A stretch of 64,000 bases of DNA from Candidatus Latescibacterota bacterium (lineage in GTDB: Bacteria; Latescibacterota; UBA2968; UBA8231). The notes below the pieces were generated by a model, which saw nothing but the letters and a program-made list of their open reading frames with translations, searched no databases and was not told where the DNA came from. The stretch lies in assembly GCA_965200315.1 (NCBI GenBank), contig OZ241362.1, positions 1,920,001 to 1,984,000 of the forward strand. Reading direction: 5' to 3'. Positions 1 to 64,000 of the stretch are shown here, piece after piece. How positions within the stretch are numbered: position 1 is the stretch's first letter; every line of letters starts with the position of its first letter. Both the position numbers and the translations under genes were made by a program.

Positions 1-2115
1 CGTAGTGGTACGTGCCCTTCCACAACCCATCGCGGCCGTTGAAGTTGTGCCGATGCGTCTCCAGCGAGCTGAAGGGCTGGCCGTTAATCTCGCCCGACTC
101 GTTGTCGTACGCAGCGACATAGTAATAATAGGTAAACCCAAAGGTCACCAAGTCGCTATTATCGGCAAATTTGTACTTGAACACGTCGCTGTCCGGCCCG
201 TCGTTGAGGTAGTTGCCCAACTCGCTTGCGGGCACGTGGGCGATCAGTCGATAAGGCCCCCACGCCGCTGGCTCCTGGGGCTTGTAGGAGCCAGAGCTGA
301 TGTTGGGGTTGTTGTCGGCACCAAAGGCGGCCAGTTGCGCGTCCGTGGGATTGACCTCGGCCTGCTCGTGGTAGCGGTCGATAATCCGCAGGCCGACGTC
401 GAGCGAATTGACCCGTGGGAACAGCGTCGAGCGATAGACCTTGTAGCCAGCAAAATCAGATGCCGCTTCGGCGCGGTCGTCCCACTTGACATCGACTTTG
501 ACATCCGTGTTGGGTGCGATTTCTATGTGGGGTGTTGGCGGCGGCGAGGGGGCCTCAAAGTTGTTGTCATAGACCCACTGCGCCGTGCTACGTGCAGCGC
601 GAGCACCGTGCAAACGGAACCCCGCGTACTCCACGAGCACCAAGTTGATGGTCTCACCCACCTCCAAGGAAAACGGGCCGATGCCCACCTGCAACATGCC
701 GTCGAAATTGTGGTCAATCGCGTAGCCCTGCGTCCACGCCCAATCGGGCTGGTCGTCCAGCGGACGGCTCGGATCGACCTCCCAGTTTTGGATGAAGGTG
801 TTGTTGTATTTCATGTCGCCCAATGGCTGGCCGCGCTCGGCTGCGGGGCGCACCGCATTGACGAACGACAGCGGGTCACCAGGGACGATGTCTGGATGAT
901 TGGGATCGAACCAGTTGGGATCGGGCACCAAGCTGCTCTCGTTCTGAATAGCGGCCCCCTTGTCCCAAGCGCGGCTACCGTTTTGCTCGCCGTCGAAAAA
1001 CGCAGCCATCGCGTAGATGTGGTTCTCGCGTGGATTGCGGAAGCCACCGTCGTCTTTGAGTACCGAGGTGAACCAACCGCGCTCGGCATCTACGCCAACC
1101 GGGTGGCTGTCGTAGATGGTGCGCTTGTCCTCCGCGCTGGCGCTACTGCCGCTTTCTGGCAACGCGCCCTGTTTGGCGGCGATCCACTGCATTCCATTGT
1201 AGATGTCGTAGTAGTATCCCCGACTCCGCATGGTAACGCCCAACAGGCGCACTCCATCGGCGGACCAGCCGCTCGGCGAACCAAAGACCGGATGCGGCTC
1301 GCCGAGCGTACTCGGCGACGGGCCAGTAAACACCACCGGCACATCCCACGGAGCACCATCGACGTCGGGCGTGGCGTCGTACCCAGAAGTCGGGCCAGTA
1401 AACCACCCCGAAGCACCGCGCCGACCGTGGTTGCGGTTAGTCATGGAATTGATCGGCTCGTTTTGCAGATGCAGCGTGAGCGCGTGGATGCGGTTGTCGG
1501 TCTTTTCGGCCGTGCCGTCGCCATCGGCGTCGAGTACGCCCGTATTGGTCAATTCCAACTCAATGACTATGAAGTCGTTGAGGTTGCCGTGATTGGCAGC
1601 AAACTGCCGCATCCGCCAGCGCACATCAACGCCGAGGTTGGTCGGCATCGCGCCCTCGTAGCGCATTTCATTGCGGTCGTCATCAACCCAGTAGGCACCG
1701 GGGCTGGTAAAGTTGCGCGCCGCATCGCCAGCACCAGCCAAATTGCTGGTGTAGAAGCCGTGCAAGTACTGCTTGGCCCGAGGCGCATTGCTGTCCGTGG
1801 TGATATTGATCTCTTCGGGGCTGTATTCCGCCATCTGCAAATCTTGGCCCCAAGGCAGGTGCAGATTCTCGCCGCCCGGATAAGTCTGGGTCGGCGTCGT
1901 CCACTGGCGATCCCAGTTGCCGACGCGGAGAGAGTAAAGCGGGCGGTCGGATCGTCATCGGTTTCGCGATACCAAGAGCCGGCGTTGCTGGGGAAGAAGG
2001 AGTCCCATAGATCGCCAGCCGTGAACACGCCGCCTTCTTGCGCGGCGATCGTCCCAGCCGTGGCGACCACCAACACAGTCGCCAGCCGGGACGCAATTTT
2101 CATGCGTTTAATCAT
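1..2115 (-). CDS. Large secreted protein downstream of the TonB receptor, FN3-like C-terminal region; frameshifted at ~1928-1934 and runs off the left edge
   Basis: GGAGG RBS, then ATG at 2115 and a signal peptide (MIKRMKIASRLATVLVVATAGTIAAQ). After ...DDDPTARFTL the protein-like sequence continues in another frame (RVGNWDRQWTTPTQTYPGG...PPPPTPHIEI...FAGYKVYRST...YYYYVAAYD). That frame is the exact antisense of the + strand ORF 5..2146. Confidence 0.75.
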
Positions 2116-2129
2116 CTTAATTGTTCCTC

Positions 2130-5100
2130 CTAGAAATCCACGGTGACGCCGAAATTGGCCATGCGCGGGATGTCGTAAATCGCCTGACTCTGGCCGGTGA
2201 AGGCCCGGTTGAGGTTGCCCGTCGGGTCTCCTTCTTCCTCCCACTTGGCGGTAGAGGCGATGTTGCGATTGTCCCACGTAAGGATGTTCTCGCGCGCGAA
2301 AACATTGCGCATCTCAAAGAAGGCCCCTAGCGACAAGCCGCCCAATGCAAGGCCGCGGTGGAGCCGCAGATCCGTGCGCATATTCCAAGGGGCCTGCCGG
2401 GTCTCGCGCTCGCGCGGGTCTTCCGTGGTGGCCGTTACATTGTAGTTGAAGCCGCTTTCAGCCGTCGAGATCAAGGTCAAACCAACCTCTGCTGGCAACT
2501 CGGCCAACAGGGTAACGGCGATGCGGTGGGCCCGGTCGTAGCCAGAGACCAGAGGATTGCCACCGCCGTTGACATTGGCCTCGTACGTGTTGAACCGCTC
2601 CTTGTTGGCCAGCGCCGTCTCTAAGGCTTGGACATCGGTTGCAGCGTTGACCGAAAACGAATTTTTGTCTGGGAAAGGCGTTGAGTTGTTGCCGTTGCGC
2701 GATGCCTTGATATAGCTGTACGCGTAGTTGACGCGGCCGTTGATCTTGCTCTGCGACCGGCGCTCCACTCCAAACTCAATGCCGCGGCTGTCGGCGTACC
2801 CACCGCTGGTATTGATACTGTAGTTGGCAAAGCCAGCGTCGGCCGGGCTGATGGTAAAGCCGAGTCGCCCGTAGTTTTCGATGTCGCGGTAATAGGCCGT
2901 AACGTCGAACAAGTACTCGGGCGCGAAGCTGTACTGTAGGCCCATCTCGTACGCCGTGGCCGTCGTCGGATCGGCCTCGACATCGGGCACGTTCGGCCAC
3001 GCTGGGTTGGTGAAGCTGTCGTAGTCCTCATAGAGGTACGAAAACGACGGCGGCGAGTAGAACTTGCCCCACGAGTAGTGCATGGCGGCCTGCTCGCTGA
3101 TCGGATGCGAGATACCCAACCTCGGCTGCAAGTACCAGCGCGTTTCAACCGCCCCACTGCGAATCGGGGTGCGGTAGGTATGGGTCTGGCCGCTTTCGTA
3201 GGTGTACTCGGCCTCTTCGGACGGGCGGAAAAAATCGGCGAGTTGCTCGGCGTCTGCGTTGAAGCTGTCGAGCCTCAAGCCGGCGTTTAGGATGATGCCC
3301 TCGTACTCAATTTTGTCCTGCACGTAAAAAGCCAATTCGCTCGGGCTTCGCTCGTATTCGGAAATCTCGTACGGCAGGTTGGAATAGCCCACCGTAATCT
3401 GCGTCCGCTGCATGAGCTTCAAGACCGTATGGCTGCGGAGCAGCAAACCGGCCTTGAGCTGGTGGTGGTAGTTGTACTGATGGGTGATGTCGGCCTTGAG
3501 CTGCGTCACGTCGCGGTTGAGCTCCTCAAAGTAGAAGCCCGCCTGCGCCAAGCGGTACTGATTGTCGCCAAAGGGCAGGTCGAAGTTGCGCGAATTACCG
3601 GGGTTGGTGGTAAAAAAGGTAAAGTTTCCGTCGGCATCGGCCCCAGAGCCGTCAACACCTAGGTACTTTTCCGACTCTTCGGTGCTGTCGATGAAGATGA
3701 AGTCGCCGCTTTCGTCGGCATCGACGATGCCGTCGCCGTTGTCGTCGGAATAGCCGAATTTGCTCATGCGCGTAACCTGCGAGAGCTTGACCTCGTAGAA
3801 GGTGTTGTTAGAAAGCGAGTGGCTCATCCCCAGATAGGCCATCGTTCCCAGCTTCTTGTTGCCCAAAGCCCCCTCGGGGAAATAGGCGTAGCGACCGCTG
3901 AAGTTGCGATTGACCCAACCTCCCAACTCGCCACCGTCGTCGATCATCACGTTGCCGGTCAGCTTGATATTCTGACTGAGCCGATTCGTCAGCTTGAGCG
4001 AGTAGCGCTGCGAGCGGTTGAGCATGTTGGGGAGGAGTCCCTCGTCGTTGAGATGGCGCGTGGTCAAGTAGAAATGGGTGCGCGGCAACAGCTTACCCCC
4101 CAGCGAAAGTTCTATCTCAGTGGAGGGACTATCGCCGTAGGTAACTTGCTCGGGGTCGAAAATGTAGTAATTCTCGGCCTTGGCCTTGTCGGCCTCGTCT
4201 TCGGAGGCCAGCAAGTCGTCGCGCGACTGCAGGTAGCGGTCGAAATAGGTCGTCTCATCAACCGTGCCGTCGTCGGCTGGCTCGGGATTGACCAGCCCAG
4301 CATAGACATCCGGCCCGGCGTTTTTATAGCCGCTAACACCGCGACGGACAAACAGCCGTCCCTCTAACTTGTCGCCGCCTTCGCGCGTTACTACGTTGAC
4401 GATGCCAGCACTAGCCGCGTCGTACTCGGCGTTGAAGGTGCCGGCGATAATGTCCAGCGACTGCACGTTGCTGGCATTGACGCCAACCGAGGTAAACTCG
4501 CCGTCCGAGGTGCGATTGACATCTACGTAGGGGTTCCAAGTGACTAGACCTTCGCCCGCGCGGAAATACGTATCCGACACATCGATCCCATCGACGAGCA
4601 CCTTGGCTTCAGCCTTGCGCCCGCCGCGGATATAGCCGCGGAACACGCTCGGCGTCGTGTTAACCAAGTCCTGCAAATCGGCCACCGGCATGGTGTTGTT
4701 GAGCTCGGCGCGACCGATCGTCGCCCGGCTGGTCGTCAGCGAGTGCTCGACCAACGGTGCCTCGGCAACCACCGTTATGGCCTCGCCTTCAATCGCCTCG
4801 GCCTTCAGGTCAAAATCGACCGTCGTCGTCAGGTCCAAGCGGACCTCGATCTGGGTCTGGCGCACCGTTTGGTGCCCTATGTAACTAGATTCGACCGAGT
4901 ACGTGCCGGGTGGAATATTGAGCAGAAAATAGCGGCCCATATCGTCGGCTGTAGTGCCGACCCGCTCGCCACCCACTTCGGCGACAACATTGGCCCCGGG
5001 CAATGCCTGCCCGGAATCGTCTTGTACTACGCCGGCAATTTTGCCGTTGCCAGCAAACGCCGGCAGGGCGAGCAGGGCGCAAAACAGCACCGCGCCTAGT

Positions 5101-5132
5101 GCCGCCGGCCACTTCCTCCTCTCAACGTGCAT
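2130..5132 (-). CDS. TonB-dependent outer membrane receptor with N-terminal carboxypeptidase-regulatory-like domain
   Basis: AGGAGG RBS before ATG 5132. Signal peptide ...PAFA, GKIAGVV...LPGANV...GTYSVESSYIG, plug motif IRGG...VLVDGI...GTFNAEY...GIVNVVT, C-terminal barrel strand ending in F (FGVTVDF). Confidence 0.93.
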   Translation of the reverse strand: MHVERRKWPAALGAVLFCALLALPAFAGNGKIAGVVQDDSGQALPGANVVAEVGGERVGTTADDMGRYFLLNIPPGTYSVESSYIGHQTVRQTQIEVRLDLTTTVDFDLKAEAIEGEAITVVAEAPLVEHSLTTSRATIGRAELNNTMPVADLQDLVNTTPSVFRGYIRGGRKAEAKVLVDGIDVSDTYFRAGEGLVTWNPYVDVNRTSDGEFTSVGVNASNVQSLDIIAGTFNAEYDAASAGIVNVVTREGGDKLEGRLFVRRGVSGYKNAGPDVYAGLVNPEPADDGTVDETTYFDRYLQSRDDLLASEDEADKAKAENYYIFDPEQVTYGDSPSTEIELSLGGKLLPRTHFYLTTRHLNDEGLLPNMLNRSQRYSLKLTNRLSQNIKLTGNVMIDDGGELGGWVNRNFSGRYAYFPEGALGNKKLGTMAYLGMSHSLSNNTFYEVKLSQVTRMSKFGYSDDNGDGIVDADESGDFIFIDSTEESEKYLGVDGSGADADGNFTFFTTNPGNSRNFDLPFGDNQYRLAQAGFYFEELNRDVTQLKADITHQYNYHHQLKAGLLLRSHTVLKLMQRTQITVGYSNLPYEISEYERSPSELAFYVQDKIEYEGIILNAGLRLDSFNADAEQLADFFRPSEEAEYTYESGQTHTYRTPIRSGAVETRWYLQPRLGISHPISEQAAMHYSWGKFYSPPSFSYLYEDYDSFTNPAWPNVPDVEADPTTATAYEMGLQYSFAPEYLFDVTAYYRDIENYGRLGFTISPADAGFANYSINTSGGYADSRGIEFGVERRSQSKINGRVNYAYSYIKASRNGNNSTPFPDKNSFSVNAATDVQALETALANKERFNTYEANVNGGGNPLVSGYDRAHRIAVTLLAELPAEVGLTLISTAESGFNYNVTATTEDPRERETRQAPWNMRTDLRLHRGLALGGLSLGAFFEMRNVFARENILTWDNRNIASTAKWEEEGDPTGNLNRAFTGQSQAIYDIPRMANFGVTVDF

Positions 5133-5161
5133 GAGTGCCTCCTGTAACATGCTAGTAGAGT

Positions 5162-5208
5162 AAAATCTAGCGCACTTGCCGCAAGTTTTGCACAAGTGCG
5201 CTAGGAAA
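5162..5208 (-). terminator. Hairpin: probable intrinsic terminator/attenuator or operator upstream of the TonB receptor
   Basis: Perfect 12-bp inverted repeat CTAGCGCACTTG (5167-5178) / CAAGTGCGCTAG (5193-5204), followed by ATTTT on the minus strand. Confidence 0.5.
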
Positions 5209-5284
5209 AGAATCAATAGAAGAAATTCATGCCGCTTCGTCAATAATAAACAAGAGTTAGACGCTCGGGTCGGAATTCGACCGC

Positions 5285-6379
5285 CTACTGCCCCTCCCGC
5301 CAAGCGACCAACGGATGCTCCCGCCGCTGCATGGGAAATTCCACCCGCCCCCCGGTTATCTCGGCTTCGTAAGCCCCCAAGATCATCTCCAAGGCTGCCA
5401 CCGCGTCGCGCGCACTCGACAGGGGCTCGCGGTCGGTTTCGGCCGCGTCGATCAAATCGGCGACCGCCAGATCGTTGCCCGTGCTCAGAGATTCGTCCTC
5501 CACCTCGTCTAAGGGAACCCACTGCTGGCTCGCAGCGGCGGGATCAAACACCGGATGCGGATAGAGCATCGCCAGACCGCTGCCACCACCGCGCAGCGCA
5601 ATCACGCCCTCGCTGCCCTCGATCTCCATACCCATTCGCGCACCCCCACCAGCGACGTATTTCCGCGAATCAAAAAAGCCGGCCACCCCGCTCTTGAAGG
5701 CGAAGTAGCTGTTGATGCAATCGCCAGCGATGGGCCCCACCGGCTCGGTCGCCTCGCGCACGTCTTCGACTGTTAGTGCGCGGCCTTCGTGCTCAATGTG
5801 CGCCGTCATCCACGCCACGTCGCCGACAAACAAGCGCATCATATTGAACAGATGCGTCCCCAGCACGATCATGTCCTCGCCGCCGCCGCGCCGATCTTGT
5901 TTGCCGTGGGCGCGAATGGCCTGCACCGCGCCGATCCGCCCCTGCGCCAACACCTCCTTGACGTGCCGGATGCGCGGCAGGTACGCCCCCTGATGCGCCA
6001 CTGCGACCTTGCGCCCGGTTGCCTCGGCCTTAGCTACAATCTGGTCGCCATCGGCCAAGTTCCAAGTCATGGGCTTTTCGCAGTACACGTGCGCCCCCAC
6101 CTCTAAGCAGGCCAGCACCATCTCCAAGTGGCAATCGGTCCAGCGCGGGCCAACCGTCACCACCGCCGGCTGCTCGGCCTCTAGCATCTCGCGCCAGTCG
6201 GCGTACGCGCGCGGAGCCGCCAATTCCGCCTGCTTAGCCTGCCGTTCTTGCGAGTCCTCATCGGCGACGGCCACCACCTCAACGCGCGGGTGATTCTTCA
6301 GACCCAAGTGCAACCCGTGTCCCCAATTGCCCTTGCCTGTGCGGCCGATAGCGACCGCTCGGTACATATTGTCGCTCAT
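5285..6379 (-). CDS. Gfo/Idh/MocA family oxidoreductase
   Basis: Rossmann start YRAVAIG, HVYCEKPM motif, GTH catalytic region; AAGGAG RBS before ATG 6379. Confidence 0.92.
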   Translation of the reverse strand: MSDNMYRAVAIGRTGKGNWGHGLHLGLKNHPRVEVVAVADEDSQERQAKQAELAAPRAYADWREMLEAEQPAVVTVGPRWTDCHLEMVLACLEVGAHVYCEKPMTWNLADGDQIVAKAEATGRKVAVAHQGAYLPRIRHVKEVLAQGRIGAVQAIRAHGKQDRRGGGEDMIVLGTHLFNMMRLFVGDVAWMTAHIEHEGRALTVEDVREATEPVGPIAGDCINSYFAFKSGVAGFFDSRKYVAGGGARMGMEIEGSEGVIALRGGGSGLAMLYPHPVFDPAAASQQWVPLDEVEDESLSTGNDLAVADLIDAAETDREPLSSARDAVAALEMILGAYEAEITGGRVEFPMQRREHPLVAWREGQ

Positions 6380-6502
6380 ACTGCGCTCCTTTGAGTTAGG
6401 TTCGTGGGATATATAGAAGCTATCGCTGGGGTGCGTCAATCGCGGCGGACTCTTGCGCCGGTTATGCTATAGTCGTAAATCCTGTATAGAGGAGAACACA
6501 AC

Positions 6503-7168
6503 ATGGCCCTTTTAACCGATGAAGAATTATTGGAGACACTCGAAACGCAATTGCCGGCACTGCTCAGACGGCACCCAGAGTTGGAGCAGCGCGTCTATAT
6601 GGCGTTCATCGAAACGTTTGCCACCAAGAAGGAAGTGGCGGCCGTGCTTTCTGAATTGCATGCCTTTCGCGGCGAGTTCAACCAGTTCCGCTCGGAGGTC
6701 GATGAACGCTTTGAAAAAGTCGATGACCAGCTTGACCAGCTAAACCACCAGATGACCGATGTAAAAGATAGGAGCGATAAACTCGCTTTGGCGGTCGGGG
6801 GGTTCCAGCGGCGGGCGGGCCGGAAGCTCGAAGACGTGGTAGCCGGTGCGCTGCGCTTCGGTCTGAAGCGGCAAGACGTGTCCGCAGACAACGTGCGGCT
6901 GCGGCAGCGGCTGGAAGATGTAGAAGGGGTGATAGGGCCGGCGGGACGAACCTATGAAGTCGATATTCTGATCGACAACAGCTCGCTGCTGGTCTTTGAG
7001 GTGAAGTCGGCCGCGTGTAAGGTCGAAGAGGTGGATCGGTTTGCCGACAAGGTGGAATTGGTGCGGCGGCAGCATCCCGACAAAGCCGTCGAGGGCGCCC
7101 TCATTAGCTTGGAACCGGCCGATACCGTGAAAGCGCATTGTGCTGAACGGGGTATCCAAATCATCTGA
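6503..7168 (+). CDS. Coiled-coil plus PD-(D/E)XK nuclease-like domain protein (DUF3782-like)
   Basis: GAGGAG RBS; heptad region EVDERFEKVDDQLDQL; C-terminal EVDILID...VFEVKS motif. Confidence 0.7.
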   Translation: MALLTDEELLETLETQLPALLRRHPELEQRVYMAFIETFATKKEVAAVLSELHAFRGEFNQFRSEVDERFEKVDDQLDQLNHQMTDVKDRSDKLALAVGGFQRRAGRKLEDVVAGALRFGLKRQDVSADNVRLRQRLEDVEGVIGPAGRTYEVDILIDNSSLLVFEVKSAACKVEEVDRFADKVELVRRQHPDKAVEGALISLEPADTVKAHCAERGIQII

Positions 7169-7179
7169 ACCGCGGCTGT

Positions 7180-9123
7180 TCACCGCACCCCCACGTACAC
7201 CACATTCCCCACCTCCCCAAGGCAAAAGTCAATCACCATCCACATAGCTGCGCCTAGGAGTTGTCCGGCGATCAGTCCGGCGAAGAGCGGCTTGTAGGTG
7301 AGGTAGCCGCGCGTACCAGTGAATTTGAATATCACGGCCTTGCACAACCAGCCCAAAAACACCGAAAACCACGCCACGCCCATGACCCAACTATCGCTCA
7401 CCGGCAGGCCGATGTAGTGCAGCGGCCACCACGGGAAGTGGTGCTGCATGTAAATCAGCCCGCCCATCAAGGCCGCACCCACGCCTGTAAACAGCAGTCG
7501 CGGGCGAATGTGATCCCAACCGATGGGATTGTGAATTTTGTCCTCCAAAAAGCGATAGGCCAGCGTCGGCACCCCGAATTGGCGCAGGTTGATCCCACCG
7601 TGCGTGTAGTTCAAATAGAGGGTGATCCAAAAGGCCCCCATCATGCCGACGACGACCGCGATGACCAACCCCCAAAACAGGCGGCGGTGCTGCGCACCGT
7701 GCCTGTGCGCCAGCTTGAGCGCGTTGGCCGTGGAAGCCATTACCGTAGTGCGCATTTCAGCGGCCCACGAATAGCTCAAGCTAATCGACGCCACCCCCTT
7801 CCAGCCGATGACATCCGTGCCCAAGGTATAGACCGTAAAGGGCTGCGGCAGCATAGTCGAAGAGGTAAAACCCACGCCGCCTTGGGCGATGACCCGCGCA
7901 ATGGCCAAGAAAATGGCAAACGCCCCGCAAAAAAACACCACGGCCGCCACCGGGGGCACCCCACTCAACATCAGCCAACCGGAAAAGTAAGCCGCGCAGA
8001 CAATCCACAGCCACACAGCCGCCCGATAGGAGAGAATTTCGTCGCCGTCGTCGGCTGACACGCCGCGCTTAAACGCCGCGCTGAACACTTGGCGCAAGTG
8101 CCCCCGCGCCGTCCACAAAATCGCTGCCACCAACACCAACATCGCCCCCATCCCCTGATGCGACAGGGCCACTGAAGAACCCGTCAGTGCCTCATTGTGT
8201 CCTTTGACCTCAAAGCCGACGATGTTGAAAACCCCGGTCTGGCAGCGGCTCAACAAGTGGAAAAACCACACCGAGAAGGCCACGTTGAGATTGAGGAAGT
8301 ACGCCACGCCAATAATGGCAAAATTGACGAAGATGTGCAGCCGTACGCTGTCGCGGAACAGCATCAGCGGGTCGAACACCAACTGCACTTCGGGCACAAA
8401 AAAGAAGTAGTGGTTCAGCCCGTCGAGCACTTGGATGGCAAAGGGCAGCGCAAACCCGACCCACATCAGGGGGTTGCGAAACAACGGCGGAAAAATGCTC
8501 TCGTCGTTGCCGCGCAGCATTTCCAAGGGCACCTGCGCCAGCGGAAAGACCAGCCGCTCCTGTTCGACCCAAGGCCGACGGAAGACGACCATAGTGGCGA
8601 TCATCAGCAAGTAAACCGCCAGCATCGCGCTGCCCCACGCCATAAGCGGCACCAGCCAAGCGCCCCACGGAATGCCCATCCCCGCGGGCAGCCCTTCGTA
8701 AAAGAAACGCACGGCCTCGGCTTCGTGCGGCGCAAGCCAAGAGGGTATCAGCGGTTGAATCAGCTCGGTCCAGCGGTTTTCTGGCGTGGCGTAGTAGAAG
8801 GGGCGGGTGAGGATGTGGCACAGATTGGTCACCAATCCCCACGTGGGAATCGCCGACGCCACTACCATCATCGCGTACACGACCACCAACTCGCTCGTGC
8901 GCAGTGCCCAAGCCCTGATGGTGGCTTTCAACAGGGGGTTGACCAGCCCGACGATAACCAAAAAGACCATCATCGCGCCGGCCGCGATGTAATCCGAAGT
9001 CAGGCCGGCGTTTTGCAGGACGAGGACCGAGTAGGGACAAGCTAGGTTCAAGAAGAGCGCCGCACCCGCACCCAATACGAGGGCGCGCCGCGTCACCTCC
9101 AAACCAGTTCGCTCCGTTTGCAT
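7180..9123 (-). CDS. Polytopic membrane protein, DUF6785/DUF6784 (OPT-like putative transporter) family
   Basis: About 16 TM segments; motifs ELVVVYAMM, YYATPENRW, RRPWVEQERLVFPL, WWPLHYIG. The start may be 9174. Confidence 0.75.
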   Translation of the reverse strand: MQTERTGLEVTRRALVLGAGAALFLNLACPYSVLVLQNAGLTSDYIAAGAMMVFLVIVGLVNPLLKATIRAWALRTSELVVVYAMMVVASAIPTWGLVTNLCHILTRPFYYATPENRWTELIQPLIPSWLAPHEAEAVRFFYEGLPAGMGIPWGAWLVPLMAWGSAMLAVYLLMIATMVVFRRPWVEQERLVFPLAQVPLEMLRGNDESIFPPLFRNPLMWVGFALPFAIQVLDGLNHYFFFVPEVQLVFDPLMLFRDSVRLHIFVNFAIIGVAYFLNLNVAFSVWFFHLLSRCQTGVFNIVGFEVKGHNEALTGSSVALSHQGMGAMLVLVAAILWTARGHLRQVFSAAFKRGVSADDGDEILSYRAAVWLWIVCAAYFSGWLMLSGVPPVAAVVFFCGAFAIFLAIARVIAQGGVGFTSSTMLPQPFTVYTLGTDVIGWKGVASISLSYSWAAEMRTTVMASTANALKLAHRHGAQHRRLFWGLVIAVVVGMMGAFWITLYLNYTHGGINLRQFGVPTLAYRFLEDKIHNPIGWDHIRPRLLFTGVGAALMGGLIYMQHHFPWWPLHYIGLPVSDSWVMGVAWFSVFLGWLCKAVIFKFTGTRGYLTYKPLFAGLIAGQLLGAAMWMVIDFCLGEVGNVVYVGVR

Positions 9124-9332
9124 GGCCGCAAAATAGCCGCTGGCTCGAGCGGCGGCAACCGCAGCACGGCTCATTGCCGCGCTCCAGCTCTGCCGTTAGT
9201 TTGAAGAATAAATCGAGCACATATTACACCTAATTCCCCTCCGCGCTCTGCGAGTAGCCATGCTCTACTGTACTGCCTTTTGCCAGCCGCATTCTTGGCC
9301 CTGTACCTTTGTGATGTAGGATAGGAGCACCT

Positions 9333-10049
9333 GTGCGCAAACCCCCGTACACGGCAGCAGACTTCAAGGCCAGCAAACCCGAGGTCATGGGGCTAGTCGA
9401 AGTCCTGTTCAACCGCCGCCTCTCCACCCTGTTCACCCGCCTGTTGGTCCGCACTCCACTCAGCCCCAATCAAGTAACGATCCTTTCCTTTCTCGTCATC
9501 CTGCCCGGTGTGTACCTGCTCTCCACGGGCGAGCGCATCGCCCTCATCGGAGCCGGCCTCCTCATCCAACTATCCTTTACGCTCGATTGCTGCGACGGCG
9601 AACTCGCTCGTTTGCGCGGCCTCAGTTCGCCATTTGGTGCTTGGCTCGACGGCCTACTCGACCGCATCGCCGAACTAATGCTCTGCCTCGCGTTGGGACG
9701 GGCATTGGAGCGCCAAAGTGACGATCCGCACGCCTACCTCTATTCCTTTGTCGTCTTCGCTGCGTTAGCCATGACCCACATCGCCACCCTGATGAACGCC
9801 ACGGCTTTTGGCAAGGGGCAGCTAGCGGAGTCTGCCAGCAGCGGCCTGCTTGGTCGCTTGGCCGGCTTGTTGCGCGTTCCCCCGCTGAAATTGCGCAACT
9901 ATCTGCGCAGCGGCATCGACGTCTATTTGATGGTTTTCGCCTTGGGCGCGGTGTTTGACCACCTCATGGGGGTCGTCTATTATTTCGCCATCGTGCAAAA
10001 CCTATATTGGCTGGCCATCGTCTTAATGGTGATTAAAGAGAAAAAGTAA
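9333..10049 (+). CDS. CDP-alcohol phosphatidyltransferase family protein
   Basis: SPNQVT plus signature DCCDGELAR...SPFGAWLDGLLDR. Confidence 0.92.
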   Translation: MRKPPYTAADFKASKPEVMGLVEVLFNRRLSTLFTRLLVRTPLSPNQVTILSFLVILPGVYLLSTGERIALIGAGLLIQLSFTLDCCDGELARLRGLSSPFGAWLDGLLDRIAELMLCLALGRALERQSDDPHAYLYSFVVFAALAMTHIATLMNATAFGKGQLAESASSGLLGRLAGLLRVPPLKLRNYLRSGIDVYLMVFALGAVFDHLMGVVYYFAIVQNLYWLAIVLMVIKEKK

Positions 10050-10063
10050 CTGGAGAGATTTTT

Positions 10064-10888
10064 ATGGAGCCCAGCCCAGCCGCTGAGATACTCGCCGTCC
10101 TTGGGTCCATTAAAGAGAGCTGCTTCCAAGTGCTGCCCAAGTTGGTCGTCTCCCTAGTCGTAGTGTTCGTGGGGTGGCTGGTGGCGTGGTCGCTCCGCAC
10201 GCTCGTGCGCCGAGTGGTCGCGCGTTTTTCCAAGCGGATTGCCGCGGGTGCTTGGCAACGGGCCTTAGCCGACAAGGGACTCGGGCGCATCGTCTCGATC
10301 AGCATCTACTGGCTCGTCTTGTTGGTCGCAATCACAGTGGCGAGCGAAGTCGTCGGCCTGCCGGTTTTGACCACTTATCTGGCCGCTCTAGCACACTACC
10401 TGCCTAGGGTCATCGCGGCGGTTGCGGTCTTATTCGTCGGTGTCGTCGGAGGTCGCCTCGTCAGCAATGCGGCAATGAGTACGGCCTTTCGCTTGCTGCC
10501 GCATCAGGGGCAGCAGTTGGCCCGCATCGTCCAAGGCGTCATCGTCGGCGCAGCCATCCTCGTGGCGATCAAGCAACTCGGAGTAGATGTATCGCTGCTG
10601 ACGAACATCTTTTTGATCGTGCTCGCCGCACTCCTCGCGGGCGCGGCCTTTGCATTTGGGCTGGGTGCCCGCAGCGTTGTGGCCAACATTCTCGCCATGC
10701 ACTACGTCAACAAATCCTACGACGTGGGTCAGCGCATTCGCCTCGGCGACGACAACGGGCGCATCGTGCGGACGACCTCCACCACCGTTTTCGTCGAGCA
10801 TCACGAGGGCGAGTTGGGCATCCCCGGCCAGCAGTTCTTCGAGGAACGCTGCCTCCTCGTAGGCAAGGGAGAGTCCGGTGAATCTTGA
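10064..10888 (+). CDS. Small-conductance mechanosensitive channel-like (MscS/CmpX TM-helix) protein
   Basis: LPKLVVSLVVVFVGWLVA TM repeats, AFAFGLGAR..ANI, YDVGQRIRLG. Confidence 0.8.
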   Translation: MEPSPAAEILAVLGSIKESCFQVLPKLVVSLVVVFVGWLVAWSLRTLVRRVVARFSKRIAAGAWQRALADKGLGRIVSISIYWLVLLVAITVASEVVGLPVLTTYLAALAHYLPRVIAAVAVLFVGVVGGRLVSNAAMSTAFRLLPHQGQQLARIVQGVIVGAAILVAIKQLGVDVSLLTNIFLIVLAALLAGAAFAFGLGARSVVANILAMHYVNKSYDVGQRIRLGDDNGRIVRTTSTTVFVEHHEGELGIPGQQFFEERCLLVGKGESGES

Positions 10889-11756
10889 ACAACAGCTCCT
10901 CGCACAATTTGCAACCGATCATCCGGCGGAAGTCGCGTCCTCCCTAGCGGCCATGTCGCATCGAGAAGTGGCGCTGGTGCTCGGCGACCTCGCGCCAGCA
11001 GTTGCCGCAGGCCTCTTGCACTACCTGCCGTCGCTTTCTGCGGCCCTCTCCCTAGAGCAGCTATCCGTCGAAGATGCTGCCGCCATACTCATTGCCATGC
11101 GCCCGGATATGGCCGCGTCCATCTTGCGGGCGACCCCAAACGAGCACCGGGCCGCCGCCGTCGAGTGTTTTCCCGCGCGCCGCCAAGCAGTGATTGCTAA
11201 TCTGCTCATCTACGCCGAGGATACAGCCGGAGCGCTCATGGACCCGCAGGTGATCACCGCATTCGAGCAGGAATCGGTGCGCCAAGTGCTCGCACGGCTC
11301 CAGCGCAATCCCGCGCACACCCTCTACTACCTCTATGTGGTAGCCAACAATCAGCAGCTCGTCGGCGTCGTCAACATGAGAGAGTTGCTGGGCGCACGGC
11401 CCGATGTATCGCTCGCGTCCGTCTGCACGCGCCACGTCGCGTCCATTGCCGCCAGCGCCACTTGGCAAACCGTGGTGGGACACCCAGCGTGGGGAAGCGT
11501 CCACGCGCTGCCCGTGGTGGATCAGACCGGCCGGTTCGTCGGTGTCATCCGCTACAAAACCGTCCGCGATTTGGAGCAACGCCAAGCGAGCGACGCGCTG
11601 ATAGATAGTGGCTTGCAAACGGCCTCAGCCCTCGGCGAACTATTTGGTCTCGGCCTGCGCGGATTGTTTGGCCTCGGCTTGCACGGCCTGTTCCAATCGC
11701 CAACTTCCGGGACCGCAGCTAGCTCGGGTAATCAGGAGTCGCGATGGGACAGCTAA
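10878..11756 (+). CDS. MgtE N-terminal domain plus CBS pair protein (no TM domain)
   Basis: YAEDTAGALMD, YYLYVV..LVGVV.MRELL, LPVVD..GRFVGVI. Overlaps both neighbouring genes. Confidence 0.8.
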   Translation: MNLEQQLLAQFATDHPAEVASSLAAMSHREVALVLGDLAPAVAAGLLHYLPSLSAALSLEQLSVEDAAAILIAMRPDMAASILRATPNEHRAAAVECFPARRQAVIANLLIYAEDTAGALMDPQVITAFEQESVRQVLARLQRNPAHTLYYLYVVANNQQLVGVVNMRELLGARPDVSLASVCTRHVASIAASATWQTVVGHPAWGSVHALPVVDQTGRFVGVIRYKTVRDLEQRQASDALIDSGLQTASALGELFGLGLRGLFGLGLHGLFQSPTSGTAASSGNQESRWDS

Positions 11757-13054
11757 CTCCGCGCCAAGTGCTCATCCAGCGATTCGTCGAACTCCATCCC
11801 GAGGAAGCAGCGCGTCAGCTAAACGACGCCGAGGTGGAAGAAGCCGTCGGCGCATTGCAAGGCGTGGACGATGCGGTCGCGGCAACCGTCTTGCAGCGGA
11901 TGGAGCAGGAGCGCAGCGCACACATTTTAGCGCACTTGGACGACGCAGCTTTGAGTCGCCTTCTCAACCAACTCGACCCGGCCATTACGGCAAGGCTAGT
12001 TGCGCATCTCGACGAGCTGGTGAGTACGCGGATTCTCGAGTTGGCGGGCGCAGAGCGCGGCCGAGAAATCCAAGAAATTCTCTCCTATCCCCCGGGCACA
12101 GCCGGTTCCCTGATGGATGCCCAAGTCAGCACCTTTGCAGTGGATTGCACGGTAGGCACCGCGCTAGTGCGCATCCGCCAGCTCGGCAATCGCCGCGCCA
12201 CAGATCTCGTACTGCACGACGAAAATAATCGCTACGCGGGCTTGGTGCGGCTGCCGGACGTAGTCGCCGCTGACCCAGAATTGTCGCTCGGCGAACTCCG
12301 CGATGGCGCGGCCGTGCAAGTGCAGCCCATGACGCCGCGGGACGAAGTCGTCGAACTCCTCAACACCTACCGCCTCACCAGCCTGCCGGTGGTCGATTTC
12401 CAAGAGCAAGTAGTAGGTGTCATTCGCCACGATGGCCTCGTGAGTGCGGCACAGCAAAACTTAGCGGCCGGTGTTCAAGAAATGGTCGGCGCGTCCGCCG
12501 AAGAGCGCACCTTGTCCAAGCCGTGGGTGGGCATTCGCAGCCGGCTACCTTGGCTCAACATCAACCTCGTAACCGCCTTTCTCGCGGCTGCGGTCGTCGG
12601 CCTCTTTGAGGACACCATTGCCAAGTTTACCGCGCTCGCGGTCCTACTACCCGTAGTTGCGGGGCAGTCGGGCAACACCGGTGCGCAGGCCCTCGCCGTG
12701 ACCATGCGGGGGCTCGCACTGCGCGAAATCCGCACCTCGCACGCGGCCCGCGTCCTCGCCAAGGAGCTAGCCATCGGCTTTTGCAACGGACTGGCCATTG
12801 CCGCGGTGACCGCCATCGGCGTCTTCATCTGGAGCCAGAGTTTGGGGCTAGCCCTCGTCATGTTGTGCTCCATGTTGGCGTCCATGATGCTCGCATCCAT
12901 AGCGGGCGCGGCCATCCCGGTCGTGCTGGTCAAGCTCGGCCACGACCCCGCGACCGCGGCCTCGATCATTCTCACAACCGCGACCGACATCGTGGGCTTC
13001 CTTTCGTTTTTGGGCTTGGCGACGCTATTGTCCAGTATGCTCCCGACCGGCTAG
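11744..13054 (+). CDS. mgtE: Magnesium transporter MgtE
   Basis: YPPGTAGSLM, CBS pair, RLPWL.INL, GQSGNTGAQA, DPATAASIILTTATD. Confidence 0.93.
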   Translation: MGQLTPRQVLIQRFVELHPEEAARQLNDAEVEEAVGALQGVDDAVAATVLQRMEQERSAHILAHLDDAALSRLLNQLDPAITARLVAHLDELVSTRILELAGAERGREIQEILSYPPGTAGSLMDAQVSTFAVDCTVGTALVRIRQLGNRRATDLVLHDENNRYAGLVRLPDVVAADPELSLGELRDGAAVQVQPMTPRDEVVELLNTYRLTSLPVVDFQEQVVGVIRHDGLVSAAQQNLAAGVQEMVGASAEERTLSKPWVGIRSRLPWLNINLVTAFLAAAVVGLFEDTIAKFTALAVLLPVVAGQSGNTGAQALAVTMRGLALREIRTSHAARVLAKELAIGFCNGLAIAAVTAIGVFIWSQSLGLALVMLCSMLASMMLASIAGAAIPVVLVKLGHDPATAASIILTTATDIVGFLSFLGLATLLSSMLPTG

Positions 13055-13171
13055 AAACAACGGCCATTGCAGCGTTTTAAACTCTTCATGCAGCTCGCAA
13101 TTCCCACAACGGACATTGCGGCTCTTTATATTCATTAACGCGACTATAACGCGAAACAAGGAGACCCTTCA

Positions 13172-14122
13172 GTGGACGCCATCGCAGCCATCGGCGGCAG
13201 CCGGCCCCTCAAAGCCGAGGAATACGCTCGCCGCGCTTACAACTATGCCCTCAATCCCGCCCGCAACCCGCTCAAAGAAACCCTCGACCAGTGCGAGTCG
13301 GTGGCCAAAACCCCACCCCTGCTGGGCGGCTTCAACGACGTGCCGTGGCACAAACTGCGCGACGCCGAGGTCCACGCTTGGGCCAAGGCCGGCTGGTCGT
13401 GGATCGTCAACGACGCCGAGCACAGCCAGTGGGAAGGCTGGTATGGCCGCGAGCAAAACGCCGTCCTCGCCCGCCACGGCATCCTGCCAGTCCAGCGCCT
13501 AGCCCGCGAGGCCCGCTCTGAACACGGCGACGCTTTCCAGCTCGGAGCGCGGGCGACGATGCGCCCCTATGGCACCACCTACGAAGAAGCTGAGCGCTAC
13601 TTCCGCGCCATCAACTTCCCCGTCCCCGGCCAAGCCACCCCAGACGATCGCGGCGGGTATCCGGTGCGCGACGGCGAGCGGACCATGATGTTCACGCCCG
13701 ACGAACTGCGCGGCACCGAGACCGAGACCCAAGGTTGGATCCAGTTTGAGACCAAGGAATACATCATCGACATCGAGACCCGCGACCGCGTCCTCGACCT
13801 GATGGCCGCCCAAGGGCGCAACAAGGCATGTGGCTTTGTCGGCCCCTTCGACGCCATCCTGCGCGAGGGCGACCTGCCCGAAGTCAACGCCGCAGTCAAC
13901 GCCCTCTTCCGCGCCGCGGCCGAGCGCGGCGTCCACACTGGCCGCGTCGTGGGGCACGGCGCAATGGAAGACCCCCAAGACATCGAAGACGGCATGGTCG
14001 AGGCCATCGACAACGGCGCGCGCCTAATTTGCGTACACCCCCTCACCAGTGACATGGTCTTTCGCGGGGCCTACGCCATGGCCGAGCCTTTCTTCCGCGC
14101 CTGCAAGCGCTGCGGCTTTTGA
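13172..14122 (+). CDS. HpcH/HpaI aldolase-like protein
   Basis: AGWSWIVNDAEHS (cf. D.EH), QFET, FVGPFD; AAGGAG RBS before GTG. Confidence 0.7.
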   Translation: MDAIAAIGGSRPLKAEEYARRAYNYALNPARNPLKETLDQCESVAKTPPLLGGFNDVPWHKLRDAEVHAWAKAGWSWIVNDAEHSQWEGWYGREQNAVLARHGILPVQRLAREARSEHGDAFQLGARATMRPYGTTYEEAERYFRAINFPVPGQATPDDRGGYPVRDGERTMMFTPDELRGTETETQGWIQFETKEYIIDIETRDRVLDLMAAQGRNKACGFVGPFDAILREGDLPEVNAAVNALFRAAAERGVHTGRVVGHGAMEDPQDIEDGMVEAIDNGARLICVHPLTSDMVFRGAYAMAEPFFRACKRCGF

Positions 14123-14150
14123 ACATTCCCTCACAATTTTAGGAGACCTT

Positions 14151-14921
14151 ATGCACCTGTTTTGCGTACTAATCGGCGTGGTCGCGCTAGTGGGCACTGC
14201 CGTCCATGCTCAATCCGAAGACGACGCTCCAGCGGAGGCAACAGTCGCCCCTGCCGTCCATCCCCCCCTCAGCTACGACCCCTACTATGTCCTGCCGGGC
14301 GGGCTAGGTTACACTAGCGTCGATGTTGGCGTCCGCACTGCTTCCTCCACGTTCAAAGAGCTCAAGGACGTGAGCGATATCGTGGCCATGGCCAAATTCA
14401 ATCCTCACGCTCGCGTTGAAGTGGGCGCACATCTCACCTTTGGCTTTTTCAAAGATGGAAATTCCAACTTTTCGTCGCTCGTAGTCGGCAGCAAGTACCA
14501 ACTCGGTACCAACCGCGCGGTGACCGCTAACATCGCGCTACCTGCTGGCGACATCGCTAATCCCGGCTTGGTCGTCGGTCTCATGCAGACCGTGGAGTTT
14601 GGCACGGCCTTTCGCCTCAACAGTCATCTACAGGTCGCCGCGCTAAAAGGCTACACCCATGCCTACGAAGGTAAAGGCGCGATAGGCAGCCTCTTGGTCG
14701 AGCCGGCGATAATATTCAGCGAAAAACTAAGCGCGTACCTCGACTTGTCCATTGCGTCCAACACCTCCGACTTGGAAGGCTACCTCAGAGTCCGCTTAGA
14801 GCCGAATTTCGACATCGGCCTCGGCGATGGCATGGTGCTGAACTCAGGAGTGAGCGTGGATTTGCAGGGCGACGAACAAGAGGACGTGGGGCTGTTTATA
14901 GTGCTATTGCGCGACATGTAG
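14151..14921 (+). CDS. Secreted/outer-membrane beta-strand-rich hypothetical protein
   Basis: AGGAGA RBS, ATG 14151, signal peptide ...AVHA, alternating beta-strand pattern. Confidence 0.65.
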   Translation: MHLFCVLIGVVALVGTAVHAQSEDDAPAEATVAPAVHPPLSYDPYYVLPGGLGYTSVDVGVRTASSTFKELKDVSDIVAMAKFNPHARVEVGAHLTFGFFKDGNSNFSSLVVGSKYQLGTNRAVTANIALPAGDIANPGLVVGLMQTVEFGTAFRLNSHLQVAALKGYTHAYEGKGAIGSLLVEPAIIFSEKLSAYLDLSIASNTSDLEGYLRVRLEPNFDIGLGDGMVLNSGVSVDLQGDEQEDVGLFIVLLRDM

Positions 14922-14972
14922 GGGTTTCACAGAGCGTCCCAATCGCCATCTCGCTGGCAACGCCCCTGACAA

Positions 14973-16907
14973 TCACCAGCTAAAAATGCGGTTGTCGGTC
15001 ATGCCAGTGCAGGCGTCGATAACCAGCCAGACTCCGGCGCTGGCAAACTGGCCGAGGATCGCCCCGAGGAAGAACGGGCGAACGGCGCGGAAGCCACGCG
15101 GCCCCCAGTATTTGAGCACGATGGCCTTGCAAAGCCACGCTAAAAAGATCGAAAACCAAGAGTGACTCATCAGCCAGAGGCCGGCAATGGGGAAGCCAAT
15201 GGGGTGTAGAGGCCACCACGTCAGGTAGTGCCGGGCCAGCATCAGGCCGCCCATGATTGCCGCGCCAACCCCGGTAGAAAACCAGCCCTCCCAGCTAGGC
15301 CCAGTGGGGTTGACCAAGAGGCGGGCGACAAAGCTCTCGAAGGGCGCGCGAGCGCCGCCGCCAAAAAACCAGCGGTTGAGGTTGATGCCGCCGTAGCGGT
15401 AGGACAGATCGAGGATCGCCCACATCGAACTAACCATGCTGACCAGCACCGCGAGCATCAGCGCCCAGAAGAAGGGACGATGGCGTCCCTGTTGGCCGTC
15501 GAGCAGCTTGAGGGCGTGGGCGGCCGAGGCCATTACTACGACGCGGAGTTCAGTGGCCCAAGTAAAGGAAAAGCCGAGCGCGGTAATGCCGGTTTCGCCG
15601 ACCGTGGTCGTGCCAATTCCCGTGGCGACGAAGCTCTGCGGCATCATTGGCGTGCGCGCTTCGGGCACCCCACTTTCGGCGACAATGCGGGTCAGTGCCA
15701 CGAAAATGGCAAAGGCGCTAATCAGAAAGAGCAGGGCCACTAGCGGCGGCATGCCGCTCAGATAGAGCCAAACCCCGGCAAAACCCAAGCTCGCCAACGC
15801 GCCTCCGACCGCGACTCGGTAGGAGAGTATCTCGTCCGAGTCATCGACATCCGCGGCATTGAAAAACGCCTTGCGGCACACATCCTTGAGGTGCCCGCGT
15901 CCCACCCACAGCGTAAGAGCGACGAGCGCGAGCAGCGCCCCCATTTCCTGATGGGCAATCGCCGGTGGATTGACGCTAAAAGTGTCTAATGCTTCGCCAG
16001 AGGTGACGCCGAGCACACCGTATAGTCCCTTTTGCACATTGACCAGCACGTTGCAAAACCACAGGCTGAAAGCGATCTCGAGGTTGATCAGGTAGGCAAA
16101 GCCGAGTACCGGGAAGCTGAGCACCACCGGCAGATGCACGGTGTCGCGGAAAAGGCTAATGCCCGAGGAGAGCTGGATTTGCGGAAAGACGTGGAAGTAG
16201 TTGTGAAAGGCATTGGTCGAAGAGATGAGACAGGGAATGGCAAAGCCGATCCACAAGCTGGCGCTTTTGAAAAACGGCGGCAGCCGACTCTCGTCACTTT
16301 GGCGCACCATGTCGAGCGGCAATTGCGCGAGCGGATAGATGAGCTTTTCGCGCTCGATCCACTGGCGGCGGAGGACGACGGCGACGCAAATCATGGCGAA
16401 GTACACGGCGACAATGAGGGTGCTCCACCCAAGCAAGGGGAGCAGCCAAGCGTCCCAAGGAATGGACGCGCCCGTGGGCAACCCCTCGTAGAAGTGCTTG
16501 ATGGCGCGAGCGTCGTCGGGAACCAAGAAGTCGCGGATGTAGGGATGGAACAGGTCGTCCCAGCGGTTTTCCGGCGTGGCGAAGTAGAGCCAAGACCCCA
16601 TGATCGGCAAGAGGTATTCAGAGAGGCCACAGGTGGTAATCGCCGAGGCGATGAGCATCATGCTATAGATCAGGAGTAACTCGGCGCGGGCGAGTCCGCC
16701 GCTGGGAAAGACGCATTTGTACAGCGCGTTGAATACGCCGACCAAAAAGAAGAACAGGAAGAGTGCCCCAGGAGTGGAAAAGTCTTGGGTCATATACGAG
16801 CCGCGCAGGACCATGTTGCAATAGGGAGCACCCGCGGCGAGAATAGCGGCACAGAGTGCGCCCAAAAAGAAGGCCCTGAAGGTGTACCCTGAGCGGGGAA
16901 GAGACAT
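14973..16907 (-). CDS. Second DUF6785/DUF6784-type membrane protein (paralog of 7180-9123)
   Basis: Shared motifs FATPENRW, FYEGLP.G.SIPW.AWL.PL, RRQWIEREKLIYPL, YGGINL, WWPLHPIG. Confidence 0.78.
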   Translation of the reverse strand: MSLPRSGYTFRAFFLGALCAAILAAGAPYCNMVLRGSYMTQDFSTPGALFLFFFLVGVFNALYKCVFPSGGLARAELLLIYSMMLIASAITTCGLSEYLLPIMGSWLYFATPENRWDDLFHPYIRDFLVPDDARAIKHFYEGLPTGASIPWDAWLLPLLGWSTLIVAVYFAMICVAVVLRRQWIEREKLIYPLAQLPLDMVRQSDESRLPPFFKSASLWIGFAIPCLISSTNAFHNYFHVFPQIQLSSGISLFRDTVHLPVVLSFPVLGFAYLINLEIAFSLWFCNVLVNVQKGLYGVLGVTSGEALDTFSVNPPAIAHQEMGALLALVALTLWVGRGHLKDVCRKAFFNAADVDDSDEILSYRVAVGGALASLGFAGVWLYLSGMPPLVALLFLISAFAIFVALTRIVAESGVPEARTPMMPQSFVATGIGTTTVGETGITALGFSFTWATELRVVVMASAAHALKLLDGQQGRHRPFFWALMLAVLVSMVSSMWAILDLSYRYGGINLNRWFFGGGARAPFESFVARLLVNPTGPSWEGWFSTGVGAAIMGGLMLARHYLTWWPLHPIGFPIAGLWLMSHSWFSIFLAWLCKAIVLKYWGPRGFRAVRPFFLGAILGQFASAGVWLVIDACTGMTDNRIFSW

Positions 16908-17043
16908 AGTGTTTTCTCGCTGATTCATATTCCACGGAACCTGTCGCGCTCGCCGAGGCGCTTCGCTGTGTTTGCCAAATAGTAGGGCCTTCACTAGCAG
17001 TAATCCAGAATAGACGGAGTTGATGCGATGAGCGGTGCTCTAG

Positions 17044-17601
17044 GAATCCTCACTGCCGTGGCTCGACTTCCCCCGCCACCTGCCGCCGGGGCTGGCGGAA
17101 TACGCAAAGGACTGGCTCGAACACCCGAACCGGCGGGCTTGGAAGTTCGACGAGGTGCATGAGGAAGTAGCCGTCCCCAACCTCGACTTCAGCGGCTGGT
17201 ACGACCACTGCAACGGCTCGATGCAGCACCTACAGCTCATGCAGCGCCATGGTCGCACCGAGCAGGCGCGTTCGCAGACAAAGCTGATCGCCGGCCCGTG
17301 GAATCACCCCAGCCTCGGCAGCCGCACGGTAGCCGGGTTCGACTTCGGCCCACAGGCCGAGCTCGATCTGCCGGACCTAATCATCCGCTGGTTCGACCAC
17401 TGGCTCAAGGGGATCGACAATGGCGTCAACCGCGAGCCAGCCGTGCGCTACTTTGTGATGGCTGGACGGCAGGGACAATGGCGCTCGGCCAGCACTTGGC
17501 CGCCAGCGGACACCGCGCCCTGTGGCTGGTGGACGAGCACCCGCCCACAGGAGAGACGGCGAGCGGACCAGCACCGGAGGCTGCCTGTGTGCGTGGGGTA
17601 A
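17044..17601 (+). pseudogene. Internal fragment of a CocE/NonD family hydrolase
   Basis: SGWYD, LIAGPWNH, DFGPQAELD, RWFDHWLKGIDNG, PAVRYFVM..W...TWPP. No N-terminal catalytic part; degenerates after TWPP. Confidence 0.8.
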
Positions 17602-17603
17602 GC

Positions 17604-17629
17604 GGGCGAACACATAGGTTCGCCCCTAC
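17604..17629 (-). repeat. GTAG-type REP palindrome
   Basis: Minus strand GTAGGGGCGAACCTATGTGTTCGCCC. Degenerate relative at ~20923-20949. Confidence 0.7.
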
Positions 17630-17630
17630 A

Positions 17631-17850
17631 AAAAATCGGGCGGGCCCGATGCGCAGGATACGCCGGCGAACACAGCAGGGCCACCCAACCAAACAATCGG
17701 GCGAACCCGATCACACGATACGCCGGCGAACACAGCAGGGCGACACGACAAAAAAATCGGGCGAACCCGATCACACGATGCACAGGCGAACACAGCGAGG
17801 CGACACGACAAAAAATCGGGCGAACCCGATGCACACGATACGCCGGCGAT
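17631..17850. repeat. Tandem array of ~3.7 x 60-bp units, each carrying an ATCGGG-N4-CCCGAT hairpin
   Basis: Units begin at ~17631, 17691, 17751 and 17811 with consensus AAAAATCGGGCGAACCCGATCACACGATACGCCGGCGAACACAGCAGGGCGACACGACA. Confidence 0.85.
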
Positions 17851-17888
17851 CTTAGCCTCGGTACGCGCCATCAGTTCGTCGCACGAAT

Positions 17889-18992
17889 CTAAGAAGTCTG
17901 CAACCGCCGCACCCGCGCCGGGGTGTGATCTTGGGTGATCTCCGAGGAGAGAATGCCCAACGAACGGTCCGCTAGCGGCAGATCCACGCGGACCAAACCG
18001 GCGCGGTGCGATTGGCGCAGAGCAATGGCCACTTCGAGGGCGGCCCGGCCATCATCGCCCGAGCAGCGCGGAGCCGATCCCGTCTCAATGGCCTCGATCA
18101 GATCATCTATAATGGTCAGGCCCATGCCCTGTATGCGCGTCGGATAGGGAAAGGGCACGTACGCAGGTACGCCGCGGCCCCGGTTGCCGCCCGCAGCCGT
18201 GCGGATGTACTCCATTTGCGTGCAATTAGCTATAGATCGGATGCGGCCCTCAGTGCCAATGACGTCGATTTCCCAAGCCGCGACCCCGGTGGGCGTGGCG
18301 CGGATAAAGGCTCGCACCCCATTGTCAAAGACGAGGTAACCATTGCCCTGCGGGTCGGTCTCGCCCGCGGCCGCGGCGTCTGATTCCATTTCGCCAAAAA
18401 CCCACTCCACCTGCCCTCCGGCCATGTAGCGCACAATATCGAGGAGGTGGCTGCCGTTGTGCGACAGGCCGCACTGGGCGTAGCCGGTAACTTGGAGGAT
18501 TCGCCCCAGCGCACCTTGGTCAATGAGGCGGCGGGCCTCGCTGAAGAACGGATTCCAGCGGCGGGCGCAGTTGATGGCCAAGGCCGTGCCGTGTTGGCGG
18601 CAGGTCTCGACCATGGCATCGGCTTCAGCCAAGGTCAGGGCGATGGGCTTTTCGGCCCAGATGGCTTTGACGCCGGCGCGGGCGCAGTCCTCGACGATTT
18701 GCGAGCGGATGCGGGCTGTGGTGCAGACGCTGACCAAGTCGAGGTTTTCTCGCTCTAGCATTGGGCGGTAGTCGCTGTAGAGATGGTCTTGCTCTAAGCC
18801 CCAGCGGTCGCCGAAGATGGCGCGTTGTTCGTCATGCACATCGGCTCCAGCCACCAGTTCCGTATGGGGCGAAGCGCAGTACGAGGGGGCGTGGCAATAG
18901 GGCAGAAAAATGGAACCTCCTTCGCTCATTTCATCGTCGAACGTGCTGCCCATGCGGCCCAAGCCGATAACGGCGGCGCGATACGTAGTCAT
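17889..18992 (-). CDS. Gfo/Idh/MocA family oxidoreductase
   Basis: YRAAVIGLGRMG, IWAEKPIA, HNGSH; GGAGGAG RBS before ATG 18992. Confidence 0.92.
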   Translation of the reverse strand: MTTYRAAVIGLGRMGSTFDDEMSEGGSIFLPYCHAPSYCASPHTELVAGADVHDEQRAIFGDRWGLEQDHLYSDYRPMLERENLDLVSVCTTARIRSQIVEDCARAGVKAIWAEKPIALTLAEADAMVETCRQHGTALAINCARRWNPFFSEARRLIDQGALGRILQVTGYAQCGLSHNGSHLLDIVRYMAGGQVEWVFGEMESDAAAAGETDPQGNGYLVFDNGVRAFIRATPTGVAAWEIDVIGTEGRIRSIANCTQMEYIRTAAGGNRGRGVPAYVPFPYPTRIQGMGLTIIDDLIEAIETGSAPRCSGDDGRAALEVAIALRQSHRAGLVRVDLPLADRSLGILSSEITQDHTPARVRRLQTS

Positions 18993-19252
18993 GGTCTCCT
19001 CCGGCGTTTGATGAGGGTGGGACTCTGCGGAAAAAGAAAGAAGCGGCTCAAAGCACATGAGACCGAGAGCATCTCGTCCTCAAAACGCGCTTGGCCTAAC
19101 TCAAGGAACGCTACAAAGCACTGTGCAGCAAGTCGTTTTATAATGCTATAGCATCCTACATGACTGGCAGTGCTTGCCGGGTTGTGCTCTCATCGAACTT
19201 GGCCCGGCCGGTGCTTGGTGGTTCGTGCGTCCGTCCTTGGGGGGGCCGGCCT

Positions 19253-19331
19253 GCGGGCGTCTCGCCGCGTGGCGGGAAGAATGACACACGCATCCGCAAA
19301 ATCCCCAAGATCGAGGGCAGCCTGCCCGCGA
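19253..19331. repeat. Dispersed REP-like palindrome pair (GCGGGCGTCTCGCC(C)GC and TCGAGGGCA..CTGCCC.CGA)
   Basis: Related copies at 44005-44087 and 54273-54289, all intergenic. Confidence 0.6.
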
Positions 19332-19388
19332 AAAACACCGCATCCCCAAACTGCCCGCCCGCTCTATCGTAGGAAGGATGTAGAACAA

Positions 19389-20834
19389 CTATAGATAGGG
19401 ATAGGTCGCTTCTGGATCGTAGTCCGGCAGCAGCGCGTCATGGGGTTGGCCGGGGATTAAGCGCGTCCCATCCACAAAACCTTCTGGTCGGTCTTTGAGG
19501 AATTCGCTGAGGCGATTTCGCCAAGGCTGCATCCTAATCTCAGCGTCGGCATCGCGCGACAAGTCGCGCATTTCTTGCGGGTCTTCGTCCAAATCGAAAA
19601 GGTGTTCTTGGCCCGTTTGGGAATACCAGATGTATTTGCAGTGCCCATCGGTGACAAAATGATTGCCGTGGTCGCGGGCGTAGCAGCCAGCGTGTTCGCC
19701 GTGGAGAAATTCCCTGACGCCATCGGCGTCGCCTTGCATGACGGGCAACAGGCTTTTGCCCGTGCAGGTAGCGGGAATGTCGATGCCGGCCGCGTCGAGG
19801 ATGGTGGGCATGATGTCTTGGATGCCGACGGGACGTTGGCAGACGACTCCTTCGGGATAGCCCCAATTTTTGGGGGCACGCATGAAGAATGGGACTCGGG
19901 CCGACGCTTCGTAAGGCCAAGTTTTGCGAAAGAGGTTGTGGTCGCCCAGCATTTCGCCGTGGTCGGAGGTGAAGAGGACCAAGCAGTTGTCGAGGCTCCC
20001 GGTAAACTGGATGAGGCGGCCGAGTTGGTCGTCTATAAAGTTGATCATGCCGTAATAAGCGGCGCGACAACAGCGCATATCGCGTGCGCTGAGACGAATT
20101 TCCCACTCATTGGGATTGAGCCCTTTTTGCGGGCCATCGAATGCGGGAGCCCAGTCGCCGACGACGGGATCGGGCAGGCTGCGGTGGATATAGCGGTCGT
20201 AATAAGGAGCGGGTGGCGTGAGCGGAGGGTGGGGGTCGATAAAGGAAACATTGAGAAAAAACGGTGCCGAAGGATCGCGCTTGCGCAGAAAGTCCATAGC
20301 CCGGTCGACACACCAGAAGGTGTGCATCTGTTCTTCCGGCAAATGGTGTGGGCGACCGATCCAGCCGTTGGCGGAAACGCCGTGGGCCATGCCGGGCTCT
20401 ACTTCATGGCGGCCGTGGTATTGCCGCAGCCATTCGACGTAGTCGTTGTCGGCATCCCGGGTAGCATCGGCCAGTTGCATGTGGTCAAATCCGTAGCGCT
20501 TGCGCTGGGGGGTTAAGTGGAGTTTGCCGATCATCTCCGTCTGATAACCTGCCTTGGACAGCTCGCCGGCCAAGGTGTGCGGTGGCTGCCACTCAGCCCC
20601 TCTGAAGCCAACGGCTCCATTGGCGGCCGGGGCCGTGCCGGTCATCAGGCAGCGGCGGGCGGGAATGCAACTGGGGCATTCTGAGTAGCCGTGGTGAAAG
20701 TGTGTGCCGGTGCGGGCAAGCCAGTCTAAGTTAGGAGTTTGCAGGCACGAGGGGCTGTGGGGGTCGAGCCCGAGGCAGTCGCCGCGCTGCTGGTCGGTCA
20801 TAATGAGTAAGATATTGGGGCGGGTGTCTGGCAT
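19389..20834 (-). CDS. Formylglycine-dependent (Cys-type) sulfatase
   Basis: RPNILLIMTDQQR, CIPARRCLMTG (CxPxR), GKLH, FTSDHGEMLGDH, LFDLDEDPQE. Confidence 0.95.
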   Translation of the reverse strand: MPDTRPNILLIMTDQQRGDCLGLDPHSPSCLQTPNLDWLARTGTHFHHGYSECPSCIPARRCLMTGTAPAANGAVGFRGAEWQPPHTLAGELSKAGYQTEMIGKLHLTPQRKRYGFDHMQLADATRDADNDYVEWLRQYHGRHEVEPGMAHGVSANGWIGRPHHLPEEQMHTFWCVDRAMDFLRKRDPSAPFFLNVSFIDPHPPLTPPAPYYDRYIHRSLPDPVVGDWAPAFDGPQKGLNPNEWEIRLSARDMRCCRAAYYGMINFIDDQLGRLIQFTGSLDNCLVLFTSDHGEMLGDHNLFRKTWPYEASARVPFFMRAPKNWGYPEGVVCQRPVGIQDIMPTILDAAGIDIPATCTGKSLLPVMQGDADGVREFLHGEHAGCYARDHGNHFVTDGHCKYIWYSQTGQEHLFDLDEDPQEMRDLSRDADAEIRMQPWRNRLSEFLKDRPEGFVDGTRLIPGQPHDALLPDYDPEATYPYL

Positions 20835-20945
20835 ATCATTCTCCTCTTAAGGACCTGATGTTGCGCATCGGAGCCGAAGGGGTCATCTGTGCATCGCCTA
20901 CTCAGAAGGGCATGGTTATCGGCGCGAACACATAGGCGTGATCAC

Positions 20946-23063
20946 CTACGTTACAGATGCTGGATGCAGCGTCACCGACTGGACGTGGTCGTAGCCGCCC
21001 GGCGCGCGGATCGGCTGCCGCTGACTTTCGATGTCCACGCTTGCGCCCTGACAGGTGAAGCGGTACGCACCCGCTTCAGGCAACACAAACCACGCGGTGC
21101 CCGCCAGATCGGCCCGCACGGCATAGGGCCGCACAGCTTGCCCGGCCAGCGGGGCCACGAGGACACAGGCGCGGGCGACCGGGCGACCGTCGCGCACCAC
21201 CCTCACGAGCACCTCCGGCAACCGCTCGGACGCCAGCGGCCCCACGTCTCGCCCGGCGAGCTGGCGGAACAACGCCTGTGACCAAGCCGTCGTCGCCGTT
21301 GGACGCGAGACCGGCTGCTGAGGATCACACCAGTTGAGACACAGCCGGTGCTTGCCCCGCGCCGCCGGGGTCCCCACGCCAAAAGGATCGATGCGGGCGT
21401 CCGCTCCCGACTGCGACGGCCACGTGACCTCCAAGTCGAGCGGTCCGGCCAGCATCCCCGGCACGGAGTCGGTGAAACCGCGGTAATCCATGTCGGCGAG
21501 GAAAAACGTCTGTAGCCCGTGTACATTGCGCTCCGGCATTGAGGTCAAAAATTCCCACCAGCCTTCCGCCAGCGGTGGCTCCTCCTGCTCTCCCCACGAG
21601 GCTCGCGCGAAGATGCCCGCCTCACCGACCCGGATCGGCTTCACTCGGAGGCCGCTGCGAATCGCATCAATGCTCGCCTCGATGTTTTCTAGGCCGCTGA
21701 ACAGCCGGTAGCAATCAATCAGCTCGATTAGCTCGTCCGTGGCCACAGCAGGATCAAAGGTGACTTCGGCGATGCGGCTGCCGTCGAGTTCTTTTACCTT
21801 GCGCAGCAAGGGCACACAGTATGCGGGCTCGCGCGCGTCGGTGATGTCCCAGAACAGGATCGACGGATGGTTGCGGACCGAGCGGATCCAGTGGTCGGCC
21901 ACCGCTAGCTGGTACTCTGCTACCAGCACCTTTTCCGCGGCGTCCATCTCCGGCGGGTACACCTGTCCCGTGCCGACGCAGAAGTTGGCACCCACCACGA
22001 ACACGCCCAGCTCGTCGGCCACATCGTAAAACACCGGCGGCGGGTCGTAGCGATGGTGCTCGACGATGCTGACGTTGGCGTCGGCCAGATCGACGAACTT
22101 GCGAGTCAGCCACTGGCGCTCGTACACGTACGGCACGGTGTGGTCGCCCCAAGGCATTAGCTGAATGCCGTTGAGCAGCAGCCGATCCTCCTCGGCCCAG
22201 ATTTCGCGGAAGCCGAAGCGGGTTACGTCCGTATGCACGGCGCGACCGGCCGAGTGCAGCGCACTTTCGAGGAAGTACAAGACCGGCTCGCCGTACGGCG
22301 GACGGCCCCAAAGCACAGCGTCGCGCCAAGGCGCTGCGGTCTCTAGGCGGCGGCTCTCCCCTATCGCCAGATCGAGAGCACAGCCTGCGAGTTCTAACGC
22401 GGTCTCGCCCGCCCGGCGCACCCGCAGGCGAACATCGCCGTGGAACGCTTCATCAGCGTCGTTGCGGACGGTCAACCCAACGCGGATTTCGCGTTCCCGC
22501 ACCGACGTGATGATCTGCACGTCTTCGACCCGCACCCGCGACTCCCAGCTCAGCCACACATCCGACTCCATGCCAACGGTGGCGGCGCTCGTGTACCAGA
22601 AGCGAGTGTCGAGGGCTTTTTCCGCCTCTTCGCTTAGCTGTGGGGCGTCGGGATGTGCATAGGGGCCGCTGCAGTTGTGGGTGAACACGTCGAGCCGATA
22701 AGCGCGCCCCGGACGGATGCTATCCGTCAGATCAATGCGCCAAGGCAAGCGCATGCCGTAGTGCTCGCCGATCCCCACACAGTCGAGGAAGGCGCGCCCG
22801 AAGTGGCGCACCCGCCCGAGGTCGAGCACAATGCGCCCGTCTGCATCCCAGCCTTCGGGCAGGCGCAGTTCTGTGCGATACCAGCCGGACTTGGGCGGAT
22901 CGTCTTCAAACTCGCGCGAGCGATGCGGCACGCGCACGCGCTCCCAGCCGGCGGTCGGCGGGTCGCCATCGGGGCCTGCGGCAAACTCCCACTCGCCGTT
23001 CAGCAGCAGGCGGACATCGCCGCCCCCTTTTAGCAGTTCGGAATCGGTGCCTGAAGTGTTCAT
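20946..23063 (-). CDS. Glycoside hydrolase family 2-like protein
   Basis: LNGEWEF, GWYRTE, TRFGFREI, LLLNG, FYDVADELGVFV, RNHPSILFW. The acid/base region is atypical (WDITD instead of W..GNE). Confidence 0.75.
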   Translation of the reverse strand: MNTSGTDSELLKGGGDVRLLLNGEWEFAAGPDGDPPTAGWERVRVPHRSREFEDDPPKSGWYRTELRLPEGWDADGRIVLDLGRVRHFGRAFLDCVGIGEHYGMRLPWRIDLTDSIRPGRAYRLDVFTHNCSGPYAHPDAPQLSEEAEKALDTRFWYTSAATVGMESDVWLSWESRVRVEDVQIITSVREREIRVGLTVRNDADEAFHGDVRLRVRRAGETALELAGCALDLAIGESRRLETAAPWRDAVLWGRPPYGEPVLYFLESALHSAGRAVHTDVTRFGFREIWAEEDRLLLNGIQLMPWGDHTVPYVYERQWLTRKFVDLADANVSIVEHHRYDPPPVFYDVADELGVFVVGANFCVGTGQVYPPEMDAAEKVLVAEYQLAVADHWIRSVRNHPSILFWDITDAREPAYCVPLLRKVKELDGSRIAEVTFDPAVATDELIELIDCYRLFSGLENIEASIDAIRSGLRVKPIRVGEAGIFARASWGEQEEPPLAEGWWEFLTSMPERNVHGLQTFFLADMDYRGFTDSVPGMLAGPLDLEVTWPSQSGADARIDPFGVGTPAARGKHRLCLNWCDPQQPVSRPTATTAWSQALFRQLAGRDVGPLASERLPEVLVRVVRDGRPVARACVLVAPLAGQAVRPYAVRADLAGTAWFVLPEAGAYRFTCQGASVDIESQRQPIRAPGGYDHVQSVTLHPASVT

Positions 23064-23066
23064 ACC

Positions 23067-24863
23067 TTACCTCTCGCCTTGGGCCATAGCCTCATTACCG
23101 ACCGGCTCCAGCCGGATAAAGGTCTTCAACAATTCCCACTGCCAAGAGTGCGGGAAGCCGTAGGGGTCTTGCTGGCTCGGCCAGCCGGTCCAGCGGGTGG
23201 TGTTGCAAGGATAGCGGATGATGAGCTGCGCCAAGAAGATGTCGGGCAACTCCCCCACCCAGATTTCCATGGCCTCCGCGAACAGCGCCAACAGTTCCTC
23301 GTCGCCGACCTGTAGAGGCGCGATGCGCTCGACAATGCGGTCGAACTCCTCGTTGCGCCAGCGCGAGGTGGTTGACCACAGCGGCGCCGGCTGGCCGGTG
23401 GGCCGGAAGTACTGAGAGGTGTAGTAAGACAGCATCAGATAAGGGTCCATGCCGCGCACCCCGCTAGGTCCCTTACAGCCGAGGGAAGCCTTCTGCTCTC
23501 CGGTCTGCACAAGCGAGGTCAGGCCGGGCGAGGTGTCGAAGTTCGCATCAAAACCAGCGTCGCGCAGTTGTTGGGTTAGCGGCGGACCGTAGGCCCGCAG
23601 CCACTGCGGCACGTACATGGCAATCTCGACGCGCTCGCCCTCTGAGTTGATCCACAAGCCCTCGTCGTCCTTGCGATAGCCTTTCCCCTCCATGATCCGA
23701 TCCACTTCTTCCAAGTGCGGCTTGGTGTCGTACCCGTGCCGGGCGAGAATCTCCTGCAGGGCCTCGTCAAAAGGCGCGAACCATTCGTAGGGCGTGAAGG
23801 GATGCAACGCGACCACGCCCGCGCCCGACTCGGCTAACTGGACGAGTTTCTCCCGGTCGATGGCCATGCTGATCGCCCGGCGAATCTGCGGATCGTCAAA
23901 CGGCGGCTCCGAGCAGTTCATGTTGAGGTCAATGGGGCACCAGTCCAAGTAGCCGTAGGGCGGCTCCCGCTCAGAAAAGGTCACGACCTGCGCATTGCGC
24001 TCTAACACGCTTTCGAGGGTGAGCACCTGCATGATGGGGGCCATGTCGAGCTGATCGGTCAGCAGCAGTTGCGCGGCTTGGCTTTCCTCTTGCTGCGGCA
24101 CGTAGATGATGCGCTCAATTCTCGGCAGGCGCTTGAACCCGGTCTTGGCCGCCCACCATTCCCGCCGCAGATCGTAGATTTTCTGGTAAGGCGAAGCGTA
24201 CACGAGGCGGTAGGGACCTGTGCCCAAGGGCAAGCCGCCGTCGATATCGTGGAACGTGAACTCTAGCGGGTCTTGGTCTTTCCAGATGTGCTCAGGCAAG
24301 ACGAAGATGCCGTGGTTGCTGCTCAGGGTGGTCGCCCAAAACGCGGGCCCCGCCTTTTTCAGCACCAGCCGCACTGTGCGGTCATCGACGACCTCGACGG
24401 AATCGAAGAACTCGGGCAGGTCGGCCAGATGCACCATGGACTCGGCGTGCTCACGCAGCAGGCCAAAGGTGAAGGCCACGTCGCGCGCGGTGAAGGGCAC
24501 GCCGTCGGCCCATTCAATGCCCGCACGCAGCTTCACGGTGAGCACAGTGAAGCTATCGTTGTACTCCCAGCTTTCGGCCAGCCAGTTCTCGTATTCCCCG
24601 GTGAGCACGTTGTACATAATCAGCGGCTCAAATACCGCCGGCAGCGTACCCATGTGGAACCCCTGATCCGAGCCGGGGATGTAGGGGTTCTGATTGTCGA
24701 ACAGGGCGTACTGGTTCGGCCCGCCGTTCATCAAGATCAGGGTGCGATCCCGGGGAACATCGTCTAGCACCACAGCCGGCCCGCAGCTAGCCAGCACCGC
24801 ACATGCCGCAAGCAGGAGTAGAGGCACCCCTTGTATGTTGAAGTTATTGTTTTTCAAAGGCAT
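23067..24863 (-). CDS. ABC transporter substrate-binding lipoprotein (family 5, Opp/Dpp-like)
   Basis: Lipobox LASC, WLAESWE, LRAGIEWADGVPFTARDVAFTF, GTGPY, PPFDDPQIRRAI. Confidence 0.93.
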   Translation of the reverse strand: MPLKNNNFNIQGVPLLLLAACAVLASCGPAVVLDDVPRDRTLILMNGGPNQYALFDNQNPYIPGSDQGFHMGTLPAVFEPLIMYNVLTGEYENWLAESWEYNDSFTVLTVKLRAGIEWADGVPFTARDVAFTFGLLREHAESMVHLADLPEFFDSVEVVDDRTVRLVLKKAGPAFWATTLSSNHGIFVLPEHIWKDQDPLEFTFHDIDGGLPLGTGPYRLVYASPYQKIYDLRREWWAAKTGFKRLPRIERIIYVPQQEESQAAQLLLTDQLDMAPIMQVLTLESVLERNAQVVTFSEREPPYGYLDWCPIDLNMNCSEPPFDDPQIRRAISMAIDREKLVQLAESGAGVVALHPFTPYEWFAPFDEALQEILARHGYDTKPHLEEVDRIMEGKGYRKDDEGLWINSEGERVEIAMYVPQWLRAYGPPLTQQLRDAGFDANFDTSPGLTSLVQTGEQKASLGCKGPSGVRGMDPYLMLSYYTSQYFRPTGQPAPLWSTTSRWRNEEFDRIVERIAPLQVGDEELLALFAEAMEIWVGELPDIFLAQLIIRYPCNTTRWTGWPSQQDPYGFPHSWQWELLKTFIRLEPVGNEAMAQGER

Positions 24864-24994
24864 AGGTTATATCAACGGAAATGGCCTGATGAGCGTAAGT
24901 TAGCAGGAATTTTACTCTCAATCACTATCTCAAGTCAAGGTTTTGCTCGGCTTCAAACATAGAAACCAAAGGGATGGCTCAAACTAAGAGGGAC

Positions 24995-25092
24995 CCTACC
25001 CTCTCCCCCCTTCCGATGCGAAAGGGGGGAGCCTAAGATGAGATTACGGGGTTCTCCCCTTTCCTCGTAGGCAAGGGGACCGGGGGATAGGT
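24995..25092. repeat. GC-rich intergenic hairpins at the left edge of the island
   Basis: CTCCCCCCTT..AAGGGGGGAG and TCCCCTT..AAGGGGA stems. Confidence 0.5.
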
Positions 25093-25385
25093 CCCCAGCG
25101 CAAGCCCTGCGAAACGTCCGTTAACCCTTGGCGGGGGTCTAGGGGATGTGGGGAGTTTGGGTCTGTGGGTGCCGATTTTCTCCCGGGGTTGGCGGCGGCT
25201 TAGTCCCTAAAAGGTTTCATTCATGGGTGGTGTCCGATACAGTCGCGCCCCGCACGATCTCAGCCTCTCCCCTACGCTTCGGCCTTGGCATGGATGTTGC
25301 AATGTAGGAATTACGAATTACGAAAGGCCCCAACCGCTCCCTGCGGTTCGGACGGCTGGCACACGCTAATGCCTACTGGATCACC

Positions 25386-26288
25386 ATGGCTGAGTTGGAT
25401 ACGGTTTCCAAGCACCTGATTCAAACCTACCCCGCCGACTTCGTCCGTTTCACCATCCAGCGCGACGATATCGAAGTCGTCGAAGTGCTCGATACCGAGC
25501 AACCCACCGTCGAAACCCGCCGCACCGATAGCCTGATCCGCGTGCGTATCGGGGGCAAAGACGCCCTAGTCCACCACGAATTTCAAACCACCGATAGCAC
25601 CCGCCCCCCAATGCCCCGCCGCATGGCCGGCTACATCGGCCGCTGTATCGAGCGCTACGGACTGCCGGTGTACGCCTATGTCTTCTACCTGCGCCCCGCC
25701 GCCGGACGACGCGATCCGGGCTGCTACCTCCAAGCGCTTTGCGGCCACCAAATCTTCGTTCAATACAAGGTAATCCGCCTCAGCCAACAGGCCGGTCAGG
25801 CCGTGCTCGACCGGAAGCTTGCGGGCTTGTTGCCGTTGGCACCGTTGATGCAACCGCCGGCCGGACAGACCCCCAAGGCGTGGTTGGATCAATGTGTGGC
25901 CACGGCGGCGGCCGTGCCATTAGAACGGTCGATTAAGGCCAACTTTCTCGCTGGGTTAGCGATCTTGAGCGGATTAGTGTATAATCCTCAGACGATCACG
26001 GCCATTGTTTCCAAGGAGCATCTCATGGACCTCATCCACGAATCCTCGTTTGCCCAGTACCTCACCAAAAGTGCCCGTGAGCAAGGCATTGAGCAAGGCA
26101 TTGAGCAATGCCGCCGACTCAGTATCCAAGAAGTGTTGGCGTTGCGCTTTGGCCCCGGCGCGGCCCAATCCTTCGCCGCCGGCTTGGAGGCCATTGGCGA
26201 TGTACAGCGGCTCAAGCAGTTGCATCGGGCGGCTATACAGGTGTCCAGTCTCGAAGCCTTTAGGCACTTGGTAGAAGCCGACGAGTAA
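25386..26288 (+). CDS. rpn: Rpn/YhgA-like recombination-promoting nuclease (PD-(D/E)XK), long form
   Basis: RRTDSL..HHEFQT..MPRRMAGY, LLPLAPLM, EQGIEQGIEQ repeat, C-terminal LRFG..LKQLHRAAI. Confidence 0.85.
   Translation: MAELDTVSKHLIQTYPADFVRFTIQRDDIEVVEVLDTEQPTVETRRTDSLIRVRIGGKDALVHHEFQTTDSTRPPMPRRMAGYIGRCIERYGLPVYAYVFYLRPAAGRRDPGCYLQALCGHQIFVQYKVIRLSQQAGQAVLDRKLAGLLPLAPLMQPPAGQTPKAWLDQCVATAAAVPLERSIKANFLAGLAILSGLVYNPQTITAIVSKEHLMDLIHESSFAQYLTKSAREQGIEQGIEQCRRLSIQEVLALRFGPGAAQSFAAGLEAIGDVQRLKQLHRAAIQVSSLEAFRHLVEADE
26025..26288 (+). CDS. Predicted intragenic RpnS (C-terminal small protein, 87 aa)
   Basis: In-frame ATG 26025 preceded by AAGGAG (26013-26018) at 6-nt spacing, as in the described RpnL/RpnS organisation. 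Confidence 0.6.
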   Translation: MDLIHESSFAQYLTKSAREQGIEQGIEQCRRLSIQEVLALRFGPGAAQSFAAGLEAIGDVQRLKQLHRAAIQVSSLEAFRHLVEADE

Positions 26289-26323
26289 GGACGATCATGA
26301 TCATCTCTTCCAAGGAGCAGCTC

Positions 26324-26638
26324 ATGGACCTCATCCGCGAATCCCCGTTTGCCCGGCACCTCGCCGAATCCCTCCTCGCCAAAAGTGCCCGTGAGCAAGG
26401 TTTTGAGCAAGGTTTTGCGCAAGGTTTTGAGCAAGGTTTTGCGCAAGGTTTTGCGCAAGGCCGCCGACACTGTATCCAAGAAGTGTTGGCGTTGCGCTTT
26501 GACCCCGGCGCGGCCCAATCCTTCGCCGCCGGCTTGGAGGCCATTGGCGATGTGCAGCGGCTCAAGCAGTTGCATCGGGCGGCCATACAGGTGTCCAGTC
26601 TCGAAGCCTTTAGGCACTTGGTAGAAGCCGACGAGTAA
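26324..26638 (+). CDS. Stand-alone duplicated RpnS-like protein (104 aa)
   Basis: Tandem copy of the rpn 3' end with its own AAGGAG-N6-ATG and an expanded 12-bp repeat (G[AC]GCAAGGTTTT)5. Confidence 0.7.
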   Translation: MDLIRESPFARHLAESLLAKSAREQGFEQGFAQGFEQGFAQGFAQGRRHCIQEVLALRFDPGAAQSFAAGLEAIGDVQRLKQLHRAAIQVSSLEAFRHLVEADE

Positions 26639-26644
26639 GGACAC

Positions 26645-26867
26645 CGCAAAGACGTCCATCAGACTCCTTCCTGTCGCTCGGATGGATTGAGTACTCCAGC
26701 TAGGTCAATTAAAGGCGCATCGCGTCGTCTCATCGAGATGGCCGATCTGCGCCTCGGACGCGCCTGCGTGGTCGAGACGGTTTTGGACGATGGAGATGCG
26801 GCGAATCGCTATATCGTCACGCGGGGCTTGCGGCATCGTTCACCCACCTCCGTAGGACAGGTCGGCG
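26645..26867. repeat. 223-bp direct repeat, left copy
   Basis: Matches 39593-39815 without gaps (offset 12948; ~8 mismatches by eye). Confidence 0.95.
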
Positions 26868-26962
26868 GCTGCACCGCGCCGGCAATGGATCTTTCACCTC
26901 AGCGGCGTTTTGCGTCCGATGCTTCCATCTCACCGCCCACCGCTCGCTGAGAGCCTAACGCA

Positions 26963-27511
26963 TTAAACCTCGTCGCCTTTGGTCAGGCTTGGGAGCTCGC
27001 CGCGGGCCAGTTGGTCGTAGGCGCAGAGGACGTAGCGTTGGGTGCGGTATTCGCCAAATTCCTGCATCTCGTTGCGTTTGAGGGCTGGGAAGGACGCGCT
27101 CGGCGCGGGTGCGTCTAAAATCCATTCGAGGTCGGCGCGGTCTAGCTGGTATAGGTGCGCGAAAATGGCGTCTAGTTCGCACTTGAGGGCGTGGCGGCGG
27201 TCGTCGTCGTAGGAAAAGGGCGGGCCGTCGTAGCCAAGGTCGCGGGCGAAGCCTTCGAGGTCGGCGGCGGTGTACGTTAGCTCCAAGACGCGGGGGACGA
27301 TGAGTTCGACGTATCTGAGGCCGGGGAGCACTTCGTCGAGATAGGCTTCCGGCGGCAGGACGGGGAGTTGCTTGACGATGAAGAAGCTAAGATCTGTACC
27401 GCCAATCGCGGAGCGAGCCGCGAAGTCCAGCACAAGTGAATTGAGAGTTGAGACGAACAGGGCCGCAGCCTCAGCATCTTCGATATGGAGAAGTGGTGCC
27501 CGATCGCTCAT
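26963..27511 (-). CDS. Predicted separately initiated constant C-terminal polypeptide of the methyltransferase (182 aa)
   Basis: GAGGT RBS-like motif 5 nt before the in-frame ATG at 27511, which overlaps the TGA (27508-27510) ending the cassette-B frame (ATGA). Confidence 0.55.
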   Translation of the reverse strand: MSDRAPLLHIEDAEAAALFVSTLNSLVLDFAARSAIGGTDLSFFIVKQLPVLPPEAYLDEVLPGLRYVELIVPRVLELTYTAADLEGFARDLGYDGPPFSYDDDRRHALKCELDAIFAHLYQLDRADLEWILDAPAPSASFPALKRNEMQEFGEYRTQRYVLCAYDQLARGELPSLTKGDEV

Positions 27512-30500
27512 GCCTGACCTCGGGACGAACGAAGCGATGCCGGTCCTCTCATTAGTGGCATTGGTGGTTTTTCGGAAGGGGATGATCCAACGTCCAGAGT
27601 AATGACGGCTCCTTTGTGACCAAGACCCGTCTTTGGAATAAGAGACGCTATCACTGTTCTCTGGTTGGTTGCTGTCGTGATCAGTCTCAAAGCCAACTTC
27701 CATTCTTGAGTCGGACGACCGTTCCCTTGCCCAATCCACTTCGCGGCACGATGGTGCTGATCGTCGTCCGTATGTCGGTCGATCTGGCGATGACTCGTAT
27801 CGCGATGTAGTACCGCGACCGATCCGATCCGATCCGATCCGATCCGATCCGATCCGATCCGATCCGATCCGATCCGATCCGATCCGATCCGATCCGATCC
27901 GATCCGATCCGATCCGATCCGTCAAAAATGGGGCTGTTTCGGTTTTGTCAAGTCTTTTTTTCACTTCTTCTTCCGGCACCCAATACCTCGGCAAAGGCAC
28001 TTGCTGCGCGTCCTCCTTTTCCGCCGCGGTCATGGGCCGGGCCTTGCCGCCTTGGCGGTCTTTTTCCGAAGCCCCCTCGAATGTGGCGAAGCGGTGATCG
28101 TACTGGTGAAACAGCTTGGCCTCGTAGAGCGGCAAGCAGGCTTCAACAGGCTCGGTGCTCGCTGCGTGCTCCCCTCCGCCCTCCTGCTGTCTTGTCGCGG
28201 GACGCACAAACACATTGCCCACAAGCTGCCAGCCCGCTTCTTCCAACTGCTCGCGGGTGCGAAAGAGGCCAGAGTCACTTGTCATATTGAACATTTGCAT
28301 GAACGTGACGCCCCAAGGGTTCTCCTCCGGCTCTGCACCTTTCGCTTCCTTCCACAACACACCGGCGCGGTCGTACATCTTGCGGGCAATTTCCATGTCG
28401 CGGCGGGTGCGGAAGATGGGGCAGGTGCGGGTGTTGGGATTGAACAGGGCGAAATCCTCGGCTGACAGGGCGAACCGCCGCGCCGAATCGCGCAGTTGCT
28501 CGGCCTGGTACAGAAAGAAGGCGAACTCGGCCTGTGGACAGGGGCGGTCCGCGCCGGTCAGGGTGAGCAGGCAGAATTTGATGCGGCTGTCTATGCTCGG
28601 AAACACCTTTTCCCGGTTCTCAAAGTCGTAGAGGCTGACGAGCCTTTTCTTCGTAACAATTTCGTCGAAAAACGCTTTGGTCGAATTATCCGTGGCAATG
28701 CCGGAAGGTACGATCAGGCCGGCGTGTCCCTCTGGCGATAGGAGTCGGAGAAACGTTTCTGCAAACAAAGCATAGCTGTTCAATTTGCCGTACGCTGTCA
28801 ATGGATGTCGTCCGCCACTACGACAAAATGCGTCCCTTGCATCGTATATGCGACTATCCAACTGGTACTGCTTCCAAAGTGGAGGATTGTGTTCCGCGAG
28901 TTGGGAGATGGCTCTCTTCCGTTCCGCACCCGACAAATCGGCAATGCTGGGTGCGCGTACTGCAAAGTACTCTTTTTCCGCGAGTTGAGACACCTCCCAC
29001 GGCGGATTCCCCAACACCACGTCAAACCCCCCGTCCTGCATGACCTCGGCAAAGGCGAGATGCCAGTGAAAAAAGCAGTGCTCGCGGGCTAGCTTGCCAA
29101 CCGCCTCGCCGACGCCGGGCCGCATGACCAAGCCGGCTTTGAGGCGATTGAAATCCTCGATGAGCGGCACCGCGTCGGTGCTGCCCCGCGTCTTTTTTGC
29201 AAAATACGCCCCGACAAACAAATTCGCCCGCAGTTCCTCTCTTGTGCGCTCTTCCTGTACACGCATGGCCTCATACGCGGTGCGCTTGCGCTCTACATCC
29301 TCAATCGTCTCCTCGGGCATGTCGCCGAAGTCGAGGGTCGCTACCGCCACTTCGAGCAAACTATCTTCGTCGAACAAGTTGCCCTGTACCTCATCTCCCG
29401 CTTGGCGGTTGCGCTTTTTGAGCTCGGTACAAACAGCCTTGTCATCGCCGGTCAAGGGCTTGTACGCAGCGGCCGGAATGCCGTTTGCCATGATCTCCGG
29501 GTCGAGGACGCCCACGAGGCTGTCACCGTGCAGAATGTGCGCGTCGAGAAAGCTCAGCGGCTTGCCCGGCTCCACGGTTTCGATCCACAGGGCGGTCTTG
29601 CACAGCTCAACCGCCAGCGGATTGCGGTCCACGCCGTAGATGCAGTTTTGCACCACTTCCCGCAGCGCATGCTGACGCACGGTTTCGTCGGAAGTAGGCC
29701 CACTCGAGCCGAGGCTTACTATTTCGGCCGCCATGCGCCGCGCCGCGGCCAACAGGAAATGCCCCGAGCCGCACGCCGGATCGATGACTCGCAAGGCGAG
29801 GATCGCTTCTCTCGGATCTTCAGGATGATCGGCGACAGCTTGAGCTAAGACAGGCTCCAGCGTCGATTTGATCAGCTCATTTACCAGAGTCTCGGGCGTG
29901 TAGTACGAGCCCGTTAGCTTGCGCTCGGAGCCTCTGCTCTTTTCGCTGCTGAGGCCATCGCCAACAAAGCCAAAAGCACAAGGCGCAGCACTCATGTCCA
30001 CCACAGGCTGAAGCTCCAAGAGGCTTTCGTACACCGAGCCGAGCTCTTCGGTGCCCATGTCTCGATAGTTGACGCGGGCGAGAGCCTCGTCAGTGCGGAA
30101 GGACGCTAAGTTTCGCACCGCCTCCAAAAGCCGCTCATTGGCAATGAAGGCCTCTTCCAAAGCCGGGCACTGATCTCGGCGGAACAGGCCCCCTAAAGCC
30201 GGCAATCCCAGCGCAGGCTCCCCTCGGGCGAGCGCACCGAAGATAATCCGCAGGCCCACATAGAGATCATGGTGGTGGTCGTAATGGCGTCGGCGCAAAG
30301 CGCGTTCGCGCAACCGAGAAAGGGAATACCCCTCGGTAAACAGGTCGCGCTGTTTTTTGGTGGCCCCCGGGGTGTGCAGCAGGTCGCGCTCTTCGGCCGT
30401 AAAGAGAAAGAGCAGGCGATAAATGAACCGGAGAAGCTGCTGGAAATAGCCCTCGGGCGAGAGCGTACCCTCGCTGAGGGCGGCGCACAAAGCAGCGTTG

Positions 30501-31306
30501 TTCGGGTGCTGGAGGAAACCATTGCCGATCTGCCGCAGGGCTTTGGTGACGCCAGTGCGGAGGTTATCTAAGGCGCGTTCACCGGTCTGATGCGCTTGCG
30601 TGCGCCAGCTTTCGATGATGCAACTAGACGGCTGGCCATTGGTTGGCTGCAACCGGCTGGCATGAGCGGTGAGCCAAAGGGCCGCAAAATCCGCATAGAG
30701 CCCCTCCGCGAACATGCGGTCCAAGTCGGCCTCAATGCAGGCGGGCCGCGTCAGGCTGGAGTTGTCGCGGAGCAGGCGCAGCTTTGCACCGTTGGAAATG
30801 ATCCCCCACAAAGAAGCGTCCTCGGCGTTGAGGTACTCTTGCATCAATCCGTGCGGTGCTTGCTGGCGTCCCTCGTGCCCAAACCGCGGATCGGCCTTGT
30901 CGAGTTCAAAGCCGTGCGTGGTCAACAAAAGGGGCACTGACTCGCTACAAGCGCGGTGGGTTAGAGCAAACCGGCGATCTCCGAGCGCGACGCTCGCAGA
31001 CGCGGTCAAATCGCCGTAGCCGAGGATGTCGCGCAACAAAGGCACAAGCCATTCGCCCACGCCGACGTGGTCTGCGCTGAGTTCGCGGCGCGGACAGCGC
31101 TCGGAATAACTCGCGTACAGATCGTTGGCAATGCGCCAATAGCGGGCCAGTTCCTCTTTGAGCGCGAGGGACTTAGAGAGGCCGTAGGCCATGCCGGTCT
31201 GTTTGGGAGCGTCCAATGCGGCGATGGTCTGGAGAAACTCAGGATGCAAAATGCCGCCTTTGATCCTGATAGCAATGAATCCGTGATCTTTTCGCGTTCG
31301 TGCCAT
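26963..31306 (-). CDS. Type IIG/Eco57I-like N6-adenine DNA methyltransferase (DrmMI-like) with internal SSR and three frame-shifted specificity segments
   Basis: GSYYTP, motif I DPACGSGHFL, YGVDRNPLAVELCK, motif IV GNPPW, NPNTRTCPIFRT, LPLYEAK..HQYDHR, PRYWV, then (DRIGS)n. Confidence 0.92.
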   Translation of the reverse strand: MARTRKDHGFIAIRIKGGILHPEFLQTIAALDAPKQTGMAYGLSKSLALKEELARYWRIANDLYASYSERCPRRELSADHVGVGEWLVPLLRDILGYGDLTASASVALGDRRFALTHRACSESVPLLLTTHGFELDKADPRFGHEGRQQAPHGLMQEYLNAEDASLWGIISNGAKLRLLRDNSSLTRPACIEADLDRMFAEGLYADFAALWLTAHASRLQPTNGQPSSCIIESWRTQAHQTGERALDNLRTGVTKALRQIGNGFLQHPNNAALCAALSEGTLSPEGYFQQLLRFIYRLLFLFTAEERDLLHTPGATKKQRDLFTEGYSLSRLRERALRRRHYDHHHDLYVGLRIIFGALARGEPALGLPALGGLFRRDQCPALEEAFIANERLLEAVRNLASFRTDEALARVNYRDMGTEELGSVYESLLELQPVVDMSAAPCAFGFVGDGLSSEKSRGSERKLTGSYYTPETLVNELIKSTLEPVLAQAVADHPEDPREAILALRVIDPACGSGHFLLAAARRMAAEIVSLGSSGPTSDETVRQHALREVVQNCIYGVDRNPLAVELCKTALWIETVEPGKPLSFLDAHILHGDSLVGVLDPEIMANGIPAAAYKPLTGDDKAVCTELKKRNRQAGDEVQGNLFDEDSLLEVAVATLDFGDMPEETIEDVERKRTAYEAMRVQEERTREELRANLFVGAYFAKKTRGSTDAVPLIEDFNRLKAGLVMRPGVGEAVGKLAREHCFFHWHLAFAEVMQDGGFDVVLGNPPWEVSQLAEKEYFAVRAPSIADLSGAERKRAISQLAEHNPPLWKQYQLDSRIYDARDAFCRSGGRHPLTAYGKLNSYALFAETFLRLLSPEGHAGLIVPSGIATDNSTKAFFDEIVTKKRLVSLYDFENREKVFPSIDSRIKFCLLTLTGADRPCPQAEFAFFLYQAEQLRDSARRFALSAEDFALFNPNTRTCPIFRTRRDMEIARKMYDRAGVLWKEAKGAEPEENPWGVTFMQMFNMTSDSGLFRTREQLEEAGWQLVGNVFVRPATRQQEGGGEHAASTEPVEACLPLYEAKLFHQYDHRFATFEGASEKDRQGGKARPMTAAEKEDAQQVPLPRYWVPEEEVKKRLDKTETAPFLTDRIGSDRIGSDRIGSDRIGSDRIGSDRIGSDRIGRGTTSRYESSPDRPTYGRRSAPSCREVDWARERSSDSRMEVGFETDHDSNQPENSDSVSYSKDGSWSQRSRHYSGRWIIPFRKTTNATNERTGIASFVPRSGMSDRAPLLHIEDAEAAALFVSTLNSLVLDFAARSAIGGTDLSFFIVKQLPVLPPEAYLDEVLPGLRYVELIVPRVLELTYTAADLEGFARDLGYDGPPFSYDDDRRHALKCELDAIFAHLYQLDRADLEWILDAPAPSASFPALKRNEMQEFGEYRTQRYVLCAYDQLARGELPSLTKGDEV
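27508..27702 (-). other. Alternative specificity segment B (out of frame at n=20)
   Basis: WKLALRLITTATNQRTVIASLIPKTGLGHKGAVITL...* (TGA 27508-27510); this frame is open from the SSR onward. Confidence 0.8.
27687..27815 (-). other. Alternative specificity segment A (out of frame at n=20)
   Basis: RYYIAIRVIARSTDIRTTISTIVPRSGLGKGTVVRLKNGSWL* (TGA 27687-27689). Confidence 0.8.
27821..27920. repeat. Perfect pentanucleotide simple sequence repeat (GATCC)20 inside the methyltransferase gene
   Basis: 20 exact units; coding strand (GGATC)n reads G-S-D-R-I cyclically with no stop in any frame. Confidence 0.97.
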
Positions 31307-31376
31307 TTTTGTCTTTTATCACCCGTTTTCCGCGTTCGTGAGCACACTGAGCCTGTCGCAGGGCACTTTATCCCTT

Positions 31377-34238
31377 TCACAAACTCGCCATGGGCATAAA
31401 AACATAGACCCCGATCTTGTCAACAGGCAGCACCGGAATCACGTCGTATCGCAGGCCCTTAGCATCGCTGGCCTCGCGGATGCGCCGATGGTCCGCCAAC
31501 AACTCCCGCGCCCGCTCGTGTGCGAGGCGATCAAACGTGTCTTCTAGGGCGGGGACCGCATCGCGGGCTTGCCTAATGAGGTGAGTTTTCTGGGCGTCTT
31601 CCATGTTGCGGCCCGGATCTGAGGACAGTAGCGACAGCGCCTTTTCCTCGGTCAATAGTTCAGGGTCGTTGCCCCCGCGAACCGCGACCCCAAGACACTC
31701 CTCGGTTAGGAGCGACTTCAGAGGCGCGTACCGGCCGTTGGCACCGCGCTGCTCCACTCGAAGCTGACTGCGCAGACGCAGCAGGTAGAGCACGGTGCGT
31801 GTGCTGATTTCTCGGGCGAACATGGCACTTGCCCGGGCACCGAGATCGGGTTGCCCGGCGTCGAGGGCCTGTTCAGCCACGTAATCAGCGAGTGCCGCAA
31901 CCAGCCGATGGGCCCGGTGGATATAGTCCGCCCCGGTTGGCGCAGGTTGGGCAAAGGCAAGTCTTGCAGCCGCTTTGAAGCCCATGGCATCGAGGCGGTC
32001 TTGGAGCGGTTTTGGAAGGTGGTCGACCCGCAAGTAACTATAACCGTTCCGTGGGTCGAGCGGTGCCCCCAAGCGTTCGGCGGCCAAGCGGACGAACCGC
32101 GCCACGTCATCCGGCCCACCGAGCACGGAAATCGCCTTCTGCCATTCCGGTAGGACGTCGTCGGGCCGCAGTCGCCGCTGGGCAAACACCGTGCGCGTGA
32201 TTTGCCCTTGAGCCGTTTCCCAAGCTTGGTCCACTTCGGCCTCGGTTTCTCCGAAGTCGAGGCTCACCTGCGCGGCTCGGGAGCTACCAGCACCTTGTAG
32301 GAGAACGGCCTGCATGATGGCATCCACGACCTTGTTGTTGTCGGTTGGCAAAGGCACGGCCACCCCGAGCTCGGTGCGAATTTTCTCGGCCTTGCGCAGA
32401 ATCACGCGGAGCACGGCACCATCAACCGGATTGTCTTCGCCGTAGAGCATCAAGGTGCGCACCGTGGGCGATGCCTGCCCAAAGCGATCGGCCCGGCCCT
32501 CGCGCTGCTCATGGCGGGTCGGATTCCAAGTGAGATCGTAGTGGACTACTGCATTGAAGTGCCGTTGCAGGTTGACGCCTTCGGAGAGGCAGTCCGTGGC
32601 CACGAGGACCGGCACAATATCTTCGCCTGCTGCTCCAAGTGCTTCCACTTGCTCTTCGCGCTGATCAGAGGTCAACTCTCCAGTGATCGCGGCCACGCAG
32701 GTTTTATCCGCCGGTAGAGCGCGTTTTAGGTTCTCGCCGATGTAGTAGGCCGTGGCGATGTAGCGGCAAAACACCACCGGCTTGAAGCCAGACACAACAA
32801 GCTGTTGCACTTGGGCGATCAAGGCCCTCAGCTTGGGGTCTTGCTTGGGACCGCGCAGCGCGTCAGCCCGCTCAATGAGCCGACGCAGGGCCGCAGCATC
32901 CTCGGGTGCTTCAAGGGTGCCGGCCGGTACGCTCTCGTCGAGCGTCAGGGCATCGTCGGCCCCTGTATCCATGACCGTTTCGCTTGCGGTTTGGTCCAAT
33001 TCGGTCTCGCTCTCGGCCGCTTGAAGTCGCGTCCGTAGTGCCAGTACTGCGGCGGCCGGGCTAGAAGAAATGCACCGCAGCAGAGCCAAGGCCGCCCACC
33101 AAGACATGCGTTGCTGTAGATTGGTGCCGTCCTTGGCCTGCTCAACCATGGTCCGAGCATAGGAAAGCACGTCGTCGAAGAGCTGACCCCAGTCGCCGGT
33201 CAACCGGTACGTAGCTTCTCGGCTCTCGCGGACGGGAAAGCCGGTCGTATCTTTCCACTCGGCAATGTCGCCGCGCCGCCGCTGGACAAAATGGCCAGCG
33301 AGTTCCTGGCGCAGCAAGCTACGTTCCTCGCCTTCGGGCATCTCGGCCAACTGTGCAAATTTCGGATCCAATAGGCCCAAGAGGTTGTGAAAAGCCTTAT
33401 CGTCGCCCGAATGCGGAGTAGCTGTGAGAAGTACCATACTGCGTTTGGTTTCACTCTCGGCGAGGCCCTTGAGAAGCTGATAACGCTGCTGGCGGGCGGC
33501 CGTATTGGACTGAACGCAGGTGTGGGCCTCATCAACTAGGACCAACTCCGGGCAGGTGCGCAGGAAATCACTACGCCGCTGATCCGATTTGATGTAGTCG
33601 AGGGAGACAACTGTATGAGGGTAGCACTCAAAGATAGACTGGTCCGCCCGCAGGCCGCGTTCAAGGCGTGCTGCCGTACCGGTGCGGACGACCTTGGCCT
33701 CAATGCTGAATTTCTCTGCCAGTTCCTGCTGCCACTGCTCGCACAGATGGGGCGGACACAGTACGGCAAGCTGTTTGATCTCGCCGCGATCGATGAGTTC
33801 CCGTGCTATCAGACCGGCCTCAATGGTCTTGCCAATACCGACATCGTCGGCGATTAGGAGGCGGGTGGTGTCCAGCTTGAGAGCCATGAGCAACGGTACG
33901 AGCTGATAGGCGCGGGGTTCGACATGGATGTTGCCGAAACTGCGAAAGGGACCGGCCCCGGCTCGCAGTTTCAGGCGCAGGGCATCCCGCAAGAGAAGAG
34001 CTGCTTCCTGCGGCCCCGGCTTGTTGGGATCGGGCAGGGAGAAGGTAGCCGCAGTGGGTGGCTCAAGCTCTATGGGCAAATAGATGAGCGTAGCATCGTC
34101 TTCTGCGCCGCCGAGGGGCCGCAGCTTCAAACAGTCGCTTTCCGTTTCGGGCAAAACGACCCATTCGCGTCCCCGGGCGCTAACCAAATTTCCCGGTTTG
34201 AATTCAACGGCTGATTCCATCGCAACCTTACCTGTCAT
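31377..34238 (-). CDS. SNF2-family helicase (DISARM DrmD-like)
   Basis: PGNLVSARGREWVV, LIADDVGIGKT, VDEAH, LTATPHSG, TDCLSEGVNL, WNPTRHEQREGRADR. Confidence 0.92.
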   Translation of the reverse strand: MTGKVAMESAVEFKPGNLVSARGREWVVLPETESDCLKLRPLGGAEDDATLIYLPIELEPPTAATFSLPDPNKPGPQEAALLLRDALRLKLRAGAGPFRSFGNIHVEPRAYQLVPLLMALKLDTTRLLIADDVGIGKTIEAGLIARELIDRGEIKQLAVLCPPHLCEQWQQELAEKFSIEAKVVRTGTAARLERGLRADQSIFECYPHTVVSLDYIKSDQRRSDFLRTCPELVLVDEAHTCVQSNTAARQQRYQLLKGLAESETKRSMVLLTATPHSGDDKAFHNLLGLLDPKFAQLAEMPEGEERSLLRQELAGHFVQRRRGDIAEWKDTTGFPVRESREATYRLTGDWGQLFDDVLSYARTMVEQAKDGTNLQQRMSWWAALALLRCISSSPAAAVLALRTRLQAAESETELDQTASETVMDTGADDALTLDESVPAGTLEAPEDAAALRRLIERADALRGPKQDPKLRALIAQVQQLVVSGFKPVVFCRYIATAYYIGENLKRALPADKTCVAAITGELTSDQREEQVEALGAAGEDIVPVLVATDCLSEGVNLQRHFNAVVHYDLTWNPTRHEQREGRADRFGQASPTVRTLMLYGEDNPVDGAVLRVILRKAEKIRTELGVAVPLPTDNNKVVDAIMQAVLLQGAGSSRAAQVSLDFGETEAEVDQAWETAQGQITRTVFAQRRLRPDDVLPEWQKAISVLGGPDDVARFVRLAAERLGAPLDPRNGYSYLRVDHLPKPLQDRLDAMGFKAAARLAFAQPAPTGADYIHRAHRLVAALADYVAEQALDAGQPDLGARASAMFAREISTRTVLYLLRLRSQLRVEQRGANGRYAPLKSLLTEECLGVAVRGGNDPELLTEEKALSLLSSDPGRNMEDAQKTHLIRQARDAVPALEDTFDRLAHERARELLADHRRIREASDAKGLRYDVIPVLPVDKIGVYVFMPMASL

Positions 34239-34324
34239 TTAGAGCCTGTTTGCCTTTCGACAAGCTCAGGGTCACTCATCACCTGCGCTCGTTGAGCCTG
34301 TCACAACGATCCGCAGTCCAATTC

Positions 34325-37300
34325 CTACTCTTCGCACCTGCCCGGCCCAAAAATCCAAGCGTACTCGCCCGCGATGCGGCCCCACAACGCTTGGTTTGCC
34401 GGGAAACGCACAACAGTGAATCCCGCATCCTCGAGGCGCTGCGTTATTTCGGCATCTCGGTTTGTATAGTAACGTTGGCCAGCCTCGCCGATGGTCGGTT
34501 CCGCCAGGGGCTTCCCATCGTGGTGCGGGCCGTCAATATAGATCAGCGTTTGCTGGTCGGCGTAAGCAAAATCCGGGCGGGTACTGAACTCCTCTAAGTA
34601 TGGCTGTGCCCGACTGGGCAAGTGATACCCATTCGCTTTAAGGTAGTTGATCCACGCCTGCTCAAGACCTGAAGTTGATGCGTTCATCAGTTCATCAAAG
34701 CTGTCGTCGGCCTCTGATACAGATGCGGCCGTCTCGTGCTCGCCCCGCGTCAGGCGACAGAGGAGATTGAGCATATCTTTGTTGTGCCGGTCAATGTGTG
34801 GGTGGTCCGGCTGGTTGTAATAGCTCAGTAGGCAGCGGTAGCAACCAGCCTCACAGGTGGTATCCTGATCCTCCAAGTCGCCGACATCGGTCCAGCCGCC
34901 GGATTTTGAAGTAAAATGGCCAATCTGTAGGGCGCAGCGGGCGACTCGGGCCATCGCGCCGGGATCGTTGGCAAGGCGGGTGAGGACGCCGGCACCGCCT
35001 TCAGCGGCCTCATAAAAAAGGATAGCAGCGCGGTTGTGCTGATCGGGCAGCGGCTCGGCCGCCAACTCGACCTCTTCCAATTGAAACTCCTGTTCGATGC
35101 CGCGTTTGAGCGCGTATTGCAACGAGGTGATGGCCGCGCTCGGCAGGTCGGCCGGCGGTTGGACCACGAGGACATTGCGAGTGTCCTCGACAAAGGGCGT
35201 GATGCGCTCAATGGTTTTGCCGTCTTGCACTCCATCATCTTCCTCATCCGTAGGGGCCTGTGCGTCTTTGGTCCACTCGCCGGTATTGGCATCAACGCTA
35301 AAACCGTAAATGGACTTCTGCTCGCGCCGGCGCCAGCCCAAATTAATGCGCCAAATCGTCGCGGCCGGGCCGTATTTGAGCTCCAAGAGTCGCTCGCCTT
35401 GCTCCTTTAACGCGACAACCTCGACGCACGGCTTGCCGCTCTCTTCGGCAAATCGCAGCGTCGTGATCATCTCGTACCCTTGCCGCTGCCGCTCTTCCTC
35501 GTCAGAGGTAATGCGTGTGGCCCGTCGCGTGGCCACCTGCTCAATGCGGTAGAGGTTAGAGATGACGCGCCCATCCGTGAGGCGAGCGTCGCAGCTAGTG
35601 CAGCGTTCGTAATCCTTCTGCTCGCCAAAATGTCCATACCCACAGGCCGCGCAGATGCGTGCAGCTTGCACCGGCAGCTTGGCCGAGAGAATGGCGGAAG
35701 CCTCGTCGCGCACAGTGAGAATGATGCGCCGCACTCGATAGGTGCTGCCTTCGTGGTAGATAATGGATTGGGGGCCGAATTCGGAGAGCCCCAAAAATCG
35801 GGGGCGGCTCAAAAACGAGTCCCTCACTACTTTCTCGCGGCGGCCCGGGATGAAGGCCATAAGCGGCAAGCGCGGAAAGTTGTACCCGGGCAAAAAGCCC
35901 TCGGCCGCAAGGTAGCGGTACGTATAAAAATCCGAGTTCATCGTCGGCCGGCTGTCGAGGAGCAGATTCTGTTGGGTATAGGCTTCGTCGTATCGCATCT
36001 TAGCCTCGCGGCGGTCCTGTTCGGTCGCCGCGGCGTTGTTGAGAATGCCGTTGGCGGATTTTAGCTGGCTGGCGGTAGCGCGATAAAGAGAGCGCCAGCG
36101 GCGGAAGGCTTCGTCAAACCGGCGTCCGACCGAATTCATCGCACTGTCCAACCACGTTTCCGTGTACCAAGGGGCCGATCTCTCAGCAAGGTCAGCGGCG
36201 AGCATGGCGAGGATGCGCTGCGCTCGCCTTTGGGCTTGGCCCAACGCTTTGGCACTACCGATGGGCGCGACGAGGTGTTCGTGCAGGGGCAGCTCCGCCG
36301 GTTGTTCTCGATTGAGGACGTCGCACACGGATGTGCCTAGCTTAACGCCGGTCTCGGCCAGCCAGACCGCGTGCAGATGGCTGCGGACGAGGTCTTCGTT
36401 GGCCAGATCAATGGTCGGCGGATTGACCGCACCGGAGACCATGCGCGTTGGATCAGAAAAAAAGTACTGGTCGTGGGGCGACTTAGCCGCGCAGTAGGTG
36501 ATCACCAATGCCGGCTGGCCGCTGCGCCCAGCACGTCCACTGCGCTGCGCGTAATTGGCCGGCGTGGGCGGCACATTTCGCATATAGACCGCGTTGAGTG
36601 CCGAAATATCCACGCCCAGTTCCATGGTCGGCGAGCAGAACAGAATCGGCAGGCCAGCCGGCTCCACTTTGCCTTCGACAATGCGTTCGGCCTGGAGGCC
36701 CTTGCGGAAGCGGGTCTCCCGTTCGGCGCGGACCTCGGAATCCACCTGGGCGGTGTGCTCGCGGGCTTCAAGTTGGTGCAGGAAACGGTCAGCACCTTCT
36801 AACAGCCCCGCGACATTCTCGTAAAGAGCGCGGAAAAAAGCGTTGGGAGACCCCTCACCCTCACCGCTGGCATCCTCGGATAGACGCCATTCAAGAACCG
36901 AGCTATCAATCTGGTAACCGATGCGGCTGCCGTATAACTCGGTGGACTCTACGTAGCCACAGATAGTCAGTACGCGCAAAATGTCGTCAATGACACTGTT
37001 GTAAACATCCTCATCGAACTTCGCCGGATAATGAGGATTGTCTTTACCCCACACCCCTTGAGACTTGATCCACCGCCCGAAGGCGGAGCGATGGGACATA
37101 TACCATAGGTAGTCCTGTTGGCGGAATCTGGAGCTGGGTCGCGGAACCATGAAGGCGTGTGCGGAAAGCCTTTCGTCTTCGGACAGCCCCCAAGGTTCTT
37201 TTAGCTGATTGAAGCTCAGGTTGCGGGTCCGCTCTTGGAAATCCGGGTCGAGATAGATGGTCTTGATACAGAGTGCCTGGCGCATCTGGTCGAGGATCTT

Positions 37301-39607
37301 GTGGACGATCTCGAAGCGACGCTGGGGTTCTATCGCCCCGAGCAGGGGATGCCCCTGCCGCCATTCTTCCTCGTCTTCGCAACAAGTTTCCAAGTCCCGG
37401 TATCGAATATCTAAAAGCCTGAGCTGGTCCAAGTTGGGGTTGTTGATGCGCCAGCCCCTCTTTAGGTCGAAATAGAGGCGATAGCCCAGAACGTCGCGTA
37501 GCGTTTTAAGGGTATTCTGCGCCCGGACGCCTTTGGTGTTGGGATTGGCCGCATAGTCGGTCGGGTCGAGGTGCAGATGATCGAGCACCCGTTGGGTCAG
37601 TGCGTCGTCGGCAAGGTATCCGTCCTTTTGTATGGCTGCCAGCAGCGCACCCCGCAGCAACAGGATTTGAATGAAATCGTTGAAGTGTCCGGCTTGAAGG
37701 CTGGCGTCTTGCCGATTGTCGGTAAAGGCGAGCAGCTTCTTGGTGTTTGCATCGAGATTGGTGCCGATGAGGTGCCTTAGCGCAGACAGTACCAGCATGG
37801 TCGTCGCCGAACTCCGGCCTTCACTCGAAAGACCGGAGAGCTTGCTCAGGTCGCTGCGCTTGCTGCCATCGTAGTACGCATTGCAGTCCGGGTTGAGACA
37901 GAAGCGAAACGATTTAGGTATAAACCATGCCGGCAGCCCGTTGTCGGCGATCTTGCCGAGAGTATCCACGCAAACGCGAATGGGACGATAGTTTTTGTTG
38001 TAGTAGGGCTTGAGACGTGCCTCCCCATGGTGGAATTCCAGCCAATCTTCGGGGTAATGGCTTTCTATATTAGCCGGATCAAATACCCCCTCGCTGTCGG
38101 GCATGAGATAGCCGTACAGGACCTCTTCTTCGTTGGAGCGTTCGGAAAGCTCGCGTGGACTAAAGGCCGTGGGCGCCTGCGCCTCCAGAGTCGCCCAGAC
38201 TGGGAAGTACTCCTGACCACACTGTCGGCAAAAAGAAAGATTGAACAAGAGGTGGTTGCGGTCGCCCGGTTTGAATTGTTGTCCCTCTAGAGTGATAAAA
38301 CGATCGCTAGGTGCCTCTAAGGTAGCGTACGCATTCGAGGGACTGCTGATGAACTGATGGAGCCGGAAGGAGAAGAAATTGCGGCCGCTGTCGCTCTCGC
38401 TTTGATAGGCCGCCAGCAGGAACTTCACGAGGTATTCTCGGCAAAATTGCTCCTGCAAACCGCTGTCTTGGGCGAGTAATGTTGCGGCTTCAATGACCGT
38501 GCGCGGCCGGGCAATGCGGACGAGCTTACCGTCCTGCTCTTCCAAACCGAGCTTGCGCTCTACCCAAGCCGCCACCGGATGGCTTGACAATTCAGCGTGA
38601 GTCGCATTGGCCACCCCAGTCGCGATGGCTTGGCGCAGGCTGGCGGAGTCAATAGGGGTGGCGTTGTTGGTAACAGGCTCAAGGGTTTCGGTGATGATGT
38701 TGTTCGCGCTGACCGGGACGCCAAATAGCCGACTGGCGATGTCGGCGACAATCGCATTCCGATCCTTGGCTGATCCCTCTGAAACCATGGTGGCAGAGGT
38801 GCCGATACAGCGGAGATGTTCGTTGAACCGTTCCCGAACGCGCCGGATCAACAGGGCCACATCAGCACCCTGCCTCCCCCGGTAGGTATGTAGCTCGTCC
38901 AAAACCAGAAACCTAAGCCCGGCGGCGTGTTGCCGCACCGCTTTATCGGTCTCTATGAACCGCGTCATGATCAGCTCGAGCATGACGTAGTTCGTCAGGA
39001 GGATGTCGGGAGGATTCTTCGCAATGTGCTCCCGTTCCTCGTTAGTTTCTTGGCCGGTATAGCGGGCAAAGGTCACAGGTTCGTCGCCTTCGCCATAGCC
39101 GCGCTGCAAAAACTTCTCCAACTCCTCGCCTTGGCTGTTGCACAGGGCATTCATCGGATAGACAACGATGGCACAGATGCCCTTGCAGGGGTCGCCGGAC
39201 TTCTTCCGCCGCAACACGTCATTGACAATGGGGATGAAGTAACTGAGCGATTTGCCGGAGCCTGTACCCGTCGTCAGGACATAGCTCTCGCCCCGGCTGG
39301 CGATAGCGATGGCTTCGGCTTGGTGTTTGTGCAACACGAGCGGTTGGCCTAGGGGGTCAGTTGGAGTCTTGATGCGAAAAATTTTCGCGCATTCCGCATC
39401 GAGGGTGCCGTTTGCCACAAACTCTTCAATAGACCCACCCGGCACGAAATTTGGGTTCAACTGGATGAGGGGAGCGGGCCAGAAACGGCCACTGCCGTAC
39501 GCCTCATCAACAACTCGGCGAATGTCTTCCGCCCGGATACGGGTGAAGCTGCGCGAGAAGCGTTCGTATTCTGAAATAAGTTCCTTGCGGAACGCAAAGA
39601 CGTCCAT
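34325..39607 (-). CDS. DEAD/DEAH helicase fused to DUF1998 Zn-binding and DUF559/Vsr-like nuclease domains (DrmA+DrmB-like)
   Basis: TTGTGSGKS, LDELH, GTSAT, SPTMELGVDI, YAQRSGRAGR, CxxC knuckles, CEAGCYRCLLSYYNQ, C-terminal RPDF..IYIDGPHH..RD..LEDAGFTVVRF; AGGAAGGAG RBS. Confidence 0.92.
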   Translation of the reverse strand: MDVFAFRKELISEYERFSRSFTRIRAEDIRRVVDEAYGSGRFWPAPLIQLNPNFVPGGSIEEFVANGTLDAECAKIFRIKTPTDPLGQPLVLHKHQAEAIAIASRGESYVLTTGTGSGKSLSYFIPIVNDVLRRKKSGDPCKGICAIVVYPMNALCNSQGEELEKFLQRGYGEGDEPVTFARYTGQETNEEREHIAKNPPDILLTNYVMLELIMTRFIETDKAVRQHAAGLRFLVLDELHTYRGRQGADVALLIRRVRERFNEHLRCIGTSATMVSEGSAKDRNAIVADIASRLFGVPVSANNIITETLEPVTNNATPIDSASLRQAIATGVANATHAELSSHPVAAWVERKLGLEEQDGKLVRIARPRTVIEAATLLAQDSGLQEQFCREYLVKFLLAAYQSESDSGRNFFSFRLHQFISSPSNAYATLEAPSDRFITLEGQQFKPGDRNHLLFNLSFCRQCGQEYFPVWATLEAQAPTAFSPRELSERSNEEEVLYGYLMPDSEGVFDPANIESHYPEDWLEFHHGEARLKPYYNKNYRPIRVCVDTLGKIADNGLPAWFIPKSFRFCLNPDCNAYYDGSKRSDLSKLSGLSSEGRSSATTMLVLSALRHLIGTNLDANTKKLLAFTDNRQDASLQAGHFNDFIQILLLRGALLAAIQKDGYLADDALTQRVLDHLHLDPTDYAANPNTKGVRAQNTLKTLRDVLGYRLYFDLKRGWRINNPNLDQLRLLDIRYRDLETCCEDEEEWRQGHPLLGAIEPQRRFEIVHKILDQMRQALCIKTIYLDPDFQERTRNLSFNQLKEPWGLSEDERLSAHAFMVPRPSSRFRQQDYLWYMSHRSAFGRWIKSQGVWGKDNPHYPAKFDEDVYNSVIDDILRVLTICGYVESTELYGSRIGYQIDSSVLEWRLSEDASGEGEGSPNAFFRALYENVAGLLEGADRFLHQLEAREHTAQVDSEVRAERETRFRKGLQAERIVEGKVEPAGLPILFCSPTMELGVDISALNAVYMRNVPPTPANYAQRSGRAGRSGQPALVITYCAAKSPHDQYFFSDPTRMVSGAVNPPTIDLANEDLVRSHLHAVWLAETGVKLGTSVCDVLNREQPAELPLHEHLVAPIGSAKALGQAQRRAQRILAMLAADLAERSAPWYTETWLDSAMNSVGRRFDEAFRRWRSLYRATASQLKSANGILNNAAATEQDRREAKMRYDEAYTQQNLLLDSRPTMNSDFYTYRYLAAEGFLPGYNFPRLPLMAFIPGRREKVVRDSFLSRPRFLGLSEFGPQSIIYHEGSTYRVRRIILTVRDEASAILSAKLPVQAARICAACGYGHFGEQKDYERCTSCDARLTDGRVISNLYRIEQVATRRATRITSDEEERQRQGYEMITTLRFAEESGKPCVEVVALKEQGERLLELKYGPAATIWRINLGWRRREQKSIYGFSVDANTGEWTKDAQAPTDEEDDGVQDGKTIERITPFVEDTRNVLVVQPPADLPSAAITSLQYALKRGIEQEFQLEEVELAAEPLPDQHNRAAILFYEAAEGGAGVLTRLANDPGAMARVARCALQIGHFTSKSGGWTDVGDLEDQDTTCEAGCYRCLLSYYNQPDHPHIDRHNKDMLNLLCRLTRGEHETAASVSEADDSFDELMNASTSGLEQAWINYLKANGYHLPSRAQPYLEEFSTRPDFAYADQQTLIYIDGPHHDGKPLAEPTIGEAGQRYYTNRDAEITQRLEDAGFTVVRFPANQALWGRIAGEYAWIFGPGRCEE

Positions 39608-39815
39608 CAGACTCCTTCCTGTCGCTCGGACGGATTGAGTACTCCAGCTAGGTCAATTAAAGGCGCATCGCGTCGTCTCATCGAGATGGCCGATCTGCGC
39701 CTCATACGCGCCTGCGTGGTCGAGACGGTTTTGGGCGCTGGAGATGCGGCGAATCGCTATATCGTCACGCGGGGCTTGCGGCATCGTTCACCCCTTTCCG
39801 TAGGACAGGTCGGCG
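39593..39815. repeat. 223-bp direct repeat, right copy
   Basis: Contains the last ~9 codons of the ABC ATPase gene, the intergenic region, the RBS and the first 5 codons (MDVFA) of the helicase. Confidence 0.95.
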
Positions 39816-40825
39816 ACCTGCTCTGCCGACAGCACGGTGGCATCCTCGTACAGATAGCAAGCAGCAGCGCGGCCAGCATCGGGCTGCACTAATGGCGGAC
39901 GCTGCTGCCGACAGCGGGGCATGACGTGGGGACAGCGCGCGGCAAAAGCGCAGCCGCCAGTAGTATGCGGAATCTCTGCGCCCTCTTCCTCGGTCGGCGA
40001 GCCAACGACCGCACCTTCGCCCCAGCGGCGTTTGGCGTCCGGCAGCGGGATGGAACTCACGAGTAGCTGTGTATAGGGGTGTTTCGGAGCCTTGATGACC
40101 TGTTCCACGCCCCCCACCTCGACCACTGCCCCTTGGTACATGACGAGAATGGTGTGGCTCAGCTGGTAAGCCGTAGTCAGATCGTGCGTGATGTACACGA
40201 GACTGATGCCGCGCTCCCGGTGGATGCGGGACAAGGTCTCCAAGATGGTAGCGCGCAACGAAGCATCTACCATCGACACCGGCTCGTCAGCCACGATCAC
40301 GCGCGGGTCGAGCAGCAACGCCCGCGCCACCATGATGCGCTGGCGCTGACCGCCGCTTAGCTGATGGGGATAACGCCCGAGAGTCTCCTCCGGGCGCAGG
40401 CCGACCGCTTGCAGCCCCTCCTCAATCCGCTGTCGCCGGTCGGCACGCGACAGTGCCGGGAAGAACTTGGCGACCGGCACCGCCAAGGGGTGGTCCACTC
40501 GGTAGAACGGGTTGAACACCTCAAAGGGGTCCTGAAACACGGCCTGCACCTGCCGACGAAACGTCTGTCTCGCCTTGGCGTCAAGATCGCGCAATTCCGT
40601 GCCTTGGTAGCGCACCGAGCCGCCGGTCGGCGGCAGGATGCCCAGCAGCAAACGCGCCAAGGTAGTCTTGCCGCTGCCGCTTTCCCCGGCAATAGCCACC
40701 ACCACCGGATCGTCCGCCGGGATTACCAGCGAGGCGTCGGCGACCGCGACAAGCTGCTGCCGGTCGAACACGCCGCCGCCAAAGGCTCGGCGCACCCCGC
40801 GCGCTTCGAGCAGCGGCGCGTTCAC
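39788..40825 (-). CDS. dppF: Oligopeptide/dipeptide ABC ATP-binding protein (DppF/OppF-like)
   Basis: GESGSGKT, YPHQLSGGQRQR, ADEPVSMVD, HPYTQLL, GCAFAARCP. Confidence 0.9.
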   Translation of the reverse strand: MNAPLLEARGVRRAFGGGVFDRQQLVAVADASLVIPADDPVVVAIAGESGSGKTTLARLLLGILPPTGGSVRYQGTELRDLDAKARQTFRRQVQAVFQDPFEVFNPFYRVDHPLAVPVAKFFPALSRADRRQRIEEGLQAVGLRPEETLGRYPHQLSGGQRQRIMVARALLLDPRVIVADEPVSMVDASLRATILETLSRIHRERGISLVYITHDLTTAYQLSHTILVMYQGAVVEVGGVEQVIKAPKHPYTQLLVSSIPLPDAKRRWGEGAVVGSPTEEEGAEIPHTTGGCAFAARCPHVMPRCRQQRPPLVQPDAGRAAACYLYEDATVLSAEQVADLSYGKG

Positions 40826-41802
40826 GAGACGCCTCGGCTGCCCTCGGCGTGCAGGTGACAGGCCGCCTCGCGCTCGGCGGCCACCGCGTCCAGCTCTGGT
40901 ACGCGCTCGGAGCAGCGGTCCATAACCTGCGGACAGCGCGGGTGGAAAGGACAGCCCGGCGGCGGCTCAAGTAGCGAAGGCGGCAGTCCGGGAATGCCGC
41001 GAAAAACGCCCTGGCGCTCCAGAGACGGCAGGCTTTCTACGAGTAGGCGCGTGTACGGATGCAGCGGCTCGTCAAGCAGGCTTTGCACCGGCCCGAGTTC
41101 GGCCAGCCGACCAGCGTACATCACGCCGATGCGGTCCACACATTGCGCCATCAGGCCCATGTCGTGGCCCACCAAAATCACCGCGGCGTCGAGTTCCTGC
41201 TGCACGCGAAACAAGGTGTCCATCACCCGCTTTTGCACAACCACGTCTAGGGCACTAGTCGGCTCGTCGGCAATGATCACCTGCGGACGCAAGGCCACGG
41301 CAATGGCCATGCCCACGCGCTGCTTCATGCCGCCGCTGAGTTCGTGGGGGTACATGCGCGCTGTCGCCGGGTCGAGTTCAACCAGTGCCAGCAAACTCCT
41401 CACCCGCTCCTGCAGGGCTGCGCGCTCCGGCCACTCCTCGTGAGCCTCAATCGTGTCGGCGATCTGCGCGCCCACTCGCATCACCGGGTTGAGCGAGTTC
41501 ATCACGCCTTGGGGGATCAGGGAGATGCGCGAAAAGCGCACGCCCCGCATTTCCTCCTCGGACAGCGCCAGCAGCTCCAATTCGTCCAGATCAACCCGCC
41601 CGCCCTCAATCCGTCCGGGCGGCCGGATTAGCTGCATCAGGGCCATGGCCGTCGTCGATTTGCCCGAGCCCGACTCCCCCACCAAGCCCAGCCGCTCTCC
41701 CGCCCGCAACGCAAAGCCAACGCCCTCCACGGCACGCACCGGTCCCCTCGGCGTGTGATAGTGAACGCGCAGGTCCTGCACCCGCAGCACGACGCGGCTC
41801 AC
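40822..41802 (-). CDS. dppD: Oligopeptide/dipeptide ABC ATP-binding protein (DppD/OppD-like)
   Basis: GTG start overlapping the upstream TGA; [38 protein letters not shown]. Confidence 0.9.
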
Positions 41803-42656
41803 GACGAGACCCGCCAGATGCGCGGATTGGCGATGCGGTCCAATCCCATAGAGACGAGGAACAAGCCAAGGAAAATCAGCACGATCATCACAATCGGCGG
41901 TGCCCACCACCACCACATCCCCCGCAGCAGCGAGGTGTAGTAGAGTGCCCAATAGATGGTCATCCCGAGCGTAGGCTCGTTCTGCGGCCCCAAGCCCAGC
42001 GCCTCTAAACCGATCGAGGCTAGCACCGCAGCCCCCACCGCACTGACAAAGCTGGCCGCCAGATAGGGCAGCAAGTTCGGCAGCAGCTCGCGGGCGATGA
42101 TCTCCAAGTCCCTCATGCCAGAAAGCCGCGCCACCTGCACATAAGCGCGCTCGCGCATCGACAGCACCTGCGAGCGGATCGTGCGCGTCGGCAGCATCCA
42201 CGCCAGCGAGGCCACCACGAGAGCCATCATATCAACGGTAACGGCCGTGCGCAGCGAGGTGGCCAGCACCACTAAAAACAGCAGGCCGGGCACGGTCAGC
42301 AGCACGTCGGCCGCACCCCGAATCAGGGTATCGACCAAGCCGCCGAAGTACCCAGCGAGAAAGCCGAGGATGATGCCGATGCCAAGCCCCACAGCACCCG
42401 CGAGAAAGCCCACTCTGAGCGTGAGCGGCGTACCCGCCACCATCACCGCGAGCAAATCCCGCCCGGCCGCGTCGGTGCCGAGCAGGTGCTCCAGCGACGG
42501 CGACCGATTCGGCTCAGCAGCACCGACGCGGGCCAAATCTGTATCGACTAACAGGGAGCCCACCGGACCAAAAGCGAGCACGACAAAGACGACAATTAAG
42601 CCCGCCGTAAGCTGGGGATGGCGGCGCGCTGCCGCGGAGAGCGGAGAGAGCATCAT
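41799..42656 (-). CDS. dppC: ABC permease (DppC/OppC-like)
   Basis: HLLGTDAAGRD, YVQVARLSG..II.RELLPN, WWWWAPP. Confidence 0.9.
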   Translation of the reverse strand: MMLSPLSAAARRHPQLTAGLIVVFVVLAFGPVGSLLVDTDLARVGAAEPNRSPSLEHLLGTDAAGRDLLAVMVAGTPLTLRVGFLAGAVGLGIGIILGFLAGYFGGLVDTLIRGAADVLLTVPGLLFLVVLATSLRTAVTVDMMALVVASLAWMLPTRTIRSQVLSMRERAYVQVARLSGMRDLEIIARELLPNLLPYLAASFVSAVGAAVLASIGLEALGLGPQNEPTLGMTIYWALYYTSLLRGMWWWWAPPIVMIVLIFLGLFLVSMGLDRIANPRIWRVSS

Positions 42657-43654
42657 CGGCGGTATGCAATGCGCGGATCGAGGAGCGGATAAACCAAGTC
42701 GAGAATCAACGTCACCACGGCGATGGCCAAGATGACCATGAGCACGACTCCGTAGATGACGAAGTAGTCAAAAGTCTGCACGGCGCGGTACAGCACCGTG
42801 CCCACGCCCGGGTACGCAAACACCACCTCCACCAGCACAGCCCCAGACACCACGTACCCCATGGCCAGCGCCAAAGCTGTCGTCTGCGGCAACAGCGCGT
42901 TGCGCAGGGCGTAGCGGAAGAAAATGTCGCGGCTCTTCAAACCCCGCGCCTCGGCGTAGTTGACGTAATCCTCGCCCTGGACGGTGACCATCATGCCGCG
43001 CATCGACAAAGCCCAAAACCCCACCGACGACAGCACGATCGACAGGGCGGGGACGATGGAGTGATAGATCACGTCGATGGCAAAGGACAAGGTCGGCCCG
43101 GGCAGCGTACCCAACGTAAAGCCGCCGCCGAGTGGAAAGGCGCCTAGGGTGAAACCTAGCAGAAAGACGAGCACTAGTCCGAGCAAGTAGTAGGGAATCG
43201 CCGACAGCGCCAAGAACGGCGCGGCAAAGTAGTGCAGGGCACCGGGTGATCGCGGCCAAGCGAGCAGGGCACCGAGCACCGTACCGAGGGCAAAGGCAAT
43301 AAGCGTCGCCGTGGTTAGCAGACCGAGCGTCCACGGCAGGGCGCGCATGATAATGTCGGAAGCGCGGCTCGGAAAGTTGGCGATGGAGACCCCAAAGTCG
43401 AGGCGCGCCACATCGCCGAGATAGCGGAGATACTGCTTCCACAAGGGCTGGTCGAGACCGAAACGGGCCTCGTATGTGGCCACTACGGCCTCCATGTCGG
43501 TCTTGCCCGCGCCGCCAAAGGACACCGCCTGCAACAGACGCTCGCGAATGGGGTTTACCGGGGCCAGCCGAGGCATCAAGAAGTTAATGGTGGCCCCGGC
43601 CCACACGATCAGCAGGAACACCCCGAGGCGACGGAAGACGTAATTGAGCGACAA
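42653..43654 (-). CDS. dppB: ABC permease (DppB/OppB-like)
   Basis: Probable TTG start at 43654; FGLDQPLWKQYLRYL, EDYVNYAEARGL, ALRNALLP, VEVVFAYPGVG, LDPRI. Confidence 0.9.
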   Translation of the reverse strand: MSLNYVFRRLGVFLLIVWAGATINFLMPRLAPVNPIRERLLQAVSFGGAGKTDMEAVVATYEARFGLDQPLWKQYLRYLGDVARLDFGVSIANFPSRASDIIMRALPWTLGLLTTATLIAFALGTVLGALLAWPRSPGALHYFAAPFLALSAIPYYLLGLVLVFLLGFTLGAFPLGGGFTLGTLPGPTLSFAIDVIYHSIVPALSIVLSSVGFWALSMRGMMVTVQGEDYVNYAEARGLKSRDIFFRYALRNALLPQTTALALAMGYVVSGAVLVEVVFAYPGVGTVLYRAVQTFDYFVIYGVVLMVILAIAVVTLILDLVYPLLDPRIAYRR

Positions 43655-43724
43655 GTCGGTTCTACTCCGCGTATGACAAATGTAATTCCAACAATATGGC
43701 CCCCAAGACGCAACGTCGCTCAAT

Positions 43725-43922
43725 CATGGGTGGCGACCGCCGTTTTCCATTTTGTCCTCTCTTCCTCGATAAAGTAGCCCACGAGATCGTTGTACACTTT
43801 CTCCATCGCGTCTGGACTGAAGCCTTCCTCTTTCGCCCAGAGTCTTCGTTGCCCTAGCGGCGCAATAATTTTTCTAGCGATTCGATCAATCTCTGCACGT
43901 ATATCTCATCTGGCGTCTTCAT
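43725..43922 (-). pseudogene. Chorismate mutase / isochorismate-pyruvate lyase (PchB-like) remnant
   Basis: Frameshifted pieces MKTPDE / IRAEIDRIARKIIAPLGQRRLWAKEEGFSPDAMEK / VYNDLVGYFIEEE..KW; the central part appears deleted. Confidence 0.6.
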
Positions 43923-44234
43923 TCATATAGCAATCCTACACGACGGGTGCGGTGCGCAGGCTCGCCCCCGGTTCGGTGTCTCCCCCGGCGCACCCCTGCC
44001 CGGATCGAGGGGCATCCTGCCCTCGAAATACGCCACCCCCCAGGCGACGCGACCGACCGAAAAGCCGCCAGCGGGCGAGACGCCCGCGCACCCCGCGATG
44101 CGCCGCATCGCGCGAATGAGGTAGGATGGCGATATCACTCCTTATCTGTTTCCGAATCTCAATCCAATCTTAGGTGCGTATCTGAGCCTGTCGCGCCTGA
44201 AGGCGCTGTGAACGCACCCGGCTACAAAAGCACT

Positions 44235-44663
44235 CTAGACGAGTGGATGACGCCAGCGCAGGTCGGGAAAGCGACTGAAGTCGCGGTCGGTAGTGATCCA
44301 CTCACTGCCCGACTCAATGGCCAAGGCGGCCAAGTACGCGTCTTGGACCAGATTCCCCTTGCACTGGCTCTGTTGGCAAAGTCGGGTAAATATGGCCCAG
44401 TGGCGTACCCCTGGCGTGATGGCTACGCGATTGGGACGGTCGCGAACCTGATCTGCGAAAGTCAGTGCCGTGTCCAGCGGGCTGGGTGGGTCGAAGATGC
44501 GGCTGTGGGTGGCGATGCGGAGAAAGCTGGACAGCACGAGGTCGGTCATGCCGTAGGCCTGAGGACTGTGGATCAATTCTTCCAGCCAAGCCCGATAGGC
44601 CGGGTGGTCGGGGACTTCCTCGCGGTGGGCGTAGAGCAGGACATTGACGTCAAGCAGGACCAT
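44235..44663 (-). CDS. vapC: VapC family PIN-domain toxin
   Basis: LLDVNVLLYA, GNLVQDAYLAALAIE, TTDRDFSRFP. Confidence 0.93.
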   Translation of the reverse strand: MVLLDVNVLLYAHREEVPDHPAYRAWLEELIHSPQAYGMTDLVLSSFLRIATHSRIFDPPSPLDTALTFADQVRDRPNRVAITPGVRHWAIFTRLCQQSQCKGNLVQDAYLAALAIESGSEWITTDRDFSRFPDLRWRHPLV

Positions 44664-44901
44664 CGTTCTGCTCCATCAGGTCGAGGAGGGAAGAGGTATC
44701 GTCCAGATCGACACCGGGTTGTACCCCTCGCCCTTTGAAGGTCTTCAAAGCGACGCTGGCCTGTGGCTGAGGGACCTTGGTGCGTGCTAGGGATTCGCGC
44801 AGCGCGTCCTCTATCACCGCCTTGAGCGTCCGGCCCGTCTGGGCAGCGTACTGCTTGGCCTCTGACAGCAACTGATCATCCAACTGTATCGTCGTTTTCA
44901 T
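44650..44901 (-). CDS. vapB: VapB family RHH antitoxin
   Basis: MKTTIQLDDQLL..AK..A...GRTL..VIEDALR, PGVDLDD; overlaps vapC. Confidence 0.88.
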   Translation of the reverse strand: MKTTIQLDDQLLSEAKQYAAQTGRTLKAVIEDALRESLARTKVPQPQASVALKTFKGRGVQPGVDLDDTSSLLDLMEQNDGPA

Positions 44902-45035
44902 CCATAAAACCATACGATATATACATAAATATGGCAAACTCTAGGCGTCAGCTTGAAAACTTCGATCCTCGGATAAAGAGACCGAGTGGATCAGCGGTTT
45001 GCTCGTCGGTCTGTACCCGTGCGAGTCCCTCCGCT

Positions 45036-46172
45036 CTACTCCGCGTCGAAGAAGCCGAGGTCCTCCCGCGCCGCGCCGCGCGCCACCTCCTCGTCGAGCG
45101 CGACTCCGAGACCAGGAGACTGCGGCAAGGCGATCCGCCCGTTGACGATCAGGTCGCGTTCCACCGTGAGGCTGTTCCACAGCGCATTGTCGAGGTGGTG
45201 GAACTCCAACACCTGAAAGTTGGGCGAAGCAGCGCACGTGTGACACATGGCCATCGTGCCGATCGGGCTACAGATGTTGTGCGGAGAAATTGGGATGTAA
45301 TAAATGTCGGCGAGATCGGCGATGCGGCGGCCCTCGGACAGGCCGCCGGCCTTGGCCAGATCGGGGGAGATAATATCCGTCGCCTGCGTCTCGACTAGCT
45401 CGCGGAACCCGTGCCGCGTGTACAGGTTTTCGCCGGTGCAGATCGGGGTGCGCGTCGCGGTCTTCACTTCTTTGAGCGCGGCGACGTTTTCGGCCGGAAT
45501 CGGATCTTCCAACCACATCAAATTTAGTTCTTCCAAGGCGTAGGCAACCTTGAGAATGTCGTGCGGAGCGTACGCCCAGTGCGCGTCAATGAGCAAATCC
45601 GTGTTGGGATGCAGGGCCTCGCGGAGCGCCGTGACCACTTCGATGTGGAAGGCGATGTCGCGGTTGCTCATGGTGCGGTTGTAGTGGTCGCGGCGGTCGG
45701 GACGCGGGTCGATGTCGAACTTGATGGCGTCAAAGCCGCGGGCTTCTACTTCCTTGGCCTTGGCGGCCCACGATTCGGGATTGTCGTCCTCGTTTCCGGC
45801 GTGGCAGTCGTTGTACACGCGAATGGAGTCGCGGTACGCGCCGCCCAGCAACTGCCAAATCGGCACACCAATCGCCTGCCCGGTGATGTCCCACAGCGCC
45901 ATCTCAATGCCGCTGATCGCGCTCATCACCGCTCCTTGGTAGTACCCCGACGCCGACATCGAGCTTTTCATGTCGCGGAAGAGCTTATCGACGTTGCGCG
46001 GGTCTTGGCCGATGAGGGCGCGTTGAGTGAGGCGTTCGTCGACAGCAATGTGGTGGACGCCGGCCCCGTGATAGGCTTCGCCCATGCCGGTGATCCCCTC
46101 GTCGGTGCGCACCTTCACCAGCACCCAAGGCATGGGTTGCAGCAGCACGGCTCCTACATCGACAATTTTCAT
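45036..46172 (-). CDS. Mandelate racemase/muconate lactonizing enzyme family (acid-sugar dehydratase-like)
   Basis: TDEGITGMGE, SGIEMALWDI.G, KFD, DAH, WLEDP, TGEN, SPHN, PGLGV. Confidence 0.92.
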   Translation of the reverse strand: MKIVDVGAVLLQPMPWVLVKVRTDEGITGMGEAYHGAGVHHIAVDERLTQRALIGQDPRNVDKLFRDMKSSMSASGYYQGAVMSAISGIEMALWDITGQAIGVPIWQLLGGAYRDSIRVYNDCHAGNEDDNPESWAAKAKEVEARGFDAIKFDIDPRPDRRDHYNRTMSNRDIAFHIEVVTALREALHPNTDLLIDAHWAYAPHDILKVAYALEELNLMWLEDPIPAENVAALKEVKTATRTPICTGENLYTRHGFRELVETQATDIISPDLAKAGGLSEGRRIADLADIYYIPISPHNICSPIGTMAMCHTCAASPNFQVLEFHHLDNALWNSLTVERDLIVNGRIALPQSPGLGVALDEEVARGAAREDLGFFDAE

Positions 46173-46337
46173 CGCTGCGATCCGAATTGAATGAGAACAG
46201 ATGCCTTATTAGATTGAATATGGCATTGCAAAAACGCCGCCAATGTATCGCCTCCCCCACCCTCCGTCAAGCTCTCTGGGAGAACGGACGCCGCTCGCGC
46301 TGCTTTGACGTTTTAACGCTATGAGGTTATCGCCTTT

Positions 46338-46571
46338 ATGACTAACGCGACCAAACGAATCACCATCGACTTTGATCCTGCGATTCACCGTGCCCTTCAG
46401 CGACAGGCCGCCGAAGCGAACCGATCGATTTCCGCCTTAGTCAATGATGCAGTGAGGCGCTCCCTAACCGAGGATGTCGAGGATTTGAGTGCCTTCGACG
46501 AGCGGGCCGCCGAACCCAATTTGCCGTTTGAGGATGTCGTCAAAGATCTCAAGCGCAGTGACAAGCTATAA
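46338..46571 (+). CDS. CopG/RHH antitoxin
   Basis: KRITIDFD..HRAL..AAE..RSISALVNDAVR; overlaps the relE-like gene. Confidence 0.85.
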   Translation: MTNATKRITIDFDPAIHRALQRQAAEANRSISALVNDAVRRSLTEDVEDLSAFDERAAEPNLPFEDVVKDLKRSDKL

Positions 46572-46818
46572 AATTCAGATCAAACCCTCTGCCGTACGGG
46601 AAATCGAGGCGATTCCGCAGAAGAAACAACGCCAGCGCATCATTGCTCGAATTCGCGCCCTAACGGACAATCCTCGTCCACGAGGGGTTGAAAAACTCTC
46701 TGGATTGGACCGCTATCGAGTGCGACAAGGAGCCTATAGAATCATTTATTCAATTGAGGACGATGCCCTAGTCGTCTATGTTGTGAAGGTCGGTCATCGC
46801 AGTAATATCTACAGATAG
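46558..46818 (+). CDS. relE: RelE/ParE family toxin
   Basis: GTG start; NPRPRGVEKLSG..YRVRQGAYRIIYSI...VKVGHR..IYR. Confidence 0.9.
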   Translation: MTSYKIQIKPSAVREIEAIPQKKQRQRIIARIRALTDNPRPRGVEKLSGLDRYRVRQGAYRIIYSIEDDALVVYVVKVGHRSNIYR

Positions 46819-47021
46819 CGAACGCCGCTCTCTTTTCTCACTTGCGTCTTTAACTCACCCCCCGTCAAGCCGCGTCGCCAGCGTCGATGGCCTCCCGAAG
46901 AGCCGCGCTAGGAAACAGCCGTTGGTAGGGGAAATGACGGAGCCGCACTCGAGCAGTTGATCGCCCGACTCGCCAGCAAAATGGAGTAACCTTTTCTATG
47001 CCTTCTACCGGGAGAACTACC

Positions 47022-47855
47022 ATGATCCGACTCAACCAACAGCAACTCAACTTTTTCGACACCTTCGGCTACCTAGCCCTGCCGGGGTTGATGGCCGACT
47101 GCATCGACGAGATCACTGATGCCTTTGAGCAGGTTTGGGCCGAGCGCGGCGGGGGCCACCACGGCCAACCGCACGACGGCGAACGGCGCTCCTGCATCGT
47201 GCCCTTCATCGATCAACACGAGCGCCTGTGCGCGCTGCTCGACGATCCGCGCATCGAGGGCTTGCTCGCCAGCCTGCTCGGCGACGACTTCAACTACAGC
47301 AGTTCCGACGGCAACTACTATGCCGGCGACACGCAGTGGCACTCCGACGGCTACCAGAAAGAAGTGCGCCACGTCAAAATAGCCTTCTACCTCGACCACC
47401 TGACGCACGACACCGGCTGCCTGCGCGTGATCCCAGGCAGCCACCGCCGCGGCGATCAGTACGCCGAGACGCTCAAAGCAAACGCACGGCAATCTCAGGA
47501 GCAGTGGGGCATCTCCGGCGACCAAGTCCCAGCCGTCGCGCTCGAAATCGTCCCCGGAGACGTCGTCGTCTTCCAGCACAACCTCAAACACGCGGCCTTC
47601 GGGGGCGGTGGCCGCCGCCGCATGTTCACCATCAACTGCATGGTGCGCGTGCCCGACGAGCAGATCGACCTCGTCAAACAGGACATCGCCGGGCTGGCCC
47701 GCTTCTGGGCGGAGCGCGCATACGGCGAAACCATGCTCGCCACCGCGAGCAAACGCCGCATGGTGCATCTCGAACAGCGCATGGCCAACGACGGCCACCT
47801 CAAAGAACTAGCGGCGAAGGCACGGGCCGAGATGCCAGCACCTTCGCGGGGATAG
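47022..47855 (+). CDS. Phytanoyl-CoA dioxygenase (PhyH) family 2OG-Fe(II) oxygenase
   Basis: FFDTFGYL, WHSD (HxD), GCLRVIPGSH, PGDVVVF..NLKHA, RR. Confidence 0.9.
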   Translation: MIRLNQQQLNFFDTFGYLALPGLMADCIDEITDAFEQVWAERGGGHHGQPHDGERRSCIVPFIDQHERLCALLDDPRIEGLLASLLGDDFNYSSSDGNYYAGDTQWHSDGYQKEVRHVKIAFYLDHLTHDTGCLRVIPGSHRRGDQYAETLKANARQSQEQWGISGDQVPAVALEIVPGDVVVFQHNLKHAAFGGGGRRRMFTINCMVRVPDEQIDLVKQDIAGLARFWAERAYGETMLATASKRRMVHLEQRMANDGHLKELAAKARAEMPAPSRG

Positions 47856-47862
47856 GGAAATC

Positions 47863-48789
47863 ATGAGCGACCACTACGAATTCAAAATGGGGATCTACCT
47901 CGGCGAGCTGCAGCAGCCCTTCGCGCAATCGCTGGCCACGGCGCGCGACCTCGGCGCGCACTACGTCTGGTGCGGCACCCACTCCAACAATCGCAGCCTC
48001 TACGAGCTTGCCGACGCTGAGATAGACCAAGCCGCCGAACAGGTCGCCGCGCACGGTCTCGAGTTTTTCCTGCTCGACGGCGCGGGGTTGTTCAAGACCG
48101 TACATCTCGCCGAACTCGAGCCGGGCAAGATGCTCGAACACGCCCAGTTCAAGGAGCACTTCGATAAACTGGAACGAGCGATGGAGGTTTCAGCCCGTTT
48201 GGGAATCGGCGCAGTCGGCTGCAGCAGCTTCGCTTGGCCGGCCGAATACACCGGCGGCAAGCCCACTTGGCCAATGCGCTGGGCGACGCGCGGCGGCATC
48301 ATCTCCGACGGCGACATGGCAAAGCTCGTCGAAGCATTCTCCATGTTCGCCGACCTCGCCGAGCAATACGACGTCGACATCGCCTTCCTAATGATGCAGT
48401 GGAACTACGGCAACACCAGCCGCAACTTCCGCCGCATCGTCGAAGCCGTCGGCTCGCGGCGCTTCAAGGCGCTCTGGTGTCCGGCCGACAGCTACAACTG
48501 CGGCGAAGTCGACAACGCCACTGCTGGCTTTGAAAACCTGCGCCCCTACCTGTACGGCGTCCACGCCAAGGACCTGCGCACCATAAACGGTGCAACGCTC
48601 GAATTCGAGTACACGCCCATCGGCGAGGGCCACGTCGACTACCCGACCATTCTGCGCAATCTGCGCGACAGCCGCTGCGACGTCGTCCTGTCGATCGCCA
48701 CCCATTTCCTGCCGGCAAGCGGCTCGCGGCTCGAAGCCATGCAGACGAACTACGCCAACATCCGCAGGCTGATCGGCGAGGTGTCGTAG
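47863..48789 (+). CDS. Sugar phosphate isomerase/epimerase (xylose-isomerase-like TIM barrel)
   Basis: VHAKD, PIGEGHVDY..IL..L. Some metal ligands look substituted. Confidence 0.75.
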   Translation: MSDHYEFKMGIYLGELQQPFAQSLATARDLGAHYVWCGTHSNNRSLYELADAEIDQAAEQVAAHGLEFFLLDGAGLFKTVHLAELEPGKMLEHAQFKEHFDKLERAMEVSARLGIGAVGCSSFAWPAEYTGGKPTWPMRWATRGGIISDGDMAKLVEAFSMFADLAEQYDVDIAFLMMQWNYGNTSRNFRRIVEAVGSRRFKALWCPADSYNCGEVDNATAGFENLRPYLYGVHAKDLRTINGATLEFEYTPIGEGHVDYPTILRNLRDSRCDVVLSIATHFLPASGSRLEAMQTNYANIRRLIGEVS

Positions 48790-48877
48790 CCGCTACCGCC
48801 TCATTCCATCGGGATGCCGAAATGGGGCGCGGAGACCAAGCGTACCATACGTTAGGCAATCTATAAGGAGAACCTGC

Positions 48878-49627
48878 ATGACCGATTCGGTGCAAGACGA
48901 CAGCGTCGTCATTCTGTTCCGCGGTGGACGCTTGCCTCAGTGGCATCAACTCGACGAGGCGCAGCGACGCAACTACGAGCGCCAGCACGTGGACCTGATG
49001 CTGGCCGTCTCCGAGCACCACGGCCTGATCGGCATACATGGCTACCGCCTGCTGGCACCCCAAAACAGTTGGGAACGATTCTGGACCATTGAATTCCCAG
49101 ACCTAGCCGGTGCCGAAGCCTGGATGTCGGCTGAGGTGGAGCCTCCGTACGGACACTACGGCTTCTACGACTACTCACTCGCCCGCCGCTGGCAACCAGA
49201 AAGCCTAGCTTGGCTGCCGCGCAAACCCGAGCCCCCGGTAGCGCCCGGCACTGATCCACACGTGATCCCGCCCCTGACCGTCGATCCCACCTCAATCGTC
49301 GTGCTCGCCTTCGGCGGCTGGCGGCGCGGCACCGACCAAGTTGACCCCCAGACACGCGGCGACGAGGCGCACCAGCAACGACTACACGAGGTGGCCCGAG
49401 AGCACGACCTCATCCACGGGGAAGTTTTCCGCCTACTCGGAACCAACGCCGAAGGCGAGTTCCTCTGGCTCTTGGAGTTCCCCCGACTGGCCGGTGCCGA
49501 AGCTTGGATCGAAGCCGAAAAGACACCTCTCGCCGGGTCCTATCAGAAGCGCAACTTCTACCTCGCCAGACGCTGGGCACCCGAGTACTTCGCCACTTGG
49601 CCGCCCGAAAAAACTGGACACGCGTGA
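48878..49627 (+). CDS. Hypothetical protein with two internally repeated domains
   Basis: AAGGAG RBS. Repeat 1: HGYRLL..FWTIEFPDLAGAEAWMSAE..YSLARRWQPE; repeat 2: GEVFRLL..LWLLEFPRLAGAEAWIEAE..FYLARRWAPE. Confidence 0.75.
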   Translation: MTDSVQDDSVVILFRGGRLPQWHQLDEAQRRNYERQHVDLMLAVSEHHGLIGIHGYRLLAPQNSWERFWTIEFPDLAGAEAWMSAEVEPPYGHYGFYDYSLARRWQPESLAWLPRKPEPPVAPGTDPHVIPPLTVDPTSIVVLAFGGWRRGTDQVDPQTRGDEAHQQRLHEVAREHDLIHGEVFRLLGTNAEGEFLWLLEFPRLAGAEAWIEAEKTPLAGSYQKRNFYLARRWAPEYFATWPPEKTGHA

Positions 49628-49699
49628 CGACGCGGCTCCAGCTATCTCGTCCAGACGGGAGGCGAGACCTTGGTCTTCGACTGCGGCCCGGGGGCATAA
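49628..49699 (+). pseudogene. Short fragment of an MBL-fold (RNase Z-like) hydrolase
   Basis: RRGSSYLVQTGGETLVFDCGPGA*. Confidence 0.45.
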
Positions 49700-49935
49700 T
49701 GACGCGGCAAACAGAACGCTTCGAGCACTCGACCGCGCTGACTCGCCTGCTCCTCGACCACAAGCAACCCACACGCCGTGCTCCACATCGGGCGAGCCGG
49801 ACCGTAACGCTCGGCACACACTCGAACCGACGCCACACTAACCGGCACCAGCCAGCGTCCATCTTCGCCCCTGCCTTCGGTGCAACGGCCACAGAAGCAG
49901 CCCTTTCAAACGTCTGCCTGCCCCTGGCTGCTCTC

Positions 49936-50244
49936 CTATGCGCTCAATGGCCTAAATCGGCCACCTTCTCGCTCATTCCGCCGTCTGCCGCAGATGAGAA
50001 ATCCGCCAGCGGCAAGACGCTGGAGGACCAAGGACTCAGGGGCGTCGGGACAGCGCACACCAGCGCGAGCAAGGGCATCCTGCACGGCCGGCGACTGACC
50101 AGCTAGGCCGATGATGAAATCGGGAGTGGGTCCGGGCGCAGATACGACCTCAACAGATTCTCCGTGCGTGCCGAGGGTGCGCCTCAACTCCTCCAGCGCC
50201 CAGCTAGCGGCGCGAGGTAGCTCTGTGTCGACGACTAGATTCAT
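49936..50244 (-). pseudogene. N-terminal fragment of a glycoside-hydrolase-like protein
   Basis: WALEELRRTL..IIGLAG..PESLVLQ..FLICG resembles GH20/67/115 N-terminal domains; truncated right after. Confidence 0.4.
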
Positions 50245-50325
50245 AGGCTGGTCATTTCCGCAGCGCCGAGGGCCGATAGACAAACAGCTCTTTCGCGGTC
50301 TCGCAATGCAGCATCAAACGGCTCA

Positions 50326-50401
50326 CTAGGCGAGTAGATGACGCCAGCGCAGGGCGGGAAAGTGGCGGGCGCGATGGCCACGCGATTGGGACGAGCGCGA
50401 A
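50326..50401 (-). pseudogene. Internally deleted vapC remnant
   Basis: Two blocks match ~44235-44271 and ~44414-44446 of the intact vapC. Confidence 0.6.
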
Positions 50402-50489
50402 TTTACTCTGCAAAAAATTGTCCTTTTAAATTACCGGGATTTTGCCTCGATTGGCATGATCAGCGTCTGGATTGCGGACACTAGCCTCG

Positions 50490-51044
50490 CTAAAAACCGC
50501 AGGCCCTTAAAACCGGATGTTGCAAAACGGACGCGACTTCTGCCCAAGCCTGTTGGCTATTCTCTTTTTCAAAGTCAGGACAAAACCCGAAATCGAGATA
50601 CACTTTGATGGCGGGAATCCGTGCGCTTGAGGTGCCGAGAAAACTGCGCTTGTGGAATCGCTTGAGGTAAGCCATCGCCACGGACATCATCGGCTTGGCA
50701 AGCCCGCGTCCCTGATAGTCCGGGAGAATCGCGACCCAGTGAATCTGGCCCCACTCTTGGCCCTTAAAATCGGGCTGCCACCACGCCGTAATGGTCCCGA
50801 CCTCTTCGCCCGCGTCGGTGGTCAAATAAAAACTTCGGTCCTCCAGCGCGCCAAAATCGCGTTTGAATTCGCGCTCAAAAAGCTGGTCGTCAACTTCGAA
50901 GTACGGTTCTGCCGCTCGCTGAATCCGCGTCCAGCTAGCCCCTTCATGCGGGCGGTAATTCCGCATGGCAAATCCTTGGGGAATGGGAAATTGTGGAATG
51001 TTTTCCATGTGCTCGCGGATCATTCTGACACTGTAATTCTGCAT
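50490..51044 (-). CDS. GNAT family N-acetyltransferase
   Basis: IHWVAILPDYQGRGLAK, PAIKVYLDFGF. Confidence 0.9.
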   Translation of the reverse strand: MQNYSVRMIREHMENIPQFPIPQGFAMRNYRPHEGASWTRIQRAAEPYFEVDDQLFEREFKRDFGALEDRSFYLTTDAGEEVGTITAWWQPDFKGQEWGQIHWVAILPDYQGRGLAKPMMSVAMAYLKRFHKRSFLGTSSARIPAIKVYLDFGFCPDFEKENSQQAWAEVASVLQHPVLRACGF

Positions 51045-51053
51045 CGGTACCTG

Positions 51054-51872
51054 CTACTTTTTGTCCCATATTATAATCGAACTCGCGGAGGAGCCGCCCG
51101 GCGGCACGCGGGAAAATTCTATCTCGAGATGAGTCTCAGGCACGTGCAGGTCGCTTTCGCTTAGGGGCTGCCAAGTCCACGAGACCTGCCGCCGACTGGC
51201 GCGCTGGTCGATGATCGGGCGCCTCACCAGCCCAATCTGCCATACATCGCCGGCGGCCGGGGGTAGGCTTTGCGCGTCGGCCAGCCTTTTCAACCCCTCC
51301 CAAGGGAAAGCCAGTTCCACGCTCCAGCCCCGGTCGATATCATCCCGTTTGTTCAGGGTGCCCTCGACCTGCACCCCAACCTGTAATCCGGGAAAGCGCC
51401 AGTGCGAAAAAGCCCAGCGCATGGCTCGATAGTCGGAATTCGATCCCCCGCCCAAGACTTCGGGCCGATGCACCGCCAGATCGAACTCCGGCACGTCGTA
51501 GCGGCCGCCGCGCTGATAGGCTTCCTTCCAGATGTAGAACATCTCCGAGGTCGCGCCCAGCGGATTGACCGCCAGTTCGTAATACGCTCCCCGACCAATG
51601 AGAAGCACCCCGGCGTTGTTGTCCTGCCGGACTAACGGCGAAGACTCCTCCTGCACACCCCACACATCGCGATCTTCCATCCAGAAGCCCACGTAAAAAT
51701 TCTGATCGTCCCACAGCATGGCCGCCCGAGTGTCGAAAAGCGAGCGCCGCCCGGTGTGATCCCCAAAGCGCGGAGAGCGCGGTGCCCGAGACCAGACTTC
51801 CTCTCGCAGGTGGCCGTCCACATCAATGGCGTCTTCGCTCCTATGGCAGATGTAGCGCACGGTCTTATCCAT
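51054..51872 (-). CDS. Carbohydrate-binding family 9-like protein
   Basis: IDVDGHLREEVWSRAP, TRAAMLWDD.NFYVGF, YYELAVNPLG, D.GWSVELAFPW. Confidence 0.82.
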   Translation of the reverse strand: MDKTVRYICHRSEDAIDVDGHLREEVWSRAPRSPRFGDHTGRRSLFDTRAAMLWDDQNFYVGFWMEDRDVWGVQEESSPLVRQDNNAGVLLIGRGAYYELAVNPLGATSEMFYIWKEAYQRGGRYDVPEFDLAVHRPEVLGGGSNSDYRAMRWAFSHWRFPGLQVGVQVEGTLNKRDDIDRGWSVELAFPWEGLKRLADAQSLPPAAGDVWQIGLVRRPIIDQRASRRQVSWTWQPLSESDLHVPETHLEIEFSRVPPGGSSASSIIIWDKK

Positions 51873-52692
51873 CCTCGCCCACCACCTTTTCGGAAAAATG
51901 TATCACACTGAAGCGATCCGGGATGTGCGAATCATAGGTTCCGTGACTGGTCCAAGCCCACCCCGGACACACCCGCACGCCGCCTTCCTCAATCCACTGG
52001 AAACGCGAAAAATCCATGCGCCATATATCCCCTTCCCGCGCCGGCAGCGAGCGCCCGTCCGCCAAGTGCTGCAACCCCTGCCACGGAAAGGCGATTTCGG
52101 CGGTCCAGCCCCGGTCGGTGTCGCTGGAATCATTGATGGTGCCGTCCACCTGCACCGCCCATTACAACCCCGGCATGTCCCATTCGCGGAAGGCCCAGCG
52201 CCGCCCGCGCGGATGCCGATGTCCCGACTGCGGTCCTCCGAGGGTATCCACCAGCCGGGTCCCCAGCAGATCGAATTCGGGCAGCTTGGCGTACCCGGCC
52301 TCAATATAGGCGTCCTGCCAGATGTAGAACCGCTCCATGATAGTGCCTAGGGCATTCAGCTCGAATTCGTAATAGCTGTTCTCGCCGGCTATGAAAACCT
52401 CCACATCGTTCTCCTCGCAGATCATGGAATCGCGCGTGGTATAGGTCGCCCGCACATCCGGTTCTTCCACCCAGAAGCCCACATAGAGGTACTCGTCGTC
52501 CCACAACACCGCGGCCCGGGTGTCGAAAAGGCCCGGCCGGCCCGGTTCCTCCAGATCCTCAAAACGCGGCGATTGGGGCACCCGTTGCCACGATTCCTCG
52601 TCGAGGTGCCCGTCCACCGCAATCGGCCCCTTTGCCCGGTAGCTGATATAGTGCTTCAAGCCCTCTTCCGAATAGCCGTATTTACTCGTCAT
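51865..52692 (-). pseudogene. Second CBM9-like gene with a single in-frame TAA at 52162-52164
   Basis: EWDMPGL*WAVQVDGTIND; both halves share one frame and align with the paralog (FPGLQVGVQVEGTLN). Confidence 0.8.
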
Positions 52693-52737
52693 GTACTGGG
52701 CCTCCACTGTAACTTTAACGCGGCTAGCTCGCGCCGC

Positions 52738-54087
52738 TCAGGAAGCCATCCGCATCGGCATAAGCACGGCAGCGTGGCCTTCCGCTCCCACCTCAAAGTG
52801 AAGGGGGGCCTCACTATGGTCAAGGTATATCCGCATTTCCTCTGCCGAGTCTTTCAGGGCCTCCACAATCGTTTTGAGGAAATCGTGATTGAGGCGGGCG
52901 CGGAATGATTTGCCATCCTCGCTATGTGTCACATCAGCCGGGCAGTTCACCGAATACTCCCAGTCTGGGAGGTCGTCGCCGGGCAGGTCGTCCGCGTTTT
53001 CTCCGGTCTGACTGAACCCTTGGTCCCGCGTCGTTCGCAGCACCAGTTTGCCCTCTGCGCTCGACACCCGCATCTCTACGCTGGGCACGTATTCCCAGCC
53101 GCTTTTCACCCGCTCGTGGCCGCCTCTGAGGAACGGCTCGATCTCCGCCACGCAGGCCATCAGATGCTCGCTGCGCACGACCGCCAAGATCGGACCGGGA
53201 GTGCCGACAGCCGCTTGATACTTGAGATACGGTCCGGGCGTTGCCGGGAACGTCACCCGGCGGCCGTCCGCGGTCTGCAACATGGCCGATTCCTCTTCGA
53301 GAATCAGCGTTGCCGAGTCGGTCTCCGGGATCATTTCAGGGTGCAACGAATCGAGAATCAGCGGGGCTGGCAGCGACGCTAGCCCCTTACTCGACCAGTT
53401 GAGTAGCCGCGAACCGTCCGTTGCGACAACGCGGCCGCCAGCGTCGAGACAGACGCAGTGCATAATGGGCCGCTTGGGATCGTCGCTCGTGAAGCGAGCT
53501 ACGCGACGCAGTCCGGCCAAATCGTCCGGGCCGAGTTTGAAGGTCTGAGCCGTGTTGGATTCCGCCATCGCCATGATCTCCTTTTGCAGGCGTTTGCGGG
53601 CCTTTTGCAGACGGCTCCTTACAGTTCCGGTTTGGAGGTGCAGCAAGTTTGCGGTCTGCTGATAGGAATAGCCCTTGAGGTAGTGGTGGACGATCACGTC
53701 TCGGTGGGGGTTACTCAATCGTCCGATTGCCTTCCGCCCCAAGGCCCTGATCGCCTTCTGCTCCTGCTCAGGCGGTGCCGCGAGGTCGAGTTGATCGAGC
53801 AGATTGAGTTGCGCGATACACCGCCGCTGCCACATACGCGCTTTGTTATCCGCGATCGAGCACAGCCAAGCACCGAATCGCTCGGGCGAGCGCAGCTCCG
53901 CTAGCTGCTGGTAAGCAGCCATGAACGCCTCCTGCAGGACGTCCTCTGCCGCCTCTTGCGCGCCCATCCTGCGAGTGAGCCTCACCAGCAGCCACGGCGT
54001 GTGTTCCTCAACGAGCAAACCAAACGCCGCAGAGTCGCCAGCCGCCGCCTTCTGTACGCAATGTTCCCCATTCCGTTCCATAATCAC
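52738..54087 (-). CDS. ECF sigma factor fused to a DNA polymerase III beta-clamp-like C-terminal region
   Basis: Sigma2 AEDVLQEAF..FGAWL.SIA.N; sigma4 SYQQTA.LL....GTVRSRLQKAR. C-terminus: D.KRPIM..V, VVATDGSRL, GPYLKY, LNHDFL, AVLMPMR. Confidence 0.8.
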   Translation of the reverse strand: MIMERNGEHCVQKAAAGDSAAFGLLVEEHTPWLLVRLTRRMGAQEAAEDVLQEAFMAAYQQLAELRSPERFGAWLCSIADNKARMWQRRCIAQLNLLDQLDLAAPPEQEQKAIRALGRKAIGRLSNPHRDVIVHHYLKGYSYQQTANLLHLQTGTVRSRLQKARKRLQKEIMAMAESNTAQTFKLGPDDLAGLRRVARFTSDDPKRPIMHCVCLDAGGRVVATDGSRLLNWSSKGLASLPAPLILDSLHPEMIPETDSATLILEEESAMLQTADGRRVTFPATPGPYLKYQAAVGTPGPILAVVRSEHLMACVAEIEPFLRGGHERVKSGWEYVPSVEMRVSSAEGKLVLRTTRDQGFSQTGENADDLPGDDLPDWEYSVNCPADVTHSEDGKSFRARLNHDFLKTIVEALKDSAEEMRIYLDHSEAPLHFEVGAEGHAAVLMPMRMAS

Positions 54088-54157
54088 CCTTATAGTTGCT
54101 TCCGGGCGACAAAGGTAGCCGAAAAAAGGAGCTGTCGGGACAAATCCCGCCTACATC

Positions 54158-54186
54158 TTGACAGGATTCTCACAACATGTTGTCAA
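54158..54186. promoter_or_regulatory. Palindromic putative operator/promoter upstream of the sigma gene
   Basis: TTGACA...TGTCAA inverted pair overlapping the palindrome ACAACATGTTGT. Confidence 0.35.
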
Positions 54187-54347
54187 TAAATAGGTACATA
54201 TAGCCGTCCATGAGTTGAAAGCATGGAACGTTTATCGGCCCCGTCTTCGCTGCGTTCCCTGTCGGCAGGCCCGCGGGTGAGACGCCCGCGCACAGAGCCG
54301 GGCGTTGTCTCCTTCTTCCGTAGAAGAGCTGCGCCGGGAACTCGGTC

Positions 54348-54647
54348 TTGGCGAAAAAGAAAATTAAAAGGGAGGACGATCCCGCCGATAGCGAGCGGAT
54401 AGGGGTATTCCATCCTGAATTCGTTGAAGATACTAACCGCAAAATAGCGTTGCGCACCTTTGATCTGGCCGTGCTCCGCGACCCATTTTCAGGTATCGGC
54501 AAACCGGAACCCCTCAAATACCTCCCATCCGGTACTTGGTCGCAGCACCTTACGGAAGAACATCACCCAGTGTATATGGTAAGGGAAGGACGTATAGGTT
54601 TTTGCAGGTACGCTACCATTATTGACGGACCGCACCCTGTGGGCTAA
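54348..54647 (+). pseudogene. yoeB: Degenerate Txe/YoeB toxin, no antitoxin seen
   Basis: F.PEF.ED, RDPFSGIGKPEPLKY..GTWS..LTEEH; apparent deletions and altered C-terminus. Confidence 0.7.
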
Positions 54648-54685
54648 GAGCTTAATGTCGCCGCCTGAGCGGACAATTCGACGGG

Positions 54686-55942
54686 CTAGAAATTATACAT
54701 CAGGCTCAGGTCAATGAAGCTGTCGCGTCGGGTCTCGTAGTGGATATCCGCTTTGTCGATGTTGAGGAGATAGATCGACTCTAGGGCAACAGACCACTGG
54801 TTGGCAATGCGTCGCTTCAATGCAACGGCCAATGCGCGTGTGGCCCGATCCACATCCCCCAGCATACTGGCGACCACTTCGCTGCTCTGGACATCGTTGA
54901 ACGCAAGGCGCACGGCGAAGAAGAGATCGTTTTCGAGCGTATTGGGCGAGCGGCTGGGGGTCGCATTGCGGCCGCGCCCATCGTAACTCCATTCGCCGAG
55001 TACACTGAGGTCGACAGCCGTGCCCAATGCGGAATAAAACGTGTATTCGCCGCCAAAAACGGAAGCAATGTAATCCTCTTCCCTGCCGGACAGGTTGCGC
55101 GCACCAGCGCGCTGAATGGACTCCAGCTTGAACAACCAAGAGCCGACCGTTAGCTGGGCGTCCAGCCCAAACTGGCGGATCTGCTCGTAGTGCTGAATTA
55201 GGGCCGGTGCGCCGCCACTATCGCTACCCGGCAGCAAGAAAGGCTCTCGGCTGGTGCCATTGAATGCGCTCAAGCCAACATCGAAAAGCCCGAAATTCTG
55301 GCTATAGCGGGCGGCGAGATCGATGTGCCGCGCTTTGGCCGCGCTTTCGTATTCGACAGGCTCATCTTCTATTACAAACGGGAGACGCAGGCGGCCATGT
55401 TGGCCGGGAAAAGTGCGCGTCCGGTGATAGGGCAAAACGAAAAATTCCATCACCCCCCAATCGCTGGACCAAGTGCCGTGGACCATGGGTTGCCCCAGTT
55501 TGGTTTCTCCAACCGGATGTTCGACGAGATCGACCTGATTGACGATATCGACCAAGTGCTGCGACTCGGCGACGCCCCAGAACACCTGATCGATACCCAC
55601 GCGCAGCTCCCATTCGCCAGCACCGATCTCTCCGAACAGGAGCAAATAGGCTTCGCGCAAATCGGCATGGGTGCGGCGCGGATCTGAGTTGTCGTAGCGA
55701 AAGAACGGGGCCAGCGTGAGGCTTCTACCCGCGGCGTCTGCGAGATAGAGTTTGGGGGTTGCGACAAAGCCGCTGGCATAGGAGTGCTGGCCGGGAAAGG
55801 CACCGGCTTCGGGAAACCAGCGGCTTTCGGCGTTCAAGCGCCCGGAAAACTCGCGGTCCACCGCGAGTTCGGCGCGCACACTTACAGCGCAAACTGACGT
55901 CAAAATCCACAGCGCACCGACAGCGGCACGGCGTAGCATCAA
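54686..55942 (-). CDS. Outer-membrane beta-barrel protein (DUF1302-like)
   Basis: Signal peptide, DLREAY, G...VFWGV.E...LVD.VN, terminal YNF. Confidence 0.7.
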   Translation of the reverse strand: MMLRRAAVGALWILTSVCAVSVRAELAVDREFSGRLNAESRWFPEAGAFPGQHSYASGFVATPKLYLADAAGRSLTLAPFFRYDNSDPRRTHADLREAYLLLFGEIGAGEWELRVGIDQVFWGVAESQHLVDIVNQVDLVEHPVGETKLGQPMVHGTWSSDWGVMEFFVLPYHRTRTFPGQHGRLRLPFVIEDEPVEYESAAKARHIDLAARYSQNFGLFDVGLSAFNGTSREPFLLPGSDSGGAPALIQHYEQIRQFGLDAQLTVGSWLFKLESIQRAGARNLSGREEDYIASVFGGEYTFYSALGTAVDLSVLGEWSYDGRGRNATPSRSPNTLENDLFFAVRLAFNDVQSSEVVASMLGDVDRATRALAVALKRRIANQWSVALESIYLLNIDKADIHYETRRDSFIDLSLMYNF

Positions 55943-56760
55943 CGCGCTCGTTTCAGCCCGGTTTGCGTGAAATCGCGGTCGTCAAGGTCTGTTTGAAATT
56001 GAAAATCCGCCCAAGTCAGAACGGTGCTTTTCCCGGTCAGATGATTTTCCATCGTCATCTCGCCAGCGCGCCAGTAGCACTCCAAGTACTGCTGGTAATT
56101 GCTCAGGGTAAGCGTCTTCAAATGGGCATTCTTGCGGTCGTAGTACTCCACTTTCCAGATACGCAGTTCGTCTTTGTCGCGCCAGACTATTTGGCGGCTG
56201 TAGCCCGATTTCTTATGGGTGGGGTAGCGTTCGGTAACAGTGCAGATCAAATCACCGCAAGGCTCGTCGCGCAGGTACTTATACGTAAATTTCTCCACGG
56301 CTTGGGCTGTGAGGTCTTCATAGGCAAATTCGCTCCCCATAAAGGAGCCAGACTGATTTGACGAACTGATGCGCTTGACGCGCTTCAAAGCGGGGAGATA
56401 GAGCCATTGATCGTCTGCACCTTCATTTTTCGCGTGTACGAGCAATGCCGTTCCTTTCACATCGCGCGGCTCATCAAACACAAACAGGCTCTTGTCGCCG
56501 CCTTCGGGTACCTCAAGAATCTTTACTCGAAGCTGGCGTTGGCTTTCTTGCCCGTGTTTGTTCCGCAAAACCATGGCCTGTTGGGCGGTAAAGTTGCCAA
56601 AACCTTCGTCGCGTACCTGTGCATCCTGTTCAATTTTTCGTCCTACTTCGGCGGCATCCTCCTGCGCTTGTGCCAGTGGCGGCACCCACAGGCACAGCAA
56701 AAAGAACAAGCAAAATGCGGCGGACAAGCGCACCGAGCGGTCGGAATAAGTACGAGTCAT
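55939..56760 (-). CDS. Outer membrane lipoprotein-sorting (LolA-like) protein
   Basis: EPRDVKGTALL, DDQWLYLPALKRVKRISS, SFMGSEFAYEDL, VEYYDRK. Confidence 0.9.
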   Translation of the reverse strand: MTRTYSDRSVRLSAAFCLFFLLCLWVPPLAQAQEDAAEVGRKIEQDAQVRDEGFGNFTAQQAMVLRNKHGQESQRQLRVKILEVPEGGDKSLFVFDEPRDVKGTALLVHAKNEGADDQWLYLPALKRVKRISSSNQSGSFMGSEFAYEDLTAQAVEKFTYKYLRDEPCGDLICTVTERYPTHKKSGYSRQIVWRDKDELRIWKVEYYDRKNAHLKTLTLSNYQQYLECYWRAGEMTMENHLTGKSTVLTWADFQFQTDLDDRDFTQTGLKRAR

Positions 56761-56849
56761 AACATTCTTCCTATCAATGAGATATATAAGAATTAAAACC
56801 ATCAATTCACATATAAGAATGAAAAAAAGTACCGGGTGCCCGCTCTACA

Positions 56850-58217
56850 TTATAAGGGACGGGGGCCCAGCAGTTCCGCAACCTCCTCAGCCGCATCAAC
56901 ACCGCTGGCCAAGGCGCCGTTCACCGAGGGCATCCGCATGTAGTCGCCTGCCAGAAAAAGGTTCTTCACCAGCCGCCTGTGTTGACGGCGCATCTCTTCA
57001 ATCGCCCGCAATATGCCCGGCGGTCCGATACACAGGGCCTCCCGCCAGCGGTACACGCGGGTAAACAATCCCTCATCGTCGCCGGGAAGGTTGCTTCCCG
57101 GTGGGAGGGGATGTCGGCGCACATCGGCGAGCATCCGGTGCTTGATCTCTTCGTCGTCGAGGGGAAACATCTCCTCGGCGCATTCACGACCGACGAGCAT
57201 GTCCAAAGTGCTCTTGCCCGGCGGCACACAGGCGGGCAGGTTGATGGAGCGGTCCAGAAGCAAGGGCGTTTCGTCTTCGGGATACAACACACCGTTCCAA
57301 CCAGCGGGAAGCGGCCGACGGTCGAGACCGATCACGACTCGGCAGCCGCGCGAGTACCTTATCTTGCTGAGTACGCGGCGGATCTCAGCCGGCAGATCGG
57401 GAATGATGTTCAGCGCCGTTGTGGCGGAGGTGGCGCAGATGACGGCGTCCGCTTCGATGGGTCCGCCATCCACGATCACACTCGTCACGGTCCCGTCTCG
57501 AATGATCACGTTCCTAACGGGCGTCGATACGCGAATGTCGGCTCCGCAGGCGTCGGCCAAGGCGTAGGTCAGAGAGCCGATCCCTTCCTCCGGCACGTAG
57601 AGCTGATCGGCCTTGGCCATGATCTGCCCCACATACGTCAGCGCGTACGCGGCACTCATATCGTCCAGCTCGCCCATCGTCATCTCAAGGAATCCTCGCA
57701 ACGACAGGAGCATATCCTCTGGCACACCTATTCTATTCAGGTATTCGCGGGCGCTTTCCGCCTCATCGAATTCGGCGATGCGCGAGTCGCTCGCGAAAGT
57801 TACATACGCCTGCTTGTCCTTGATTATCCGGCCCAGCTTGATGCTCGCCAAGATCGACCGGGGCGACAATAACCCCAAGTTCCACAAGGCCGGCAGATTC
57901 TTGATCATGCCGCCTAACGATTGCTCCGGCGTTGTGACGCTGAATTGACCGTTTTTGTACCAGCCAAGTTTCATCATCGAACGAATCAGGGGCAGTCCCA
58001 ACTCCTCGCACAGACGCAAAGCGACATCGTGGGAAGCCGTGAAGAAGTCCGCGCCCTCGTCCAATAAAAAACCGTCCACCCGGTCGCCGCCCAGACGCCC
58101 GCCTACGCGGTCATTGACCTCAAACAAGATAGGGTTGATACCGTATTTCTTAAGCGTATAGGCCGCGCTTAATCCCGCCGCTCCGCCGCCAATTACGATA
58201 ACTGTTTTCTTTTTCAT
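56850..58217 (-). CDS. FAD-dependent oxidoreductase (amine oxidase/protoporphyrinogen oxidase superfamily)
   Basis: VIGGGAAGLSAA, E..DRVGGR, DEGA, LFLAGDY....VNGALASG. Confidence 0.9.
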   Translation of the reverse strand: MKKKTVIVIGGGAAGLSAAYTLKKYGINPILFEVNDRVGGRLGGDRVDGFLLDEGADFFTASHDVALRLCEELGLPLIRSMMKLGWYKNGQFSVTTPEQSLGGMIKNLPALWNLGLLSPRSILASIKLGRIIKDKQAYVTFASDSRIAEFDEAESAREYLNRIGVPEDMLLSLRGFLEMTMGELDDMSAAYALTYVGQIMAKADQLYVPEEGIGSLTYALADACGADIRVSTPVRNVIIRDGTVTSVIVDGGPIEADAVICATSATTALNIIPDLPAEIRRVLSKIRYSRGCRVVIGLDRRPLPAGWNGVLYPEDETPLLLDRSINLPACVPPGKSTLDMLVGRECAEEMFPLDDEEIKHRMLADVRRHPLPPGSNLPGDDEGLFTRVYRWREALCIGPPGILRAIEEMRRQHRRLVKNLFLAGDYMRMPSVNGALASGVDAAEEVAELLGPRPL

Positions 58218-58230
58218 GGTATTTCCTAAA

Positions 58231-60513
58231 TCACAAATTCTTCCGATCGATAGCGATCAACAACGCAGGAAGAAGCAAGAAATCGGCGACTATCGCAAAG
58301 ACAATGGTGATTGCCACCAAAAAACCGAGCACCCAAGTGAGTTCAAACCCCGATGCGAGGAAAACCATAAAGCCCAACGCCAAGACCACAGACGTCGTCC
58401 ATAACGCATACCCTACGGTGCGAAAGGAGAAGCGCACGGCATCGGGTGCGGAAAGGCCCTCGCGTCTGGCTTTTAGGTATTTACTCAGAAAATGAATGGT
58501 ATCGTCCACGACGATTCCGAAGACAACGGCAATGACCACCGAAGAGACAATGCCGATATGCCCGACGAGATACCCCCAAAGGCCGAAGGTCATGAGCGAA
58601 GGAATGAAATTGGGTAAAAGGCTGAGAAGTCCAAGTCGAACACTCTTGAAAACCCACATCAGGATGAATGAAATAAGCACCAACGCCGTGATTATACCGC
58701 TCAACATGCTGTTGATATTTCGTTGTGACATATGGGCAACCATGACGCTCAGCCCTGAAGCTTCGTACAAAAAATCAGGGGCATTGTCGTGGAGATAGGC
58801 CTGTGCGCGCTTATCGAGTTCGCGCAGACCTTTTGACGTGGCATTCTCAACCACGACGGCCATGCGCGTAGCGGATTTAGCGACATCAATACGGTCGTTC
58901 AGGTCGCTCCCGAACGGGAGCGAAAGCTCGTAGAGCAACAGATACTGTGCTGCGAGATCCGGGGTTTCGGGCAGGCGGTAGAAGGTCGGATCGTCGCCGT
59001 GCATGTTTTTGTTGAGCCGTTTCATAATGTCCGAAAAGGCCTGTACATGGGCTACTTCGGGTTGCTGCCGGTACCATTCGGCGAAAGCCTCAACCTTGCG
59101 CAGATAATCGGGATCGGTAATGCCGCCTTCTTTTCCTGAGGACAGGGAGTATTCCAGTTTGTCCAAGCCAGTCAGGTTTTCAACGATGTAATCTGAATCG
59201 CGTCGGACCTCGTAACGTTCATCGAAAAATTTCGTCAAATTATCGCCCAGTTCAATGCGAGGAATGCCTAGGGCCAAGACAACGGTTATCGAGGAGAGAG
59301 ACCAGAGCAGGAATGTGCGCCGGGCGATGACAAAGTCGGCAAGGCGATCAAAGAAAATTGTCTCTTGAGAGCGTAAGCGAGACGTGCGCAAGGGCAGAAT
59401 TGAAAGCAACGCGGGCAGGATCGTCAGGGAGTACACGAAGGCGCACAATACGCCAAATGCCACGAGATTGCCCAAGACGTGAAAAGGCGGTGAATCTGAG
59501 GTGTTCAAGCTGAGGAATCCGATTGCCGTTGTGGCCGAGGTGAGAAATATCGGGTAGGCATTGATGCGTATCGATTCAACTATCGCTGTATTTTTATCTA
59601 GGCCGCGCCGCATCCCCAGTAGAACACTCGTGATGAGGTGGATTGAATCCGCGATGGCGATCACCATAATAATGACGGGCACACCGGCATTGGTGGGAGA
59701 GAACACCACACCTATCCAGCCAGCAAACCCCATGGTGGTATTGATGACGAATAGGAGGACGGCGACGATGGCTACGGTGCAGAGAATTGAGCGTAAGAAA
59801 ACAATTGAGAAGCCCGCGATGACGAGAAACACCAATGGTACTAGGGTCTCGAAGTCATCCTGTGTGGCATCGGCGAAAGCCCGGTTGATGACGACATAGC
59901 CCGTCGTATAATAGCGAATGTCCGGGTGGCTCGTGCGGGCTTGGGCCAGGAGGGAATTGAGAAAATCGGTAATTTCGATTACTGCCTGGTCTTGATTTTC
60001 GGGCAGGACAAAATCGATAGACACTGCGGCTATGTGGCCGTCAGAGGATGCCAGATTCCCGACGATATCAATATCGCCTAGCGCGATCCCCTCAATTCGC
60101 GTCAAGTCGGCATCGCTCAGTGCCTGCGCGTCCTCCACGAGCGACGCGACGACCAATTCGTCGCCGCGTGCTTCGCTGTGGATATAGTTGGTGAGGGAGG
60201 TGACCCGACTGGAATAAGGCACTTGCCACGCCTTTTCGGTCAGTTCTTCAATCGCGCCAAGCACTTCGCGCGTGAACACCGAGCCTTCGCGCGGCGCAAT
60301 GGCAATCAGTGCCGAATTGGATGCCGAGTAGGTGTTTTCCAGGGCGTCGAAAGCAAGGAGCTGAGGATTGTCTTCGCTGAACAGCATGCGGTAGTCGTTG
60401 GCAACGGCGATAAAGCGAGTACCGTACGTCAGGGCCAACATGACCAGTGTTGACAGCACAACCACCAGCCAGCGATAGCGCAAGATGGCAGTGGAGTAGC
60501 GATCTAATTGCAT
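58231..60513 (-). CDS. MMPL/RND-family transporter
   Basis: Two RND halves: IAIADSIH..LTSATTAIGFLSL and GIVVDDTIHF..LLLPALL. Confidence 0.92.
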   Translation of the reverse strand: MQLDRYSTAILRYRWLVVVLSTLVMLALTYGTRFIAVANDYRMLFSEDNPQLLAFDALENTYSASNSALIAIAPREGSVFTREVLGAIEELTEKAWQVPYSSRVTSLTNYIHSEARGDELVVASLVEDAQALSDADLTRIEGIALGDIDIVGNLASSDGHIAAVSIDFVLPENQDQAVIEITDFLNSLLAQARTSHPDIRYYTTGYVVINRAFADATQDDFETLVPLVFLVIAGFSIVFLRSILCTVAIVAVLLFVINTTMGFAGWIGVVFSPTNAGVPVIIMVIAIADSIHLITSVLLGMRRGLDKNTAIVESIRINAYPIFLTSATTAIGFLSLNTSDSPPFHVLGNLVAFGVLCAFVYSLTILPALLSILPLRTSRLRSQETIFFDRLADFVIARRTFLLWSLSSITVVLALGIPRIELGDNLTKFFDERYEVRRDSDYIVENLTGLDKLEYSLSSGKEGGITDPDYLRKVEAFAEWYRQQPEVAHVQAFSDIMKRLNKNMHGDDPTFYRLPETPDLAAQYLLLYELSLPFGSDLNDRIDVAKSATRMAVVVENATSKGLRELDKRAQAYLHDNAPDFLYEASGLSVMVAHMSQRNINSMLSGIITALVLISFILMWVFKSVRLGLLSLLPNFIPSLMTFGLWGYLVGHIGIVSSVVIAVVFGIVVDDTIHFLSKYLKARREGLSAPDAVRFSFRTVGYALWTTSVVLALGFMVFLASGFELTWVLGFLVAITIVFAIVADFLLLPALLIAIDRKNL

Positions 60514-60581
60514 AGGGACTTTCTAACTAAGGCGTCGAAAGCGAGAAGTGGCGACCTGCCTCTGCTACGCAGAACGCGGCC

Positions 60582-61817
60582 TCACCAACTCGATGCGTCT
60601 CCGTGCAGTCGGTCGGGCAATCGGTAACTGATCTCCTCTCCATCAAGTATAGTTATGTCGAGCAGGGTCATGAAGTTTTGGGTACGCCGCTTAGGGACCG
60701 GAAGGGCCTCAAGGACCTCTTGGATTCTGCGCTTCATCCGCAAAAATGCCAGCGTTCCGCTCGTCCGACCTTTTGGGAACATGAGTTGGTCGGCGAGCTC
60801 GTCTCCGATCAACGCTCGCGAAAGGCGGTATCCAAAGCTGGTCAGGGACTTGCGCTTGCCCCGGTCGTCAATGCCGATCACTAAGGGGGCCGAGTTAATC
60901 ACCGAGTTGGCCATGGCTATGGCTTCCACACCGAGGGGCGGCTCGCAGATATAGCCCACGCGGAATAGCTCACAGGCTTCGGTCTCGTTGCGGAATAGCA
61001 GCGCGTCGGGCACCCCCATCAAATGAGCGGTGTAGCGCCAGATTTGCATGAAACTGGCGCGATCTTCATCGTTTAGACGCGCTCCTATCCTCGCGGCTGA
61101 CCGCAGCAGCATCGCGGAAAAGTTGCAGGACGCAAGTGCGATATGGGCCGCACTAAGCGGCACTCCGTGGGCTTTTTGGTCCCACTCTTCAGTCAAGAGA
61201 AGCTGTCGCCTGATCCGCGCATGTATCAGCCGGAGGCGGACGGATAGTTTCCAGCCCTCGCCCTGCCGCTTCAAGCCACCCGGCAACGTAATATCTAAGA
61301 GGTGCCGGATATTCTGCCTCAGCCGCCGCACACCCCGATCGGTCAGCCTCCCGGTGATGAAGAACGATTGGCTGATTAGCGTCGAGAACCCCCGGACGAT
61401 AACATCGGTGACAAACGCTGTGAGAAACAGGTCCGAATAGGCATGGAAGGCGTGGCATCCGGGATATACTGACTGCGGGTCGAACCACTCAGGCGGCGTC
61501 TCAATCCGCTCAAAGAACTCCCTCACCACCTGCGGCGCAGTACGCAGTGCCTCTTCGTCCTGCTCCATCCCTGCCCTGATGAACTCGCCCTGTTGCTCTT
61601 GATCGAAGGAAAATAGTTCATTGGCCAAGGCATCGGCTTCAGGATCGCCGAGGAGCGTGTGCTCGACAAACCTAGTAGCAAGCTCAGGGTCGGATGTGCG
61701 GGCCTTTTCGTACCCGGGCTGATATGCAACTGGTATATTATTGATAATTAGGCTAAATCCTCGTTTGTACAGCCATCCTGAATGACTTGTAATCATGACA
61801 AAGCCGGCAAGCACCAT
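60582..61817 (-). CDS. Oxygenase MpaB / Lcp (rubber oxygenase, DUF2236)-like protein
   Basis: GDPEADAL, PPEWFD, TGRL, RRLRQN, RLRLIHARIRR, WD..AHGVPL, WRYTAHLMGVP. The true start is uncertain (possibly ~61745). Confidence 0.85.
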   Translation of the reverse strand: MVLAGFVMITSHSGWLYKRGFSLIINNIPVAYQPGYEKARTSDPELATRFVEHTLLGDPEADALANELFSFDQEQQGEFIRAGMEQDEEALRTAPQVVREFFERIETPPEWFDPQSVYPGCHAFHAYSDLFLTAFVTDVIVRGFSTLISQSFFITGRLTDRGVRRLRQNIRHLLDITLPGGLKRQGEGWKLSVRLRLIHARIRRQLLLTEEWDQKAHGVPLSAAHIALASCNFSAMLLRSAARIGARLNDEDRASFMQIWRYTAHLMGVPDALLFRNETEACELFRVGYICEPPLGVEAIAMANSVINSAPLVIGIDDRGKRKSLTSFGYRLSRALIGDELADQLMFPKGRTSGTLAFLRMKRRIQEVLEALPVPKRRTQNFMTLLDITILDGEEISYRLPDRLHGDASSW

Positions 61818-61878
61818 TTTCTGCCATGCTTAACGTCAACGTCAGTTTAATCAATATATACTATGGCAATAATGCACT

Positions 61879-63162
61879 CTACTCCCGCACGAACTTCGGC
61901 CGGCCGCAGCCATCGTTGACTACGTGGCTGCGCACTGGAATCTCCGCTTGGTCGGGAATGACTAATTCGAGCGGCGAGTCATTTTCAATGACAGTGCCAG
62001 CCCCCACGCGCACCCCAGCCCCCAATTTAATCGCTCCGGGCCGCACAGTCCTCGCGATGATCGTGCCGATAGATACCGACACGCCAATCCGGCAATCTGG
62101 GCCAATCTCGACGATGCCATTGATTTCGGTGTTGGCTCCAATCGCCGTGCGGTCGCCCACCTGCACGGGACCAAAAATCCCGGCGTCCGTGCCGATAAAC
62201 ACGTAGTCGCCAATGATGGGATGGCGCTGCTGCACCTTGCCGCTGAGGCCGCCCAAAGTACACGGGTAGAGGTGGCACCCGCTGCCGATGATACCCGTTT
62301 GTCCGGTAGTTGTGCCGCGATGGGGATGGTCGAGGAAGTTGGCATCGCCGATCTGCGTTTCGGGGTGGATATCCGCCTGGTAGTAGCGCCCTCCCAACTC
62401 GGAAATGGCCCGCGGCAGCAAGGGCACCGGCCGCCGCGGCAGCCCGGGTTCGCCCGCCACCTCACCACAGCGCGTTAGGGCGTGGGCAATATCGTGGTAG
62501 AACAGCACCCGCCACCCCGGATAGGTGCTCATCACGAGCTGCATCTGATAGTCGAAAATGAAGTCGCACTCCAGCGCGTTGAGAAAGCGGCGATAGTGGT
62601 CGAAGTCTCGGCGGCGAATAGTCTCTTCTAAGGCGGCCCGGAAGTCGGTCTTGAGTAGCTGCTCCTGAGTCAATCCGCAATTGTCGAGCAAATAGGCGTC
62701 CCAAACGGCCGGATCCCTAAGCGCGGCAAAGCGGTTCCAGTGAGCACGCACCTTGTAGGAGGGCAACTCCCACAGCAAGCAGATGGTGTTCATCAGGGCC
62801 TTCTCTTCAGCCCCCTCACTCTCACCAGCCGCCAACAGCGACTGCGCGATCATCGCGTAGAGCTGGTCGGCAATTTCGCCGATGGCCTCGTCGAGCGACG
62901 GCTTTTGGTGCCCTGGCCCCAAGGCATTGTGCGAGCCCGGGGCGACGCATTCGAGCAAGTTGCCCAAAACCGTTTCCAGCAGGTCGCGATTGACAAACCC
63001 GCGCCCGGAGCGCTGCGAGAGAATGTCGCGGTCGACCGAGTCAATGCGGAGCGCGGCGACCTCCTCTGCTGTGTAGAGCGGCACCAGCCTCCCTAGCAGC
63101 CTCTCTAGCAACGCCCACTTGCGGCGCTGATACGAAGTGTCAAAAAGCGTGGAATTGTTCAT
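61879..63162 (-). CDS. Serine O-acetyltransferase-like hexapeptide-repeat protein with long N-terminal extension
   Basis: YPG..VLFYHDIAHAL, ADIHPETQIG..FLDH..GTTTGQT.IIG, TLGG...RHPIIGD.VFIG. Confidence 0.75.
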   Translation of the reverse strand: MNNSTLFDTSYQRRKWALLERLLGRLVPLYTAEEVAALRIDSVDRDILSQRSGRGFVNRDLLETVLGNLLECVAPGSHNALGPGHQKPSLDEAIGEIADQLYAMIAQSLLAAGESEGAEEKALMNTICLLWELPSYKVRAHWNRFAALRDPAVWDAYLLDNCGLTQEQLLKTDFRAALEETIRRRDFDHYRRFLNALECDFIFDYQMQLVMSTYPGWRVLFYHDIAHALTRCGEVAGEPGLPRRPVPLLPRAISELGGRYYQADIHPETQIGDANFLDHPHRGTTTGQTGIIGSGCHLYPCTLGGLSGKVQQRHPIIGDYVFIGTDAGIFGPVQVGDRTAIGANTEINGIVEIGPDCRIGVSVSIGTIIARTVRPGAIKLGAGVRVGAGTVIENDSPLELVIPDQAEIPVRSHVVNDGCGRPKFVRE

Positions 63163-63257
63163 CGGTTGCTCCCCATTCTGCCTCCGCATAACTTTTAACG
63201 AAACTTACAGAACGTACGCCGGGTTGCAACCCGGCTTCACTCTTGCCGGGAGAAATC

Positions 63258-64000
63258 ATGCACCCATTTGAATCGCTGGCAGTACGCGGAGGCGCGGTTG
63301 GCATCCACTGGTTTGGCCAGAGCACATTTGGCCTCAAGGACGCGCAGGGAACCATCGTCCAAGTCGATCCCTACTACCCTCACGAACGACCATCTGACCG
63401 CTTCATCCACGCCCGCCCCCCGCTGCACGAAGCGTCGCTGCACACGGATTTTGTGCTCCTGACCCACGACCACGGCGACCACACTTGCACCGAGTCCATT
63501 GCACGCATTGCCGCGGCCTATCCAGCCGTGCAGATCGTCGGCCCGGCCGAGAGCATCCAGCGCGTCCGCGACGCGGGCATTGCGGCCGCAGCAACAACGG
63601 TCGCCGCTGGTGACGCAGCCAAACTGGGCACCATGACGGCCCACGCCGTGTACGCCAAGCCCCCGCAGGGCCTGCCCAGCGACGACATCGCCCCGCCCGA
63701 CGTGACTCACCTCGGCTACGTGGTGGAAGCCAGCGGCGTACGCGTGTACATCTCTGGCGACCCGGTCAACACGTTTGCCGAGCACGAATCATTGCTCGCG
63801 CCCATCCGCGACCTCGCGCCCGACATCGGGCTGTTGACCAATCACCCCAGCGAAGGGGAATTTCCCTTCTTTGCCGGCTCGGCCAAGATGGCCTCGGCAC
63901 TCGGCCTCAAGGCTGCCGTACCGGCCCATTACGCCTGCTTTGTCACCCGAAATTACGATCCCCAAGAATGGGCGGCTGGGTTACAGGGCGTCGAGCCGCT
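63258..64000 (+). CDS. MBL-fold metallo-hydrolase (UlaG-like), truncated by the window end
   Basis: GGGAG RBS, ATG 63258; HWFGQSTF, VDPY, THDHGDH, YISGD, VPAHY. Confidence 0.88.
   Translation, partial: MHPFESLAVRGGAVGIHWFGQSTFGLKDAQGTIVQVDPYYPHERPSDRFIHARPPLHEASLHTDFVLLTHDHGDHTCTESIARIAAAYPAVQIVGPAESIQRVRDAGIAAAATTVAAGDAAKLGTMTAHAVYAKPPQGLPSDDIAPPDVTHLGYVVEASGVRVYISGDPVNTFAEHESLLAPIRDLAPDIGLLTNHPSEGEFPFFAGSAKMASALGLKAAVPAHYACFVTRNYDPQEWAAGLQGVEP

What the first reader, a model, noticed from the sequence alone, without database searches (positions are those of the whole stretch)
26963..27521. Built-in restart that could supply the constant C-terminal part in trans (split methyltransferase)
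Frames A and B stop shortly after their segments (TGA 27687 and 27508), which would remove the last ~180 aa. However, segment C has GMS where A and B have GLG. That ATG (27511) has GAGGT 5 nt upstream and overlaps the frame-B stop as ATGA, the classic translational-coupling arrangement. It would yield a 182-aa protein (MSDRAPLL...LNSLVLDFAAR...) containing the constant part. A second in-frame ATG (MEVGF, ~27703) lies just before the frame-A stop. Inference: states A and B are two-chain enzymes rather than OFF states.
Basis: partly seen in the sequence, partly recalled or inferred. Interest (0 to 1): 0.82.

Follow-up and report, generated by a model that had tools for sequence, protein, structure and literature searches.

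The report
Restart codon inside phase-variable methyltransferase gene
A defence methyltransferase gene carries a slippery 5-base repeat followed by three versions of one protein segment in three reading frames, and a conserved internal start codon that probably lets the shared tail be made as a separate chain when the repeat shifts the frame.

Summary
The 1447-aa DrmMI-like gene (26963-31306, minus strand) holds (CGATC)20. After it, one conserved segment is encoded three times, once per frame. Frame A stops at 27689-27687. Frame B stops at 27510-27508, overlapping ATG 27511 as ATGA, with GAGGT 5 nt upstream. The ATG opens a 182-aa frame.

Comparison with relatives shows this is not chance. Each segment shows a coding pattern of divergence in its own frame. 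None of 90 ordinary one-segment relatives has ATG at this codon; 19 of 20 multi-frame loci have ATG or GTG. The upstream frame's first stop overlaps it in 13 of 19 loci. A repeat whose unit is not a multiple of 3 accompanies 17 of 20 multi-frame loci against 3 of 90.

A natural frame-B N chain and its C chain are predicted to form one fold (0.90 against 0.00 for controls).

Best reading (confidence 0.55): state B is a two-chain enzyme made by termination-reinitiation or internal initiation. State A is less clear, because its stop lies 176 nt upstream and the MEVGF ATG is not conserved. No translation data exist. I found no description in print.

The parts
26963..31306 (-). DrmMI-like N6-adenine DNA methyltransferase gene. 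It reads as one 1447-aa frame at the assembled repeat number (state C).
   Evidence: ORF list. Pfam Eco57I 1e-21 and N6_Mtase 6.4e-10. PADLOC DrmMI PDLC02643 8e-72.
27820..27919 (-). Simple sequence repeat (CGATC)x20 inside the gene, read as (DRIGS)n. One unit more or less changes the downstream frame.
   Evidence: Repeats with units of 1, 4, 5, 8 or 10 nt sit at the same place in relatives: 17 of 20 multi-segment loci against 3 of 90 single-segment hits.
27708..27815 (-). Segment A, in frame +2 relative to the N-terminal frame. It would be in frame with n=19.
   Evidence: Segment HMM score 29.7. Divergence at codon positions 1/2/3 is 0.448/0.198/0.576 across 6 loci.
27681..27689 (-). Frame-A double stop TGA-GAC-TGA, built from the L-R-L-I codons of segment B.
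   Evidence: The second stop is present in 8 of 8 WIN-type loci. L099 keeps both stops as TAA by using CTA Leu codons.
27595..27702 (-). Segment B, in frame +1. It would be in frame with n=21. Its frame runs on to the TGA at 27510-27508.
   Evidence: HMM score 42.1. Divergence at codon positions 1/2/3 is 0.292/0.152/0.587 across 8 loci.
27488..27586 (-). Segment C, in the frame of the constant C-terminal part.
   Evidence: HMM score 62.4. Divergence at codon positions 1/2/3 is 0.331/0.152/0.598 across 9 loci.
27517..27521 (-). GAGGT, a Shine-Dalgarno-like motif 5 nt upstream of the ATG. It includes the rare Arg codon AGG.
   Evidence: Pairing energy is -7.1 kcal/mol, the strongest of the gene's 20 internal ATGs. 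AGG accounts for 8 of 127 Arg codons.
27508..27511 (-). ATGA: the start codon ATG (27511-27509) overlapping the frame-B stop TGA (27510-27508).
   Evidence: Conserved in relatives.
26966..27511 (-). The proposed separate 182-aa C chain (MSDRAPLL...), a mostly helical domain. The stop codon is at 26963-26965.
   Evidence: AF2 gives pLDDT mostly above 90. The homologous L099 chain docks on its N chain at 0.90 against 0.00 for controls.
27701..27703 (-). Second in-frame ATG (MEVGF), 14 nt upstream of the frame-A stop.
   Evidence: It is ATG in 3 of 8 loci and GTG or TTG in 5 of 8. The NTG is forced by the TGG of segment B.
27508..27696 (-). 62-aa frame-B ORF starting at TTG. It bridges the frame-A stop and the ATGA and could act as a ribosome relay in state A. 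This is speculative.
   Evidence: ORF list.

Best explanation
The gene encodes the methyltransferase of a three-gene DISARM-like defence system. A hypermutable 5-nt repeat sits in a permissive linker of its TaqI/CamA/PglX-like recognition module. The next structural element, a roughly 36-aa segment, is encoded three times downstream, once per reading frame. Whatever frame the repeat number sets, the N-terminal 1120 aa run into one version of the segment.

Only frame C continues into the constant, highly conserved C-terminal domain. Frame B ends in a TGA that overlaps an ATG in frame C (ATGA). Ribosomes that terminate there, or new ones binding the GAGGT, start at 27511 and make the 182-aa domain as a second chain. 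That chain packs against the N chain and segment B to rebuild the normal fold.

State B is therefore a two-chain enzyme, not an OFF state. The repeat selects which segment version, and which connectivity, the enzyme has.

Shown here: the anatomy; its conservation; selection on each segment in its own frame; predicted compatibility of the two chains.

Inferred: initiation at the ATG; assembly in the cell; activity. For state A, the same C chain would have to come from uncoupled initiation or from a relay through the short frame-B ORF. That step is the weakest.
For: 1. Each segment diverges most at the third and least at the second codon position of its own frame. A: 0.448/0.198/0.576 across 6 loci. 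B: 0.292/0.152/0.587 across 8. C: 0.331/0.152/0.598 across 9. So frames A and B are translated into selected products.

2. At the homologous codon (segment HMM position 30), ATG occurs in 0 of 90 single-segment hits (V 44, A 12, C 10 and others). In 20 multi-frame loci, the segment that follows a segment in another frame has ATG in 17 and GTG in 2.

3. The upstream segment's frame has its first stop exactly overlapping that codon (A/GTGA) in 13 of 19 loci, 5-20 nt upstream in 3, and 71-74 nt upstream in 3.

4. Of the 120 best short (100-319 aa) relatives of the 182-aa frame, out of 1288 hits, 103 start exactly at this codon. This shows how widely a start-capable codon sits there. It is not independent evidence of initiation, because gene callers favour 4-nt overlaps.

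5. Anti-SD pairing upstream of the codon has a median of -3.9 kcal/mol (18 loci) against -1.95 (90 single-segment hits), one-sided p=0.016. Local folding z-score is 0.03 against -0.38, p=0.04. The loci are related, so both p values overstate.

6. In the window, -7.1 is the strongest pairing of the gene's 20 internal ATGs and equals the best real gene starts nearby.

7. The AF2 model of residues 781-1447 has the repeat and the out-of-frame stretch (residues 343-457 of the fragment) at pLDDT below 50, and segment C plus the C domain confident.

8. Complex prediction used L099, a natural state-B locus: N chain 525 aa, C chain 177 aa. Score 0.90, best of 3 controls 0.00. The mark was reached by 58 of 80 solved complexes and 2 of 110 mismatched pairs. 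The runs agree in at least 80% of contacts, and partner pLDDT is at least 87. Segment B residues 466-482 and 493-500 are in the interface, together with the family's invariant NPNTRTCPIFRTRRD and QYDHR motifs. Residues 1-11 of the C chain are not.

9. If restart happens, the number of segments in the assembled enzyme is constant within each architecture: one in the window's type, two in the '2+1' type.
Against: - There is no ribosome-profiling, proteomic or N-terminal evidence. RNA-library contigs cover the region but show no start.
- GAGGT is not conserved. About half of the 18 loci have weak or no SD-like pairing.
- Among 45 database N chains that end after an in-frame segment, I counted by eye about 20 that stop 1-16 aa after the segment's HMM match. 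These do not run up to the overlap.
- In fused '2+1' proteins, the residue at this position is Val in 25 of 50, Met in 16 and something else in 9. Met is therefore not universal, and I could not see the codons behind those Val.
- Ser AGY is 10 of 10 at the next codon, but AGY cannot easily change to TCN, so this reflects descent.
- The complex pass is what halves of one fold tend to give. The alignments I supplied came from fused full-length relatives.
- A true OFF frame exists in the '2+1' relatives: 44 of 120 N chains have no segment, though some of these are cut by contig ends. So OFF states are part of this family's repertoire.
- For state A there is no overlap. The nearest conserved start-capable codons are explained by the Trp and Leu codons of segment B.
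Confidence: 0.55

Rival explanations
1. The C chain is not made in states A and B. The truncated N chain ending in segment A or B is itself the selected product, for example a methyltransferase with altered or reduced activity, or a regulator or decoy of the defence complex. The ATG is simply a Met residue of segment C.
For: Segments A and B are selected in their own frames. That requires only that the truncated chains are useful. About 20 of 45 truncated N chains, by my count by eye, end before the overlap. SD-like pairing is absent in about half of the loci. Val is common at the position in fused '2+1' proteins.
Against: The C domain is the most conserved part of the family. In the model it packs against segment B and against invariant N-part motifs through about 200 confident contacts, so an N chain alone would expose that surface. 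ATG is found in 0 of 90 single-segment relatives but ATG or GTG in 19 of 20 multi-frame loci. The stop overlaps it in 13 of 19.
Confidence: 0.2
2. The C chain is made, but by ordinary internal initiation at SD+ATG in every state, including the fused state C. It does not depend on termination of frame B. The ATGA overlap is a by-product of Met followed by a codon that begins with A.
For: In the window, GAGGT pairs at -7.1, as well as the best real starts nearby. Three of 19 loci keep the ATG although the upstream frame stops 71-74 nt earlier. This would also serve state A.
Against: SD-like pairing is weak or absent in many loci that keep the exact overlap, such as L098, L096, L001 and L101. The overlap is the first stop in 13 of 19 loci.
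Confidence: 0.15
3. States A and B are plain OFF states. Segments A and B are decaying out-of-frame duplicates. The ATG, GAGGT and ATGA are coincidence.
For: Phase-variable methyltransferases are normally ON/OFF (abstracts listed). In the window alone, an ATG with a strong SD and a following A is only mildly unusual: 2 of 267 internal ATGs.
Against: Coding-type divergence in the frames of A and B is seen in 6 and 8 loci that share 50-70% identity. The frame-A stop is preserved through different codons in L099. ATG or GTG is conserved in 19 of 20 loci against ATG in 0 of 90. The multi-frame design is tightly associated with repeats: 17 of 20 against 3 of 90.
Confidence: 0.05

Closest known systems
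SSR-driven phase-variable DNA methyltransferases: Type III mod, Type I hsdM/hsdS, and Type IIG Cj0031 of Campylobacter jejuni. From the abstracts of PMC5909438, PMC7383803 and PMC4889913 seen in search listings.
   Same: A hypermutable repeat, with a unit that is not a multiple of 3, sits inside the coding region of a defence or epigenetic methyltransferase. The assembled frame differs between relatives.
   Different: Those systems are described as ON/OFF switches. Here the downstream sequence offers a selected version of the next structural element in each frame, plus a conserved start codon for the remainder.
NgoAV Type I system of Neisseria gonorrhoeae: a polyG tract splits or fuses hsdS1/hsdS2 and changes specificity. 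From passages of PMC9577141.
   Same: A repeat-length change yields a truncated but active form or a fused form, not a simple loss. Function changes with frame.
   Different: In NgoAV the truncated HsdS works alone and hsdS2 is stated not to encode an active protein. There are no alternative-frame copies of one segment, and no restart is proposed.
Natural two-chain DNA methyltransferases M.AquI and M.EcoHK31I. From a passage of PMC3404938.
   Same: An active methyltransferase is assembled from two polypeptides, split within or near the recognition region.
   Different: Those are C5-cytosine enzymes with a fixed split. Here the split would be conditional on the repeat number, in an N6-adenine DrmMI-like enzyme.
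Class 1 DISARM DrmMI, including DrmMI-like genes varied by programmed inversions. From passages of PMC9881135, and from the search listing only for 10.1101/2021.12.28.474362.
   Same: The same protein family, in a helicase-rich defence operon. Variation of the methyltransferase gene within a population has been described for this family.
   Different: The described variation is by DNA inversion, not by a repeat plus multi-frame coding. The operon here has no DrmC and has a fused DEAD plus MZB/DUF1998 protein.
Translational coupling by overlapping stop and start codons (ATGA, TAATG) between adjacent bacterial genes. This is established knowledge, recalled and not drawn from any call.
   Same: A 4-nt ATGA overlap, with a Shine-Dalgarno-like motif inside the upstream reading frame.
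   Different: Here both frames lie inside what is annotated as one gene. The upstream frame exists only at certain repeat numbers.

Membership tests
DrmMI (class 1 DISARM methyltransferase) / Eco57I-type N6-adenine methyltransferase | Sequence match to the family profile, including the SAM-binding and NPPW catalytic motifs. | tested here: met
   PADLOC DrmMI PDLC02643 8e-72. Pfam Eco57I 1e-21 and N6_Mtase 6.4e-10. DPACGSGHF and GNPPW are conserved in the alignment.
Class 1 DISARM system | An operon with DrmA (helicase), DrmB (DUF1998), DrmD (SNF2) and DrmMI, with DrmC (PLD) in many systems. This definition is recalled. | tested here: inconclusive
   The SNF2 neighbour scores best as DpdE (5.7e-210) and as DrmD at 4.8e-86. 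The 1760-aa neighbour has DEAD plus MZB/DUF1998 (PF09369, 2.9e-9) but scores best as DruE (1.9e-95). No PLD gene was seen among the ORFs I scanned. The further neighbours are ABC transporter genes.
SSR phase-variable gene | An in-frame repeat whose unit is not a multiple of 3, with tract length varying within a population. | tested here: inconclusive
   The repeat is present. The frame state differs between related genomes and among database proteins: 29 fused, 45 truncated with a segment, 44 truncated without. Length variation within one population could not be measured. Read laying refuses the repeat, and contigs end inside it.
Translationally coupled gene pair (termination-reinitiation) | Stop of the upstream frame overlapping or adjacent to a start codon, with downstream synthesis depending on upstream translation. 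| tested here: inconclusive
   The overlap is present and conserved: 13 of 19 exact and 3 of 19 within 20 nt. Dependence on upstream translation cannot be tested with these tools.
Two-chain (split) DNA methyltransferase | Two separately translated polypeptides that associate and are both needed for activity. | not testable with these tools
   Only the predicted association is available: 0.90 against a best control of 0.00. The mark was reached by 58 of 80 solved complexes and 2 of 110 mismatched pairs. The runs agree in at least 80% of contacts, and partner pLDDT is at least 87. Separate translation and activity need experiments.

The most novel reading that the evidence does not exclude
This is a frame-multiplexed switch. 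A hypermutable repeat does not turn the defence methyltransferase off. It chooses which of three differently sequenced versions of a recognition-module segment, each written in its own reading frame, is joined to the catalytic core. A conserved stop-start overlap re-supplies the constant C-terminal domain as a second chain. The population therefore holds two or three functionally distinct enzymes, differing in target, regulation or sensitivity to phage inhibitors, from one gene. The design is widespread in environmental bacteria: hundreds of split forms are in the databases.
Probability: 0.4. Interest if true: 0.9.

Novelty: new variant of a known kind. Interest (0 to 1): 0.78.

Why it matters
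If the restart is real, many genes now read as frameshifted or broken methyltransferase genes in genomes and metagenomes are working two-chain enzymes. Examples are the 103 of 120 short ORFs that begin at this codon and the 45 of 120 N chains that end after an in-frame segment.

Phase variation of a defence system would then switch between enzyme versions as well as on and off. It would also be a natural example of one gene using all three reading frames in series, with translational coupling as the device that makes frameshifts survivable.

The hypothesis is directly testable with three alleles (n=19, 20, 21) in a laboratory host.

Tried and rejected
- **Reads over the repeat.** I then laid the part beside it, as the tool suggested. 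Contigs from RNA and DNA libraries match the region but end inside the repeat. They show no repeat-number variation, no transcript ends and no start, so nothing can be concluded about expression or switching.
- **Programmed ribosomal frameshifting from frame B to C.** Rejected by eye. There is no slippery heptamer at ...GAGGTCAGGCATGA.
- **MEVGF ATG as a conserved restart for state A.** Rejected as evidence. An NTG there follows from the Trp codon of segment B, and it is ATG in only 3 of 8 loci.
- **Ser codon choice as evidence.** AGY is 10 of 10, but I set this aside because AGY and TCN do not interconvert by single changes.
- **Sequence search of the PDB.** Nothing was found with the whole protein. 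The fold search gave only loose matches to CamA, PglX, M.BseCI and M.TaqI, with TM 0.26-0.49. That is enough to call the region a methyltransferase plus recognition module, but not enough to map DNA contacts of the segment.
- **Phylum-wide genome search.** Of 168 genomes, it added 2 further genomes with strong (E<1e-70) matches, G013 and G143, and no new multi-frame loci.
- **Literature.** Searches found no description of alternative-frame segments or of a restart in a phase-variable methyltransferase. Only abstracts, listings and the passages named elsewhere in this report were read. Supplements are closed, so the locus tables of PMC9881135 were not seen.
Full report
**What is there**

The finding lies in the 3' part of a 1447-aa gene on the minus strand, 26963..31306. 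The protein matches Eco57I/N6_Mtase in Pfam (1e-21, 6.4e-10) and DrmMI in PADLOC (8e-72).

Two helicase genes lie upstream on the same strand:
- a 953-aa SNF2 helicase, scoring as DpdE at 5.7e-210 and as DrmD at 4.8e-86;
- a 1760-aa DEAD helicase with an MZB/DUF1998 domain, scoring best as DruE at 1.9e-95.

Beyond them are ABC-transporter genes. I read this as a three-gene DISARM-like defence operon without a PLD gene.

Inside the gene, (CGATC)x20 occupies 27820-27919. Translating the minus strand in three frames after the repeat shows one conserved element three times in tandem, each time in a different frame:
- A: ...IAIRVIARSTDIRTTISTIVPRSGLGKGTVVR
- B: ...LALRLITTATNQRTVIASLIPKTGLGHKGAVI
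- C: ...IPFRKTTNATNERTGIASFVPRSGMSDRAPLL

**The observation checks out**
- Frame A stops at TGA 27689-27687, and again at 27683-27681.
- Frame B stops at TGA 27510-27508.
- The M of GMSDR is ATG 27511-27509, so the two overlap as ATGA.
- GAGGT lies at 27521-27517, 5 nt upstream.
- The frame from the ATG is 182 aa.
- A further in-frame ATG (MEVGF) is at 27703-27701.

By frame arithmetic (relative frames 2, 1, 0), n=19 puts segment A in frame, n=21 puts segment B in frame, and the assembled n=20 gives segment C and the full-length protein.

Within the window, 13 of 267 internal in-frame ATGs in 23 long ORFs have anti-SD pairing of -7.0 kcal/mol or stronger. Two of those are also followed by A. 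Site 27511 has the strongest pairing of the 20 internal ATGs of this gene (-7.1) and is as good as the best gene starts nearby. That alone would not be convincing.

**The family**

A search with residues 980-1447 found 5995 proteins at E<=1e-3 among 8000 scored. Among the best 120, many carry 5-aa peptide repeats at the same place, the signature of a 5-nt repeat.

I fetched DNA for 80 genome loci, same-genus and same-phylum genomes and 14 metagenome loci. I then mapped a segment HMM and N- and C-terminal anchors in all three frames.

Most relatives, at about 40-45% identity, have one in-frame segment and no repeat. A subclade has several segments in different frames. Of 20 such loci, 17 have a repeat whose unit is not a multiple of 3 (1, 4, 5 or 8 nt) just upstream. 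Of the other three, two are cut by contig ends and one has a 10-nt unit. Only 3 of 90 single-segment hits have such a repeat.

Two architectures occur:
- **The window's type.** A, B and C lie in three frames, and C runs into the C-terminal part. Loci: WIN, L084, L095, L096/L097, L098, L099, L102, L005, and in part L100/L101.
- **A '2+1' type.** Segment 1 lies in one frame. Segments 2 and 3 plus the C-terminal part lie in another, and the third frame is empty. Loci: L001-L004, L007, L008, L037, L085-L087.

Both types occur in the window's own genus.

**Are frames A and B really used?**

Mean pairwise divergence per site at codon positions 1/2/3 of each segment's own frame:

| Segment | Position 1 | Position 2 | Position 3 | Loci |
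|---|---|---|---|---|
| A | 0.448 | 0.198 | 0.576 | 6 |
| B | 0.292 | 0.152 | 0.587 | 8 |
| C | 0.331 | 0.152 | 0.598 | 9 |

That is the pattern of protein-coding selection in three different frames of successive DNA stretches. The stretches between them, read in the 'wrong' frame, are what the full-length protein carries as a linker. AF2 gives that part (residues 343-457 of the 781-1447 fragment) pLDDT below 50, while segment C and the C domain are confident.

The frame-A stop is built from the L-R-L-I codons of segment B. The second stop is present in 8 of 8 loci. L099 uses CTA-AGG-CTA and so keeps two stops as TAA.

**The restart codon**

At segment HMM position 30, the M of GMSDR, single-segment relatives have V 44, A 12, C 10 and others. 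ATG occurs in 0 of 90, a start-capable codon in 13 of 90, and a +1-frame stop in 15 of 90.

In the multi-frame loci, the segment that follows a segment in another frame has ATG in 17 and GTG in 2 of 20. L008 was read by eye. The upstream frame is always the +1 frame.

The first stop of the upstream frame falls as follows:
- exactly overlapping the codon (ATGA or GTGA) in 13 of 19 loci;
- 5-20 nt upstream in 3;
- 71-74 nt upstream in 3.

In the '2+1' type the same codon lies in segment 2, so a restart there would give segment 3 plus the C-terminal part. With restart, the assembled enzyme keeps a constant number of segments in each architecture.

Database gene calls reflect this. There are 1288 proteins of 100-319 aa matching the 182-aa frame at E<=1e-10. 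Of the best 120, 103 begin exactly at this codon: 38 with MSDRAP-like and 65 with MSNKAP-like starts. Gene callers favour 4-nt overlaps and print M for GTG. I take this only as proof that a start-capable codon is very widely conserved there and that non-fused states are common.

Ranking relatives by the N-terminal part instead gave, among the best 120:
- 29 fused;
- 45 truncated after an in-frame segment;
- 44 truncated with no segment, some of them cut by contig ends;
- 2 without the anchor.

**Initiation signals**

Anti-SD pairing upstream of the codon has a median of -3.9 kcal/mol in 18 multi-frame loci against -1.95 at the homologous place in 90 single-segment hits (one-sided p=0.016). Local folding is slightly weaker: z 0.03 against -0.38, p=0.04. 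The loci are related, so these p values overstate. About half of the loci have no convincing SD.

**Would two chains fit?**

Foldseek places the model with methyltransferase-plus-recognition-domain enzymes:
- CamA 7rfm_B, E 4.4e-8, TM 0.38/0.45;
- PglX 8c45_A, E 8.1e-6;
- M.TaqI 1g38_A, E 9.9e-5.

No solved relative was found by sequence.

L099 is assembled in state B, so its two frames are natural ORFs: an N chain of 525 aa (partial at its N terminus) and a C chain of 177 aa. Their predicted complex scored 0.90, with the best of 3 controls at 0.00. The mark was reached by 58 of 80 solved complexes and 2 of 110 mismatched pairs. The runs agree in at least 80% of contacts, and partner pLDDT is at least 87.

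The interface includes segment B (residues 466-482, 493-500) and the invariant NPNTRTCPIFRTRRD and QYDHR motifs of the N part. The first 11 residues of the C chain are not in it. So segment B appears to supply its own last strand.

Halves of one fold tend to pass such a test, and my alignments came from fused relatives. The result shows compatibility, and it shows that the C domain is integral to the fold. It does not show assembly in cells.

**Evidence against the reading**
- There are no translation data.
- The SD is not conserved.
- Among the 45 truncated N chains with a segment, about 20 by my count by eye end 1-16 aa after the segment's HMM match, not at the overlap.
- In 50 fused two-segment proteins, the residue at this position is V 25, M 16, L 4, S 3, T 1 and A 1. 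I could not see those codons. The two Val loci with DNA both use GTG.
- The '2+1' type has a genuinely empty third frame, so OFF states exist in the family.
- For state A there is no overlap. The stop lies 176 nt upstream of the ATG. The MEVGF codon is ATG in 3 of 8 loci and GTG or TTG in 5 of 8. An NTG there is forced by the Trp codon of segment B, and a restart there would add segment C to the second chain. A 62-aa TTG ORF in frame B (27508-27696) could relay ribosomes from the frame-A stop to the ATGA, but nothing tests that.

**Verdict**

The wider picture is a repeat that selects among alternative-frame versions of a recognition-module segment, with a conserved start for the constant domain. 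I did not find it described. The nearest precedents are:
- ON/OFF phase-variable methyltransferases;
- the NgoAV hsdS polyG switch (PMC9577141, passages);
- the fixed two-chain enzymes M.AquI and M.EcoHK31I (PMC3404938, passage);
- DrmMI genes varied by inversion (PMC9881135, passages).

Noticed in passing
L100:838-1700 and L101:301-1150: Two metagenome loci carry a complete segment C plus C-terminal domain, ending in a stop. This is followed, in yet another frame, by a second segment ('TTWIQAFRDITNATNERT...') and a second C-terminal domain of the '2+1' kind. It is either a spare alternative tail or a recombination remnant.
   Followed up: partly
L086, L087, L002, L003 (segment 1, HMM position 30): In '2+1' loci the empty third frame ends in a TGA that overlaps the CTG or TTG Leu codon at the same structural position of segment 1 (CTGA/TTGA, 4 of 5 loci with 'GLSDSG'). 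Stops thus recur at the same place in successive segments, which could funnel ribosomes from frame to frame.
   Followed up: no
P0042, P0045 (proteins): Two relatives have three segments in one frame and no peptide repeat. Their middle segment has Ala or Val, not Met, at the restart position.
   Followed up: partly
window 25386-26288 (+) and 26297-26638 (+): Two adjacent paralogous ORFs just downstream of the methyltransferase gene have identical C-terminal halves and short in-frame tandem repeats (EQGI / EQGFAQGF, about 26395-26460). Pfam gave no match for the longer one.
   Followed up: no
G000:C1:3971147-3971746 (locus L082/L122): The same genome holds a second DrmMI-like gene of the ordinary one-segment kind. 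It has a 1331-aa open frame and is 43-44% identical in the C-terminal part.
   Followed up: no
window 27820-27919 and homologous sites in L002, L004, L005, L037, L084, L086, L087, L099-L102: The repeat unit at this one site differs widely between relatives: CGATC, TCGGG, GAGCC, GACAG, GACAA, AACAG, GCCGA, AGAC, ACAG, GAAC, AGAGCAGC, poly-C and poly-G. The tract therefore seems to have been re-invented or replaced many times while the downstream design stayed.
   Followed up: partly
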